Of a stretch of 64,000 nt of DNA, positions 1 to 64,000 are shown in pieces (the stretch's first letter is position 1; each line of letters opens with the position of its first letter). Origin of the DNA: an uncultured delta proteobacterium (lineage in GTDB: Bacteria; Myxococcota_A; Polyangia; Haliangiales; Haliangiaceae); the NCBI GenBank assembly GCA_963848295.1, contig CAWKDB010000010.1, positions 1,120,001-1,184,000 of the forward strand, in the 5' to 3' direction. The notes under the pieces are model-generated. The model had not been told where the DNA came from, did not search any database, and was given only the letters and a program-made list of their open reading frames with translations. Both the position numbers and the translations under genes were made by a program.

Positions 1-2
1 TC

Positions 3-1076
3 GCGAAGGCGAACTCGACGCTCGTCGACGTCGGCAGCTGGGGCCAGGCCGAGAAGGTCGCGCGCGAAGAAGACGACAAGCGCCGCGAGGCCGACTCGCT
101 GCGCTGGCAGGCGGCCGAGCATCAGCTGCGCGAGAGCGAGGTCCGCGAATCGTCGCTGCGCCGCCAGCTCGACGGCCTCCAGGGCCGGTTGGCCGAAGCG
201 GAGGCCCGCGCCGCGGTGGCGAGCACCGCCGGTGCGAGCGACGGCGTGATCGCCGATCTCAAGATCCGCCTGAGCCGCGCCGACGAGCGGATCCGCTCCG
301 CCGAGCAGCGCTCGGCCGCGCTCGAGCACGATCTCGGTGCCGCCCGTACCATTGCCGAGCAAGCGCAGCAGGCGGTGTACGCGGCGCAGAACGCGCGCCC
401 GTCGCTGAGCGAGTTTGCCGGTTCGCCCGATCTGGAGGATCGCGTGCGGTTCGCCGAGGCCAAGGCCGCGAAGGCGCTCGCCGCCGCCAAGGCCGCGTCC
501 GCAGGCCTCACCGTCTCCGCGGCGGATCTCGCCGCGATCGAGAACGGTCTCGTCATCTCCGACTTGGAGCAGGCGAAGAAGACCCCGTGGCTCGCGATCA
601 GCGGCGCGTTCGTCGCCGGCCTCCTGCTCATGTTCGGGATCACCCGCGTCATCGCGCCGAAGCCAGCGCCCGCGGCCGCTGTCGCCGCCGCGCCGGCGCC
701 CGCACCGACCGTCGAGCCGGCCCCCGCGCCGGCCAAGCCGAGTGTCACGCCGATCGAGGCCGCGCCGGCTCCGCCGCCGGCACCCGCGGCGGTGGCGCCC
801 GCGCCTGCTGCGGCCGTGGCGCCCGCGCCTGCCCCAGCGCCGGCTCCTGAGGTCGCGCCTGCGGCCGTCCCGGCCCGGGCACCTGCCCCGGCCCGCACCG
901 TGGCAAAACAGCACCATGCGACCCCGGCTCACTCCGCCCCGAAGGCGGCACCGAAATCGACCTCGGGGATCGCAGACCCGTTCGCAGACACGGCCAAGCC
1001 GGCAAAGCCTGACAAGAAGGCGCCCGACAAAAAGGCGCCCGACAAAAAGGCCGGCGGCCTCGTCGATCCGTTCTGA
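3..1076 (+). CDS. 5'-partial membrane-anchored protein: coiled coil, one TM helix, Pro/Ala-rich C-terminus
   Basis: Frame of ORF 189..1076 is open from position 3; heptad-like N-part, TM segment WLAISGAFVAGLLLMFGI, AP-rich tail ending GLVDPF. Confidence 0.75.
   Translation, partial: AKANSTLVDVGSWGQAEKVAREEDDKRREADSLRWQAAEHQLRESEVRESSLRRQLDGLQGRLAEAEARAAVASTAGASDGVIADLKIRLSRADERIRSAEQRSAALEHDLGAARTIAEQAQQAVYAAQNARPSLSEFAGSPDLEDRVRFAEAKAAKALAAAKAASAGLTVSAADLAAIENGLVISDLEQAKKTPWLAISGAFVAGLLLMFGITRVIAPKPAPAAAVAAAPAPAPTVEPAPAPAKPSVTPIEAAPAPPPAPAAVAPAPAAAVAPAPAPAPAPEVAPAAVPARAPAPARTVAKQHHATPAHSAPKAAPKSTSGIADPFADTAKPAKPDKKAPDKKAPDKKAGGLVDPF
1008..1051 (+). repeat. 15-bp coding tandem repeat (PDKKA x3)
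   Basis: cctgacaagaaggcg/cccgacaaaaaggcg/cccgacaaaaaggc. Confidence 0.8.
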
Positions 1077-1155
1077 GGCCCACGGATCTCTGACGTTGAT
1101 CTCGCAGTCCCGCTGAGTTAAAGACCTCCGCTGCGGTCGTAACCGGAGGCCCTCG

Positions 1156-2526
1156 GTGACTCGGATCATAGTCTGCATAGCGATTGCGCTCGTTTGCGTC
1201 GGCCCGGCGCTCGCCGACGACGCGCCGCCGACCGCGGCTCAACTCGAGGCCGCCAAGAAGGCGTTCCTGGAGGGCAAGGCGCTGCACGACGCCGGCAACC
1301 TCCACGACGCGATCGAGAAGTTCAAGGAGTCGTACCGACTCACGAAGAACCCGCTGCTGCTCTACAACATCGGCTTCACGATGGATGAGGCGAGCAAGAA
1401 GGATCCTTCGCTCAAGGACCTCGCGCTGTTCTACTACCGCAAGTTCCTCTCGGACTCGCCGCAGAACGCAGCGCAGCGCGGCACCGTCGCGGATCGCGTG
1501 AAGGCGCTCGAGAAGGAGAAGCTCGACGCCGATCTCAACGCCCCGCCCACGACCCCGACGACGCCGCCGACGACGCCCACCCCGCCCACGACGCCGACGA
1601 TCGCGCCGACGACGCCGACGCCCCCGACCGAGCCACCCGCGCGCCACATCCAGATCAAGCCGCCGGGCACGTACGACATCGCCGACTTCGAGCATCAGGT
1701 CGTCGACGCCGCGCCGCCCGGTAAGCCGCTCGACGTCACCGCGTTCGTCCCCGAGGACTCGGGCTGGACGGTGACCTTGAACTACCGTGGCGCCGGGGAT
1801 GCGAGCTTCACCGCGAAGCCGATGAAGTGGCATTACAAGGAGCTCGTCGCGCGCATCCCGGCGCGTAAGATGTCGGGGAGCTCGATCCAGTACTACATCG
1901 AGGTCAAGGACCAGGCCGGCGCGAAGGTGACGTCGTCGGGCAAGTCGGTGAGCCCGAACCTCGTCACGATCGACGCCTCGGCCCAGCCGCGGTTCTTCCC
2001 CGACATCACCGACGAGCCCGAGTCGACGACCGGGACCGGCACGACCGAAAATCCGATCGCGCCGAATCCGAACCCGGGCGGCAGCACCGACCAGCCGAGC
2101 GGCAATGGCTTGCTGGACGTCGGCTCGAGCAAGTTCAAGTACGCGAAGTGGGGCACGACGGGCGCGGCCGTGGCGCTGTTCGCCGGCTCGGCGATCTTTT
2201 ACATCCAGGCCGGGCAGCAAGCGGACGCGCTCGTCGCCGACGCGAAGACCACGCATCCGGGCTGCGCGACCCTGCCATGCACGTTCGACGGTTACGATCG
2301 AAATCTGCAGAGCGCCGGTCAGCTCGACCAGACGCTGTCGCAGATCACGTTCGGCGTCGGCCTCGTCGCGACGGCCGCCGCGGGCTATCTGTGGTACCGC
2401 CAGCTCAGCCACAAGCCGCACGGCGAGACTGCGACGAACAAGCCAGCCGAGCCGGAGATGAGTTGGATCGTGGTGCCGTCGCTCGGCGATGGCTATGCAG
2501 GCGCCGCTGCGGCGACGAGGTTCTGA
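1156..2526 (+). CDS. Secreted TPR protein with PT-rich linker, beta-sandwich domain and C-terminal hydrophobic segments
   Basis: Signal peptide, TPR-like AIEKFKESYRLTKNPLLLYNIG, PTT repeats, GGAGG RBS upstream, C-terminal GYAGAAAATRF. Confidence 0.8.
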   Translation: MTRIIVCIAIALVCVGPALADDAPPTAAQLEAAKKAFLEGKALHDAGNLHDAIEKFKESYRLTKNPLLLYNIGFTMDEASKKDPSLKDLALFYYRKFLSDSPQNAAQRGTVADRVKALEKEKLDADLNAPPTTPTTPPTTPTPPTTPTIAPTTPTPPTEPPARHIQIKPPGTYDIADFEHQVVDAAPPGKPLDVTAFVPEDSGWTVTLNYRGAGDASFTAKPMKWHYKELVARIPARKMSGSSIQYYIEVKDQAGAKVTSSGKSVSPNLVTIDASAQPRFFPDITDEPESTTGTGTTENPIAPNPNPGGSTDQPSGNGLLDVGSSKFKYAKWGTTGAAVALFAGSAIFYIQAGQQADALVADAKTTHPGCATLPCTFDGYDRNLQSAGQLDQTLSQITFGVGLVATAAAGYLWYRQLSHKPHGETATNKPAEPEMSWIVVPSLGDGYAGAAAATRF

Positions 2527-2528
2527 TC

Positions 2529-3122
2529 ATGCGCGGGCTCTTCATCGTCTCTCTGTTCACGACCCTCGCGGCCTGCGGGGCGTACTCGCCGAACCTGCCG
2601 CCCGATCCGTTCGTGTGCGGAGACTCGGATCCGAAGTGTCCGGACGGCTTTGCCTGCGTGCAGTCGGGCAGCCAGATGCTGTGCATGTCGACCGGCGGCG
2701 GTGGTGGCGGCGGCGGTGACAGTGGCACGTTCATGTGTGACGACGACAGCCAGCTCGAGGGCACGACGCGCAACGATACGATCGCGACCGCATTTGTCGC
2801 CGACGTCGCAGGACACGACAATATGCTCGTGTTCGATGGCGCGGCGATCTGCCCGGCGACCGACGTCGATGACTATGAGTTCACGCTTGCGACGACGATG
2901 ACCATCGAGGTCCGCGTCGAGTACTACAACGGCGGACCACTCGAAGCCGCGATCCTCGCCTCGAGCGGCGAAGTGGACAAGGCAGCGACGACGCTACAAG
3001 GTTCGACTAACACGCTCGACGCAGTGATCAGCGGTGCGCCGGCGGGTACCTACTACGCTTCGGTATTCAGCTCGGGCAGCTCCGAGAACAACTACAAGAT
3101 TACGATGACGCTCACGAACTGA
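2529..3122 (+). CDS. Cys-rich lipoprotein with PPC-like (pre-peptidase C-terminal) domain
   Basis: ATG at 2529, lipobox LAAC, C-x6-CPDGFAC, DVDDYEF...GTYYASV motif. Confidence 0.75.
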   Translation: MRGLFIVSLFTTLAACGAYSPNLPPDPFVCGDSDPKCPDGFACVQSGSQMLCMSTGGGGGGGGDSGTFMCDDDSQLEGTTRNDTIATAFVADVAGHDNMLVFDGAAICPATDVDDYEFTLATTMTIEVRVEYYNGGPLEAAILASSGEVDKAATTLQGSTNTLDAVISGAPAGTYYASVFSSGSSENNYKITMTLTN

Positions 3123-3125
3123 GCG

Positions 3126-3308
3126 TCACGCCGCGAGCGTGAGCTTGACCGCCCAGCGCCGGGTCTCGGCGGTGAGCTCGTCGTCGTCGCCCGCAGCGGC
3201 TGTAAGCTTGGTCAGCGCGGCGCTCGCACCGCTGCGATCATCGGCTCGCCAGCACGCGCGCAGCTCCAGGCGCAGCAACGCGATGTTCTTGGCCTCGGCG
3301 TAGCTCAT
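3126..3308 (-). CDS. Small hypothetical protein (60 aa)
   Basis: MSYAEAKNIALLRLELR..., GGAGGGG RBS just upstream of ATG at 3308. Confidence 0.6.
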   Translation of the reverse strand: MSYAEAKNIALLRLELRACWRADDRSGASAALTKLTAAAGDDDELTAETRRWAVKLTLAA

Positions 3309-3487
3309 AGCCCCTCCAAGGAATCGTCCAGGTTCACCTTTCGCTGAGGGGGGCATGGCGTGGCAACTTTTCTGACGTCGGAGAGCCAGAAACATTCTGG
3401 TGGTCCCCGTCGGTCCCCGAGTTTGACGGATCCACGGTGCACAGGGTACCCTGGTGAAAACCTGAGTATTTTTCAGGGGGAAACTGG

Positions 3488-5184
<1,697 letters not shown>

Positions 5185-6296
5185 ATGGCCCAGCTCAACC
5201 TGCAAGCGCTGCTCAAGGCGATGCTCGACAAGGGCGCGTCGGATCTCCACATCACCGCCGGCTCGCCGCCGCGGTTGCGGATCGACGGCGAGCTCGTCCG
5301 GTTGCAGACCGACGAGCTGACCCCGGTCGACACCAAGCAGCTGTGCTACTCGGTGATGAACGACGCGCAGAAGCTGCGGTTCGAGGAGGACCTCGAGATC
5401 GACTTCTCGTTCGGCGTGCGCAACCTCGCGCGGTTCCGCGCGAACGTCTACATGCAGCAATCGTGCGTCGCCGGCGCGTTCCGGCTCGTGCCGTACAACA
5501 TCATCCCGCTCGAAGAGCTCGGCCTGCCGCCGATCGTCACCGAGCTGACCGAGCGACCGCGCGGCCTCGTGCTCGTCACCGGCCCGACCGGCTCGGGCAA
5601 GTCGACGACGCTCGCGTCGATGATCGACCGGATCAACACGCGGATGCGCGGTCACATCGTGACCGTCGAGGATCCGATCGAGTTCCAGCACAAGCACAAG
5701 GCGTGTCTCGTCAACCAGCGCGAGATCGGCCGCGACTCGACCTCGTTCAAGCGCGCGCTCAAGTACATCCTGCGCCAGGATCCCGACGTCGTGCTGATCG
5801 GCGAAATGCGCGACCTCGAGACGATCGAAGCTGCGCTCGCGATCGCGGAGACCGGTCACCTCGCGTTCGGCACGCTGCACACGAACTCGGCGGTCCAGAG
5901 CATCAACCGTATCGTCGACGTGTTCCCGTCGCACCAGCAGAGTCAGATCCGCGCGGTGCTGTCGTTCGTGCTCGAAGGCGTGATCTCGCAGACGCTGATC
6001 CCGAAGGCGACCGGCAGGGCGCGCGCTCGCCGCCGAGGTGATGATGCCGAATCCCGCGATTCGCAACCTGATCCGCGAGGACAAGCTGCATCAGATCTAC
6101 TCGCAGATGCAGATCGGCCAGACCAAGTTCGGCATGCAGACGATGAATCAAGCGCTGTGCGACTTGTTCATGAAGAAGACGATCACGGCTCGAGGAGGCG
6201 CTCGGTCACTCGAGCGAGGTCGACGAGCTAAAGACGATGATCCTCAACGCGGGCGGTTCGCTCGGCGGCAGTGCGGCCGCCGGCGGCTGCGGCTAA
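5185..6296 (+). CDS. pilT: Type IV pilus retraction ATPase PilT (frameshifts near 6020 and 6190)
   Basis: GASDLHI, GPTGSGKSTT, LRQDPDVVLIGEMRD, TLHTNS, AIRNLIRE motif in the next frame. Confidence 0.95.
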
Positions 6297-6311
6297 ACGG
6301 TAGGAGTCACG

Positions 6312-7516
6312 ATGGCCAAGTTCCAGTGGGAGGCTACGACCCGCGCCGGCGAGAAACGCAAGGGCGTGATGGAAGCCGACTCGGCCGAAGCGGTGGAGAG
6401 CCGGCTACGCGGCGACGGCATGACGATCGGCCGCGTCAGGAAGGAAGCGCGCGACCTCCAGATCGTCGTTCGGCTCGGGCGTCACGCCGAAAGATCTCCA
6501 GATCTTCACGCGCCAGCTCGCGACGATGATCGACGCCGGCTTGCCGCTCGTCCAGTGCCTCGACATCCTCGCCTCGCAGTCGCCGAACAAGATCTTCGGC
6601 AAGATCCTCGGCCAGGTGAAGAACACGGTCGAGCAGGGCTCGACGTTCTCCGAAGCGCTGCGCCGTCATCCCAAGGTGTTCGACGAGCTGTACGTCAACC
6701 TCGTCGCCGCGGGCGAGGTCGGCGGCATCCTCGACACGATCTTGAACCGACTCGCGATGTACATCGAGAAGGCGGTGAAGCTGAAGGGTCAGCTCAAGAG
6801 CGCGATGATCTATCCGATCGGCATCTTGGTCGTCGCGATCGGCGTGATTCTCGTGATGATGATCAAGGTCATCCCGACGTTCGAGAAGATGTATCGCGAC
6901 ATGGGCAATCACGAGCTGCCCGGCGCGACCCAGGTCGTGATCAAGATCTCGCATGGCGTTTTGAACAACTGGTACATCTGGGTGGGCGCGATCGTCGGCC
7001 TATTCGTGGGGATCGGCGCGATGCGCCGCACCGACAAGGGCAAGGAGACGATCGATCGGATGCTGCTGCGCGTCCCGATCATCGGGCCGACGCTGCGCAA
7101 GATCATCGTCGCGCGATTCACGCGTACGCTCGGCACGCTGCTGTCGTCGGGCGTGCCGATCCTCGACGCGCTCGACATCTGCGCGAAGACCGCCGGCAAC
7201 AAGGTCGTCCAAGCCGGCATCCAACGCGCGCGCGAAAAGATCGCGAAGGTCACGACATGGCGGGGCCGCTCGCCGAGTCGAAGGTGTTTCCCCCGATGGT
7301 GGTGCAGATGATCGGCGTCGGCGAGCAAACCGGCGCGATGGATCACGATGCTCCAGAAGATCGCCGACTTTTACGAGGAAGAAGTCGACCTCGCGGTGGC
7401 TGGGCTCACCGCGCTTGATCGAACCCGTGATGATGGCGTTCCTCGGCGTCGTCGTAGGCGGCTTGATCATCGCGATGTACCTGCCGATCTTCAAGCTGGC
7501 CGGAAACATCAGCTGA
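6312..7516 (+). CDS. pilC: Type IV pilus platform protein PilC (T2SS F family; several frameshifts)
   Basis: FTRQLATMIDAGLPLVQCL, AGEVGGILDTILNRLA, GEQTGAMD, AMYLPIFKLAG; AGGAG RBS. Confidence 0.95.
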
Positions 7517-9252
7517 GCACCGACCGAGACCGGACCGAGACCATCCCGGTCCCGATCGTCGCCCGCGGCGCGCCAACGCCGGGCGATTCGCTCGTCCAAA
7601 CGCCGGCGCAACCGCCGAGTGACGTCGGCCGTCGCGTGGTGCGCCTGTTGTTGCTGCGCACGCTCGTCATCACGCGTCGTGCTCGGCTTGTCGCTGTGGT
7701 TGCTCGTCCGCGGCGAGGCGCCTGCGCGCGCCGCGGTGTGGCTGCAGTCCTCGATCATCGTCGCGACCTACGTCTCGACGATCGTGTTCGGCGTGCTGCT
7801 GCGCCGCGGACTGTCACCGCGCAAGGTCGCGCGGCCGATGCTCGCGACCGACCTGCTCGTGACCGCCGCTGCTCGTCTACGTCACCGGCGGCGCCCAGAG
7901 CCCGTACGCGTTCCTGTTCGCGCTGTCGATCGTATCGGCCGGCGCGCTGCTCGTATCGGCGCGGCGCAGCGGTCGTGACCGCGGCATCGGCGGCGGCCTA
8001 CATCGCGATCGCGTTGCTCGCGTGGTCGCGCGCGATCGATCTGCCGCTGTCCGCGCAGGTTCATCCGTGGGAGCAGAGCGGCCTCGAGCTCGGTCGCACG
8101 ATCGCGGTCAACCTCGCTGCCTTGATCGGCGTCGGAGCGCTCGCGTTGATCTTCGGCGACCAACTGCAACGCGGCTCCGAGGCGCTCGCGACGACGCGAC
8201 GCGCCGCGGCCGATCTGCTTGACGCTGCACCAGGACATCGTGCGCTCGCTGAGCTCGGGGCTGATCACGACGACGCCCGACGGCACCGTGCTGACCTTCA
8301 ACCAGGCGGCGGCCGACATCTTGCGGCGACCGGCGAGCGCACTCGCGAGTCAATCGATCGACGGCGTGTTGCCCGGCTTGTCGAGCCTGCTCGCAGGCGC
8401 CGAGTCCGAGCTGCGCCGCGCCGACCTCGCGGTCGCGGCGAAGGACCAACGCCTCACGATCGGCGTCACGGTGTCGCCGCTGCGCGATGTCCGCGACGCA
8501 CGTGATCGGCCGGGTCATCAACTTCCAAGATCTGACCGAGCTGCGCCGGCTCGAGCAACACATGCAACGCGCACAACGCCTCGCGACCGTCGGTCAGCTC
8601 GCCGCCGGCATCGCGCACGAGATCCGCAACCCGCTCGCGTCGATCTCCGGCTCGATCGAGCTGTTGCAAGCATGCGCCGGTATCCGACGACGATCGCACG
8701 CTGATGGCGATCGTCCACCGCGAGATCCAGCGCCTCAACGTGCTGATCGGCGACTTGCTCGACTACGCGAACCCGCGGCCGAGCCAGCCGATCGCGCTCG
8801 ACCTCGGCGTGCTCGTCGACGAGACCCTGCAAGTCGCGCGCGGCGATCAGGCGTTCGCCGAAGTCGAGCTCTCGTGCGAGGTCGACAAACCGCTGCCGGT
8901 GGTCGGCGATCCGGCAAAGCTGCGCCAGGTGGTGTGGAACCTCGTGCGCAACGCCGCCGACGCCGCTGCCGCTGCCGGCAAGCACGTCAAGGTCACCGCG
9001 CGCACCGCGCCGCGCGAGGCGACGATCGTCGTGTCCGACGACGGCCCGGGCATCCCGAGCCAACAGCTCGAGCGGATCTTCGATCCGTTCTACACGACGA
9101 AGAAGCACGGCACCGGCCTGGGCCTCGCGACCTGTCACGCGGTCATCGCCGAGCACGGCGGCAGCATCGTGGTCGCGAGCTCGGTCGGCAAGGGCACGAC
9201 GATGACGGTGACCCTGCCGCGCGATGCTGACGGCGCCGCCGCTCCGCGCTAG
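7513..9252 (+). CDS. pilS: PilS-type sensor histidine kinase (TM, PAS, HisKA, HATPase); frameshifted, start uncertain
   Basis: VTGGAQSPYAFLF TM region, LAAGIAHEIRNPLASISGS H-box, NLVRNA, DDGPGI, GTGLGLA; position after pilC. Confidence 0.8.
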
Positions 9253-9261
9253 AGTCGGTTC

Positions 9262-9570
9262 GTGCACTGCCCGATCTGCAGCCAACCCGTCGACGGTGGC
9301 GAGCTCGTGATGGTGTGCGCTCCGTGCCACCGCACGCTCGGCGGCATCGACGTCGGCACGACCGGCGAGTTTCGCGTCCCGACGCCCGACACGTTCGAGG
9401 CCGCGACCTCGGGCGAACGCCCGAACGCGACGAACGTCTGCTCGTGGTGCGGCAAGCTCGAGGTCGACGTCAAGAAGCTGCTCGGGCGCGGCGGCGTCGC
9501 GCTGTGCAACGAGTGTGTGTCGCTCGCGAGCGACATCCTCGAGGCCGAGCTCGGCCCGAGCTGGCGCTAG
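9262..9570 (+). CDS. Protein with N-terminal zinc ribbon and ClpX C4-type zinc finger
   Basis: CPIC...CAPC and CSWCGK...KKLLG...LCNECV. Confidence 0.8.
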   Translation: MHCPICSQPVDGGELVMVCAPCHRTLGGIDVGTTGEFRVPTPDTFEAATSGERPNATNVCSWCGKLEVDVKKLLGRGGVALCNECVSLASDILEAELGPSWR

Positions 9571-9572
9571 AG

Positions 9573-10242
9573 CTACCGGCTCAACGCGTCGGCGCGCTGC
9601 CGGTAGTCGTCGGCGTATGCGGTCTGGCCTTTTTGCGCCCACGCCTTGGCGAGATCGCGGCAGCGCTCGGCTTCGAGCCGCGGCGGTAGCTCGCCACCCG
9701 CGCGCATATGGTCGAGCACCGCGATCGCATCGTCGACTCGGCCCGACTCGAGCAGCGCGCGGCCGCGCGTGTGTTGCACCGACGGCACGTCGGGTCGCAG
9801 CGCCGCGGCCTCGTCGACGAACGCGAGCGCCGCGATCGGATCACCGCTGGCGAGCCGCGCGCACGCGCGATTGTTGAGCAGCACGGTGCGCTCGGCGGCC
9901 TCGAGCGCGTGGACGTCGAGGCCGGCGAGCAACGCCTCCGCGGCTGCGCCATCGCCGAGTGCGACTCAACAAGCGGCGCGCGACAGCAGCGAGGCGCGCG
10001 CGCGGCGCTCCGAGCCAGCGAGCGACTCCGAGCAAACGATAACGGCGCGCCGCGACCGGATAGTGACCTGCTTCGAACGCGCTGTGTGCGGTGCGCGGCA
10101 GGATCAGCCATACCCACAACGCGAGCCCGCCGCCGAGCCCCGCGCCGATCAGCCCGCCGAGTCGGCCCGCGGTCAGCGTGCCCGTAACCGCGAGCGCGCA
10201 GCACGCCAGTCGCGAACCCGAGCCGCGCAACGCGAACCGCAT
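9573..10242 (-). CDS. Membrane-anchored TPR protein (frameshifted near 9950-10000)
   Basis: Hydrophobic N-terminus in ORF 9841..10245 joined to TPR-like LNNRA...HTRGRALLESGRVDDA in ORF 9573..9932. Confidence 0.65.
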
Positions 10243-10311
10243 CACGCCACTGTACTACGCGTGAATCGCCGCTCGGCGATGGGAAACTGCGATCGTTGTT
10301 CGCCGTCGCTG

Positions 10312-11286
10312 TTACGGATTGCTCACGACCATGACCCATTGAAACGTCGCCGACGTCATCTCACCGACGTGAATGCCGAGCTGCGGCGAAGCGTTGTCGA
10401 GGGTGGTGGTTCCACTCCCGGTATCGGCGATGTCGGTCGAGTCCGCCGTATTCACCACGCGGCAGTCGTACGTGTTGCTATCGCGACGCTCGGTGAGCAT
10501 ATACGTGCTTGCTCCATTCCACGGATATGCGTGTTGCTCGGCGAGCCCTGTGCCGGCCAACTGCAACTCTGGTGTGTTGCTGTAGAGCAGCGCGCAGCGA
10601 ATCCCGGAGCCGTCCGCATCCATATAGCCGTCGATGGAAGCCACTTCCGACCCGAGGACGTCGCTGGTGAGTGCAACCGAAGCGGTGATCGTCTCGTGGC
10701 CTGATGTCGGCGCCGGCCTGAAAAGCGTAGCGGTACTGCTGGTGGTGACGATCGAAGCATCGCCGGCGCCGTCGCTGGTCCATGACGAGCCGGCAGATGA
10801 CGACCAAGTTCCCGGGATCGCGCCCCGGAAGCCGTCGAAGAACGCCACGTAGTCGCCCGGCGTGTCGGGGTTCGGATCGCACGCATCGCTCACTCCATCG
10901 CCGTCCGAGTCGAGGACAGGATCCGAATCGGCATACGGCGGGCAGGGATCGCACGCGTCCCCGAAGCGATCGCCGTCCTCGTTGAACTGATCCGGGTTGC
11001 GGACCGTGGGGCAATTGTCGAGGTCATCTGTGACGCCGTCGCAGTCGAGATCGTTCGGGCATCCTGTCGCATCCACCGCGACGGCATCGCCGCTGTCGTC
11101 GGCGGCATCGAGAATCGCGCCGCACGTCGCCGTCGCACCTTGAGCTCGACAGCGCCCTTCCCCGCCGCACGTAAAGCCGCTCGGGCAGCCGGACTCGTCG
11201 GAGCAGCTGATCGCGCAGTCGCGGAAGCTCGCGCTGTAGCCGCACGACGCGAGCACGGCCGCGAGAGCGATCGTTAGCCTCACCAT
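10312..11286 (-). CDS. Cys-rich lipoprotein with thrombospondin type 3 repeats
   Basis: Lipobox LASC, CPSGFTC, DLDCDGVTDDLDNCP...DQFNEDGDRFGDACD, DSDGDGVSDACD. Confidence 0.8.
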   Translation of the reverse strand: MVRLTIALAAVLASCGYSASFRDCAISCSDESGCPSGFTCGGEGRCRAQGATATCGAILDAADDSGDAVAVDATGCPNDLDCDGVTDDLDNCPTVRNPDQFNEDGDRFGDACDPCPPYADSDPVLDSDGDGVSDACDPNPDTPGDYVAFFDGFRGAIPGTWSSSAGSSWTSDGAGDASIVTTSSTATLFRPAPTSGHETITASVALTSDVLGSEVASIDGYMDADGSGIRCALLYSNTPELQLAGTGLAEQHAYPWNGASTYMLTERRDSNTYDCRVVNTADSTDIADTGSGTTTLDNASPQLGIHVGEMTSATFQWVMVVSNP

Positions 11287-11984
11287 GAGCGGCTCCACGA
11301 CACGACGGCGCCGCTGTCGTGTGATCGCACAGTGACCGGCGTGACGTGGATCTCGTCCGTGCGATCGCCCAGGTAGTACAGCGCGGCGCCGCCGGCGAGC
11401 GCGAGCGCACCGAGCGCATCGAACGTCCAGCCGAGCGCTGCGTCGCGATGCCCGGCCGCGTCCCGGTCCGTCTCGAGCGCCCAGTTGCACGAGACGGCGC
11501 ATGCGGTTGTCACGTCGTTACCGAGCGTCGACGCGTGATGGCCGAGGCCGAGGCCGATCGCGAGCACCGCGACGCCGGCGCCCGCGGTTGCGATACCCGC
11601 GAGCTTCATCGTGCGGCCCGGCGCCGCGACAGGTCGATCGAGGACGGGCGGCTGGATCGTCGCGCCACACGTCGGCTCGAGCTCGCGGACGAAGTCGTCG
11701 GCGAGGGCACGCTGCTCGGCGGTCGGCTCCAGCGCGAGAAAACGCTTGTAGGTGAACAGCGCCGGTTTGCACTCACCTTTGAGCCGATACGCTTGAGCGA
11801 TGTTGAACAGCAGCCCGCTCGCGCCGGACAACTTGTACGAGGCCTGCCAGTCGGTAATCGCGGTGGCGTAGTCGGCTCTGTCATACGCGGCTTGACCGTC
11901 GGCATAGAGCTCCTCGGGCGTCGGCGCAGCCATCGCGCTGGCATCGAGCGCGGCGACGATCGCTGTGGCGAGCACGCGCTTCAT
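11280..11984 (-). CDS. Secreted TPR protein with C-terminal hydrophobic segments
   Basis: Signal peptide, GQAAYDRADYATAI...LLFNIAQAYRL; overlaps kinase stop (ATGA). Confidence 0.8.
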   Translation of the reverse strand: MKRVLATAIVAALDASAMAAPTPEELYADGQAAYDRADYATAITDWQASYKLSGASGLLFNIAQAYRLKGECKPALFTYKRFLALEPTAEQRALADDFVRELEPTCGATIQPPVLDRPVAAPGRTMKLAGIATAGAGVAVLAIGLGLGHHASTLGNDVTTACAVSCNWALETDRDAAGHRDAALGWTFDALGALALAGGAALYYLGDRTDEIHVTPVTVRSHDSGAVVSWSRSW

Positions 11985-13603
11985 TTCGAGCTCGGTTTCG
12001 GCGGGAACGGGTTGATCGTCTGGTTGCGGTCGAGCGGTTTCTCCGGCGAAACCGGTGGAGTCGTGTCGCTCGGTGGCGGGACATGCTGTGGCTCCGGCTC
12101 GAGCGCGGGTTTCGCCGGCGTCGTCACCGGCGGCGCGTCGTTCGTCTCGATCGGGGGTCGGCTCGCGGGTGGCTTGGCTCTCACCCGCTGCGGCGCGCTG
12201 GGCTTGGCGATCGGGCTTGCTACGCCGACGTTCGGTACGACCGCAGCGTCGGCTAGATCCGCCGGCGCGATCGGCGACACCCTGGCTCCGGCATCGATCG
12301 CGATCGACACCGGCGTGCTGGCGTCACTCGCGTTCGTCTCGTTCGAGCTCTTGCTGGTCGCGATCGCGATCACGACTATCGCCCCGACCGCTGCGACGGC
12401 CACCGCGAAGCGCGCCGTTGACCGACGACGCGGCGGAGGCATCACGCGCACCGCGTTCGGTGCAAGGTCCGCCTGCGACGCGAAGTCACGGATCGAGCTC
12501 GCCGGATTTGCAGTCGTGAAGGCCGAGCGCCGTAGCGCATCGATCGTCTCTTGGACATGTCCGAGCGTCGGGCGCTTCGCCGGATCCTTCGCGAGCATCG
12601 CAGACAGCAGCGCGTCGAGCGCCGTCGGAATCGCTCTCCACAGCGTACGTGGCTGCGGCGCCATGCACTCGAGATGAGCACCGACCAGCTCGGCGACCGT
12701 CTTGCGCTCGAACGGTACTCGCCCGAGGATCATCTCGAACGCCACGCCGCCGAGCGCGTAGATATCCGCCCGGTGATCCACGGAGCCCGCGGCTTTGATC
12801 TGCTCGGGTGCCATATAGACCGGGGTACCGATCAGTGCGCCGGTCTGGGTTGTCGCGATGCCGTCGTCGTTGTGCACGACCTTCACGATGCCGAAATCGA
12901 GGAGCTTGACGACGGCTGGCGCGCTGCGTTTGCGCTCGATGAAGATGTTTTCCGGCTTGAGATCGCGATGAACGATCCCGGCCTCGTGCGCCGCTTCTAG
13001 CCCCCTCACGATCTGGTCGATCAACTCGAGAGCTTCATCGAGAGGTACCCGACCGCGATCGAGGCGCGCGCGCAACGGCTCGCCGGTCAAGTACTCCATC
13101 ACGAAGTACGGGCGGCCGTCGGCGAGCTCTCCGAAACCGAACACGTCGACGATGTGAGGGCTCGCTAGCTGCGCGAGTGATCGCGCCTCGCGACGAAAGC
13201 GTGCGATCGAATCAGCATCGCGTGCCATCCCGTCGCTGATGACCTTGATGGCGGCACGCTTGCCGAGGATCGGGTGAACTGCGGCGTAGACGACGCCCAT
13301 CCCACCCTGCCCCAGCTTGCGCTCGATCTCGTACTCGCCGACGACCGAGCCCGGCGGCAGATCGACCGGATCGCGGCGCGAGGCCTCGAGTGCGTCGCGC
13401 GGTCGAGGCGCGGGGTGGACGACCTCCTCGAACAGTTGCGTCCGCCCGTCGGAGCTCGACCCGCTGTCGAGCGGATCTATCGCGCTCACGCGTAGCTCCT
13501 CGACACGCACGCTCGAGCCTTGGCTCGAGTCGGTCGACATCGCGGCGGACGGGTTGGCAAGCTCGGTCCCACCATCCCCCAAGGCCCCGCGCCGGTCCGA
13601 CAT
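11981..13603 (-). CDS. Membrane Ser/Thr protein kinase (Hanks type)
   Basis: LGQGGMGVVY, AAIK, HRDLKPEN, DFG, GTPVYMAPEQ, TM helix, Pro-rich tail ending INPF. Confidence 0.92.
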   Translation of the reverse strand: MSDRRGALGDGGTELANPSAAMSTDSSQGSSVRVEELRVSAIDPLDSGSSSDGRTQLFEEVVHPAPRPRDALEASRRDPVDLPPGSVVGEYEIERKLGQGGMGVVYAAVHPILGKRAAIKVISDGMARDADSIARFRREARSLAQLASPHIVDVFGFGELADGRPYFVMEYLTGEPLRARLDRGRVPLDEALELIDQIVRGLEAAHEAGIVHRDLKPENIFIERKRSAPAVVKLLDFGIVKVVHNDDGIATTQTGALIGTPVYMAPEQIKAAGSVDHRADIYALGGVAFEMILGRVPFERKTVAELVGAHLECMAPQPRTLWRAIPTALDALLSAMLAKDPAKRPTLGHVQETIDALRRSAFTTANPASSIRDFASQADLAPNAVRVMPPPRRRSTARFAVAVAAVGAIVVIAIATSKSSNETNASDASTPVSIAIDAGARVSPIAPADLADAAVVPNVGVASPIAKPSAPQRVRAKPPASRPPIETNDAPPVTTPAKPALEPEPQHVPPPSDTTPPVSPEKPLDRNQTINPFPPKPSSK

Positions 13604-13816
13604 ACCCACTGCTTCGATGGTACCCGGGCGCTGACTATCCGAGCAAGGCGATTGCCGGTGGCACATGGCTGTACCGACGGATCACTTGCAACGTTGCAGA
13701 CACGTGGCGGGAACCGACTTCTACGAGCACCTCGGGCGACGGATCGCGGTTTTCGCAAGACGCTCGGATCGAGCCAAGAGAAGCTGGGCGAACGAGCTCG
13801 GGTGGGCTCGAATGGG

Positions 13817-14251
13817 CTATCGCCGGCCGGAGCTCGCCGCACAGGCGTCGCACATCCCTCGGACCTGGACCTCGAACTCGCCGAGCTTGATCGAGCGCGG
13901 TGCCTTCACCCGGCTCGTCGTGACCTTCATATCGTTCAGGCACGACACGGTGCCGCAGCTCGCGCAGATGAAGTGCGGATGCGCTCGGGCGTGCGGTGCG
14001 CTCCGAGCCGGCTCGAACCGCCACGTGCGATCGCCGACGGCGACCCGGCGCACGAGGCCGGCGCGCGCGAGGTCCATCAGGTTGCGATAGACCGTCGCGC
14101 GATCCTGGGCGTCGCCGCCGAGGCGCTCGGAGATCTCGGCATGCGATATCGGGCGCTCGCTCGCATTCACGATGCCGAGCACGGCGATGCGCTGCAGCGT
14201 CGCGCGCAGCCCGGTGCCGCGAATCGCGGCCCGCAATTGGTCGTGGGTCAC
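13817..14251 (-). CDS. Fur-family metalloregulator (paralogue 1)
   Basis: RATLQRIAVL, DRATVYRNL, HPHFICASCG...RGMCDAC. Confidence 0.9.
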   Translation of the reverse strand: MTHDQLRAAIRGTGLRATLQRIAVLGIVNASERPISHAEISERLGGDAQDRATVYRNLMDLARAGLVRRVAVGDRTWRFEPARSAPHARAHPHFICASCGTVSCLNDMKVTTSRVKAPRSIKLGEFEVQVRGMCDACAASSGRR

Positions 14252-14264
14252 GTGGCGAACGCGG

Positions 14265-15565
14265 CTACTGCGCCGGCGCGATCATCGGGTGATAGAACGG
14301 ATCGGATGCGTTCTGGCCCACGATGTAGCAGAGGCCGTTCGCGTTGAGGTGCGTCTGCGACTGCGCCGAGAACGCCATGAATGCCGACAGCCCGGAGATG
14401 TTCGCCGACGGCACGCCGTTGAGGTCGAGCGTGACCTGGCTCGGGTTCGTCTGATCGGTGGTGAACGTGCCGGTCGGGTTGTTCAGGTACGGCGCGCGAT
14501 CGGGTAGTGGACTGCCATCGCGAACGTAGTCGCGAGCGGCTTGTCGGCGAGCGAGCCGAGATCGAGCGGCGTCGTGTTCGTATCGGCACCGGCCCACGCG
14601 GCGATGTAGTCCATGCGCAGCGGCGTGCCCTCTTGCTTGAGCTTGTCCCAGAACACGTGGTCGGTGTGCACCGTGACCTGCGCGATCGTCGCGCCGTTGG
14701 TGTTCGGCTGGACGCCGCGGTTCGCGAGGTTCTCCTCGTCCATGTCGCCGTTGAACGGGTTGATGCAGTTGATGCTCGACGTCGCATCGTTCCAGCCGAA
14801 CGCGAAGTGAACTTGTGGAGCGGTCGTGTACGCATCCATGACGGGATCGTAGACACCGCCGGCGAGGGCCTCGAACTTCGCCTCGGTCGGTGCATCCGGG
14901 TACTTGCCGGTCCCGACGAAGTTCGCGCGCGCCTCGATGTACTTGTCCCAGTGGTTCTTGACCATCGTGTCGTAGATCGCGAGCTCGCTCTCGGTCAGGT
15001 TGACCTGGGTCGCCGGATACTGCGCCGGCACGGTGTCGTAGCTGAACGCGTAGAGCGTGCTCGAGTCGAACGCCGTGCCGTCGTCCTGCGTGTCCCACTT
15101 GAAGATGCCGCCCGCGGGCTCCTCGCCATCGGCACCGACGAAGCCGTTGAAGCCATCGGTCGCGAGCTGATGGATGTCGACGACGTACGGGCCGGGCTTC
15201 ATCGCGACGATGCCGTTGAGCTGCTGCTGGTTCGAGTACTGGACTGCGCCCGGGCTGAGCCGAACGTTGCCGATCACGACGATGTACTTCTCGAACGTCA
15301 CGCTCCAGCCGTCGACGAACTGCGGATCGCCGACGTTGACGGGCTGAAACGGCAAGCCGTTCTCGCCGAGCGTCTCGCCCGAGATCGTGACCTCGATCGA
15401 CAGCGGCGTGTTCGGGGCTCGTCGCGTGTGAAGCCGGGGTCGAACGAGCCAAGTGCGTTGAGGCCGGCATCGGCGGTCGATGGCGCGTCCTTGGGTGCGT
15501 CGGTTGTAGCGCTACCACCGCCGCCACAGGCGGCGAGCAGCGCGAATGGCAGTTACGGATGACAT
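14265..15565 (-). CDS. Large lipoprotein associated with the TonB-dependent receptor (frameshifted)
   Basis: Reconstructed: FALLAAC lipobox, ISGETLGENG...FVDGWSVTFEKY, HTDHVFWD, C-terminus HLNANGLC...APAQ. Confidence 0.7.
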
Positions 15566-15586
15566 GCGGTGAATCACGGGAGCTCC

Positions 15587-16331
15587 TTAGTTGGTTGAAA
15601 CGAGGTCGAAGAGGTAGACGCCGGTCTCGCCCTTGACGCCTTCGAGCAGCTGCGCCGCGAACGTCGTGTCGACGGTCCACGTGTAGCCGCCGAACGGCGG
15701 AGGGCCGTTGGCGATCTGGGAGAAGTCGGATTGATCGAACCAGTGCGTCGGATCGACGTGCAGCTCGAGCTGCTGCGGCGCGGCGGTGAACGCGAGGTCG
15801 ACGGACGCGCCGCGGATCCGCTGCAGATCGGCGAGCGGCTCGGTCGTGGTGACCAGCGTCTGATCGATCACGATCTGGCCCTGGAACGGCACGGTCAGCG
15901 AGGCATTGGTCGCCGTGCCCGCGACGAACGCGAAGCCGCCGCCGATCGTCTCGGCCTCGTCGGGCTGCGCGAGCTGATTGGTCTGGTCGGGCGGCAGCAG
16001 GCCGATCTCGACCGACACCGTGGTGCCGGTCTCGCCGTTCGCGCCGCCGGTCACGTCGTACAGCGTCGGATCGAGCGCGTCGATGATCGTCTGCTCGGTC
16101 GCCTGGATGATCACGACGCCGGAGCGGAACTCGCCGGTCGACGGCGGATCGACGTTGAAGTAGAACGGCCCGGCGGCGATCAGCGCTTGCTGCAGCGTCA
16201 CCGTCCAACCGGTCGGTGTCGTGAAGGCGCCGAGCGCCGTGCCGCCGGCTTGAAACGGCAACGACACGAGGTCACCGCCGGTCGTGTTCGTGCACGCCGT
16301 CGCGAGCACGAGGAGGAGCGCGGCGCCTCAT
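15587..16331 (-). CDS. Lipoprotein associated with the TonB-dependent receptor
   Basis: ATG overlaps receptor stop; LLLVLATAC lipobox (1-bp shift near start); GWTVTL, VDPTHWFD motifs. Confidence 0.75.
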
Positions 16332-18962
16332 CGCGTGCCCTCGCGATCCAGTAGAAACGCGAGCGTGAACATCACCGTGCGCGGCGGTGCGGCGGTGAAG
16401 TTCAGCGCGGGCGCGAGCGTCGGGTACGCCGGCCCGTTGTGAAAATCCGACGCGTAGAAGTACTCGGTCAGCGGGTAGCGCGCGTTCGCGAGGTTCGCGA
16501 TCTGCACGCCGAGCCGGATCCATCGCCAGCGCACGCTCGCCGACGCGTCGACCGTGAACGTCGATTGTGACTCCTGGCCGAGCGGCAGTGCGCGCGGCCC
16601 GACGAAGTTCAAGCCCGAAGCCGGCGCTGCCGATCAGCGGATGACCGTGGAGTTCGAGCGCGTCGGGGAGGGCGTGGACGACCGAGGAGTCGGACCGCGC
16701 GACCGTGCTCGGCACGTACGGCACGAGCGTGTGGTCCTGATCGTAGGTCGCATACGCGTAGGTGAACGAGGCCAGCTCGTTGAACCAGTGCCCGGCGGCG
16801 TGCGCCGCCAGCACCAACCCGCGCCGCGTCGTGCCGGTCGAGGCCGACAGTCGCCCTTGGAGCGGATCGAAGATCAGGTCGCGATCGACGTGGGTGTAGT
16901 AGCCGACCGCGCGCGCGGTGATGTCGAGGTCCTTCCAGCGATCCTCGTCGCGGTCTTGCGCCCACTTGCCGTGGTAGACCGCGCCGCCTTCGTAGGCGTG
17001 CAGCGTCGAGAACGGCGCATTCTCGTCCTGGCTGATGTACTGCGCGTCGAGCGACTGCGCACCGACGCCGGCGCTCGCGGTGAGCGACACGCCGCCCGGG
17101 AGCTGCGCGATCGCGGTCGCCTTGGGCTCGGTGATGACGCCGGTCGCGGTGATCCGCGACGTCGGCTGCCGCGGCCCGGCGGAGTCGTACGCCGGGCACA
17201 ACACGTTGAGCGGCTGGTTGCGCTGGTAACCGCCGTCGGTCGCGCAGTTGTTGAGGATGTCGTAGCTGAAGAACTCTTCGCGCGCGCCGCCGCGCAGCGT
17301 GAGCCAGCTCAGCGGATGGAGATCGAGATCGGCGAACGCGGCGAGGTTGAGGACATCGGTCGTCAGCGTCGTATCGATCAGGTACGGGATGTCGCTCCCG
17401 AACCGCAGCCGCTGGATCGAGGGATCGGTGTGGTCGTAGCGCGCGTAGTAGCCGAGCTCGACCGATTGCGACTGACCGAGCGCGTGCCCGGTGCGCCGAT
17501 ACGAGCCGCGTGCGCCGGCGGTGACCGCGTCGTAGTCCTGCTCGATCGCGTCGCCGCGCTGCGGGTGAAACGACTGACCCGGCTCGGGGTTGTCGAGCAG
17601 GAACCCGGTGAAGTCCTCGACGATCCGCAGCGTGCGGTAAGTGAGAAATACCTGCTGCTTCGCGACCCCGTCCTCGAGCGGATTCTCGAGGCTGAACGAC
17701 AGCGTGTAGCGCTGGGCGTCTCCGCCCTGGCTCGGATCCTCGGTGCCGTAGTAGTCGATCTTGCCGTCGGCGATATCCGCGGCGCGCACGACACCCGCGG
17801 CCTTGTAGTGCGTGCCGTACGCGGTCGCGAGCAGGCGCCAGATCCCGTGCTCGCCGAGCGTGCCCTCGTATTGGCCCATCGCGGTCGCGGCGCTGTCCGC
17901 GCGATTGACGCCGTAGCCGGCGCTGTTGAAGATCTGCACCGCGCCGAACGTGGCGTCACGCTCGGCACGCGGTGCCCACAGCGCGAGCGTGCGCGTCGTG
18001 CCGAACTGGCCGGCGCTCTGTTCGAATTCCAGGCCGCGTTCCGCGACGCCGAGCTCGTAGTTCGCACTGCCCGCGACCGAGAAGTCGCCTTGATGCGGAT
18101 CGAACGGCCCCTCGATCACGCGCAGCGACTTGACGACCTCCGGGATGATGAAGTGCGTGTCGGCGTAGCCGTGACCGTCGGTGTTGTCGACCTCGTTGAT
18201 CGGGACACCTTCGACGGTGAACTCGATGTCCTGGCCCTGCTCGGCGTCGAACCCGCGCAAGAACACCTGATCGGCGTGACCCGCGCCGCCCTCGTTGGCG
18301 AGGAACAAGCCCGGCGCCTGCTCGAGCATCTTGCCGGCGCTCGCCTGCGCGGTCTTCGACAGCTGCGACGGCGTGATCTCGATCGTGCTCGCGCCGCGGT
18401 CGAGCTGCTTGGTCGCTTTGCGGGTCGTGCCGGTCATCGTGATCACCTCTCCGATCGCCGCGGCCGGATCGAAGTGGACGGCGACCGTGATATGGCTCGC
18501 GACGGGCTTGCCATCCTTGTGAGCGGGCCCGAAGGTCCACCCGAGCACCGAAGCGGTCGCGAGGTCGTCGAACTGCGGTTGCGGCGCCGAGATCACGCGC
18601 GGATTACTCGGCATCCCCGCGCTGTCGACCTCGACGTGGACCAGCACGTCGGTGACGCGCTGCTGCTTCTTCGGGAGGTCGGGATAGATCGGCGGTTGCT
18701 GGACGAGGATCCGGGGCGGTTCCTCGGTGGACGGCTGCGGCGGCTGTCGCACGGCCGGGGCCGGCGCGGCATCGCTCGGGGCCGGCGCGGCATCGCTCGG
18801 GGCCGGCGCGGCATCGTTCGCGGCCGCGGGTGCATCGGTCACGCCGGCATCGACCGGTTGTGACCGCGCAACGCGCGGGAAGGCGATAAACAAGAGCATG
18901 GCAAAGGCGGTTTTTGCGTATGGACGGATCACGGCGACTCTTCCAGCCGGCGCTCGCCGCAT
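16328..18962 (-). CDS. TonB-dependent receptor with N-terminal TonB C-terminal-like domain (frameshift near 16612; start uncertain)
   Basis: TonB_C-like PIYP...WTFGPAHKDGKPV; plug FLRGFDAEQG...GHGYADTHFIIPEVV...GPF; C-terminal NLANARY...PRTVMFTLAF. Confidence 0.9.
18756..18816. repeat. 21-bp coding tandem repeat (~3 copies; SDAAPAP)
   Basis: cggggccggcgcggcatcgct repeated. Confidence 0.85.
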
Positions 18963-19078
18963 AGCTACGGCGAGCAACAGGCGTACGACTCGGCCGATCG
19001 CGCGCGCGACCAGCCGACATGCGCGGCGCAGCCTCTAAGCGCACTCCGCGCGATGCGCGGGCGCGATCGAAACCACGC

Positions 19079-19477
19079 TCAGGCGCGAATGGGCGGCGAG
19101 GTCTTCGGCGCGAACCGGTAGCGGCTCGCGACGATGGTCGTGACGTGCGCGGGCGCGCAGTCGGTCCGGGTCTCGAGCCTCGGTGACAGCGCCACGACGC
19201 GCGAGGCTTCGTGGTGAACGGCTTGGTGAAGCGCCTTGGAGATCTCGCACGGACCGTCGTCCGGCTGCCCGTCCGGCGACGGGTGGACGTCCGACTGCGC
19301 GCCGTGGTGGTGACCGACGAGCGAGATCGCGTGATGGAGCTCGCCGGTGTGCGGATCGAGGACGTGCGCGACCTGCGCCTCGTGGCGCATGCCGAGCACC
19401 CCCGCGGCGACGAACGACAAGCATGCGACCGCGGCAAGGACCCGGCGCGCGAGGGACGCGCTCCGGAACTCCTGCAT
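19079..19477 (-). CDS. His-rich exported/leader protein ending APKTSPP (DUF2946/CruR-like architecture)
   Basis: Hydrophobic N-terminal segment, many His (LHH, GHHHG, VHH), C-terminal RFAPKTSPPIRA; directly upstream of the receptor. Confidence 0.7.
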   Translation of the reverse strand: MQEFRSASLARRVLAAVACLSFVAAGVLGMRHEAQVAHVLDPHTGELHHAISLVGHHHGAQSDVHPSPDGQPDDGPCEISKALHQAVHHEASRVVALSPRLETRTDCAPAHVTTIVASRYRFAPKTSPPIRA

Positions 19478-19487
19478 ACGAGTTGCA
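19473..19487. promoter_or_regulatory. Putative Fur-family operator TGCAT-ACGAG-TTGCA
   Basis: Palindromic TGCAW-N5-WTGCA overlapping the leader gene start; recurs at 20253 and 22658. Confidence 0.65.
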
Positions 19488-19631
19488 AGTGTCACGGCTC
19501 AACACATGGCATGTTCAAAGCGATCGAGTCAAGCGCAGCTCGTGAATCGCGTGACAGGCGTGATCGATTCCGCAACTATCACGACGATGCAGGAGCATCG
19601 AAGTCGCAACAACGTCCACGGTTTGACCGCT

Positions 19632-20060
19632 CTATCGGCAGACGTCGCATAGCCCGCGCAGGTGCACTTCCACCTCGCGTTGACGGACGGCGCGCGGCGT
19701 GTTCGCTGGTGACAAGGCGACGGTGGTATCCGAGAGGCACTCGACGGTGCCGCACTCTGTACAGACAAAGTGCGGATGCGACTTCGCCTCGTGCGCGCTG
19801 TCGATCACCTCGAAACGCCACACGTGATCACCGACATCGGTGCGCCGCAGGAGACCAGCTTCGGCGAGGTCGACCAAGTTGCGGTAGATCGTGGCCCGGT
19901 CCCAAGCCGCGTGCTCGAGTCGATCGGCGACCTCGCCATGAGACATCGGCTCTCCGACGACCCGCAGTAGATCGAGTACGGCGATACGCGAAGGCGTCGC
20001 GCGCATACCCTTGCTTCGAAGTTCGTCACGCAACTCGACTCGTTTCGAGCTACGCGCCAT
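19632..20060 (-). CDS. Fur-family metalloregulator (paralogue 2)
   Basis: RATPSRIAVL, DRATIYRNL, HPHFVCTECG...RGLCDVC. Confidence 0.9.
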   Translation of the reverse strand: MARSSKRVELRDELRSKGMRATPSRIAVLDLLRVVGEPMSHGEVADRLEHAAWDRATIYRNLVDLAEAGLLRRTDVGDHVWRFEVIDSAHEAKSHPHFVCTECGTVECLSDTTVALSPANTPRAVRQREVEVHLRGLCDVCR

Positions 20061-20252
20061 GAGTCCACTCTACGCCGTCGAGAGCGGTGACGCAACCGAG
20101 CTTCAGATGCGACCGTACCGCAGGTAGCCGTTATCGCCGTCGGGCAACGCTACGCTCCTCGAGCCGAGGGGTCGTGCTGGGCGTGGCCACAGCGCCTTCG
20201 CGCATGCCGATTCGGAGTGAGACGTTCCCGCTATACGCATAACGTATCTTTC

Positions 20253-20267
20253 TGCATAATCGTTGCA
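20253..20267. promoter_or_regulatory. Putative Fur-family operator TGCAT-AATCG-TTGCA
   Basis: Same palindrome 17 bp upstream of the ZIP-like gene, in an AT-rich stretch. Confidence 0.65.
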
Positions 20268-20284
20268 TCTATGGCGGGCGCATC

Positions 20285-21754
20285 ATGTTCGGCGTAGCGC
20301 TGTTGCTCTCGATCGGTGGGTTGATGATCGGCCCGGCGATTACCTCGTGGGCGCACGGTCGATCGGCCTGGCTGCGCGTGATCGATGCGGGGATGCTCGG
20401 CATCGTCTTGCCGCTCCTATTGCTTCGCCTGGTGCCGCATATCGTCGACGAGATCGGCGGGATCGCGGTGGCCGCCGTCGCCGTCGGCTACGCCGCGTTC
20501 ACCGCGCTCGAGTCACGTACCCACGGGCGCGCGACGCAGCTCGGCGCAGCGATCTTGTTGCCGACGCTCGGGATCCACTCGTTCTTGGACGGCACCGCGC
20601 TCGCGATCGCGTTCCAGCACGGCGGGACCGACGCTGCGGGAGCGACGCTTGGAGCGGCGCTCGTGCTCCATCGCATCCCCGAGGGTTTGGTCATCGCGAC
20701 CGCGCTCGTGCCGACGCTCGGGGTCCGCGGCACCATGTATCGGGTCGCGGCGCTCGGTGCGATGACGATCACCGGCGCCCTGATCGGGCGCGAGCTCCTG
20801 GCGCACACGCCCGACCGCGCCTTGCACGTGGTCGTCGCGGTCGGTCTTGGTGTGATGCTCCGGATGGTCCTGCACAGCCATCATCGCGAGCACGTCGACG
20901 CCGGACCGCGGCGCGAATGGCTCGATGGCGTCGCCTTTGTCGGTGCCGCCTCGCTGTCGTTCGCAGTGCCAGCCCCGTGGCAGTTGTTCGAGCAAAGCCA
21001 GCCACACGAGATGTCGGCGGCGCACGCGATCGTTCCGCTGTTTCTGGAGACGGCGCCTTGGGTGCTCGCAGCGCTGATCCTCGGGCAGGTCGCCGACCGG
21101 CTCATAGCCTGGCACCACGCCGATCGCTCGTGGCCGGCGGGTTGGCTGGTCGCGATCATCCTCGCGCTTTTCTGGCTCGGGCCGTGGTTCGCATTGGCGA
21201 TAGCGGTCCTCGGGCCAGGTGTCGTGTGGTGGAGCTCGCGGCGAGAGCCGACGCTGGGCTCGTTCATTCCAAGGGCGACCGCGGTGATCCCGTCCTACGC
21301 AGCAGGGATCGCGATCGCGGTGACACTCGAAGCAGCGGTCCCGGCGAACGCGCTGGACTTGATGTCGACGTTGGGATGGATCGCGCTGCCGATCACCCTC
21401 GCGGCCGCGTGTCTGGTACCGATGAACGCGGCTGGACTGCTCCCGATCACGGCCATCCTCGTCCACAAGGGCTTCGAGCCGGGCTTCGGGCTGGCGTACG
21501 TGCTCGCATCGGTGGTCGTCGCGTCGCGCGACCGGCAATTCCCGATCTCTTGGCGCGTGCCGGCGGCGATCGTCGTCGCGGGAGCCGGTTCGATGGTGAT
21601 CGGCCCGGTACTCGAACCGCTTCCGCGCCTGCACGAGCTCGGTCATCACCATCACGCGGCCTTCGAGTACGTGACCGCGATCGCGGTTGCGGCGTGGATT
21701 CTGTTCGAGGTCGTGCGTCGCGGTCCGCGGCCGTTTCTCGAGCAGATTCGATAG
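20285..21754 (+). CDS. Metal transporter: ZIP-like N-terminal domain fused to a permease-like (DUF318/ArsP-like) C-terminal domain
   Basis: IHSFLDG and LHRIPEG ZIP signatures, HSHH linker, LFLETAPWVL segment, GHHHH near C-terminus. Confidence 0.75.
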   Translation: MFGVALLLSIGGLMIGPAITSWAHGRSAWLRVIDAGMLGIVLPLLLLRLVPHIVDEIGGIAVAAVAVGYAAFTALESRTHGRATQLGAAILLPTLGIHSFLDGTALAIAFQHGGTDAAGATLGAALVLHRIPEGLVIATALVPTLGVRGTMYRVAALGAMTITGALIGRELLAHTPDRALHVVVAVGLGVMLRMVLHSHHREHVDAGPRREWLDGVAFVGAASLSFAVPAPWQLFEQSQPHEMSAAHAIVPLFLETAPWVLAALILGQVADRLIAWHHADRSWPAGWLVAIILALFWLGPWFALAIAVLGPGVVWWSSRREPTLGSFIPRATAVIPSYAAGIAIAVTLEAAVPANALDLMSTLGWIALPITLAAACLVPMNAAGLLPITAILVHKGFEPGFGLAYVLASVVVASRDRQFPISWRVPAAIVVAGAGSMVIGPVLEPLPRLHELGHHHHAAFEYVTAIAVAAWILFEVVRRGPRPFLEQIR

Positions 21755-21846
21755 CCTGATGCTCCGCGAATCGAGCTTGACTCGACGATCGATCCGGTCT
21801 ATCAGTTCATCATTCGTTGAAATGACATCTCGAAAGGACTCCGGCG

Positions 21847-22198
21847 ATGAGCCACCCACCAAGTTCACACCCAACACGATCATGTTCATGGCGCCAACTG
21901 CGGCCACCGCGCTGTCCGGCACGGCGGACCATGTCGATTACCTCCACGACGGCCACCTCCACATGGTTCATGGCGATCACATCGATGAGTGCACCGGTCG
22001 CGGTCGACGCATCGAACCCGGCCGGCTGCACGCCGGGTCACGCGTGCAAGGGCCACGTGGCCGGTCACGCGCACGGTGCGACCTGTGGCCACGAGGCGGT
22101 ACCGCACGGCGACCACGTCGACTATCTGGTCGATGGCCACCTTCACCACGCGCACGCCGGGCACTGCGATGACCACGGCGCGCTCGCAGAGCGCGTGA
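21847..22198 (+). CDS. Small His/Cys-rich metal-binding protein with internal duplication (frameshifted; end approximate)
   Basis: Reconstructed HDHVHGANCGH...HVDYLHDGHLH...H and HAHGATCGHEAVPHGDHVDYLVDGHLHHAH; AAGGA RBS. Confidence 0.75.
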
Positions 22199-22276
22199 TC
22201 CGGCAGCTCGGACACTTCATCATTTGTGCGGTCGATGGAATAATCGACCGATGAATTCCACGTCAGCGGCGCCAGC

Positions 22277-22606
22277 GTGCCGGTCATGCCCACGCTCACC
22301 GGCGCCCGCCAAAACGCCCCTCCGACACTCGCATTCGCGCGTGCGGCCGCGTTGTTTCGCGCGGCCGGCGATGTGCCGCGGCTGCGCCTACTGCACACGC
22401 TCGCCCACTCCGAGTGGTGCGTGTCGGAGCTCGCCGAAAGCGAGGGCACGAAGCTCTCGACGTTGTCGCAGCAGCTACGGGTGCTCTACGCGGAGCGAAT
22501 CGTCGAGCGCCGCCGCGAGGGCAAGCACATCTATTATCGTCTCACCGACGAGCATGTTCGCGAGCTGGTCAGCACCGCGCTCGCCCACGCCGGCGAGCTC
22601 GGCTAG
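22277..22606 (+). CDS. ArsR/SmtB-family repressor with alpha5 metal site
   Basis: FRAAGDVPRLRLL, CVSELA, LSQQLRVL, RREGKHIYY, DEH-x10-HAGE. Confidence 0.9.
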   Translation: MPVMPTLTGARQNAPPTLAFARAAALFRAAGDVPRLRLLHTLAHSEWCVSELAESEGTKLSTLSQQLRVLYAERIVERRREGKHIYYRLTDEHVRELVSTALAHAGELG

Positions 22607-22657
22607 CGCGGTCGGCCGCGCGACCGGACTCGAGTTGTCATCAACGCGTTAGACTAT

Positions 22658-22672
22658 TGCAATGCCTATGCA
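22658..22672. promoter_or_regulatory. Putative Fur-family operator TGCAA-TGCCT-ATGCA
   Basis: Third copy of the palindrome, 22 bp upstream of the SPFH operon ATG. Confidence 0.6.
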
Positions 22673-22694
22673 TGTGCTATGACTGTGCGACCTG

Positions 22695-24621
22695 ATGGAC
22701 GAGACGCCGGCGCCACCAGACGAACCCGCACGACGGTCTTCCGAGCTCGACCCGTATCGCGGCGTGCTTCGCTTGCTCGTCGCGCTCGCGGCGCTCGGAG
22801 CGATCGGGGCGTTCGGAGCGGCGATCGCGATCCCGGCGCCGGCGGCGCTCGATGCGGCGGTCACGTTGGGACTTGCTGCCGGAGTGATCGGCGGTGCCGC
22901 AAAGGCACGAGCGCTCCGCCGCCGACGACCCCATCGAGCCGCGGAACCGCTCGCGGTTCCGCGAGTCGAGGCTGAAGCACGACCTCCGGACGCGACGCCG
23001 TCCGTGACGTCCGAACAGCCGGTGTCGACGTCCGAACCGCCGCCGACGGCGTCGACCGAGCCTCCCGCGCCGGCGGCACCAACGACCGAAGCCGCGGTCG
23101 CCGGTCCGGTCTCCCCCGAGCGGACGAAGGCTCCCGAGCGCATCGCGCCGCCTTCACCAGCCGAAGAGCTGGACAATACGCGTACGTGGGTCGCAGGGGC
23201 GACCATCACGGTCATCGCGCTCGAGCACGTATGGCTGCTCGGCACCGCGTTCCGCCCGGGCTGGGTCGCGACCGGCCTCGTCGTTGCGGCATGCCTCGCG
23301 GCAGCGGGCGTCGCCGGCCTCGCCGCGCGATACCTGATGTCGGTCGAAGCGGCGCAGCTGCCGGAGTCCTCCTCGCTCGGTCGAGGGGCACGCGTCACCG
23401 CGTGGGTGCTCGTGCTCGTCGCGATCGCCGCGACCGCGGCCGGGTTCGGCCTCACCGCTGTGTTCTGGGTCGCCCATCTGCTCGCCGCCACCGTGATCGT
23501 TGGCACGTGCATCGGCCTGTTTCGCAAGCACATCGATCGCGAGCGTCCCGAGTTTCCACTCGACCTCGGCGTACCTGCCGTGCTCGGCGCGCGACCCAAC
23601 ATCATCGCCAGCATGCTCGACGCGGCGCGAGCGCCAGCTCGGGATCGATCTGCGCTCGACGTGGGCGCTGACCGTGCGTCCGCCGCAGCATCGTACCGCT
23701 CGCGCTCGGCCTCGCGTCGCTCGGCTGGTTATCGACGGCCATCTCGATCGTGCGTTCCGACGAGCGGGCGTTCGTCGAACGGTTCGGTGTCCGGCTCGAT
23801 GGGCCCGCGCGCTCTCGCCCGGTATCCACCTGCACTGGCCGTGGCCGATCGACCACGTGACGCGGATTCCGGTCCAGCGCGTGCGCTCGCTGACGGTCGG
23901 CCACGAAGGCCGAAGAGTCCGGCCCGGAGAACGTGCTGTGGGCCCGGCGAGCACGCTGCAAACGAGTACACGCTGCTGCTCGGCAACGGCCGCGATCTGA
24001 TCACGATCGACGCCGACGGTCCAGTACCGCATCGTCGACGCGCGCGCGTGGGCGTACGCGCTGCTCAGAACCCGGCCGACGCGCTGCGCGCCATCGCCTA
24101 TCGCGCGGTCATGCGGGCGACGGTCGAACCGCACACTCGCCGAGGCGCTGTCGCGAGAACGTCGCGACGCTGACGGCGGAGATGCGCGACGACGGTCCAG
24201 CACGACGCCGACGCGCTCGGTCTCGGCGTCGAGGTCGATCGCCTTCACGATCGGCGGGATGCACCCGCCGGTCGAGGTCGCTGCGGCGTACCAGGCCGTG
24301 GTCTCGGCCGAGCTCGGCAAGGTCACCGCGATCGTCGAGGCGCACGCGCAGCGCAATCGTGACCGTCCCGGCGGCGGAGGCCGACGGCGTGGTCAGCGCC
24401 AACGACCGCCGCGCGGCGGAGGCGCCGCGGCGCTCGCGCAGGCGGCCGGCGAGGCATGGAGCTTTCGCACGCTCGAAGCGCAGTACCACGCCGCGCCCGA
24501 GGAGTATCGCTTCCGCCGCCGGCTCGAGACGCTGGAGAAGCGGCCTCGCCGGGCGCGCGCTTCACGATCATCGATGCCCGCATCCTGCGGGATGGCGGTG
24601 GAGCTATGGCTGACGCCGTGA
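22695..24621 (+). CDS. Multi-TM HflK-like SPFH (band 7) protein (heavily frameshifted)
   Basis: Several TM helices, PGIHLHWPWPIDHV, LLGNGRDLITIDA, QYRI, MHPPVEVAAAYQAVVSAE. Confidence 0.75.
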
Positions 24622-25526
24622 AGTACGCGAGACGCTGGCTGCGGGCCACGGTCGGGACTCCTGGCGCTCGCCGCGATCGTGCTTCACGCCTCGGCGGTCG
24701 TCGTGCGTGAAGGCCAGGCGGTGCTCGTCACCCGGTTCGGCGCGCCCGCTTCGCATCGCGACCGAGCCGGGGCTGCACTGGAAGCTGCCGTGGCCGATCG
24801 ACGAGACGACCGTGTCTCGACATGCGGCGCCGCGTCTACGAGACCGGGCACACCGAGATGCTCACGCGCGACAAGAAGAACGTCATCGCGCGCACGTTCG
24901 TGGTGTGGCGCATCGGCGATCCGCTCGCTGTTCACCCAGGCGGTGGGCGACGCAGGCGCAGGCCGACGGCAAGCTCGACGGCCTGCTGACCAACGCCGCG
25001 ATCGCGACGCTCGGCGGCCACGACCTGTCGGCGCTCGTGTCCACCGAGCCCGAACGACCTCCAGGTCGATCAGATCGAGGCCGAACTGCTGGCCTCGACC
25101 GCGCCCGTGGCATTGAAGAGCTACGGGGTCGCGATCGAACAGATCCGACTCGAACGCATCGCGCTGCCCGAGGAGAACGTGACCGCGGTGTTCGACCAGA
25201 TGCGCGCCGAGCGCCGCCAGTTCGCGGCGAAGTACGAGGCCGAAGGCGAGCGCGAGGCAAGCGCGCATCCGCTCCGAGGCGGACCTCGAGGCCGCGAAGC
25301 ATCCGCGCGCAAGGGCGACGAGGAAGCAGCGCGCATCCGCGGCGAGTCCGCGGCCGAGGTCGCGAAGACCTACGCCGATGCGCACAAGGTCGATCCGCGA
25401 GCTCTACCGCTTCACGCGCTCACTCGAGTCGCTCGAGAAGCTCGTCACCAGCGACGCACGTCGCTGATCCTGCGCACCGATTCCGAGCCGTTTTCGCTGC
25501 TGCAGAGCACAGCCGAGCCAAGATGA
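24618..25526 (+). CDS. HflC-like SPFH protein (frameshifted)
   Basis: VVREGQAVLVTRFG, EPGLHWKLPWPID, EMLTRDKKNVI...VWRI, VFDQMRAER; GTGA overlap with upstream gene. Confidence 0.8.
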
Positions 25527-26640
25527 GGCGGCCGCAAGCCGCCGTCGGAGATCGCCCGGCTGGCCGCGCCGCTGGCCCGCGTGCTCGATGCCGGACTGGC
25601 GGCGCATGCACTGGTGGCTCGCGACGATGGCCGTGCTGTACGCGCTCTCCGGCGATCACGCATCGTCAAGCCGGACGAGGTCGCGGTGGTGCTGCGCTGG
25701 GGCGCATGTGGTCGAGTGGAACGCACGGGCCGGGCCTCGCTGTTCGCGCTACCGCGGCCGATCGATGAGGTCGTCCGCGTTCCGATCAAGCACGTCTCCG
25801 AGTTCCGCATCGACACGCTCGCGACGTGCGTACGGGGTGATCGAGCACGCTCGATCCGGTGCAGGCAGGGCTACGCGCTCACCGGCGATCACAACATCGT
25901 CCATGTCGAGATCGTCGCGCACTACCGCGTCCGCGATCCGGTCGAATGGGCGTTCTACGGTCCCAACGCCGACGACGTGCTGCGCGTCGAGGTCACGCGC
26001 CGCGATGGTGCGGTCGCTGGGCGAGATGGGCGTCGATCGCGTGCTGTCCGACGGCCGCAAGGAGCTCATCGCGACCGCGACCGCGGCGCGCGCAGGCCGG
26101 CCTCGATGCCGCCCAGCACCGGGCTCGAGCTGACTCGTCGCTCGAGCTCACGCGACTCGGCTCCGCCCGTCGCGGTGGCGCGCGAGTTCGACGCGGTGCA
26201 GAGCGCGTTCATCGGCGCCGAGACGCAAGAAGAAGGAGGCCCAGGCGTACGCGCAGAGCGCGATTCCCGCACGCGCAGGCGGCCGCCGATCAGGCGGTCC
26301 AAGCTTGCACGCGGCGACGCCGCCGACGGCCATCGCTCGACGCCAAGGGCGACGCCGAGGCCTTCCTGGCGCTCGACCCAGCAGTACCGCCAGAACCCGA
26401 TCGTCGTACGCGAGCGGCTGTACCGCGATGCCGTCGAGCAAGCGCGATCGGCGTGCCGCGAGCGTGCGCTGGGTGCCGCCACCCGACGGCGCGCGATATA
26501 CGGAGCTTCCGGATCGCGATCGACCGCACGGACGCCGGCCGGGCGCCGACTCCGAGCTCCGGCCGCGCCTGCCGCCGGAGGACGCCGTCCGACGAGCAGG
26601 ACGAGGCGCCGTCCGACGACCTCGGGCGGACGATCGATGG
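25523..26640 (+). CDS. HflK-like SPFH protein (frameshifted; end approximate)
   Basis: VKPDEVAVVLRWG, LPRPIDEV, YALTGDHNIVHV...YRVRDP, PPVAVAREFDAVQSA, RERLYRD; ATGA overlap. Confidence 0.75.
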
Positions 26641-28595
26641 AGGACGTGCTGATCGAACCGGTGCCCGGCGTCCTGGCTGCCGAGGAGCGCCGCCGGATCA
26701 GCGTCGGCTCGGCACCGGCCTCGCCGGCCATCGGGCTGCTCGCGCTCGGCACGGTGCTGCTTCACGCTCGCGCCCGATCAATGGCAGATCGGCGAGCTGT
26801 GCCGCGGCGATCGCCGCGCTCGTCGTCGCGGCGTTCCGACGCTGATTCGGGCATTCGCGGCATCATCACCGGCGACACGCGCCGCACGACCGATCAGCTC
26901 GTCGCGATCGCGGTCCTCGCCGCCGCGGCGACCGGCCACTTCGTCACCGCGACGCTCATCCCGCTGTTCCTCGAGATCGGCCGGCTGTTCGAGGAGCGAA
27001 GCGCGCTGGGGGCCCGCGCCGCCATCGACGGCATCCGCGCGCTCGCCGCGCGCCAGGCCGTCAAGCTCCACGGCGACGAAGAGCTCCGCGTCGATCCCGA
27101 CACGCCTGGTGGTCGGCGACGAGATCCTGTCCGTCCGGGCGAGCGCATCGCGGTCGACGGCACCGTCCTCGACGGCCGGCGGCCGTCGATCCATCCGCGA
27201 TCACCGGCGAGTCAGTGCACGACGACGTCGGGCCCGGTAGCCCGGTGTTCGCCGGACGATCGCGCTCGACGGCATGCTCAGGATCCAGGTCCGCGGTGCC
27301 GGTGCCGAACACCGTGCTCGGCCGCGTGGTCAAGCTGCTCGCCGACGTCGAGCGCACGTCGGTGCCCGATGCTGCGCGTTATTCGAGCAGCGCGCCGGCG
27401 TGTGGCTGCCACTGGTGCTCACGCTGGCGGCAACGACGCTGTTCTTCACCAAGGATCTGTCGCGCGCGATCACGGTGCTCGTCGTCGCGACCCCCACCGC
27501 GCTCGTGGTCGCCGGCCCGGCGGCGATGGTCGCCGCTATGAGCGTCGCGACGCGGCTGCGCATGCTCGTCAAGAGCTCCGACTTCTTCGAGCGCGCGCCC
27601 GACGTCGACACGCTGATCCTCGACAAGACCGGCACGGTCACGCTCGGTGCGCCGACGGTCACCGAGCTGCGCCCGACGGCGGGCGTCGCCGACGACGAGC
27701 TTGCTCGCGACCGCGGTCGCGTGCGCTTCGGCTCGCTGCACCCGGTGTCGCGCGCGGTCGTCGCGGCCGGGCACGCCCGCGGGATCGTCGCGCCGACCGA
27801 GCGAGCTGCAGGAGCGTCCGGGCCTCGGCGTGCTCGCTCAGGTCGATGGCGAGCCGCTGCGTGCTAGGTCGGCGAGCGCTGCTCGCGGAGTGCGGGGTCG
27901 AGGTCGCCGCCGACATCGATGACGACGTCTCGCAGGTCTGGGTCGCGCGCGCCGGGAGATGCCTCGGACAGATCGTGCTGCGCGACCGTCCGCGGGGCGA
28001 GGCCCACGAAGCGCTCGCGGCAATGCGCGCGCTCGGAATCGACCGATTCGTGCTGCTCACCGGCGATCGTGCCGCGGCAGCCCACGAGGTCGGCGCGGCG
28101 CTCGGCATGGACGAGGTGATCGCCGAGGTCTTGCCGGCGCAGAAACTCGAGGTCATCCGCGCCCATCAGAAGGCCGGCCGCGTCGTGATGATGGTCGGCG
28201 ACGGCGTCAACGACGCCCCGGCGCTCGCAGGCGCCGACGTCGGCGTCGCGGTCGGCGCCGAGCTCAACGAGGTCGCGCTCGGTGGCGCCGACGCCGCCTT
28301 ACTCGGCGCCGACCTGAGGCGCCTGCCGCGCCTCATCAGGCTCGCCGACACGACGCGCCGCATCCTCGGTCAGAACGTCTGGCTCGCCTTCGGCCTCTCG
28401 CTCATCCTCATCGGATTCGCGGCGCTCGGTGCGCTCGATCCGATGACCGGGGCGCTGGCGCAGAGTGCGGCGGTCATCCTCGTGGTCGTCAACAGTGCGC
28501 GCATCCTCCGGTTCGATGACAAGGCCGCGGCCGTCGACGCCACGCGCGATGCGCCTGGTGAATCTCCACAACCCGCAGCCGCGACCGCAACATGA
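26637..28595 (+). CDS. P1B-type (heavy-metal) ATPase with atypical TPT motif (frameshifted)
   Basis: PGERIAVDG, ITGES, VVATPTALVVAGP, DKTGT, SLHPVS, LTGD, MVGDGVNDAPALA. Confidence 0.88.
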   Translation: MEDVLIEPVPGVLAAEERRRISVGSAPASPAIGLLALGTVLLHARARSMADRRAVPRRSPRSSSRRSDADSGIRGIITGDTRRTTDQLVAIAVLAAAATGHFVTATLIPLFLEIGRLFEERSALGARAAIDGIRALAARQAVKLHGDEELRVDPDTPGGRRRDPVRPGERIAVDGTVLDGRRPSIHPRSPASQCTTTSGPVARCSPDDRARRHAQDPGPRCRCRTPCSAAWSSCSPTSSARRCPMLRVIRAARRRVAATGAHAGGNDAVLHQGSVARDHGARRRDPHRARGRRPGGDGRRYERRDAAAHARQELRLLRARARRRHADPRQDRHGHARCADGHRAAPDGGRRRRRACSRPRSRALRLAAPGVARGRRGRARPRDRRADRASCRSVRASACSLRSMASRCVLGRRALLAECGVEVAADIDDDVSQVWVARAGRCLGQIVLRDRPRGEAHEALAAMRALGIDRFVLLTGDRAAAAHEVGAALGMDEVIAEVLPAQKLEVIRAHQKAGRVVMMVGDGVNDAPALAGADVGVAVGAELNEVALGGADAALLGADLRRLPRLIRLADTTRRILGQNVWLAFGLSLILIGFAALGALDPMTGALAQSAAVILVVVNSARILRFDDKAAAVDATRDAPGESPQPAAATAT

Positions 28596-28626
28596 ACGAC
28601 AGCGTCGCGGGTTGCCGAGACTTCTG

Positions 28627-28686
28627 GACGAGATCGCGACGCTGAACCGCCGCCCCGGCTCGAACCAGGTGTGCTCGCCGTACTGA
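28627..28686 (+). pseudogene. 3' remnant of a paralogue of the downstream gene
   Basis: DEIATLNRRPGSNQVCSPY-stop resembles AELERFNAHRSSKQVFAPY-stop at 29984. Confidence 0.5.
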
Positions 28687-28742
28687 CCGCGTGTCATGCT
28701 GGGAGTGGGCAACCGATCGCCCACTCGGAGGTCTCACCAGCG

Positions 28743-29984
28743 ATGCGCGGCTCGGTGCTCGTGGCGTCAGCGGCGGTCCACGCCGCGCTGTTCGCGGCGA
28801 TGATGCACTGGCTCGATCGCGACGACCATCTGGCACTTGCTGGCACGGCGCCGACACGGGCGCAGCCGACGCCGATCGAGATCTTGCCGCCGAGTGCCAG
28901 CCCGCCGATCGACGTCGAGATGTTACCGCCGGATGTCACGACCCCGACCGCGCCGCTCCCGCCGTCCGCGCCTGCGCCTGCGTCGAATCGCGCGACCGCG
29001 GCGCCGGCCTCGAGCAAGGCGGTCGCCTCCGCGATCGCGCCGACCGGCGACGAGTCGACCGTGCCGACCAGCGAGCACCCGCCTTCGACCGACAATCCAT
29101 TGATGCGCATGCGCGGTCCCCAGCTGCCGAACCTCGGCGACACGCTCGACAAGATCGCCGCCGAGGGCAGCGCCGCGTCACCGCCGGTGGTCCCGAAGAC
29201 CGGGATGCTGCGCGAGAAGGGCCACGACACCGCAAAGATCTACGACACGGTCACGACCGTCGCGGTCGCCGCCGACGGCACGGTCAAGTTCCACGACAAG
29301 TCCGCGGCGGACATCCACTTCGCGCTGCCGTTCATGCACCTGGACGTCGATGGCATCGGCCGCAGCATCGGCCAGGGGCTCCACGAATGGGCCGAGGATC
29401 CCTACGCGCAGACGCGAGTCGGCACGACGCAAGATCAGCCGCGGACGAACCAGGCGGTGCCCGAGCAGTGTGACGAGTGGGGCTCGTGCTTACCGACCGG
29501 TGGTGGGCCCGGCATCGGCCACGCCGAAGAATCGAACGACAACACCGGCGGTGGCAGCGTCATCCCGCTCCTCGGCGGCCACCTCGACGTCACCGATTGG
29601 CTGATGCGCCGCCACCATATGGATCCGTACGCGTCGCGCAAGTTGAAGATCCTCGACGCGACTCGCGACGAACGCGTCGCGCGCGGCGATGCGCACAAGA
29701 CCGAGCAGCTCGAACAGGCGGGCGAATACATGCGCAAGAACCTCGCGACGCTGTACGCGGCCAACGGCTCGCCCGCGGAGAAGCGCGAGGCGTTGTTCGA
29801 GCTTTGGGACGAGTGTGCCGAAGGCGAAGGGCCGCTCGGCGAGGCCGGCGGCCGCGCGCGGATGGAGGTCATCGGCTGGATCGCCGTCCACATCCCGAAG
29901 GGCAATCCCGAGGCGTTCACCGACGCGGAGCTCGAGCGGTTCAACGCCCATCGCAGCTCGAAGCAGGTCTTCGCGCCCTACTGA
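28743..29984 (+). CDS. Hypothetical protein with N-terminal membrane anchor and Pro-rich linker
   Basis: SAAVHAALF anchor, Pro/Ala linker, DPYASRK...ALFELWDECAE. Confidence 0.75.
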   Translation: MRGSVLVASAAVHAALFAAMMHWLDRDDHLALAGTAPTRAQPTPIEILPPSASPPIDVEMLPPDVTTPTAPLPPSAPAPASNRATAAPASSKAVASAIAPTGDESTVPTSEHPPSTDNPLMRMRGPQLPNLGDTLDKIAAEGSAASPPVVPKTGMLREKGHDTAKIYDTVTTVAVAADGTVKFHDKSAADIHFALPFMHLDVDGIGRSIGQGLHEWAEDPYAQTRVGTTQDQPRTNQAVPEQCDEWGSCLPTGGGPGIGHAEESNDNTGGGSVIPLLGGHLDVTDWLMRRHHMDPYASRKLKILDATRDERVARGDAHKTEQLEQAGEYMRKNLATLYAANGSPAEKREALFELWDECAEGEGPLGEAGGRARMEVIGWIAVHIPKGNPEAFTDAELERFNAHRSSKQVFAPY

Positions 29985-30004
29985 GTCCGTGGTACGAACC
30001 GCGG

Positions 30005-31372
30005 GTGTCGGCCCCGCTGATCCCGCTCGGCAAGCGCGCACCCGCGCCACGGCCGCCGCCACCAGCCGGCGCGCCCCGGGTGTTCGTCGAGACCTACGGC
30101 TGTCAGATGAACGTCGCCGACAGCGATCTGATCGGCAGCGTGCTCGCCGATGCCGGCTACGCGCAAGCCGCGCGCGCCGACGATGCCGACGTCATCGTGA
30201 TCAACACGTGCGCGGTGCGCGAGAAAGCCGAGGAGCGCGTGATCGCACGCGCCGCCGAGCTCGGCTCGCACAAGCGCAAGCGGCCCGGCACGGTGCTCGC
30301 GATCGTCGGCTGCATGGCCGAGCATCTCAAGGAAGGCCTGGCCGAACGCGCGCCCGCGGTCGACGTCATCGCCGGGCCCGACAGCTACCGGCGCATGCCC
30401 GAGCTGCTCGCCGCGGCGCGCGCGAAGTCCGGGCTCGTGGTCGACGTCCACCTCGACAAGGCAGAGACCTACGAGGGGCTGTCCGGCGCGGTCGGCGGCG
30501 ATGGCGTCTCGGGCTTCGTGACGATCCAACGCGGCTGCGACAAGTTCTGCACGTTCTGCGTCGTGCCGTTCACCCGCGGTCGCGAGCGCGGCACCCCACC
30601 GCGCGAGGTGTTGCGCCAGGTGCGCGAGCTCGCCGCCGCCGGCTATCGCGAGGTCATGCTGCTCGGGCAGACCGTCAACTCGTACGTCTACGAAGACGTC
30701 ACGTTCGCCGAGCTGCTGCGCGCCGTCGCGCGCACCGACATCGAGCGCATCCGGTTCACGTCGCCGTATCCGGTCGACTTCACCGACGACGTGATCGCCG
30801 CGCTCGCCGAAGAGCCGAAGTTGTGCAAGTACATTCACCTGCCGGTGCAGTCCGGCTCCGATGTCGTGCTCGAGCGGATGCGCCGCGGCTACACCGTCGC
30901 CGACTTTCGCTCGATCGTGTCGCGCCTGCGCGCCGCCATGCCGCACGTCGCGCTATCGACCGACATCCTCAGCGGCTTCTCCGGCGAGACGGAAGGCGAT
31001 CACGCCGCGACGCTGGAGCTCATGCGCGAGATCCGATTCGACAGCGCGTTCATGTTCGCGTACTCCGAGCGCGACCTGACGTTCGCCGCGAAGAAGCTGC
31101 CCGACGATGTCACTCCCGCGATCAAGGCGCGCCGACTCGCCGAGATCGTCGCACTGCAAGAACAGATCTCGGCCGAGGTATTCGCGGCCCACGTCGGGCG
31201 CGCCGAGCGCGTGCTCGTCCACGGCCCGAGCAAGCGCGACCCGGCCCAGCTCGTCGGTCGCACCGATGGCTTCAAGACCGTGATCCTGCCCGCCGGCGTC
31301 GGGGCGGTCGGCGAGATCGTGGACGTAACGATCTCGCGCGCGACGATGGCGACGCTGTTCGCGTCTGTCTGA
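30005..31372 (+). CDS. miaB: tRNA-i6A37 methylthiotransferase MiaB
   Basis: TYGCQMNVADS, NTCAVREKAE, radical SAM CDKFCTFC, HLPVQSGSD, TRAM-like C-terminus. Confidence 0.93.
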   Translation: MSAPLIPLGKRAPAPRPPPPAGAPRVFVETYGCQMNVADSDLIGSVLADAGYAQAARADDADVIVINTCAVREKAEERVIARAAELGSHKRKRPGTVLAIVGCMAEHLKEGLAERAPAVDVIAGPDSYRRMPELLAAARAKSGLVVDVHLDKAETYEGLSGAVGGDGVSGFVTIQRGCDKFCTFCVVPFTRGRERGTPPREVLRQVRELAAAGYREVMLLGQTVNSYVYEDVTFAELLRAVARTDIERIRFTSPYPVDFTDDVIAALAEEPKLCKYIHLPVQSGSDVVLERMRRGYTVADFRSIVSRLRAAMPHVALSTDILSGFSGETEGDHAATLELMREIRFDSAFMFAYSERDLTFAAKKLPDDVTPAIKARRLAEIVALQEQISAEVFAAHVGRAERVLVHGPSKRDPAQLVGRTDGFKTVILPAGVGAVGEIVDVTISRATMATLFASV

Positions 31373-31567
31373 CAGCAGTCTCCCGCGCTCAAGGCGACCC
31401 CGTACATCGCGCGCACCCGCATTGCACTGGTCCTCGTCGGCATCCTCTACGCGTGGACCGCCCACGGGAACTACTACGATCTCAGGCCGTGGCGTGACGG
31501 GACCCTGTTCGACGGTGAACCTAATGGCGAGCTCAAACAGATAATCGACCTCGCGTTCTACATCATC

Positions 31568-31801
31568 GTGTTCACTTGCATCGCCAGCGTCGCGAGCGTC
31601 GTGCTGGCTGCGATCGCGGGCAAGAAGCCTGCGTTTGCGATCTGCACCGCGATCGCGATCTTTGCGTTCTACACCGCGCTTCGAATCTATCAAACCGACG
31701 GCCACTTCATGTCCTACTGGGTGTGGTCGCTGACCACCGTCACGCTCGCAGTGGGCTGCCAAGGCGCCTACGATGTGACCCAAGAATCGCGCCGGCGTTA
31801 G
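31568..31801 (+). CDS. Small membrane protein; frame open from 31373, true start unclear
   Basis: Several hydrophobic segments; no stop between the miaB TGA and 31801. Confidence 0.45.
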   Translation: MFTCIASVASVVLAAIAGKKPAFAICTAIAIFAFYTALRIYQTDGHFMSYWVWSLTTVTLAVGCQGAYDVTQESRRR

Positions 31802-31861
31802 CGCATCTGCTCGACGATCGCGCGCGCTACTCGGCGCGAGCCGAGCAGCGCGAGAGTCTGG

Positions 31862-32133
31862 AGAGTCTGGGGACGCTGTCTCTTTTGTCACTTTGTAGAG
31901 TCTGGGGACGCTGTCTCTTTTGTCACTTTGTTGGTCTCTTGACGACCGCATCGCTACCGCAACTAATGCTCGCAGGATGGTCCTTGTCCCCGAACCAATC
32001 CGCGGGTGCGGTTCGAGTAACTCGATGAACGCAAGGTGACAAAAGAGACAGCGTCCCCAAGACAACTGCAATGATCGCAGGTGGATCGAAGAGTGCGGAC
32101 GCGGACCAAGGTGACAAAGGAGACAGCGTCCCC
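31862..32133. repeat. REP/MITE-like cluster: two direct plus two inverted copies of GGGGACGCTGTCTCTTTTGTCAC
   Basis: Exact 35-bp tandem at 31862-31896/31897-31931; inverted cores at 32036-32058 and 32111-32133 (one mismatch). Confidence 0.9.
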
Positions 32134-32939
32134 TATCGGAGCTGCTCCACGATCGCGCGCGCCACTCGCCGCGAGCCCAGCAGCGCGACGTGGCCGAGGT
32201 CGGCGAGCTCGAGGCGCACCGCGCCTGGGACGTCGGCCTGCGTCGAGCTCGGCACGAGCGCATCGGCGTGCGACCAGATCGTGAGGATCTTCGTGTGGGT
32301 CGGTGCCGGCGCGGCCGCGAGCCGGATCAGCAGCTTCGAGCCGGTGAGCAGCTCGCGCGCCGGGTGGCCAAGGCCGACCGACGACATCTCGGTGCCGGCG
32401 TGCGGCGAGCCGAGCGTGACGAGGTTCGCGACCTTGCCATCGCCGCCGCCGAACGCGACGAGGTAGCGGCCGACGACGCCGCCCATCGAATGACCGATGA
32501 TGTCGACCTGGGTCGCGCCGGTCTCGGCGAGCACCTGGTCGACGAACCAGCCGAGCTGGCGCGCGCCGGCGGCGACGCGGCCGAGCGTCCAGTATTCGAA
32601 GCCCAGGATCGGCCCGAGCCCGGCGCGCGCGAGGCGACAGGCGAGCGGCAAGAACACCGCGCGGTTCTGGGCGTAGCCGTGGACGACGATGATCGGGCGC
32701 GGGCCGACGCCCCCGGGCAGCGGGAACCAACCCGCCGGGCGCAGAGCCGAGGTCGCGATCGCCATCCCCCATTCGGCGAACGCGGCGCGCACCGGATGCT
32801 CGATCCCGCGATCCGCCCTTTGCAGCGCGCGCACCGCGTGAGGCAGCAGCGGATAGGCGCCGGTGACCATCAGCGCGTTCGACACGGCGGCCGTCGCGCC
32901 ACGCCACAGCATGTGGCGCATCGTGTGGCGGCGCTGCAC
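32133..32939 (-). CDS. Alpha/beta hydrolase (lipase/esterase family)
   Basis: VVHGY, GHSMGG nucleophile elbow, TLGSPHAG, D and GH catalytic positions. Confidence 0.85.
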   Translation of the reverse strand: MQRRHTMRHMLWRGATAAVSNALMVTGAYPLLPHAVRALQRADRGIEHPVRAAFAEWGMAIATSALRPAGWFPLPGGVGPRPIIVVHGYAQNRAVFLPLACRLARAGLGPILGFEYWTLGRVAAGARQLGWFVDQVLAETGATQVDIIGHSMGGVVGRYLVAFGGGDGKVANLVTLGSPHAGTEMSSVGLGHPARELLTGSKLLIRLAAAPAPTHTKILTIWSHADALVPSSTQADVPGAVRLELADLGHVALLGSRRVARAIVEQLR

Positions 32940-32945
32940 GCGCGA

Positions 32946-33314
32946 CTACAGCTCGATGCCGGGGACGTCGGCTTCGATCTCGACCGCGATATCTTTCGGA
33001 ATGCCGAGGAGCGTCTGCAACCGATCGAGCATCTTGCGCTCGCTATGCGCGAACACGTGATCGACGACCGCCATCCGGCACGCCGCGCGGTAGATGCCGC
33101 GGCGTGACTCCGGGTTGAGCGTCGACAGCGCGATGTCGGGCAACTCGACCTTGCCGTCGAGCAAGTGGGTCGCGGTGCTGCGCTCGTCGGGGGTCAGCTC
33201 GGCGCCGCGGATCAGCCGGCGCATGCCATCGGCTTCAGCCTCGGCGAGCACGCCGTCGGCCCACGCGACGGCCGCCCATACCCGGATGACGTTCAGAACC
33301 TGCGACTCGGCCAT
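32946..33314 (-). CDS. TerB-like protein
   Basis: AVAWADGVLAEAE...AVVDHVFAHSERKMLDRLQTLLGI. Confidence 0.75.
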   Translation of the reverse strand: MAESQVLNVIRVWAAVAWADGVLAEAEADGMRRLIRGAELTPDERSTATHLLDGKVELPDIALSTLNPESRRGIYRAACRMAVVDHVFAHSERKMLDRLQTLLGIPKDIAVEIEADVPGIEL

Positions 33315-33344
33315 GCGTCGACGATACGGCGCGCACCGCGTCGA

Positions 33345-33659
33345 TTACAAGCGCAGCTCGAGCCCGATCCGCTCGCGGACGAGCTTCACCACGGTCGCCC
33401 GGAGCTCGTCGCCGGACTTGGCGGCGCGCCAGTTGGCTCCGTCGGGATCGAAGTGCCAGGCCGAGGAGATCGCCGCCATCCAGATCTGGCGCGCAGCGCG
33501 GTGGCTGTTGATCACGATGCGGGTGCCGTCGCGCAGGTCGAGCCGGAGCACGCCGTCGCTGGTCGACACCTCGACGTCATCGGGATCGAGATCGGAGAGC
33601 GCGTCCTCGAGGTGGCGCAGCTCGGCGCGCGCAGCTTCGTCGAAAGTCGCTTCGTCCAT
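33345..33659 (-). CDS. cyaY: Iron donor protein CyaY (frataxin)
   Basis: DGVLRL...IVINSHRAARQIWMAA...AWHF. Confidence 0.88.
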   Translation of the reverse strand: MDEATFDEAARAELRHLEDALSDLDPDDVEVSTSDGVLRLDLRDGTRIVINSHRAARQIWMAAISSAWHFDPDGANWRAAKSGDELRATVVKLVRERIGLELRL

Positions 33660-33695
33660 GGGCGTGTGTATACCCCACTACGCTACGATGAGAAC

Positions 33696-35144
33696 GTGGG
33701 GACGTCCGACGACGATGAGCCCGAGGTAGAGATCCTGGAGGTCCACGACGGTCGCGAGACGTTGTTGCCGTCGCTCACCCGGTCCGTGCTGTCCGGGACG
33801 AAGAGCCGGGGGGGTAGCGAGACGCCGGCACCGACCGCGGCGACGCCGCACTCCGCCGACCGACCGCGTGGGGCGCGCACCGGCGATGTCGTCGGCGGCC
33901 GGTATGTTGTCGACGGCCAGCTCGGGCGCGGCGGCATGGGTCGCGTGCTGCGCGTCCGCCATCAGGCGCTCGGCAAGCCGTTCGCGTTGAAGCTGATCAA
34001 GAGCGCGATCGCGACGAACCCCAAGATCCGCGAGCTGTTCTATCGCGAGGCGCGGCTCGCGTCATCGCTGACCCACGAGAACATCTGCTCGATCGTCGAC
34101 TTCGGCCAAGACGACGTGTTCGGGCTGTTCATGGTGATGGAGCTGCTCGAAGGCAACACCGTGCACCACAAGTTGCGGTTCGGCGGTCGGTTGCCGCCGA
34201 AGGTCGCTTGCGACGTGATGTGGCAAGTCGCCGACGCGCTGCGGTTCATTCACGGCCGCCAGATCCTGCACGGCGACATCAAGACCGAGAACATCTTCTT
34301 GGTGAAGAGCACGGTGCAACGCCGGCTCGTCAAGCTGCTCGACTTCGGCTTGGCGCGCGCGGATCTCGGCCGGGACGACCTGCTCGACGGCACGCCGGAG
34401 TACCTCGCACCCGAGCGCATCGCGGGTGCGCCCGCGTCTCAGGCGAGCGACATCTACGCGCTCGGCATCGTGTTCTTCGAGCTCCTGACCGCGACCCAGC
34501 CGTTCCACGGCGACTACGAATCGGTGTTGCAGCAGCAGCGCAACGTGCCGGTGCCGGCGCCCAGCAAGCTGCTCGACGAGCCGCTCGACGATCGCGCCGA
34601 CCAGATCGTCGCGCGCGCGACGGCGAAGGATCCGGCGCAGCGCCATCCCGACATGGCAGCGTTCATGTACGAGCTGCGCACGCTGATGGGGATGCTCGGC
34701 ATCGACGTCGGCTCTCGCCCGAGTCGGCCGCGCCGCGCGCTCGCCGCCGAGAGCGCGCGCTTCCGCCGCGAGCTCGATCACGTCGGCAAAGCCGCGGCCG
34801 AGGTGTTCGCCGCGGCGCCCCTGCCGATGGCGTCGTGCAGCGTCGCCGGCCGAGTGCGCGCCGCGAACGCCGCGTTTCGCGAATTCCTCGGCGTCGCGGA
34901 CAGCGCGGGCGACGGGCTCGATCTCAGCGATACCGCGTTGCCCGAGGTTTACCCGACGCTGCTCGCCGATCTCGCGGAGGTCGGCGCGAAGCGGCTGCCG
35001 GTCAAGCGCGTGCTCTACCTCAACGAAGGCGGCGATCACGTCGTCGAAGCCGCCGTCGTGTTGTCACCGGCGCCGGCGAGCGCCGACGCGACGGCCGGCG
35101 AGGTTCACATAGTGATCCACCCGCTCCGCTCGGTGGCCAGCTAG
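33696..35144 (+). CDS. Cytoplasmic Ser/Thr kinase with C-terminal PAS-like domain
   Basis: LGRGGMG, ALK, HGDIKTEN, DFG, GTPEYLAPE; FAAAPLPMA...GRVRAANAAFREFLG. Confidence 0.88.
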   Translation: MGTSDDDEPEVEILEVHDGRETLLPSLTRSVLSGTKSRGGSETPAPTAATPHSADRPRGARTGDVVGGRYVVDGQLGRGGMGRVLRVRHQALGKPFALKLIKSAIATNPKIRELFYREARLASSLTHENICSIVDFGQDDVFGLFMVMELLEGNTVHHKLRFGGRLPPKVACDVMWQVADALRFIHGRQILHGDIKTENIFLVKSTVQRRLVKLLDFGLARADLGRDDLLDGTPEYLAPERIAGAPASQASDIYALGIVFFELLTATQPFHGDYESVLQQQRNVPVPAPSKLLDEPLDDRADQIVARATAKDPAQRHPDMAAFMYELRTLMGMLGIDVGSRPSRPRRALAAESARFRRELDHVGKAAAEVFAAAPLPMASCSVAGRVRAANAAFREFLGVADSAGDGLDLSDTALPEVYPTLLADLAEVGAKRLPVKRVLYLNEGGDHVVEAAVVLSPAPASADATAGEVHIVIHPLRSVAS

Positions 35145-35147
35145 GTC

Positions 35148-35238
35148 CGGTTGTCAAAGTGAACACCGTCCCCAGCTAAGCATCGAGATCTATTCAGGGC
35201 CGGCGAGCCGGTCGGTTGACAAAGCGAACACCGTCCCC
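35148..35238. repeat. Two direct copies of CGGTTG(T/A)CAAAG(T/C)GAACACCGTCCCC, related to the 31.9 kb repeat
   Basis: Copies at 35148-35173 and 35213-35238 between convergent genes. Confidence 0.8.
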
Positions 35239-36714
35239 CTAGAGGCCGGCGAGCCGTTCGGGGCGGAGGAGCATGCCTTCGACGCCATCGATGGTCACGA
35301 TCTCGGCGAGCGCCGAGGGCGGGGTCGCGACGAGCCGGCGGGCATCGACGGGGTTCGGCCGGCCGCCGCAGGCGATGCCGAGCTCGAGCTGGTCGCTCGC
35401 GAACCACCACAGCGAGGTCGAGATGCTGTTGCTCGGCGCCATCCCGAGCGCCGCGGCGAGGTCGACGATCATCGGCATCGCCGCCGGCCGATCGAGCAGC
35501 CGCCAGCCGGCGCCGAGCACGACCGGAAACCGCAAGCCCGGCGCGCGCAACGCATGACCGCGCGCGGCGAGCGGCGCCACCGGCAACGAGACCGTCCACG
35601 TCGTGCCACGTCCGTCCTCGGAACGCGCGGTCAGCGAGCCTCCGAGATCGACGGCACTACCGCGCACGACATCGAGCCCGACTCCGCGCCCCGAAACCTC
35701 GTTGACCTGGCTGCGGGTCGAGAACCCGGGGTGGCACATCAGCTCGACGAGCCGCTCGCGGGTCAGTTGTGCTCCCTCCGGCGCAAGGCCGAGCTCGATG
35801 GCCCGATGGTGCACGCGTTCGAAGTCGATGCCACTGCCGTCGTCATCGACGGTCAGCGTGTAGGTGCCGTCGCGCAGGCCGCCGTGCAGCCGGATCGTGC
35901 CGGTCGCCGGTTTGCCAGCCGCGACCCGCGCCGCGGGTGACTCGATGCCGTGATCGACCGCGTTGCGCACCAGGTGGAGCGTCGCGACATCGACCGCCGC
36001 GAGCACTTCGATCGTGACCTCGGCGGTGACGAGCTCGAACCTGAGGTCGATCTGCTTGCCGAGCTCGCGCGCGAGCGTCTTGACGCTGGGCTCGTACTTG
36101 CCGAGTTGCGCCGCGCTCAGGACCGCCCGCTGGATCCCGATCAGATCGCGCAGCATGTGCCACGACGAGCGCAATCGATCGCGCCGCACGCCGCGCGCGA
36201 CGGCGTATTCGAGGAACGCATCGACCGCGGCGGTGCCGAGCTGCTCGCGCAGTGCGCTCGTCACCCTCGCGTTCGACATCGTGCGGAGCAACGGCGGCAC
36301 GCTGCCGGTGCGCGGCCGACCGGCGTGCTCGTGGCGCTTGAGGATCGCCTCGATCTGGGCCACGAACCCGGCAATGTCGACGCCGACGGCGCTCCCCGCG
36401 GTCTTCGGCTTGCGCACGAGCATCGCGACGAAGCGCAGCGCCATGTTGACCGCGAGATCGAAGTCGCCGTCGACCGCGTAGCCCCGAGCGCGTGCGACGT
36501 CGAGCAGATCCTCGAGCTTGTGGAGGATGAGATTCACGTCGGTGAACCCGACGACGCCCGACTCGCCCTTGAGCGTGTGGACCTCGCGATGGACGAGCGA
36601 GGCCGCATCCTCGTCGAGATGCGCGAGCAAGCTCGCCCACGCCTGCTCGACTCGCCCGACGCGTTCGAGCGCGATCCGCCGGAACTCCACCACGATGTCC
36701 TCGGGCACGCCCAT
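35239..36714 (-). CDS. CheA-like histidine kinase (Hpt + HATPase, degenerate C-terminus)
   Basis: REVHTLKGE, HLVRNAVDHGIE, DDGSGID, PGFST...SGRGVGLDVV. Confidence 0.88.
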   Translation of the reverse strand: MGVPEDIVVEFRRIALERVGRVEQAWASLLAHLDEDAASLVHREVHTLKGESGVVGFTDVNLILHKLEDLLDVARARGYAVDGDFDLAVNMALRFVAMLVRKPKTAGSAVGVDIAGFVAQIEAILKRHEHAGRPRTGSVPPLLRTMSNARVTSALREQLGTAAVDAFLEYAVARGVRRDRLRSSWHMLRDLIGIQRAVLSAAQLGKYEPSVKTLARELGKQIDLRFELVTAEVTIEVLAAVDVATLHLVRNAVDHGIESPAARVAAGKPATGTIRLHGGLRDGTYTLTVDDDGSGIDFERVHHRAIELGLAPEGAQLTRERLVELMCHPGFSTRSQVNEVSGRGVGLDVVRGSAVDLGGSLTARSEDGRGTTWTVSLPVAPLAARGHALRAPGLRFPVVLGAGWRLLDRPAAMPMIVDLAAALGMAPSNSISTSLWWFASDQLELGIACGGRPNPVDARRLVATPPSALAEIVTIDGVEGMLLRPERLAGL

Positions 36715-36715
36715 G

Positions 36716-37096
36716 TCAGCTCTCGATCGTCACCAGGTCGGTATCGAAACAACTCAGCGCGTGCAGCGTGTGTTGCTGCCAGGCGATCTTAGGGTTGCCG
36801 CGCAGCCGCAGGCGATAGCGAGCGTCCGCGGGCAGCTCTTGCAGCCGCGCGATCCATACGACGAGCTGGGTGAAGCACGGCGTCGCCATCGCATCGAGCG
36901 CGTGCAGGTCGACGATGATCGAGTCGGCGCCGCGGTCGACCATCTCGCCGTGGATGGTGTCGAGCAACTCGGACAACGCCGTGGCTGCCGCCGCGTCGGC
37001 GGTGCCGGCGAGCCGCACGATCGCGCCATCGCGGTAATCGACGTCGACCAGCAGGTCGGGCTCGTCGACATCAGGGACGCGCAACCGCAGCACCAT
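36716..37096 (-). CDS. STAS/anti-sigma-antagonist-like small protein
   Basis: VRLAGTAD...IIVDLHALDAMATPCF...WQQHTLHAL. Confidence 0.6.
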   Translation of the reverse strand: MVLRLRVPDVDEPDLLVDVDYRDGAIVRLAGTADAAAATALSELLDTIHGEMVDRGADSIIVDLHALDAMATPCFTQLVVWIARLQELPADARYRLRLRGNPKIAWQQHTLHALSCFDTDLVTIES

Positions 37097-37154
37097 CGCG
37101 CGCGAGTATAGCCCCGAGCGCACGTTCGGCGCGCTCGGCGAGGTGCGGATCGCT

Positions 37155-38588
37155 CTAGAAGCCGAGCGCGAGGCCGAGGCTGAGGTCGGCGGTGAGGCCG
37201 CTGTTGAGCACCGAGGTGCCGACCGAGCTCGTGACGGCGATGCCGGCGATCACCGAGAAATCCGCGACGAACGCGAGCACGCTGTTGAGCTTCTTCATGT
37301 AGCCGACGCCGCCGCCGATCAACAGCGGGCCCTGCGCGACGATATCGGTGTCCATGCCACCGCCCTGAGCCTGCAACTTGATCGTGTTGCGGATGATGCC
37401 GGCGCCGAGCTGGCCCATCACGCGCAGACCTTCGCCGCCGGGGGCAAGCGAGTAGCGCAAGCGCAACAGGCCCGCGGGCGCGAGCGTGGCATGACCGTCG
37501 ACGTTCGCATCGACCGGGAAGCCGAGGCGGCCGGCGGCCCCGACCGCGATCTTCGGCGTGACGTAGACGTCGAGCTCCGGCATCACGACGACGAGGCTGT
37601 TGCCGATGCAGCAGCTGCTCACCATGTTGCCGCCCTCGGTCGACCCGGTGACGTAGCCAAAGCCGGTGCCGCCGGCCAGGATGATCTGGACGCGCGTCGG
37701 CTTCTTCGGGCCGACCACGACGCCGCCGCCGACGCCGCCGACGTTATCGCCGCCACCCGATGCCGCGCCTGCGGTACCGAGCGGGTTCTCGCCGTCGCCT
37801 TTGACCGGCGGGCCACCCGCGGTGAGCTCCATGATGTTCGGCGATCCGGCCGAGCCCTTGTCGACGATCACCTTGCCGGCCGCGTCGTAGGCGGCGACAT
37901 AGTAGTGGACGAGCGAACCGTGCATCGCCGACGCCGGGATCTGGCCGACGTACTTGCACTCGCCCGACTTCGTGAGCTTGGACTCGGTGAACTCGGTCGC
38001 GCCTTCCGGCCGGTACATGACCGACACCTTCGCGGCGTTCACCCTCGGCTCGAGCTCGGCTTCGATCGCTTGAGGCGCGCCGCCCGGTGCGGTGTCGATC
38101 AACTCGTGCTGCAGCCCCTTGACCGACTTGCAGTCGACCGCCGGGCCGGTATCGACCGGTGTGCCCCCCGATGGCGGCGCGACGCCCGGGCCTGCTTCAG
38201 CGCGAGCCTCGTCGAGCAGCTTCGCGGTCTCCGCCGATTTGTACGCCGCGTCGAGCTGGATCTTCGGCTCGATCTGAACCGCCGACAGGAACGAGACCTT
38301 CGCGCCCTCGGCATCCGGCACCGCGGCGAGCACGATGCCCAAGTCGAGGTACGCGCGCGCGACGACCGGATCCTTGTCGAGCTTCGCCTTCTTCGCGTTC
38401 GCGACCGCTTGGTTGAGCAGCTTCTTCGCCGCGTCGTAGTCCATCAGGTCGTAGCTCTCCATCGCCTCCTTGATCTTCGTTTGAACATCACCCTTTGGAT
38501 CGGCGTGAGCCGTTCCGAGGCTCCAACCAAGGCCGACGAAGATCGCAGCGGACGCGACGAGACTGCGGGAACCCATGCTGGAGTTCAT
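37155..38588 (-). CDS. Secreted TPR protein with beta-sandwich domain and probable C-terminal outer-membrane beta-barrel
   Basis: Signal peptide, TPR-like helices, alternating beta strands, C-terminal LGLALGF. Confidence 0.75.
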   Translation of the reverse strand: MNSSMGSRSLVASAAIFVGLGWSLGTAHADPKGDVQTKIKEAMESYDLMDYDAAKKLLNQAVANAKKAKLDKDPVVARAYLDLGIVLAAVPDAEGAKVSFLSAVQIEPKIQLDAAYKSAETAKLLDEARAEAGPGVAPPSGGTPVDTGPAVDCKSVKGLQHELIDTAPGGAPQAIEAELEPRVNAAKVSVMYRPEGATEFTESKLTKSGECKYVGQIPASAMHGSLVHYYVAAYDAAGKVIVDKGSAGSPNIMELTAGGPPVKGDGENPLGTAGAASGGGDNVGGVGGGVVVGPKKPTRVQIILAGGTGFGYVTGSTEGGNMVSSCCIGNSLVVVMPELDVYVTPKIAVGAAGRLGFPVDANVDGHATLAPAGLLRLRYSLAPGGEGLRVMGQLGAGIIRNTIKLQAQGGGMDTDIVAQGPLLIGGGVGYMKKLNSVLAFVADFSVIAGIAVTSSVGTSVLNSGLTADLSLGLALGF

Positions 38589-38700
38589 AACAAAGAAATG
38601 TGCTCCGCGATCAGGTTTCGGGAGGGACCCGTAACTTAGGGAAAGCAACCCGGATTACGAGCCGGCTGGTTGACAGGCTGCGGTATTCGCGGGGCGTGTC

Positions 38701-39737
<1,037 letters not shown>

Positions 39738-39741
<4 letters not shown>

Positions 39742-40124
39742 TGGCCGTCCTTCGCCGGTGCGATCGGCTTGGCCGCGGCTTTCGCCGTGCCGAGATCGTC
39801 GAGGTACGGTCGCTTGCTCGGATCCTTGGCGAACTCCTCGGCCTCGGCGGTCGCCTTCTCGGCCGCCTCCGACGAGAGTCGGCCGAACCGGTTCGCGCCC
39901 TGGAAATCCGCGTGACCCGCGACCTCGCGCGCCATGTGCAGAAACGTCACCGCTCGGGTCCAGTAGTACGGGCTGAGCGTGTCGGCATGGGCTGCACGCG
40001 CATCGTCGACCGCGCGCGACGCGTGGCGCGTCACCTCGGTGACATACGCGATCGGCCCGCACGCGGTCAGGCACGACGCGGTCAACACGACGACGAGCAC
40101 CGAACGGCGCATCGGCTGCATCAT
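39738..40124 (-). CDS. DUF4398-like lipoprotein
   Basis: LTAC lipobox, SPYYWTRAVTFLHMARE; coupled to the OmpA gene. Confidence 0.75.
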
Positions 40125-40127
40125 ATA

Positions 40128-40673
40128 TCACCTCGCGCGGACGCGTCGGCCATCCCGGCCCAGCTCGATCGCGACGTAGATCGCCGAGCCGAACAGGGCG
40201 AGCAGCGAGACGACGTACGCCCAGCCGAGCTGGACGTCGAACAGCGACGCGCCTTGATGCGTCGAGTAACCGTAGTAGTCGGCCGCGGTGCCGAGCCGGT
40301 TCATGCCGCCGACGATCAGCACGATCAGCGCGAGCGCGATCGCGCCCGTCGCATAGCCGAGCGCCCCGTTCAGGCCCTTGCGGATGAGCAGGCCCGCGAC
40401 GTACCAGGCCCCGACCACGAGCCCGGCATGGCCGACCATCAACGGCAGGACCGCGACCCCGGCGAGCTTCTTCGGGTCGAACCAGTACATCCACGCCCAC
40501 GCCGGATGGACCGCGTAGAAGTACAGCGCGACCGGCGCGACGACCGCGGCCGCGTGCATCGCGACGAGCGGAAACGCCGGCGTCGCAAACGGACCGTCGG
40601 CCTTGATCCGATCGCGCGCGGTGAACGCGAACCCGATCCCGAACAGCACGTTGACGAACGCGATGACCAACAA
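40128..40673 (-). CDS. Hypothetical integral membrane protein
   Basis: Five hydrophobic segments, HPAWAWMYW motif. Confidence 0.75.
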   Translation of the reverse strand: MLVIAFVNVLFGIGFAFTARDRIKADGPFATPAFPLVAMHAAAVVAPVALYFYAVHPAWAWMYWFDPKKLAGVAVLPLMVGHAGLVVGAWYVAGLLIRKGLNGALGYATGAIALALIVLIVGGMNRLGTAADYYGYSTHQGASLFDVQLGWAYVVSLLALFGSAIYVAIELGRDGRRVRAR

Positions 40674-40691
40674 GGCGCGGCTATCTTAACG

Positions 40692-42451
40692 CTAGCGACG
40701 CTCGATCGGAGGCGTGCGGCTGCCGGTGTCCGGATCCGCGGCTTCGGGTGGACCGATGATCGGCCCGGAGCCCTCGAGATCGATCTTCGGCGTCCGAGCA
40801 TCGGCCGAGCTGTCGTCGCGCGAGCCGGGGCGGGTTCGGACCGGCGTTGGCGTCGGCGCCGGGGTCGGGACATCGATCTCACCAGCGACGAACTTGTTCT
40901 CGCTCGCGCCGCCGAGCGGCGGCGCCAACGCGACGACGACGCCCTCGATCGGCGTGCCATCGTCGCCCGCTTCGTCGTCGAGCTCGCGCACGACGTTCGT
41001 GATGCTGGCGCCGCCCCAGTCCTCGTGCACGGGCGGCGGGGCGTGCCCGGCTGGCCACGCGCTCGCGCCCGGCGGAACGGCCTCGCGCTCGCTCGTATCG
41101 TCCGATTGCGACGGCGGCGGCGCGTTGACCGCCGCGGAGCTCGTGTTGTCGAGCGAGGACAACGCCTCCTCGAGCGCCGAGTTGCCCATCCGCGCGAGCC
41201 CGAGATCGCTCGATGGTGGACGCGGCGGCTCCTCGAACACGGTCGCCTCGAATTCGTCGTCGGACAGCATCTCGAGCTTCGCCGGCTCGGGCGTCGTCGG
41301 CGCGAACTGACCGGCGAACCGCTTCGCGAGCTCGGCATACGCATCGCGCACCGCTCGGCGGGCACCGCTCGCGGTGTGATCGCGACGGACGCGCTCGTAC
41401 GCGGCAGCCGCCAAGTGATCGCGCAGCGCGGGCTCGCCGAGCAGCCGCAACACCTTGCGCGCGAGGTCGAACGGATCGCCGGGCTCGAACAGCAGCGCGT
41501 CGCGATTGTTGTCTGCGATCATCGCGATGGTCTCGCGCCGCGGAGCGACGACCGCGCGCCGGCACGCCATGTACTCGAGCACCTTCGTCGGGTAGACCGC
41601 GCTCTCGGGATCGCGCGAGGTCTTGCGCCGACGGCACGACGCACACGGTCGCGCTCGCGATCAACGCCGGCATCTGGTCGTGATCGACCGCGCCGATCAG
41701 CTCGACCTTGTCGGTCAGCCCGAGCTCGCGAATGCCCTCGCGCAACGGCGGTTCGAACTTCGGAGCGATGGGCCCTGCGAGCACGAGCCGCGCATCGGTC
41801 TCGCGCACGATCTCGGCGAGGGCTCGCACCAGGACGCGCACGCCGCGGCCCGGATCGATCGCGCCGACGTAGAGGATCTTCGGCGGACCGCTGGCGGGCG
41901 GCGCATCCCAATCGAACCGATCGATATCGACGCCGAGCGGCGACAGGAACACGCGCTCCGATCGACCGCGGCCCTTCAGCGCCTTGACCGCGGCCAGCGT
42001 CGGCGCGAGCACGAGGTCGGCGGCCAGCACACACGCGTCCTCGTCGCGCGTGTACTGCGCATCGAGCTCGGGATCCGCGCCGGCTTCGCCGAGCGGTGAT
42101 CGCGCGAGATCGTAGACCACCGCGTAGCCGAACCGCGGCTTGGCCTCGAGCACGGTCATCCCGCTCCAGCTGTCGCGGCAATGGATGACGTCGTAGTCGG
42201 CGCCGTCGAGCTGGCGGCGGAGCGCGCGCTGGAACGCTTGAATCTGCGTCCGCCGATCCGCTTCGTGCGTCGGGCACGCGCAGCACCCGCACCGATCCTT
42301 GGCGCTCGACGTAGCCCTGATCGCCCTCGCGCACCACGAGTAGATCGACGCCGTGCTGCGGGGTCAGCGCGCGAATGACATGACGGAGCTGAACGCCCGC
42401 ACGCCGCGGCCCTGGTACGGCGCAAAAACCCGTGAGCAGCACTCGGGGCAT
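40692..42451 (-). CDS. GT4-family glycosyltransferase with long acidic C-terminal tail (frameshifts near 42270 and 41600)
   Basis: LGVDIDRF, ILYVGAI, PTKVLEYMAC, LFEPGDP. Confidence 0.82.
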
Positions 42452-42538
42452 TGCGCCTCCATCGTCGGGCACTTCAAGAAATCACGCAAGGACGTCGTTA
42501 CCTTGATCCAGATCGACGGGTGCTGTATCTCCCTTCCC

Positions 42539-42793
42539 GTGAATCGGCTGATCGACTATCTGCGGCAACACGTGATGATCGACTTCCAGGGTGAGCTGAC
42601 GGTGGCGAAGGTCCGGGAGCTCCTTGCAGGTGATGACAGCCGCGACGCGAAGCAATTGTTGTCGAAGTTGGTGGCGGAACGCAGTGTGGAAGACATGATG
42701 CTCGTGCTCGCGGACTGCTTGCTCGAGCCTGTCCAGACCGCCCTCACCGACGACGTCATGCGCGAGCAACTGCGCATGTACACCGAATCCTGA
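42539..42793 (+). CDS. Small hypothetical protein (84 aa)
   Basis: GTG start, helical sequence NRLIDYLRQHVMIDFQG..., coding-like codon usage. Confidence 0.7.
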   Translation: MNRLIDYLRQHVMIDFQGELTVAKVRELLAGDDSRDAKQLLSKLVAERSVEDMMLVLADCLLEPVQTALTDDVMREQLRMYTES

Positions 42794-42795
42794 CA

Positions 42796-42852
42796 GGGTC
42801 GATCGCGTGGGCTGGGGCGCGCCGCCGAAGGGCGGTGCGGTGGGATCGATCC
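42796..42852 (+). terminator. GC-rich stem-loop after the small gene
   Basis: gcgccgcc-gaag-ggcggtgc inner stem with GGGTCGATC/GATCGATCC outer arms; no U-tract. Confidence 0.35.
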
Positions 42853-42880
42853 GGCGCGCCTTGAGTGCTAGGGTCTTGGC

Positions 42881-43165
42881 ATGTCTGACCGCGTGCCTGA
42901 TTCCAAGACGCCGGCGATGGTGGCCTTCGCCATGGTTGCCCTCGGCATCGTGATCGCAGCGCTGCGCCACGGCGTGTTCGACGGGTCGTGGCCGGGTGGC
43001 ATCGTCGCCGCGGCGGGCGCGATCCCGGCGTGCCTCGGCATGTGGAAGGGCATCCAGCAAGAGACCCAGGGCACGCTCGCGCTATCGGTCACCGCGGTCA
43101 TCGCGTCACTCGGCGTCGGCGGCGTCCTGATCGTGCTGCGGATCGTCGACATGATCAGGCACTGA
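42881..43165 (+). CDS. Small membrane protein (3 TM)
   Basis: Three hydrophobic segments; TG-n-TAGGGT 6 nt before the ATG. Confidence 0.7.
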   Translation: MSDRVPDSKTPAMVAFAMVALGIVIAALRHGVFDGSWPGGIVAAAGAIPACLGMWKGIQQETQGTLALSVTAVIASLGVGGVLIVLRIVDMIRH

Positions 43166-43166
43166 G

Positions 43167-44195
43167 ATGCGCGGCGCCGTCGTCGCAGCGCTGGTCGCAA
43201 CGTTCGCGTGCGCGTCGTCCGCCTCCGCGAAGCCCGGCCTCATCACCTACAAGAGCAAGGCGATGGGGACCAACGTCACGCTGTGGCTGTGGACCGATCG
43301 CCAGGAAGACGCCGCGAAGGTCGCGCAAGCGGTCGACACCGAGATGAAGCGGCTCGACGCCGAGATGACGATCTGGCGCCCGGACTCCGAGATCTCGCGG
43401 GTCATCGCCGCGGCGGGCATCAAGCCGGTGAAGGTGTCGGACGAGACGATCGAGGTGGTGTCGCGCGCCCAGGACGTGTCGAAGCGCTCCGCCGGCGTGT
43501 TCGACATCACGGTCGGCGCGTTCCAGGGCGTATGGAAGTTCGACGAGAACATGGACGGCACGCTGCCCGATCCCAAGCTCGTCGCCGAGCGGCTCAAGCT
43601 CGTCAACTACAAGGATCTGATCGTCGATCCCGTGAAGAAGACGCTGTTCCTGCGCAGGAAGGGCATGGCGATCACGCTCGGCGGGATCGCGAAGGGCTAC
43701 GCCGTCGACAAGTGCGTCGCGATCATCAAGGCGCACGGCTTCGACGACTTCATGTTCCAGGCCGGCGGTGACATGTACATCGCGGGCACGAAGAGCGGCG
43801 TGAGCTGGAAGGTCGGCATCCGCGATCCGCGCGGCAAGGACGGCACCTACTTCGCGGTCGCGCCGATCCAAGACCATTCGTTCTCGACCAGCGGCGACTA
43901 CGAGCGTGGCTTCGTCAAGGACGGCAAGCGCTGGCACCACATCATCGACCCGCGCACCGGGTTCCCCGCGACCGCGAGTCGCTCGGTCACGGTCCGCGCG
44001 AAGGACGCTTTCACCGCGGACGCGTGGTCGAAGGTGATGTTCATCTACGGCTGGGAAGAAGGCAGCAAGATCATCGCGCGCGAGAAGCTCGAGGACTTCG
44101 GCGTCGCGTGGGTCGACGATAAGAACGAGGTCCACGTCACGCCCGATCTGCAAAAGGATCTGATCATGCTCAGCAAGCCGACCCCGGGGATCTAG
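43167..44195 (+). CDS. apbE: FAD:protein FMN transferase ApbE
   Basis: AMGT, SEISR, FDITVG, LGGIAKGYAVD, GGD, STSGDYER, HHIIDPRTG, ADAWS. Confidence 0.93.
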   Translation: MRGAVVAALVATFACASSASAKPGLITYKSKAMGTNVTLWLWTDRQEDAAKVAQAVDTEMKRLDAEMTIWRPDSEISRVIAAAGIKPVKVSDETIEVVSRAQDVSKRSAGVFDITVGAFQGVWKFDENMDGTLPDPKLVAERLKLVNYKDLIVDPVKKTLFLRRKGMAITLGGIAKGYAVDKCVAIIKAHGFDDFMFQAGGDMYIAGTKSGVSWKVGIRDPRGKDGTYFAVAPIQDHSFSTSGDYERGFVKDGKRWHHIIDPRTGFPATASRSVTVRAKDAFTADAWSKVMFIYGWEEGSKIIAREKLEDFGVAWVDDKNEVHVTPDLQKDLIMLSKPTPGI

Positions 44196-45475
44196 GCGCG
44201 CGGCAACGTCTCGACCTCGACCATGCGCGCGGGATCGAGCCAGCGCGCGATCGCACCGGCGACGTCGGCGGTGGTGATCAAGCGGTAGGTCGCGAGCTCG
44301 GCGGCGAGGCCATCGGGGATCCCGGTGTACAGCGCGTAGCGTTGGAGCAGCGATGCGCGCCGGGCCAGGCCGGACAGCGACCAGATCGCACCGGCTTCGC
44401 GCCGCGTCACGATCCGAGCGATCGCGGCGGCGTCGGGCGCTCGCGCGCATTCTTCGTCGAGGATCGCGCGGACGCGATCGCGATCGGCGCCGGTGCGCAG
44501 ATCGACGGAGACGTGGACCTCGCCGCCGATCCGACCGGCGATCGCCCACGCCGAGACGCGCTGCGCGAGCTGGGTCTCGTAGACCAGGCGTCGCCACAGC
44601 GCGCCGGTGCCGACCGCGCACCACGCGGCGGTCGCGATATCGAGTGCGGCCTCGTCTCGTGCGAACGCCGCCGGGCCGTGCCACGCGCGATGAATGCGAC
44701 CGAGCGCCGCGAACTTGTCGCTGACCTCGACTCGCACCGGGGCGGCGAGCACGACGTCCGCCGGCACGGGCCGCACGGGCCGCGTCGACGGCGGAAAGCT
44801 GCCGAAGAATTGATCGACGAGCGCGTCGGTGGCGTCGAGGTCGACGTCGCCCGCGATCACGAGCTGCGCGTTCGCTGGCACGTACCACGTGCGATAGAAC
44901 GCGAGGATGTCGTCGAGCGTCGCGGCCTGGATGTGGTGGTGCAGGCCGATCGTGAGGTGGCGCGCGGGATGGCCCTCGGGATAGAGCGCGAGCGCGACCG
45001 CGAACCGCTCCGGTCCGTACGGCACGTCCTCGTAGCGCTGGCGGCGCTCGGAGCGCACGACCGATTGCTGGATCGCGAGCCGATCCGCGTCGAGCCCGGG
45101 CGCGACGTAGCCCATGCGATCGCTCTCGAGCCACAGCGCCATCGCGAGCTCGTGGGCGGGCACGACCTCGTGGTACGCGGTGCGATCGGCCGAGGTCGAC
45201 GCGTTCGCGTCGCTCGAGCCGACCCGGCGCAGCACGTCGTAGTGATGAGCCGGCACGTGCAGCGAGTTCTTGAACAGATGCTCGAACAGATGCGCGAGCC
45301 CGGTGCGCTCGGGCCGCTCGTCGGAGCTGCCGGCGCGATACCAGACGCTGACGCACACCTGCGGCGTCGCCGGTTCGCGATGGACGATGACGTCGAGCCC
45401 GCTCGCGAGCTGGCGGCGATGCACCGCGAGTCGCGGCAGATCCGCTTCGAACGCGATCGCCGGCACCGCCACCAC
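44192..45475 (-). CDS. M16 (pitrilysin-family) zinc peptidase
   Basis: GLAHLFEHL (HxxEH), NASTSADRT, LWLESDRM, ERRQR, YVPANA. Confidence 0.9.
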   Translation of the reverse strand: MVAVPAIAFEADLPRLAVHRRQLASGLDVIVHREPATPQVCVSVWYRAGSSDERPERTGLAHLFEHLFKNSLHVPAHHYDVLRRVGSSDANASTSADRTAYHEVVPAHELAMALWLESDRMGYVAPGLDADRLAIQQSVVRSERRQRYEDVPYGPERFAVALALYPEGHPARHLTIGLHHHIQAATLDDILAFYRTWYVPANAQLVIAGDVDLDATDALVDQFFGSFPPSTRPVRPVPADVVLAAPVRVEVSDKFAALGRIHRAWHGPAAFARDEAALDIATAAWCAVGTGALWRRLVYETQLAQRVSAWAIAGRIGGEVHVSVDLRTGADRDRVRAILDEECARAPDAAAIARIVTRREAGAIWSLSGLARRASLLQRYALYTGIPDGLAAELATYRLITTADVAGAIARWLDPARMVEVETLPRA

Positions 45476-45476
45476 C

Positions 45477-46334
45477 CTACTCCGCCTCGGTTCGCGGCGG
45501 GCGCTGCAGCGACAGCGCGAGCTGATACAGCTGGCGGCGCGGCTTGCCGGTCACGATCACGAGCCGGGCGGCCGCGTCGCGCGGTCCCAGGCCGCTCGCG
45601 AGCAGCTTCTTGAGCTCGGCTTCGATGTCGATCGCCGCCGGTGCCGCGCTGCCGCCCTCGACGACCAGCGTGCACTCGCCGCGCGGCGCGACCTCCGCGT
45701 ACTTCGCGGCGAGCTGCGTCAGCGTGCCACGCACGTGCTCCTCGTGCAGCTTCGTCAGCTCGCGCCCGAGGCTCGCGCGCCGGTTGCCGCCGAGCGCCAT
45801 CGCGAGATCGGCGAGCGTCGCGCCGACTCGATCGGGCGCTTCGTAGAAGATCATCGCGCCGACCTCGCCGCGCAGCGTGCCGAACAGCTCGCGGCGCGCG
45901 CCTAGTTCGCGCGGTGGAAACCCGAGGAACGTGAATCGCTCGGTCGGTAAGCCCGAGCCGACGAGCGCGGCGAGCGCGGCATTCGGCCCCGGGATGACCT
46001 CGATCCGCACGCCGGTCGCGACCGCGGCGGCGACCGCGCGCGAGCCCGGGTCGGAGATGCCCGGCATCCCGGCCTCGCTGATCACCGCGACGTGCTTGCC
46101 GGCCGCGAGCTCGGCCGCGAGCTGCGCCGAGCGCTCGGCTTCATTGCCTTCGAACAGCGACACGATCGTGCGCGCCGGGTTCACCGGCCCGCCGCCGTCG
46201 ACATGGCCGAGCAGCGTCCGCGCCGATCGCGTGTCTTCGGCCGCGATGACGTCGACCTCGCGCAACAAGCGCGCCGCGCGCAGCGAGAGATCCTCGAGGT
46301 TGCCGATCGGTGTCCCGACGATGAACAGCGTCAT
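45477..46334 (-). CDS. rsmI: 16S rRNA (C1402) 2'-O-methyltransferase RsmI
   Basis: [40 protein letters not shown]. Confidence 0.95.
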
Positions 46335-46337
46335 CGG

Positions 46338-47481
<1,144 letters not shown>

Positions 47482-47609
47482 CGCGGTCCGGGCACTGTAC
47501 TACATGCAACTACTCGACGGTTGGCCGTGCTGCCGGCAGCGCCGTCGAATCGCGACGTGGTTTCGCAGAGGCCCGTACTTCAGTGCCTGGCGCGAAGCGC
47601 ATTGCGCCC

Positions 47610-47615
47610 TATAAT
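47610..47615 (+). promoter_or_regulatory. -10 element TATAAT of a probable leaderless transcript
   Basis: Perfect TATAAT 6 nt before ATG 47622; no SD. Confidence 0.6.
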
Positions 47616-47621
47616 CGCGAG

Positions 47622-50600
47622 ATGCGTAGCAGGTTGAACCTGGCCCTGGTGGTGATCGCCGGTGCCCTCGCACTCGTACTTACCGTCGTCCGGCAGTCGC
47701 CCGAGGGCGTCGTGTCCTTCGATTTCGAGACGCAAGCGGTCCGCGCCGCGCCGGGCGATGCCCAAGGGGGCAAGCCAGACCTCTCGACGCTCAAGATCTT
47801 CAACGCGGCGCTTGTTCAAGGTCAACGATCGCTACGTCGATCCGTCGCGCATCGATCCGAAGAAGATGTTGTACGCCGCGCTCGACTCGGTGCAGTTCAA
47901 CATTCCCGAAGTGCTCGTCGAGCCCGACATCGCCCACAACAGGGTGTCGGTCGCGGTCAACGACAAGAGGCAGACGTTCGACACCACGAAGGTCGACTCG
48001 CCGTGGCGGCTACAGCTGAAGTTGCAGAGCATCTTCCGGTTCGTCGAGGCGAACATGAACGCGGGCGCCGACCTCGCGAAGATCGAGTACGCGGCAGTCG
48101 AACGGCATGCTGTCGACGCTCGATCCGCACTCGATCCTGATGGACCCCGAGCAAGCGCGCGACATGGACGTGTCGACGAGCGGCAAGTTCGGCGGTCTCG
48201 GCATCGTGATCCGGATGATCGATCGCAAGCTCACGGTCGTGAAGCCGATGAAGGACACGCCGGCGTGGCGCAAGGGCATCAAGGCCGGCGATCACATCGT
48301 CAAGATCAACAACGATCCGACCGAGAACCTCACGTCGAACGAAGCGGTCGATCGCATGCGCGGCGACCCTCACACGCCGGTGACGCTGTGCATCGAACGC
48401 AAGGGCGAGGCGCAGCTGCTCAAGATTCGATCTCATCCGCGACGTGATCCACGTCTCGCAGGTCGAGCACAAGCTGCTCGACCACGGCGTCGGCTACCTC
48501 AGGGTCAAGCAGTTCTCCAAGGGCATCGCCGATGACGTCGCCGACGCGATGCGCGAGATGAGCGCCCAGGGCGCGACCGCGTGGGTGCTCGACCTGCGCT
48601 ACAACCCGGGCGGCCTGCTCGAGGAGGCGGTCAAGCTGGCGGACCTGTTCGTCGACAAGGGCGTCCTCGTCACGACCGTCTCGGGCAAGGACCGCGACGA
48701 GCGCGCCGCCGGCAAGGGCTTCGGCGACACCGGCGGATCGCTCGCCGTGCTCGTCAACGGCCAATCGGCCTCGGCTTCGGAGATCGTCGCCGGCGCGCTC
48801 AAGAACCTCGACCGTGCCGTGATCATCGGCTCGCGCACGTTCGGCAAGGGCTCGGTCCAGGAGCTCTACGACTTCGGCGACCACAGCAAGCTCAAGCTGA
48901 CGATCGCGCAGTACCTGACGCCGGGCGATCGCTCGATCCAGAACCTCGGCATCGTGCCGGACATCGCGATGCATCGCATGTACGTGCCGGACAAGAACGA
49001 CAAGTCCGACGCGAAGCTGCTCGACGCCGGTTACGTCCGGTTGCTGACGCCGACGCACACCTACGGCGAGAAGGATCTCGACGCTCACCTCGTCTCGACC
49101 TACGCGAAGGACGGCGACAAACCAGCCTACGTGCTGTCCGTACCTGATCGAGAAGAGGCCTCCCGCGGCAGGGGTCGACCCGAAAGCGCCGGTCACCGCG
49201 CCTTCCGACGACGACGATCCGCCGGATGACGACGAGATCGTCGAGGACTTCGAGATGCGGTTCGCCAAGCAGCTCGTGTCGAGCGTGCGCGAATCGAACC
49301 GGCTGAAGCTGGACGCCGACGCGAGCGCACTCGTCAAGAAGGTGCGCGCCGACGAAGAGACCAAAGAGGTCGCCGCGCTCGCGCAGATCGGCGTCGATTG
49401 GAGCGCGCCGACCGCGCAACCCGATAACGCGAACCTCGACATCTCGGTCGCGACGTCGCCGTCCGGGGCGCTCAAGGCCGGAGACGTCGTCAGCGTGACC
49501 GCGACGGTGAAGAACACCGGCACCGGCACCGCGTATCGCGTGCTGCCGCGGATCGAAGCGGACGACAACATGTTCGAAGACACCGAGCTGCCGATCGGCA
49601 AGGTCGGGCCGGGCGAGACCAAGACGTTCACCGCGAAGGTGTCGTTGCCGAAGGATGCGCTCGATCGCGTCGATCGCCTCGGTCTCGAGGTCAAGGACGC
49701 GCACAACTCGCCGACGCACGTGACGCCAGCGGCGATCCACGTCGAAGCGGCACCGCGCCCGGTGTTCTCGTACTCGTATCAGCTCGTCGACGACGGCAAC
49801 GGCGACGGCCTGGTCCAGCGCGGCGAGAAGTATCGCCTGCAAGTCCAGGTCAAGAACACCGGCGCCGGCCCGAGCCAGGAGACGACGGTGTTGTTGCGCA
49901 ACGCCTCGGGCGACGGCGTGTTGCTCGACAAGTCGCGGTTCGAGCTCAAGCCGATCGATGCGCCGGCGACCGCGGTGTCGCTCGCACCGGGCCAGGTCAA
50001 AGAGCTCGAGTTCCCGTTCTCGACCCTGAGCTCGCTGCACGGCGACGAGCTCGTGCTCGAGCTGATGATCGTACGACCAGGTGCTCGATGTGCGGTCGAG
50101 CGAGAAGCTGCACTTCAAGATCACGCCGGCGGTCGCGGGCGTGCCGGCGCATGGCAACGTCGTCGCGAAGTCGGCGACGCAGATCCACGCCGGCGCGGCG
50201 GCGGAGTCGAGCGTGATCGGCGTGACCGGCAGAGCGGGATTCCCGGTGATCGCGCAGTACGGCGCGTGGACGAAGGTCAAGCTCGCCGGCAACAAGGTCG
50301 GCTTCCTGCCGACCGACTCGATCAGCCAAGGTGGCAACGACAGCGGCACGTACACCGCGCAGTGGAACTCGACGCCGCCGACGATCGCGCTCAACGTGAA
50401 GAGCCTCGAGACCACCGGCGAGACCTACCGGTTGAGCGGCACGGTCTCGGACGAGACTCACGTCGAGGACGTCTACGTGTTCGTGTCGAATCAGACCTCG
50501 AAGATCGAGAGCCGCAAGGTGTTCTACCGATCGAACCGCAGCGGCCGGAACGGCAAGGTGCTCGACTTCACCGCGGACCTCCCGCTGTGGCCGGGCTCGA

Positions 50601-50698
50601 ACGTCGTCACGGTCGTCGCGCGTGAAAACGCCGAGGTCGGGTCGATGAAGACGATGTTTGTCTATCGCGGCTCACCCCGGACTGCCCTGACACCGTAA
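47622..50698 (+). CDS. S41 carboxyl-terminal protease, MXAN_5808-like, with PDZ and C-terminal beta domains (frameshifted)
   Basis: LDPHS, FGGLGI, DLRYNPGGLL, SASASEIVAGAL, TFGKGSVQ; CARDB-like VKNTG repeats, SH3-like segment. Confidence 0.9.
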
Positions 50699-50784
50699 CC
50701 GGTGGCCCGTCGGTCGAGGCGATCGATCAATCGGCCTCGGGGCCCTTGAATTTCGCCGCGAGGCGCGGCGTCATAGAGGTGTTC

Positions 50785-51201
50785 ATGCGTACGCTCGCGA
50801 TCGCAGTCGTTCTTGTGGCTCTGGCTGCAACCGCGCGAGCCGAGGGCGTCGCCGGCTCGTACGACGCGAAGTTCGATCAGCTCGCGAACAACTGCGAGCA
50901 CGCCCAGACGCTGACCCACGCGACGGTCAGGCTCGACATCAGGAAGACTTCGCTGACCATCAACATCGATACGATCCCTCAGATGGTCGGAGCGGCCGAG
51001 AAGAGCGGCAAGGTCAGCGCGAAGTCCAAGCTCGGCCCTTCGATCATCCAGGGGATCGACGCGACGTATCGCGTCGCCGGGCGGGTCGCCGACGGTGGCA
51101 TGCTCCAGCTCGTGCTGATCGCCGAGTACAGCATCAAGGGCAAGGCGACGTGTACGCAGTCGTGGAACATCGCCGGGCTGCGCCAGGACAAGAGTCGCTA
51201 A
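50785..51201 (+). CDS. Secreted hypothetical protein
   Basis: Signal peptide ending ARA, two Cys, GAGG RBS. Confidence 0.75.
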   Translation: MRTLAIAVVLVALAATARAEGVAGSYDAKFDQLANNCEHAQTLTHATVRLDIRKTSLTINIDTIPQMVGAAEKSGKVSAKSKLGPSIIQGIDATYRVAGRVADGGMLQLVLIAEYSIKGKATCTQSWNIAGLRQDKSR

Positions 51202-51298
51202 GCGATAACGACGTGTGGGCGATGGTGCGCGTGCCGTCGAGTCTTCCGGCGGCCGATGCCGCTTGACGCGCTTCCCCGATCCGCCGCACGCTTGTAGG

Positions 51299-51842
51299 GT
51301 GGGTGGATCTGCGCCAAGTCGTAAGCTGGGCCGCTACGAGGTGTTGCGGCACGTTCGGCGCGGCCGAGCTGACATTTCTCGGCGCTCAGACGGGCGGGAC
51401 CGAAGATCCGCAGGCGAGTCGCACCGAGCAGTGGACGTTGCTCGAGCCTCCCGTCTCGACCGCGAACATCACGGTCACGCTGTCGTCGACTGCCGCGACG
51501 CTCCGCGCGAGCGCGGTCGCGTTCACCGGCGTCAATCAAGCAGAGCCGATCCGGCCGGGCAGCCTGATCACGCTCGGCAGCGGTGGCATCTCCGGCCAGG
51601 TCGTCGTCGATAGCGCCACCGGCGATCTCGTCGAGTGCGTGACCGGGCACGGCGGTGGCATTGTCAGTGCAGGCTCGGGTGATACGCTCGTGTTCATCGA
51701 TCCCCTGGGCACCTCGTCGTTCTCGCTCAACAACGACGGGATGGAGGTCGCGCCCGGCGCGACGCACACGGCAATGAGCTGGAACTACTTCGACGACGAC
51801 AACATCCAGATGGTCGCGGCGTCGCTCGAGCCGGCGGACTAA
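51299..51842 (+). pseudogene. Probable fusion scar: kinase N-terminal fragment joined to a beta-rich C-terminal domain
   Basis: GTG-GGSAPSRKLGRYEVLRH, then a different frame TFGAAELTFLG...AVAFTGVNQ. Confidence 0.45.
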
Positions 51843-51845
51843 CCG

Positions 51846-52733
51846 CTAGCAGCCGTCGGGCTTCCAGGTCGCGCCGTAGTCGTCGTAGTTCTGCAGGTAG
51901 AGCGCGATGCCTTCCGTCGACGTCTCGGGCAAGCACAAGTCGCCGTACGTCGTGTACGAGCAGTCGGGGTTCGAGTCGTGAGGACAGTTGTAGTCCTCGT
52001 CCATCTCGAGCGCGTACGGATCGACGAGCGTCTCGAGATCGAGCCGGCCGAGCGGCGAGTTCGCGAGCGTCGACGCCGGATTCGTGAAGAACTGCGTCTG
52101 GCCGCGCGGCGCGCCGGTGTTGCACTCGTCGCTGAGATCGAACGGCGCGTGAGGGCCGCCGAGGTCGTGCGAATCGCGCCAGTAGCCGTCGGGCGGGATG
52201 TCGTCCGCGTCGATCGGGTTGCCGTCGTCGCTGTTGATCAGCACGTTGAGATCGTGGAGCTGATGATCGGTCGACATGATCATCCGGTTGTACTCGCCGC
52301 CGCCGCACGAGCCCGGATCGGTCGCGGTCGCGTCTTGGCCGCCGCTCAGCCGATAGAGCGTCACGATGTGCTCGAGCATCCGCGTGCCGTCGCTGCGGAT
52401 CTTGCCGCCCCACAGTCGATCCGTGATCGTGCGGAACGTGTCCTGCGACGACGGGTCGAGCGCGGTCCACAGGTCGCACACGGTCGTCAGGTTCTGCCCG
52501 GATAAGCCGTTCGACTGCACCTTCGTGGGATCGGCCTGCAGAAATGCCAGGTAGGTCGCGAGCAGGCGATCACGGTTGCCGTCGCGCGTATCGGGAAAGC
52601 TGGCGTCGGGCGAGGCCGAGCCGTCGGAGCCGGACCCGCTGTCGTGATGGTTGCCAGGGGCGTCGCTATCGACCGCCCCCGGATGGCCACACGCCGCGAG
52701 CAACAGGACGGTCACGAGCGCACGAGCCCCCAT
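51846..52733 (-). CDS. Cys/Asp-rich lipoprotein of unknown function
   Basis: LAAC lipobox, SCGGGEYNR, HDLGGPH, several Cys. Confidence 0.8.
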   Translation of the reverse strand: MGARALVTVLLLAACGHPGAVDSDAPGNHHDSGSGSDGSASPDASFPDTRDGNRDRLLATYLAFLQADPTKVQSNGLSGQNLTTVCDLWTALDPSSQDTFRTITDRLWGGKIRSDGTRMLEHIVTLYRLSGGQDATATDPGSCGGGEYNRMIMSTDHQLHDLNVLINSDDGNPIDADDIPPDGYWRDSHDLGGPHAPFDLSDECNTGAPRGQTQFFTNPASTLANSPLGRLDLETLVDPYALEMDEDYNCPHDSNPDCSYTTYGDLCLPETSTEGIALYLQNYDDYGATWKPDGC

Positions 52734-52813
52734 TGCAAGACTGTATCAAGCTTGCAGCTAGACCATGGAGGGGTTTCGCAGCGCTGTTACTGGAATGTGA
52801 CGGACGCGCCGCG

Positions 52814-54877
52814 TCAGTGGCGCGATCGCGAGGAATTCGCATAAACGCGCGCTAACGGAGCGCCCGCGACGTCGACCTCGAACACGAGGCGCGCGGTGCT
52901 GGGGATGGGGCATTTCAACTCGAGCGGCGCGTACGACACGATCCATGCGGCCCGCGCCGGGCTGCGCGCGAGGGCCGGCCACAGGTCCTGGCGAAACCAG
53001 CCGAGGTGCTTCGGCTCGATGCAATCGCGGTACACGGCCGCGCCGGGCTCGGCGTGGTCGTTGACGTACGCGATCGCTCGATCGAGCCCCTCGCCCCACC
53101 AGGCGGTCTCGAACCACGCGTGGTCGGCGACCGTGCTCGGACCGCCGACCTGCTCGGCGAAGTAGTCGAGGTAGTACGGGTGGATTCGCACGTCGACGCA
53201 CGCGAGGTAGCCGACGACGACGATCGCGACCGTGGCAAACGCGCGCGCGAACCGGGGCTCGAGCCAGGTCGCGATCGCATCCCAACCGACCGCGCCGGCG
53301 AGCGCGAGCGCGACGACACTCGGCATGACGTAGCGCACGCCGTCTTGCCGCACCGGAGAGATCGCGACGAGCAACGGGATGACGAGCCAGGCGAGCACGA
53401 TCGACGAGGCGAGCGCGGTCCGGCGAAACCGCGCCGCCCACGCGACGACACCGAGCAGCACACCGGCCGGCAGCGTCGCGAACAGATAGACGACGAAGTA
53501 GTACGGCGGCGGGTGGTTCGTGGTGCCGCCGAGGAAGGGCTCGGCCGAGTGCACGGCCGACAGCTTGTGGAACGACTCGACCAGCGCCGAGATCGGATGC
53601 AGCCACAGCCGCGGCCACAGCGCGTAGATCGTCACGATCGCGGCGAGCGTCATCGCCCCGGCGCCCAGCCGCGCGACCTGGCGGCGACGCGGTGCCGGCG
53701 CGGTCGCGACGACGATCAACCCGCACAGCGGGCCGAGCAAGCCGTTGATGTACCGCGAATCGATCGCGACCCCGACGACGACGCCGACCCACGCGAGCCG
53801 CACGAGCAGCGTGCGGCGATCGGGCTCGCCGTCGTTCACCCCGAGCGCGAGCGCGATGCCGAGCGTCCACCACAGCACGCTCGGCGATTCGTGGCCGACG
53901 ATCTGGCCGTGCGCGATCAACGGCGGCAGCAGCGCCGCGATCACGCCGGCGAGCACGCCGACGCGCAAGCGATAGAGCCGCGCACCGATCGGCACGAGCA
54001 ACGCGCAGCCGATCGCGGTCCACACCGCCGACAACGCGCGCGCCGGGCCGTAGCCGTCGGCGAGCTGGGCGCCGATGCCGGCGAGATACTTCATCACCGG
54101 CGGGTGCTCGAAGTTCCACGCCCACGACCGCGCGTGGAAATCGAGCGCGAGCAAGTTCGTGACGTAGTTGCGCCCCGATGCCCAGTACACGCCCTCGTCC
54201 CAGGTCTCGCCGAAACCCGATAAATCGATCCACCGGACGAGGCACGCCGTCGCGAACACCGCGGCCATGCCGATCCACGCGGCGCGCGGCACGAGCGCCA
54301 ACCGGCGACGTGCGAGCGCGCACGACGTCGCGACGACGATCGCGAGGATCGCGAGCGCGCACGCGCCATCGAACGGGTTCGCTCCGGCACACGCGCCGAA
54401 CTCCGCGCGCTCGGGCGGCTCGGCCGACAGCGAGCTCGCCGGCACGTACTCGGGGTCGCCGCGCCTACCGACCGGGCTCCACACCAGGCGCGAGCTCGCT
54501 GGCCCGACAAACCGCACCGCGGTCGCGCCGCGATCGAGCATGATCCGGCACACGTGGCCGTGCGAGATGTCGGAGCAATCGGGGCCCGGGCTCGGCACGA
54601 CGCCGCCGCCGACGTGCCGCGCCGCGTGGGGATCGCCGACCTCGAGCCGCGCCGGGCCATCGGCTTGAAACCCGATCACGACCGGGCCTCCGCGCCGGAC
54701 ATCGATCGAGCCGGTGCGCGCGATCTCGCCGGGTGGATCGGCGGCGACGCGCTCCGCGATCGCGAGCTGATCGAGCGGATCGACCGCGACGCACGCCCGC
54801 AACGCGAGGATCGCGGCGATCAGCGCGACCGGGATCGCGCCCCAGTACCGCCTCCCTACTTCACGCGGCCCGGGCAC
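52814..54877 (-). CDS. GT-C fold glycosyltransferase (GT39/ArnT-like); start uncertain
   Basis: [18 protein letters not shown], many TM helices, [13 protein letters not shown]. Confidence 0.82.
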
Positions 54878-56490
54878 TGAAAGTCGCGATCCTTCTTCGC
54901 GAGGAACGTGTAGTACTCGCCCCGCTCGAGCAAGCCGGGGATGTGCATCGTGACCGGCTCGTAACCCCTGCTCTTCCAGAACCCGGCGTCGCCGCACTGC
55001 CATTGAGGGTTCGCGGGCGGCTTCGGCTTGTCGTGCAGCACGTAGCAGTTGAACACGAACGTCGGGTCGTACGACGCGAGCAGCCTCGAGCTGCCGGTCT
55101 TCGTATGGCCGGCGCGCGGGTTCGACCGCGGCTCATCGTGCGCGATCTTGTCCGAGACCAGCCCGAACACGTCGATGGCGGCCATCCGCGCGTAGTACGG
55201 CTGCGCGCCGGCACCGCCGACGATGCTGAAGTCGTCGGGCCGGAAGCACGATGCCATCGCGCGGCCGATCGTCGCGCGGTCCTCGGTGTAGACCTCGAGA
55301 TACGCCGGCGAGTCGATCCCGTGATCGTTGCGACAGATCCGGTGCGCGCACGACTCGACGCTCGCGAGCGTGAGCCGGACCTGGGTGACCGCGAAGCCCG
55401 CGACCAGCGCGATCGGCGCCGCGATCGTGACGATCACCGGCAAGAACGGGTGGAACGCGGGCGTGAATTCGACGGCCCGCTCGAGCCCGAGCACCACGAG
55501 GATCGCGGCGACGACGAACACCGGCATGATGAAGCGGTGCAGCCCCATGAAGTCGCCGCCGACGCTGATCGCGTACGGGATGTAGGCCGCGGCGAGTAGC
55601 CCACACGCGAGCGCGAGCGCGAACCGCGGCGTCCGCGGGCGGATCGCGACGAGCCCGAACAACGCGAGCGGCAGCACGTACAACAGGTGCGTCTGGGTCA
55701 GCCACGTCCAGATGTAGTACAGGCCGTTCGCGTGCATCTGCGCCGCGAACGCCGGGCTCGACCACGGGCCGCTCGCCTTGACGTAGTACGTGTTGGGAAA
55801 CCAGTGGCCGTAGTACCAGAGCCGCCACGCGAACCACGGCGCCCACACGACGAGGAACGCGGCCGCCGCACCGAGCTCGCCGCGCGCGATCCACGTCCGG
55901 CGCGCGACGACGTTGCACGCGAACCGCACCACACCGAGCACCGCGGCGACGAGCAGGCCCTCGGGCCGGGTCATCGCGGCGAGCGCGAGCGCGAACCCGG
56001 CGCGGCGCAGCGCGCGGTCGCCGTCGCCGTCTTCAGCCGCGACCACGCCGTCGATCGCGAGCACGCAGGCGAGCGTGAACAGCTGGGTCTCCAGCCCGCC
56101 CGAGGTCCAGCATGCGAACCCCGACGAGCACGCGAGCAACAGCGCCGGCACCGCGGCCCACGGCGTCTTGCGACCGAGCGCGCGCTCCATCGTGCGGAAC
56201 ACGACGTAGAGCGTCGCCAGCGCGCACAGCGTGCCGAGCACGCGCGACGCGATCTCCGGCGGAATCCCGGCGACCATCAGCAAGCCGAGCAACACGGTCC
56301 AAGAAAAGTTCGTATAGCCCTCGACCGGATGGCCGAGGTTGAACGTCAGCTGACCGTGCTCGGCGAGGTTGCGCGAGAACACGAACGAGATATAGGCGTC
56401 GTCGGTGACGAAGTTATAGACCAGCGAATGGGCGACGAGCACGCCGGCGGCCAGGGCGAGCAGCAGCCAGCGCGCGCGGTCGGACGTCAT
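54856..56490 (-). CDS. GT-C fold membrane glycosyltransferase (AftB-like)
   Basis: TDDAYISF, VEGYTNF, SGGLET, TRPEG, PNTYYVK, GGDFM...RF, DVFGL...GH. Confidence 0.8.
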   Translation of the reverse strand: MTSDRARWLLLALAAGVLVAHSLVYNFVTDDAYISFVFSRNLAEHGQLTFNLGHPVEGYTNFSWTVLLGLLMVAGIPPEIASRVLGTLCALATLYVVFRTMERALGRKTPWAAVPALLLACSSGFACWTSGGLETQLFTLACVLAIDGVVAAEDGDGDRALRRAGFALALAAMTRPEGLLVAAVLGVVRFACNVVARRTWIARGELGAAAAFLVVWAPWFAWRLWYYGHWFPNTYYVKASGPWSSPAFAAQMHANGLYYIWTWLTQTHLLYVLPLALFGLVAIRPRTPRFALALACGLLAAAYIPYAISVGGDFMGLHRFIMPVFVVAAILVVLGLERAVEFTPAFHPFLPVIVTIAAPIALVAGFAVTQVRLTLASVESCAHRICRNDHGIDSPAYLEVYTEDRATIGRAMASCFRPDDFSIVGGAGAQPYYARMAAIDVFGLVSDKIAHDEPRSNPRAGHTKTGSSRLLASYDPTFVFNCYVLHDKPKPPANPQWQCGDAGFWKSRGYEPVTMHIPGLLERGEYYTFLAKKDRDFQCPGRVK

Positions 56491-56521
56491 CGGGGAAAAC
56501 ATAGTAGCCTTTCGCGGAAGC

Positions 56522-59165
56522 ATGCGACGGCCACTCGGTGACGTGCTCGGCACCGGCGCGCTGGCCGGCGTCTACGCCGGACTGGCGGCTGGGGCGATCG
56601 ACGCGATCTGGTCGTGGGCACCCGCCGCGCAGTTCGCACACGGCTTCGTCACGCGGCTGCGGTTCGTCGCCTACAACACCGTCGCGCACGGGCTGGCCGG
56701 GCTCGCGATCGGCTGCGTGCTGACCGCGTTCCTGCTCGCGATGTCGCGCGGCACCCGGCTCGGCGACTTGCTGCGGTTCGCGTTCGCGGATCACCGAGCG
56801 CGGCAGAAGGTCGATCCCCGCTCCACCGTGGTCGGCCTGTCGATCGTGCTCGCCGGCCTGCCGTCGCTCGCGGCGCTGCTGTTCATCGCGTATCGCGCGA
56901 CGCTGCCGTTCGTCACCGGCCGGCACGAGCTCGGGCTGGTCGTCGTCGTCGCGATGGCGGTGACGGTCGTCGCGATCGGGCTCGCCGCGATCGCCGCGTT
57001 CGTGCTCGGGCGCGCGCTCGAGGTCCCGCTCGGCGCGCTCGCACTGCGCGCACGCGCCGTGTCATCAGTGTGGGCGCCGTTCGTCGCCGCGGGCATGCTC
57101 GCGATCATCGGCTCCATCGTGTGGGCGCTGCACGACCGGGCCACTGCTCGTGTGCTGCCGCTGCGAGCGCCGATCGTGCTCGCGCTCGGCTGCGTGCTCG
57201 CGATCCCGGCGAGTCGACTCGCGCGACGCACGCTCGAGCACGCCGCGAAGCTTAGAGCCTGGCCGCGCCGCGCCGCCTGGCTCGCGCTGCCGGTGGTGCT
57301 CGTCGCCGCGATGCTCGGCGCTGGCAGCTCGCCGGCGGTGATCAAAGCGGCGACGATGTACACCGGGCTCGGCGGGCCGATCGCGCACGCGATCCGGCGC
57401 GCGGTCGATCGCGACGGCGATGGCTTCTCACCGCTGCTCGGCGGCGGCGACTGCGACGATAGCGATCCGACCGTGCACCCCGGCGCGCCCGAGATCCCCG
57501 ACGACGGCATCGATCAGAACTGCGTCGGCGGCGACGCGAGCCTGAAGTATGTCGCGAACGACACCGCGTTCGCGCCGGTGCCGCCGACCGTGCCCGCCGA
57601 CTTCAACGTCGTGCTGATCACGATCGACACGACCCGCGCCGATCACCTCGGCGCCTACGGCTACTCGCGGCCGACGTCGCCGAACCTCGACAAGCTCGCC
57701 GCCGACGGCACGTTGTTCGTCAACGCCTGGGCCCACGCGCCATCGACCCGATACTCGATGCCGGCGATCCTGACCGGCCGGCTGCCGCTCGATGTCTACT
57801 ACGATACCTCGGTCCCTGGCTGGCCCGGGCTGTCGATGAAGGCGACGACGATCGCCGAGCTGCTCCAACCGCTTGGCTTCGCGACCGGTGCGATCACGAA
57901 CTACGAATACTTCGACGCGCTACCGCCACATGGATCAAGGGTTCGCGGAGTACGACAACGAGGACGCGAAGCTGCACACCGCGGTGCCCGGCTCGGGCCC
58001 CGCGCACACCCACGGCAGCTCGTCGAAGCAGCAGAGCGACAAGGCGATCGCGTTCGTCGATCGCCACGCCAACGATCGGTTCTTCCTGTGGGTTCACTAC
58101 TACGATCCGCACTTCGACTACGAGCCGCACCCCGAGGTCCCGTCGTTCGGCAAAGAACCGATGGACCTCTACGACGGCGAGATCCGCTTCACCGACATGC
58201 ATATCGGCCGCGTGCTCGACGAGCTCCGCGCGAAGGGCCTGTACGACAAGACCGTCGTCGTCGTCACCGGCGATCACGGCGAGGGCTTCGGCGAGCACGG
58301 CGTGTTCGAGCACGGCTATCATCTGTACTCCGCGCAGACGAAGGTGCCGCTGATCATCCGCGTCCCCGGCATCCCCCCGCGCAGGGCGGCAACCCCCGCC
58401 GGACATATCGACATCATGCCGACCCTCGTAAATCTCGCCGGTGGCAAGCCGATCGCTGACATGATGGGACGCTCGTTAGTCGATGTACTGGCCGGCAAGG
58501 ACTTCGATCGCACCGTGTTCCAACAGCTGTCGTACGAGGGCAACCACGAGATGCGCGGCGGTGTCGACGAGCACTGCCACGTTATCTACAACATCAGCCC
58601 GGACACCAGCTGGGAGGCGTACCTGACCGCTACCGACCCGGCCGAGACCGACGACGTCTCCGACGACGATGACTGCACGGCGACGCGGACCGCGGTCGAA
58701 CACTGGTACGACGCGTCGCAGATCCCCGAAGGCGCCGCGGGCGCACTGCTGCACGAACGGCCGGTGATCGCGAACCCGCTCGACGCCGATCTCGGCAGCT
58801 CGGTGCGGTTACTCAGCGTCGATGCGCCCGCGAAAGCCAAGCCCGGCGAACCGATCGAGCTGACGTGGACGTTCGAAGCGCGCGGTCGCGTCGCGCCGGG
58901 CTGGAAGTTGTTCGTCCACCTCGACGGGCCGAACCGAGCGTTCGTCAACGGCGATCACGCGCCGGCGTGGCGGTTCGAGTGGTGGCACCCCGGCGAATTC
59001 ATTCGCTACAAGACGACGGTCACGATCCCGCGCGTGCCGCTCACCGGCAAGTACACGGTCAACGTCGGCTTGTTCCGCGGCACCGAGCGCATCCACGTGA
59101 CCGCCGCGCACGCCGAAGTCAAAGACAACGCGGTCGTCGCCGCGACGATCGAGGTCGGACCTTGA
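56522..59165 (+). CDS. Multi-TM sulfatase/LtaS-like alkaline-phosphatase-superfamily protein with Asp/Cys metal-binding motif (frameshift near 57920)
   Basis: DCDD...[30 protein letters not shown]...LTGR, HYYDPH, GDHGE. Confidence 0.85.
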
Positions 59166-61195
59166 CGATCCGCCAGCGTCGGCTGATCCACGCGGCCGGC
59201 TGGGTGCTGGTGGTGATCCCAGCGATCTACCAGCTCGTGTTGCTCGCGACCGCGATCGCCGGCCGGATCGGCTATCCGTACGACCTCGAGTGGATGGAGG
59301 GCGGCATGCTGCACCACGCGCAGCGCATCTCCGACGGGCAGCCGCTGTACGCGCCGCCATCGATCGAGTTCATCCCCTACCTGTACACGCCGCTCTACCC
59401 GGCGGTGCTCGCGATGCTCGGCAAGGTGTTCGGGCTCGGCTACACGCTCGGTCGCGCGATCTCGGTGTTGTCGCTCGTCGGCATCGCGCTGATCGCGCTC
59501 GTTCCCGCGATCCGCGATCGCGAGCGACCGCGCGGTCCCGCGTGGGCGGGGGCGCTCCTCGCGCTTGGCTTGTTCGCCGCGACCTATCCGTACGTCGAGG
59601 GCTGGTTCGATCTCGTGCGCGGCGACACGTTGTTCTTGTTGATGGTGACGGCCGGCATCGCGGCACTCCCCGGCTGGGCGAGGAGCGAGGGCGTCGCGGG
59701 CCACGGTCGAGTCGCCGCCGGCGCCGCCCTGCTCGCGTTGTCGTTCTTCTGCAAGCAGACCGGCATCTTCTACGTCGCGTTCGGCGGCGCGATCGTCGCG
59801 GTCGTGGCCTGGCGGCGGACCGCAACCTACGTCGCGGTCGCCGGCGTGATCGGTCTCGGGTTCACCGCGCTGTTCGATTCGGTGACCGGCGGGTGGTTCT
59901 GGATCTACGTGTCGAAGATCCACCGGGCGCACGACTTCAACATGCACCGGTTCTGGTCGTCGTTCGGCCACATCCTGTGGCACTTCCCGGCGCTGACGAT
60001 CGTCGTGGTGCTCGCGCTCGTCATCGTCCTGGTGACGTGGCGGCTGACCGGCGAGCTGCCCGCGCGCGCGAAGCCGTTGCTGCTGTGGTCCGCCGCGTAC
60101 GCGGTCTCGACCGTCGTGGGCGCGGTCGGTTGGGGCACCGAGTTCGCGCGCTACAACGCGTACATCCCGGCGCTGCTCCACGGCGCGTTCGCCGCGGGTG
60201 CGGCGATCCCGGCGGTCGCGGCCTGTGCACGGCAGTGGCACGATTCGGAGCTCGCGCCGACGGCCGCGGCTGGCGTCCTCGCGCTCGCGCTCGCCGGAAC
60301 GCTGATCACCGCGCGGTGGAAGCCGTCGAGCTTCATCCCGACCGACGCCGACGTCGCGGCCGGCGACGCTTTGATCGCCCACCTGCACGGACTCGAGGGC
60401 GACGTGTGGATGCCGTCGCATCCCTGGTACCTCGTGCTCGCCGGCAAGGCGGCGCACGTCCATCGCATGGGCGTGATGGACGTCACGAGGCGCGAGCCCC
60501 GACCGATCGCCGGCCTCGACGAGGCGCTGCGCACCCATCGGTTCTCCGCGATCGTCCTCGACAATCGCGATCTGTTCACAGAGCTGCCGCAGCTGCGCGC
60601 GACCTATCACGCGGCGGTGAAGCTGCCCGAGCAAGAGCGACCGCGGCTGTACAGCGGCGCGGGCGGCGCGCACATCCCTGGCGAAGCTCCGCTGTTCCCC
60701 GAGACGATCTGGGTGCCGGCGATCCCGGCGACGCCGCCGCGTGGCGCGCACGCGCTGTTCGACTTCGAAGCTGGATCGTGGGCCGGCTGGATCCGCTCGG
60801 GCGGCGCGTGGGGCGAAGGCCCGGCGGCCGAGCCGCTGCCCGGGCAAGACCTGGTCGCCGGCGCGACCGGCTTGCGTTTCGCGACGAGCATGCACGGCGG
60901 CGACGCGGCGACGGGCCGCGTGAGCTCGCCGGAGTTCGAGATCGACGGCGCGAAGCTGACGATGATGCTCGGCGGCGGTAGCGACGAGACGAAGCTACGC
61001 CTCGAGCTGTGGGTCGACGGTGCGATCGCGCGGACCGCGGGCGTCCCGTTGCCCGGCGGCGATACGCTGCGCGAAGCGAGCTGGGACGTCAGCGAGCTGC
61101 GAGGCAAGCAAGGCCGGCTCGTGCTCGTCGACGATGCGACGACGCCCGGCGGCCACATGGATGTCGACGACATCTGGCTGTGGGCGGCTCCCTAG
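59162..61195 (+). CDS. GT-C fold membrane protein with C-terminal beta-sandwich domain
   Basis: LEWMEGG, YTPLYP, RGD, KQT motifs; FDFE...LVLVDD...GHMDVDD; TTGA overlap. Confidence 0.75.
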   Translation: MTIRQRRLIHAAGWVLVVIPAIYQLVLLATAIAGRIGYPYDLEWMEGGMLHHAQRISDGQPLYAPPSIEFIPYLYTPLYPAVLAMLGKVFGLGYTLGRAISVLSLVGIALIALVPAIRDRERPRGPAWAGALLALGLFAATYPYVEGWFDLVRGDTLFLLMVTAGIAALPGWARSEGVAGHGRVAAGAALLALSFFCKQTGIFYVAFGGAIVAVVAWRRTATYVAVAGVIGLGFTALFDSVTGGWFWIYVSKIHRAHDFNMHRFWSSFGHILWHFPALTIVVVLALVIVLVTWRLTGELPARAKPLLLWSAAYAVSTVVGAVGWGTEFARYNAYIPALLHGAFAAGAAIPAVAACARQWHDSELAPTAAAGVLALALAGTLITARWKPSSFIPTDADVAAGDALIAHLHGLEGDVWMPSHPWYLVLAGKAAHVHRMGVMDVTRREPRPIAGLDEALRTHRFSAIVLDNRDLFTELPQLRATYHAAVKLPEQERPRLYSGAGGAHIPGEAPLFPETIWVPAIPATPPRGAHALFDFEAGSWAGWIRSGGAWGEGPAAEPLPGQDLVAGATGLRFATSMHGGDAATGRVSSPEFEIDGAKLTMMLGGGSDETKLRLELWVDGAIARTAGVPLPGGDTLREASWDVSELRGKQGRLVLVDDATTPGGHMDVDDIWLWAAP

Positions 61196-61219
61196 ACCGA
61201 ATCGTGCGATCGTGCGTTC

Positions 61220-61825
61220 ATGACCACGACGATGAATCGCCTCTCGCTAGCCACCGCGAGCACGCTGTCGCTGTTCGCGGCAACCGCGATCGCCGATCGC
61301 GCGGGCCCGTCGCCGTCGCAGCCGCAGGTGATCGTCGCGCCCCCGCGCCCGAGGCCGGTCAACCCGATCACCGCTGGAACGCCCTCCGCGCAGATCGCGA
61401 CCGTCGGCACCAAGCTCGCGGGGTCGTACAAGTGCAAGGGCGTGTCGTTCGCCGGCGACGGCTCGTCATCGCCGTTCACCGCGAAGCTCGTGATCAAGCT
61501 CGATCTCGACAGCGCGTGGATCCAAGCGCAGCTGGCCGAGGACGCGCCCGGCACGATGAAGCTCACCGACTTCCGCACGTTCGACGAGATCGCGAAGCAG
61601 TGGACGCGGATCGAGCTGCTCGCGACCTCGGGCCACGTCGAATCGACCTCGCTCGGCGAGAAAGACGGCAAATGGACGTGGACCGGCACGACGATCTCGC
61701 CGACCGGATCGATCCAGACGCGCGACTACGAGCAACAGATCGGTGCGAAGCAGCTCAAGCTGTGGGGCGAAGCGTTGCTCGCCGGAACGTGGACGAAGTC
61801 GTACGAAGTCACCTGCCGCAAGTAG
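61220..61825 (+). CDS. Secreted beta-barrel-type protein (DUF1579-like)
   Basis: Signal peptide, LAGSYKCKG, FDEIAKQWTR, C-terminal TCRK. Confidence 0.7.
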   Translation: MTTTMNRLSLATASTLSLFAATAIADRAGPSPSQPQVIVAPPRPRPVNPITAGTPSAQIATVGTKLAGSYKCKGVSFAGDGSSSPFTAKLVIKLDLDSAWIQAQLAEDAPGTMKLTDFRTFDEIAKQWTRIELLATSGHVESTSLGEKDGKWTWTGTTISPTGSIQTRDYEQQIGAKQLKLWGEALLAGTWTKSYEVTCRK

Positions 61826-61839
61826 CGCGCTCGGCGCGA

Positions 61840-63540
61840 TTACCTCGGGCGCTCGTAGACCGAAACGATCGGTACGCCGTCGAACCGCAGCACGAACACC
61901 GGTTGCACCGTGCCGTAGGACTTCCAGATCAGATAGTCGTGGCGATTGAAATGTAACTCGTGGATGACAAGGGCGAGCTTACTGCGCTCGATGCCCGCGA
62001 CCTCGTTGCCGCTGTCGGGATAACCCGCCGGCAATAGGCCGAGCTTCTTGTACCAACCCCACGCCGGCGACGCGTCGTGCGAGTAGACCGGACCGGGCGG
62101 CTGGCTCGCGATGAACGGCAGGACGCCGCGCGCGGCGACTCCCCAGAACTGGCGATTCATCCCGAGGTCGGCTCCGCCCGGCACACCGCCGGCGGCGGCG
62201 TTGTACCAACTCAACGCGTACGGCCGGCTCGCGAGCGTTTCGCTGCCCGCCGCGACGACGATCGCGACACCGACCACCCAGAGTGCGGCGATCCGGGCGA
62301 GCGGCTCCGAGATCCGCCAGCGCTCGATCGCGAGCTGCGTCGCGCGACGCGCTGCCCACCCCGCGCCGACGCCCGCGGCGATACAGATCGTCGGCAACGC
62401 CGGCATCCAATGTTTCTCCGCGCCGAAGATCGGCGTCGTGCCGAGCAAGAACGGGCCGATCGACGCCGCGGCGGACAAACCGAGCAACAGCGCCGGTAGC
62501 CGATCGCGCGTCGCGCCGCGCCAGCCGTTCGCGATCCACACCCCGGCGCCGAGCGCTGCGGCGAGCAACGTGACGACGGGCACGGTGAACAGCGTCGTGA
62601 CGAGCGCGACGTGCCAGGGGAACGGCGGCGCGTTCCAGTTCTTGCCGAGGTACTCGTAGTTGTAGTGGACGTGCTTGAAGTGAAATCCCAACCAGGCGAC
62701 CACGTGGCCGATCGGATCGAGCCACAGCCATGGCCACAGCGCGAACAGCACGAGCGGGCCGAGCACCACGAACGACAACACGACGCGCCCGCGATAGGCA
62801 AGCAGCCCGGCCGGCGCCGCGAGCAAGGGCCGCCAACCGAACTGGCGAACCGCGAGCACGGTGTAGTGCGCGCCGAGCGCGAACGGCAACAGCACCGCGT
62901 TGTGCTTCGTCGCGAGCGCGAGCCCGAACGCGACGCCGACCTGCCATGGCCACTTGCGGCCCTCGCCGGCCGGGGCTCGCCCCTGGCCGGCAGCATCGCC
63001 GGATGGCGATGCGGTTCGATCGAGACAGCGCCAGTACGCGTAGATCGTGGCGAACCACATCGTCATGATCGGCGCGTCGAACGCGGCGAGGCCGGCGTGA
63101 AATAACGCGCGCGGCAGCAATAGCAGGCACAGCGCCGCGAGCACGGCTTCGGCGAGCCCCCACAGCTCGAGCGTCATCGTGTAGACCATCACGACGAGGG
63201 CGGCGTGGGCGAGCGCGGTCGGCACGCGAAACGCGGTGAGCTCGTCGACGATCCCGAGCTTGTCGGCGAGCAGCCAGTGCGCGAGGCCGTCCGCGGTCTT
63301 CATCAACGGCGGGTGCTCCGAGTTCGTCGGGCCGCCTGGCGCGCCACCGAACGTCGCCGTGATCGACTTTGCATCGATGCCGTGACTGAACGTCGCGAGC
63401 CCGAGCCACCAGTCGGCGTAGCGCTCGCCGGCCGCCATGTAGACCGTCTCGTCGCGTGCGATGCCGACCGAGCGCTGGTTGTACATCGTGCACGCGAACG
63501 TGATCAGCGCGAGCGCCCAGCCGAGCGCTCGGCGCTTCAT
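61840..63540 (-). CDS. GT-C fold glycosyltransferase (GT39/ArnT-like)
   Basis: ARDETVY, EHPPLMK, FDAP, ATKHNA, PYALSWYN. Confidence 0.85.
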   Translation of the reverse strand: MKRRALGWALALITFACTMYNQRSVGIARDETVYMAAGERYADWWLGLATFSHGIDAKSITATFGGAPGGPTNSEHPPLMKTADGLAHWLLADKLGIVDELTAFRVPTALAHAALVVMVYTMTLELWGLAEAVLAALCLLLLPRALFHAGLAAFDAPIMTMWFATIYAYWRCLDRTASPSGDAAGQGRAPAGEGRKWPWQVGVAFGLALATKHNAVLLPFALGAHYTVLAVRQFGWRPLLAAPAGLLAYRGRVVLSFVVLGPLVLFALWPWLWLDPIGHVVAWLGFHFKHVHYNYEYLGKNWNAPPFPWHVALVTTLFTVPVVTLLAAALGAGVWIANGWRGATRDRLPALLLGLSAAASIGPFLLGTTPIFGAEKHWMPALPTICIAAGVGAGWAARRATQLAIERWRISEPLARIAALWVVGVAIVVAAGSETLASRPYALSWYNAAAGGVPGGADLGMNRQFWGVAARGVLPFIASQPPGPVYSHDASPAWGWYKKLGLLPAGYPDSGNEVAGIERSKLALVIHELHFNRHDYLIWKSYGTVQPVFVLRFDGVPIVSVYERPR

Positions 63541-64000
63541 CGCCGCGCCTCGGCGGCGAAACAGATCTGGCGCTGCGCCGCATCCGCGCTCGCGACGAAC
63601 GTGACGTCGGCGGTGCCGGGCTGCGTCTCGACCTCGAACTTGACCCAGCCGTCGTCGACGCCGGGATGCACGACCGCGACCCGGCGATGAGCGACCTCGA
63701 CCTCGAGCGTGCCCGGTGCGCGAATGTCTCGGCGCGTGAACACGTCGGCGAGCCCGACATAGCCGACCAGCGAGCTGCCGAGCGGCACCGCCGGGAACGT
63801 CACGCGGATCGGCCGGCCGGGCACCGGCGTCGCCTGGATGCAGCGATGCGGCTGAAAGCCGACCTCGGCGAGCTCGAGCTTGGCGGCGCCGCCGTCGATC
63901 GACGCACCGGCCAACAACGTGCGCACGTCGGCGAGCACCGTGACCGGCGTGCGCTCGAACAGCTCGACGCTCACACCGTCGGCATCGACCGCCGAGGTCG
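63537..64000 (-). CDS. 5'-partial protein, C-terminal extracytoplasmic domain
   Basis: Open frame to the window end; stop overlaps the next gene's ATG. Confidence 0.6.
   Translation of the reverse strand, partial: TSAVDADGVSVELFERTPVTVLADVRTLLAGASIDGGAAKLELAEVGFQPHRCIQATPVPGRPIRVTFPAVPLGSSLVGYVGLADVFTRRDIRAPGTLEVEVAHRRVAVVHPGVDDGWVKFEVETQPGTADVTFVASADAAQRQICFAAEARR

Follow-up and report, generated by a model that had tools for sequence, protein, structure and literature searches.

The locus described here raises the question of what three SPFH proteins are doing beside a metal pump. Within the window, a stretch of 64,000 nucleotides from an uncultured delta proteobacterium, an earlier note had singled out four consecutive genes on one strand and proposed that the three SPFH proteins (here subunits A, B and C) form an assembly dedicated to the P1B-type ATPase encoded after them. 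The answer which we tentatively prefer is that the three proteins build their own HflK/C-type periplasmic ring around this ATPase, and that the complex serves the uptake of a divalent metal, most likely zinc under shortage.

The four genes lie on the same strand where the earlier note had placed them (Table 1), and the sequence contains both of the overlapping junctions, GTGA at 24618 and ATGA at 25523. A 1004-aa ORF (25581-28595) resembling an SPFH-ATPase fusion was rejected as an accidental open frame because its homologues are separate genes. Of 67 flanking ORFs picked, 42 were scanned, and none of these was a conserved fifth gene of the block. In genome G026 the subunit B orthologue scores 154 bits with TIGR01932 (cut-off 134) and the ATPase orthologue 458 bits with TIGR01525 (cut-off 346), while the TIGR01933 scores of 98 and 145 bits, the latter for subunit C, both fall below the cut-off of 159. 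Taken with the fold matches described below, these scores assign the trio to the SPFH domains of the HflK/HflC type.

Table 1. Features of the four-gene block and its surroundings (positions in the window)
Feature	Coordinates	Strand	Basis
TonB-dependent receptor, same metal-uptake island	16272..18977	-	Plug + TonB_C domains
Fur-family regulator	19632..20060	-	PF01475 E 9e-15
Permease, weak ZIP + ArsP_1 similarity	20285..21754	+	PF02535 and PF03773, both below cut-off
Small His/Cys-rich protein gene, frameshifted, boundaries approximate	21800..22190	+	Sequence
ArsR/SmtB metalloregulator, directly upstream, outside conserved core	22277..22606	+	NF033788 80 bits (cut-off 55); L048 same place
Subunit A	22695..24621	+	74% to P0002 (frameshift-aware alignment); model of intact orthologue; motifs
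Subunit B, HflC-like single-anchor SPFH protein	24618..25526	+	87% to L048 orthologue
Subunit C, second HflK-like SPFH protein	25523..~26634 (3' end approximate)	+	80% to L048 orthologue
P1B-type ATPase without N-terminal metal-binding domain	26637..28595	+	Translation; 89% to L048 orthologue

Frameshift-aware alignment with close intact homologues revealed 18 frameshifts in A, 13 in B, 25 in C and 17 in the ATPase (ca. 73 in 4.2 kb), with a single stop in all. Nearly all of them lie within 23628-27860; the upstream permease gene has none, the TonB-dependent receptor gene has one near its end, and the small His/Cys-rich gene shows four gaps against a short-read contig. They look like assembly errors, since the short-read contigs, where they cover the region, lack the extra bases. 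The earlier note had called for a correction from reads; over 23626-24068, contigs of run X1 omit letters at, or no more than about 5 bases from, eight places where a frameshift is predicted. This comparison involves single contigs at a depth of about 3, from a run which may be the source sample. That the copy in the source genome is a decayed pseudogene cluster, as so dense a set of frameshifts could suggest, is hardly credible given 74-89% identity, the lone stop, the integrity of every motif, the missing bases in the short-read contigs and the fact that the ftsH of this genome is split as well.

The survey of gene neighbourhoods suggested in the earlier note gave a near-invariant picture from both directions. 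The order long HflK (A), HflC (B), HflK (C), P1B-ATPase is kept in 59 of 64 genome loci, the exceptions being four loci cut by contig ends and one with a truncated A; starting from the ATPase, A, B and C were present at all 45 loci whose upstream sequence reached 2.3 kb or more. The same order was found on plasmids of Klebsiella, Burkholderia, Paraburkholderia and Rhizobium, and in nine of 20 Planctomycetota regions fetched. By gene order and co-descent the four genes are a fixed, co-inherited operon. Operons often join related but separate proteins, and the high identity across phyla (60-74%) suggests that the block was transferred recently, an effect that raises the synteny counts; even so, mere co-regulation with no physical contact is very unlikely, because the order persists in distant clades (35-38% identity) while the flanking genes vary, and because fusions exist.

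The best Foldseek match of subunit A is the E. coli HflK/HflC-FtsH cage (7VHP, 7WI3, 9CZ2; E 2e-12), with which the present system shares HflK-like and HflC-like subunits. It differs in having three SPFH genes plus an ATPase rather than a two-gene hflK-hflC unit, in the extra CDF-fold domain and His loop of A, in its separate clades, and in its partner gene, which encodes a pump and not FtsH. The SPFH genes branch apart from FtsH-associated HflK/C (FastTree, 82 rows), and for B, the one subunit so tested, the AU test rejects a grouping with canonical HflC (p 0.009, 22 rows); the joining of these genes with canonical HflK/C, which the earlier note had named as a ground for abandoning its proposal, was thus not observed. 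The 30 separately encoded ATPases from operons with the A-B-C-ATPase order form one clade (SH-aLRT 100; quick tree), mirrored by matching clades of subunits A (89) and B (94). It is true, as the earlier note remarked, that the window has no ftsH, the sole copy found being on contig C11, but this is uninformative because canonical hflKC does not adjoin ftsH either.

We consider it improbable that the trio is an alternative HflK/C which regulates FtsH, itself a zinc protease, or guards membrane proteins under metal stress, with the pump as a neighbour or transient client. Genome G000 (85% complete) does have a single ftsH and, the trio aside, no hflK/hflC pair, B exceeds the HflC family cut-off, and a link between HflK/C and FtsH has been mentioned for PA2437-9 (PMC11761036). 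Besides the AU test, this explanation has against it that G065 carries a canonical-type HflK above the cut-off in addition to the operon, that P. aeruginosa carries both loci and that a DNA search found the operon in merely one of 36 same-genus genomes; it also leaves the fusions and the matching clades unexplained.

Subunit A is predicted to begin with six membrane helices in a CDF/ZnT-like domain that lacks zinc ligands; a linker, an anchor helix and an HflK-like SPFH domain carrying a WxxxH..E loop and HPP follow. The model of an intact orthologue (pLDDT 85) matches HflK with Z 14.7 and, over residues 1-219, CDF/ZnT transporters (ZnT3, 9JJ1, and SLC30A10, 9KVX), the score for ZnT3 being Z 15.5 (rmsd 3.7, 186 aligned); the Atlas TM for the CDF fold is 0.55. 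The six helices are collinear with those of CDF/ZnT transporters (HH global probability 52%), although the local HH alignment gave 5% (controls against ArsP and ATPase alignments, run in local mode only, 0.1%) and PF01545, the Pfam CDF family, was found in none of 56 and none of 70 A proteins. A six-helix CDF membrane fold is accordingly a prediction for A. CDF/ZnT transporters have [HD]xxxD in TM2 and TM5; A lacks the HxxxD motifs, and the place of their C-terminal dimer domain is taken by an SPFH subunit. In a register set by a moderate-confidence alignment, the TM5 column holds R in 93 and W in 91 of 119 proteins and TM2 has no conserved ligand, so that the TM5 site is predicted to have become RxxxW; apart from R170 and W174 the membrane domain is poorly conserved. 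On the periplasmic side, 117 of 119 diverse A proteins carry WxxxH and 116 carry HPP. Neither was found in 21 B, 21 C or 14 canonical HflK/C proteins, and the pair is subunit A's own periplasmic signature, common to pump-HflK and CDF-HflK fusions (both motifs are present at loci L184 and L199).

These fusions belong to related trios with the same K*-C-K layout, in which a transporter is covalently attached at the A position: P1B::HflK (987 aa, L184), CDF::HflK (L199, L097) and ArsP_1::HflK (five loci). WxxxH and HPP are shared with A by the P1B fusion and one CDF fusion. The joining of an HflK-like protein to a P1B-ATPase, a CDF transporter or an ArsP permease supports a coupling of scaffold and client. 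The SPFH and ATPase lineages of the fusion trios are partly different from those of the present operon, and the best 150 matches in the profile search included no protein of fusion length. The ATPase::HflK fusion serves as an analogy only, since its ATPase lies outside the 30-row clade and its SPFH parts are nearer to canonical HflK/C.

Synteny, separate clades and fusions thus argue for an SPFH assembly dedicated to the ATPase, much as first proposed; what has to be given up is the idea of an ordinary heavy-metal pump, because the Cys/His site is absent. The window ATPase has TPT instead of CPC in M4 and QS instead of HN in M6. In its clade xPT and QS take the place of the CPC and HN seen in relatives; [TAS]PT occupies M4 in 108 of 108, and L081 and L084 have CPT. 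The catalytic motifs TGES, DKTGT, HP and GDGVND are intact, and D326-T330, G188-E189, H365-P366 and G518-D523 are invariant in 57 of 57 ATPases, whose membrane helices hold no conserved Cys or His; E110, T284 and Q606 are invariant in the same set. The best solved-structure match of the ATPase profile is the P1B-4 pump sCoaT (7QBZ; E 3e-116). Like sCoaT and other P1B pumps it has MA, MB and M1-M6 (by hydropathy), and it shares the lack of a metal-binding domain; sCoaT has SPC, HEGxT and an exit Glu120, whereas here we find TPT, QS, Thr at the Glu120 column and a new invariant Glu nine residues beyond it. The protein matches the P1B family profile but has neither a CPC/CPH/SPC motif in M4 nor the SPC and HEGxT of the P1B-4 subgroup. 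Zinc transport by an xPT pump is without a precedent that we could find, since a CPC-type motif has been called essential in all P1B pumps studied (PMC4285229).

The earlier note knew of no functional characterisation of such a module, yet P. aeruginosa has a described counterpart, for which expression under zinc limitation and a triple deletion have been reported. PA2439-PA2434 comprises PaFlo5-6-7 (PA14_33070/33080/33110, the PA14-PAO1 equivalence probably holding) and HmtA (PA2435). Three SPFH genes in one operon beside a P1B-ATPase gene are common to both, a match at the level of layout, as is a patchy spread by transfer; a fifth gene like PA2436 or PA2434 is not conserved at the present operon. 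Table S1 of PMC13086221 gives SPFH lengths of 666, 346 and 337 for P. aeruginosa, and its Burkholderia and Rhizobium lengths resemble those of the plasmid trios examined; sequence orthology of the present operon was established to the Burkholderia, Rhizobium and Klebsiella trios. The proteobacterial relatives examined have CPC, HN and His-rich N-termini, in contrast to the xPT and QS of the present clade. Zinc depletion raises PA2435 and PA2437-9 by 5.6- to 14-fold (PMC4542158, Table 2), and in one P. aeruginosa study hmtA was neither repressed by zinc nor bound by Zur (PMC10393844). Reviews report that HmtA imports Zn and Cu, on the strength of overexpression of the pump alone. For the PaFlo5-7 deletion the accessible part of the source describes only slight biofilm and virulence effects and no metal test. 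No ATPase is mentioned in the main text of the SPFH paper (PMC13086221), whose Figure 1 or slide supplement may show the ATPase as a neighbour. Literature searches, with subscription papers outside their coverage, found no paper on transporter::HflK fusion trios, no study of a TPT-motif P1B and none of SPFH-ATPase binding.

In the window the operon belongs to an island that also encodes a TonB receptor, Fur, ArsR and a ZIP-like permease, surroundings that support uptake. The receptor gene is directly upstream of the operon at L029 and L035, the ZIP/ArsP_1-like permease adjoins it at L029, L035 and L048, and tblastn matches to the small His/Cys-rich protein lie near it at 12 of 64 loci (hand count). 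A metal-related neighbour was counted by hand at only 25 of 64 loci, a figure with no background rate to set against it. The metal-type palindrome which the earlier note saw before the operon is present (ATTGCAAT, 22656-22663), but 17 short inverted pairs, this one included, fall within 161 bases, and it occurs in none of 86 upstream regions of homologues (gene starts set automatically), which leaves a role as operator unsupported. A sigma-70 site was looked for at the operon and none was found.

The same ring and pump might instead move a harder ion (Mn, Fe(II), Ca, Mg), or export. The Cys-free membrane helices with their invariant polar residues are consistent with this, as are the broad ion ranges, even Ca, reported for P1B-4 pumps (PMC8880997), the exporter families from which the other trio clients (CDF, ZntA-type, ArsP) come and the position of the ArsR/SmtB gene; we nevertheless think it unlikely in view of the uptake-type neighbours (TonB receptor, ZIP, ABC-3, Fur, DUF1826) and the response of the P. 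aeruginosa counterpart to zinc depletion.

A further possibility draws on KdpFABC as the analogy of a two-subunit pump: the entry route of the ion would be subunit A, with its periplasmic His site and CDF-fold domain, and the ATPase would give power and part of the path. The transporter fold in A and the repeated erosion of the metal site within the ATPase family (CPT, LPC, CPG and xPT variants; quick tree) beside invariant catalytic motifs speak for such a hybrid importer, which would account for inward transport by a P1B pump. If true, an ATPase without its Cys/His site would act through or alongside a CDF-derived domain fused to a cage subunit, metal would travel by way of the cage, which would be more than a fence, and the inward running of HmtA-family pumps would be explained. 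The absence of both HxxxD motifs from a poorly conserved membrane domain, the invariant polar residues retained in M2, M4 and M6 of the ATPase and the reported rise in metal content on overexpression of HmtA alone make it distinctly improbable.

The fixed block, the Cys-free pump and the predicted disabled zinc-transporter fold in A make it likely that the four proteins are one metal-uptake complex. In the dedicated ring which we prefer, A and C would alternate at the HflK positions and B would occupy the HflC positions; the cage would sit over the periplasmic face, fencing off a patch of membrane, and would not enclose the cytoplasmic catalytic domains. The ligand-less CDF domain of A may be a membrane handle holding the pump, by analogy the job of the covalent link in the ATPase::HflK fusion, and the A-specific periplasmic His354, Glu358 and His455 could catch or relay metal under the ring. 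The pump of the present clade would use a rebuilt oxygen/nitrogen site, weaker than a Cys site, for which the alignment offers Glu110, Thr284, Asn577, Gln606 and Ser607 (L029 numbering) as candidates.

The PaFlo5-7/HmtA module of P. aeruginosa was already known; the predicted CDF fold of A, the WxxxH/HPP signature and the xPT/QS ATPase clade are added here. In the papers examined, the described partners of bacterial SPFH cages are FtsH and NfeD. The trio bears on what such cages do for their clients, as a presumed cage whose transporter client is genetically fixed, with a candidate handle in the disabled CDF domain and a candidate metal site in the periplasm, all of them open to mutation. Many phyla share the P1B clade defined here, in which the Cys motif regarded as essential is missing. 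For P. aeruginosa, zinc limitation and HmtA offer a specific angle on the PaFlo5-7 deletion, which had little phenotype in the conditions used.

The four consecutive genes of the earlier note, a long multi-TM HflK-like gene (A), an HflC-like gene (B), a second HflK-like gene (C) and a P1B-ATPase gene, were recovered by three-frame translation of 22600-28620, where they are spread across all three frames, and by frameshift-aware alignment to intact homologues. The A/B and B/C overlaps are both present in the sequence; the metal-type palindrome said to precede the operon was not supported. The contig belongs to an 85%-complete genome, and the four genes together carry 73 frameshifts and one stop in these alignments. 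The region 20223-28515 is 83% identical in DNA to locus L048, which has the same upstream genes. Contigs of short-read run X1 (low depth, possibly the source sample) lack letters no more than about 5 bases from eight predicted frameshift sites. We read the gene breaks as assembly errors; that this copy is a pseudogene is hardly credible.

Features of the window in and around the operon
Feature	Position	Strand	Remarks
TonB-dependent receptor (N-terminal TonB_C domain) cluster	13839-19495	-	with small His-rich protein, unknown gene, lipoprotein
Small His/Cys-rich protein	about 21800-22190		internal repeat; no Pfam match
A (long HflK-like)	22695-24621	+	74% identity to intact homologue
B (HflC-like)	24618-25526	+	87% identity to intact homologue
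C (HflK-like)	25523-about 26634	+	80% identity to intact homologue
P1B-ATPase	26637-28595	+	89% identity to intact homologue
MiaB-like radical SAM	29477-31372		UPF0004, Radical_SAM, TRAM; downstream of operon

Scanning the genome collection by alignment of A gave 64 loci (Myxococcota, Acidobacteriota, Gemmatimonadota, Bdellovibrionota, Planctomycetota and others). The order A-B-C-ATPase is found in 59, the query's own included; of the other five, four run into a contig end and in one A is truncated. In this last, the sole synteny exception (L091:10001-11000), A stops partway through the SPFH domain and the next gene is unrelated. The reverse test used the ATPase M3-M4 region as pattern and examined the best 80 of 213 metagenome loci: A, B and C were present in 45/45 loci with at least 2.3 kb upstream, and the fitting part of A-B-C in 20 of 21 with 0.3-2.3 kb, the last, with 379 bases, showing nothing; 14 with less than 0.3 kb were uninformative. 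These loci are not independent: many belong to related samples, and ATPases found beside A served to build the pattern. It is the distant clades that give the conservation its depth. On the four proteobacterial plasmids examined the genes keep this order (ATPase and B approximately 35-38% identical), as they do in 9 of 20 Planctomycetota regions, picked from 61 genomes for paired or long HflK matches. The proposed hflK-hflC-hflK-ATPase synteny is nearly invariant in both searches. Physical association of trio and ATPase is probable, and their lack of contact very unlikely.

The block is accessory, since a DNA search found it in 1/36 same-genus genomes. No fixed fifth gene was found, flanking genes differing between loci. 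Counterparts of the TonB-dependent receptor cluster, whose lipoprotein had no NCBIfam match, lie directly upstream of the operon at loci L029 and L035. The gene for the His/Cys-rich protein, possibly a metal store or chaperone, recurs near the operon, often next to an ArsR gene; the MiaB-like gene is unrelated.

In a quick IQ-TREE of 41 ATPases, all 30 that have this gene order and are encoded separately group in one clade (SH-aLRT 100). Among 82 SPFH domains (FastTree) A and C fall on the HflK side and B on the HflC side, all outside the small canonical groups, and an AU test (22 rows, simple model) rejected a clade of B with canonical HflC (p 0.009); the grouping with FtsH-associated HflK/C that would count against the proposal was not seen. 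Regulation of FtsH by the trio is rather unlikely. The genome of the window shows no hflK/hflC pair besides the operon, which counts against separateness from the canonical proteins; genome G065 has a canonical-type HflK in addition to its operon. The earlier observation that the window contains no ftsH stands but does not discriminate, as canonical hflKC also does not adjoin ftsH. The assembly is likened to the HflK/C cage in its working, but is not canonical HflK/C. In G065 a 609-aa frame (L183:3684-5513, minus strand) joins canonical-type HflK and HflC, by true fusion or sequence error.

One 987-aa ATPase::HflK, five ArsP_1::HflK and two CDF::HflK fusions were found, each followed by an HflC-like and an HflK-like gene; the A position is therefore client-bearing. 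The fused ATPase keeps CPC and falls outside the operon clade (quick IQ-TREE), and is therefore parallel evidence. In the ArsP_1 permease fusions (L186-L190) the WxxxH/HPP signature is absent from the two checked. Further possible clients are nhaA, directly 3' of hflK-hflC on a Vibrio plasmid (L181), and a cation:proton antiporter near hflK-hflC in Pontibacillus (L180).

Band_7 is the sole Pfam match in A. Its model (pLDDT 85) has six helices in residues 1-214, joined by a linker to an anchor helix, after which comes the SPFH domain; from the seven helices we infer this domain to be periplasmic, as in HflK. Among known structures the six-helix part resembles human ZnT3 (Z 15.5; rmsd 3.7 over 186 aligned positions) and SLC30A10 (Z 15.3); four further ZnT entries (Z 9.7-10.6) score level with unrelated ferritin-like bundles (about 10). 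Independently, an Atlas comparison ranked a CDF cluster first (TM 0.55). When profiles were aligned globally, A and a set of 27 CDF domains were collinear (52% probability), the TM5 HxxxD falling on RxxxW; local alignment was weak. Descent of A from a CDF::HflK fusion is plausible because true fusions, keeping both HxxxD motifs, sit at the A position in L199 and L097. The SPFH domain of A carries a WxxxH..E loop (117/119 diverse members) and HPP (116/119); both occur in 18/22 tree rows, including the ATPase fusion L184 and CDF fusion L199, and in 0/21 B, 0/21 C and 0/14 canonical HflK/C.

The ATPase is P1B by profile, its orthologue in a same-genus relative (G026) exceeding the heavy-metal ATPase cut-off, but lacks the M4 metal motif: M4 is [TAS]PT in 108/108 close homologues (107 of more than 600 aa among 120 listed, plus the query), where CPC/CPH/SPC is stated in part of PMC4285229 to be essential for P1B pumps. 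Catalytic motifs are invariant in 57/57 ATPases. M6 is QS, against HN in proteobacterial relatives and HE in sCoaT (ligands from part of PMC8880997). Nested inside the operon clade is a derived group of 17 rows that combine xPT or CPT with QS (support 100). No membrane helix has a conserved Cys or His; E110, T284 and Q606, invariant there, are a candidate joint metal site. Eroded M4 motifs (CPG, CPT, LPC) in operon ATPases of L193, L195, L196 and L198 suggest repeated cysteine loss. Several loci of Acidobacteriota and Gemmatimonadota have, close to the operon, an ATPase of a second P1B clade (M4 GACG, M6 HVxSE; L040, L041, L052, L069, L085, L117).

As the likeliest reading we tentatively propose, at slightly below an even chance for the whole, that A, B and C would assemble into a dedicated periplasmic ring, the disabled CDF domain of A would hold the ATPase in a fenced patch, the histidines of A would catch metal, and the pump would take up divalent metal, probably zinc, through a rebuilt site. 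Ion and direction carry most doubt; another ion, or export, is unlikely. By analogy with the KdpFABC-type split pump, subunit A and the ATPase might instead be a split pump, which is quite unlikely.

The earlier note knew of no functional characterisation, but a likely counterpart has been described. In P. aeruginosa, PA2434-PA2439 includes hmtA together with three genes like those for HflK/C; expression rises 5.6- to 14-fold when znuA is mutated, and the locus has a weak Zur box (sections of PMC4542158). Its proteins are enriched under zinc depletion (part of PMC11761036). Reviews (passages of PMC8456098, PMC10393844) call HmtA a Zn/Cu importer, which needs confirmation, and cite another study where it was not zinc-repressed. 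In PMC13086221 the trio is named PaFlo5-7 and called horizontally spread, its deletion has slight phenotypes, and the main text never names an ATPase; passages of PMC2636767 likewise have none. Stomatin, according to part of PMC13724742, associates with transporters. In Table S1 of PMC13086221 the accession column seems out of step with the organism columns, and lengths and organisms alone were used. The window operon is likely a member of this PaFlo5-7/HmtA module.
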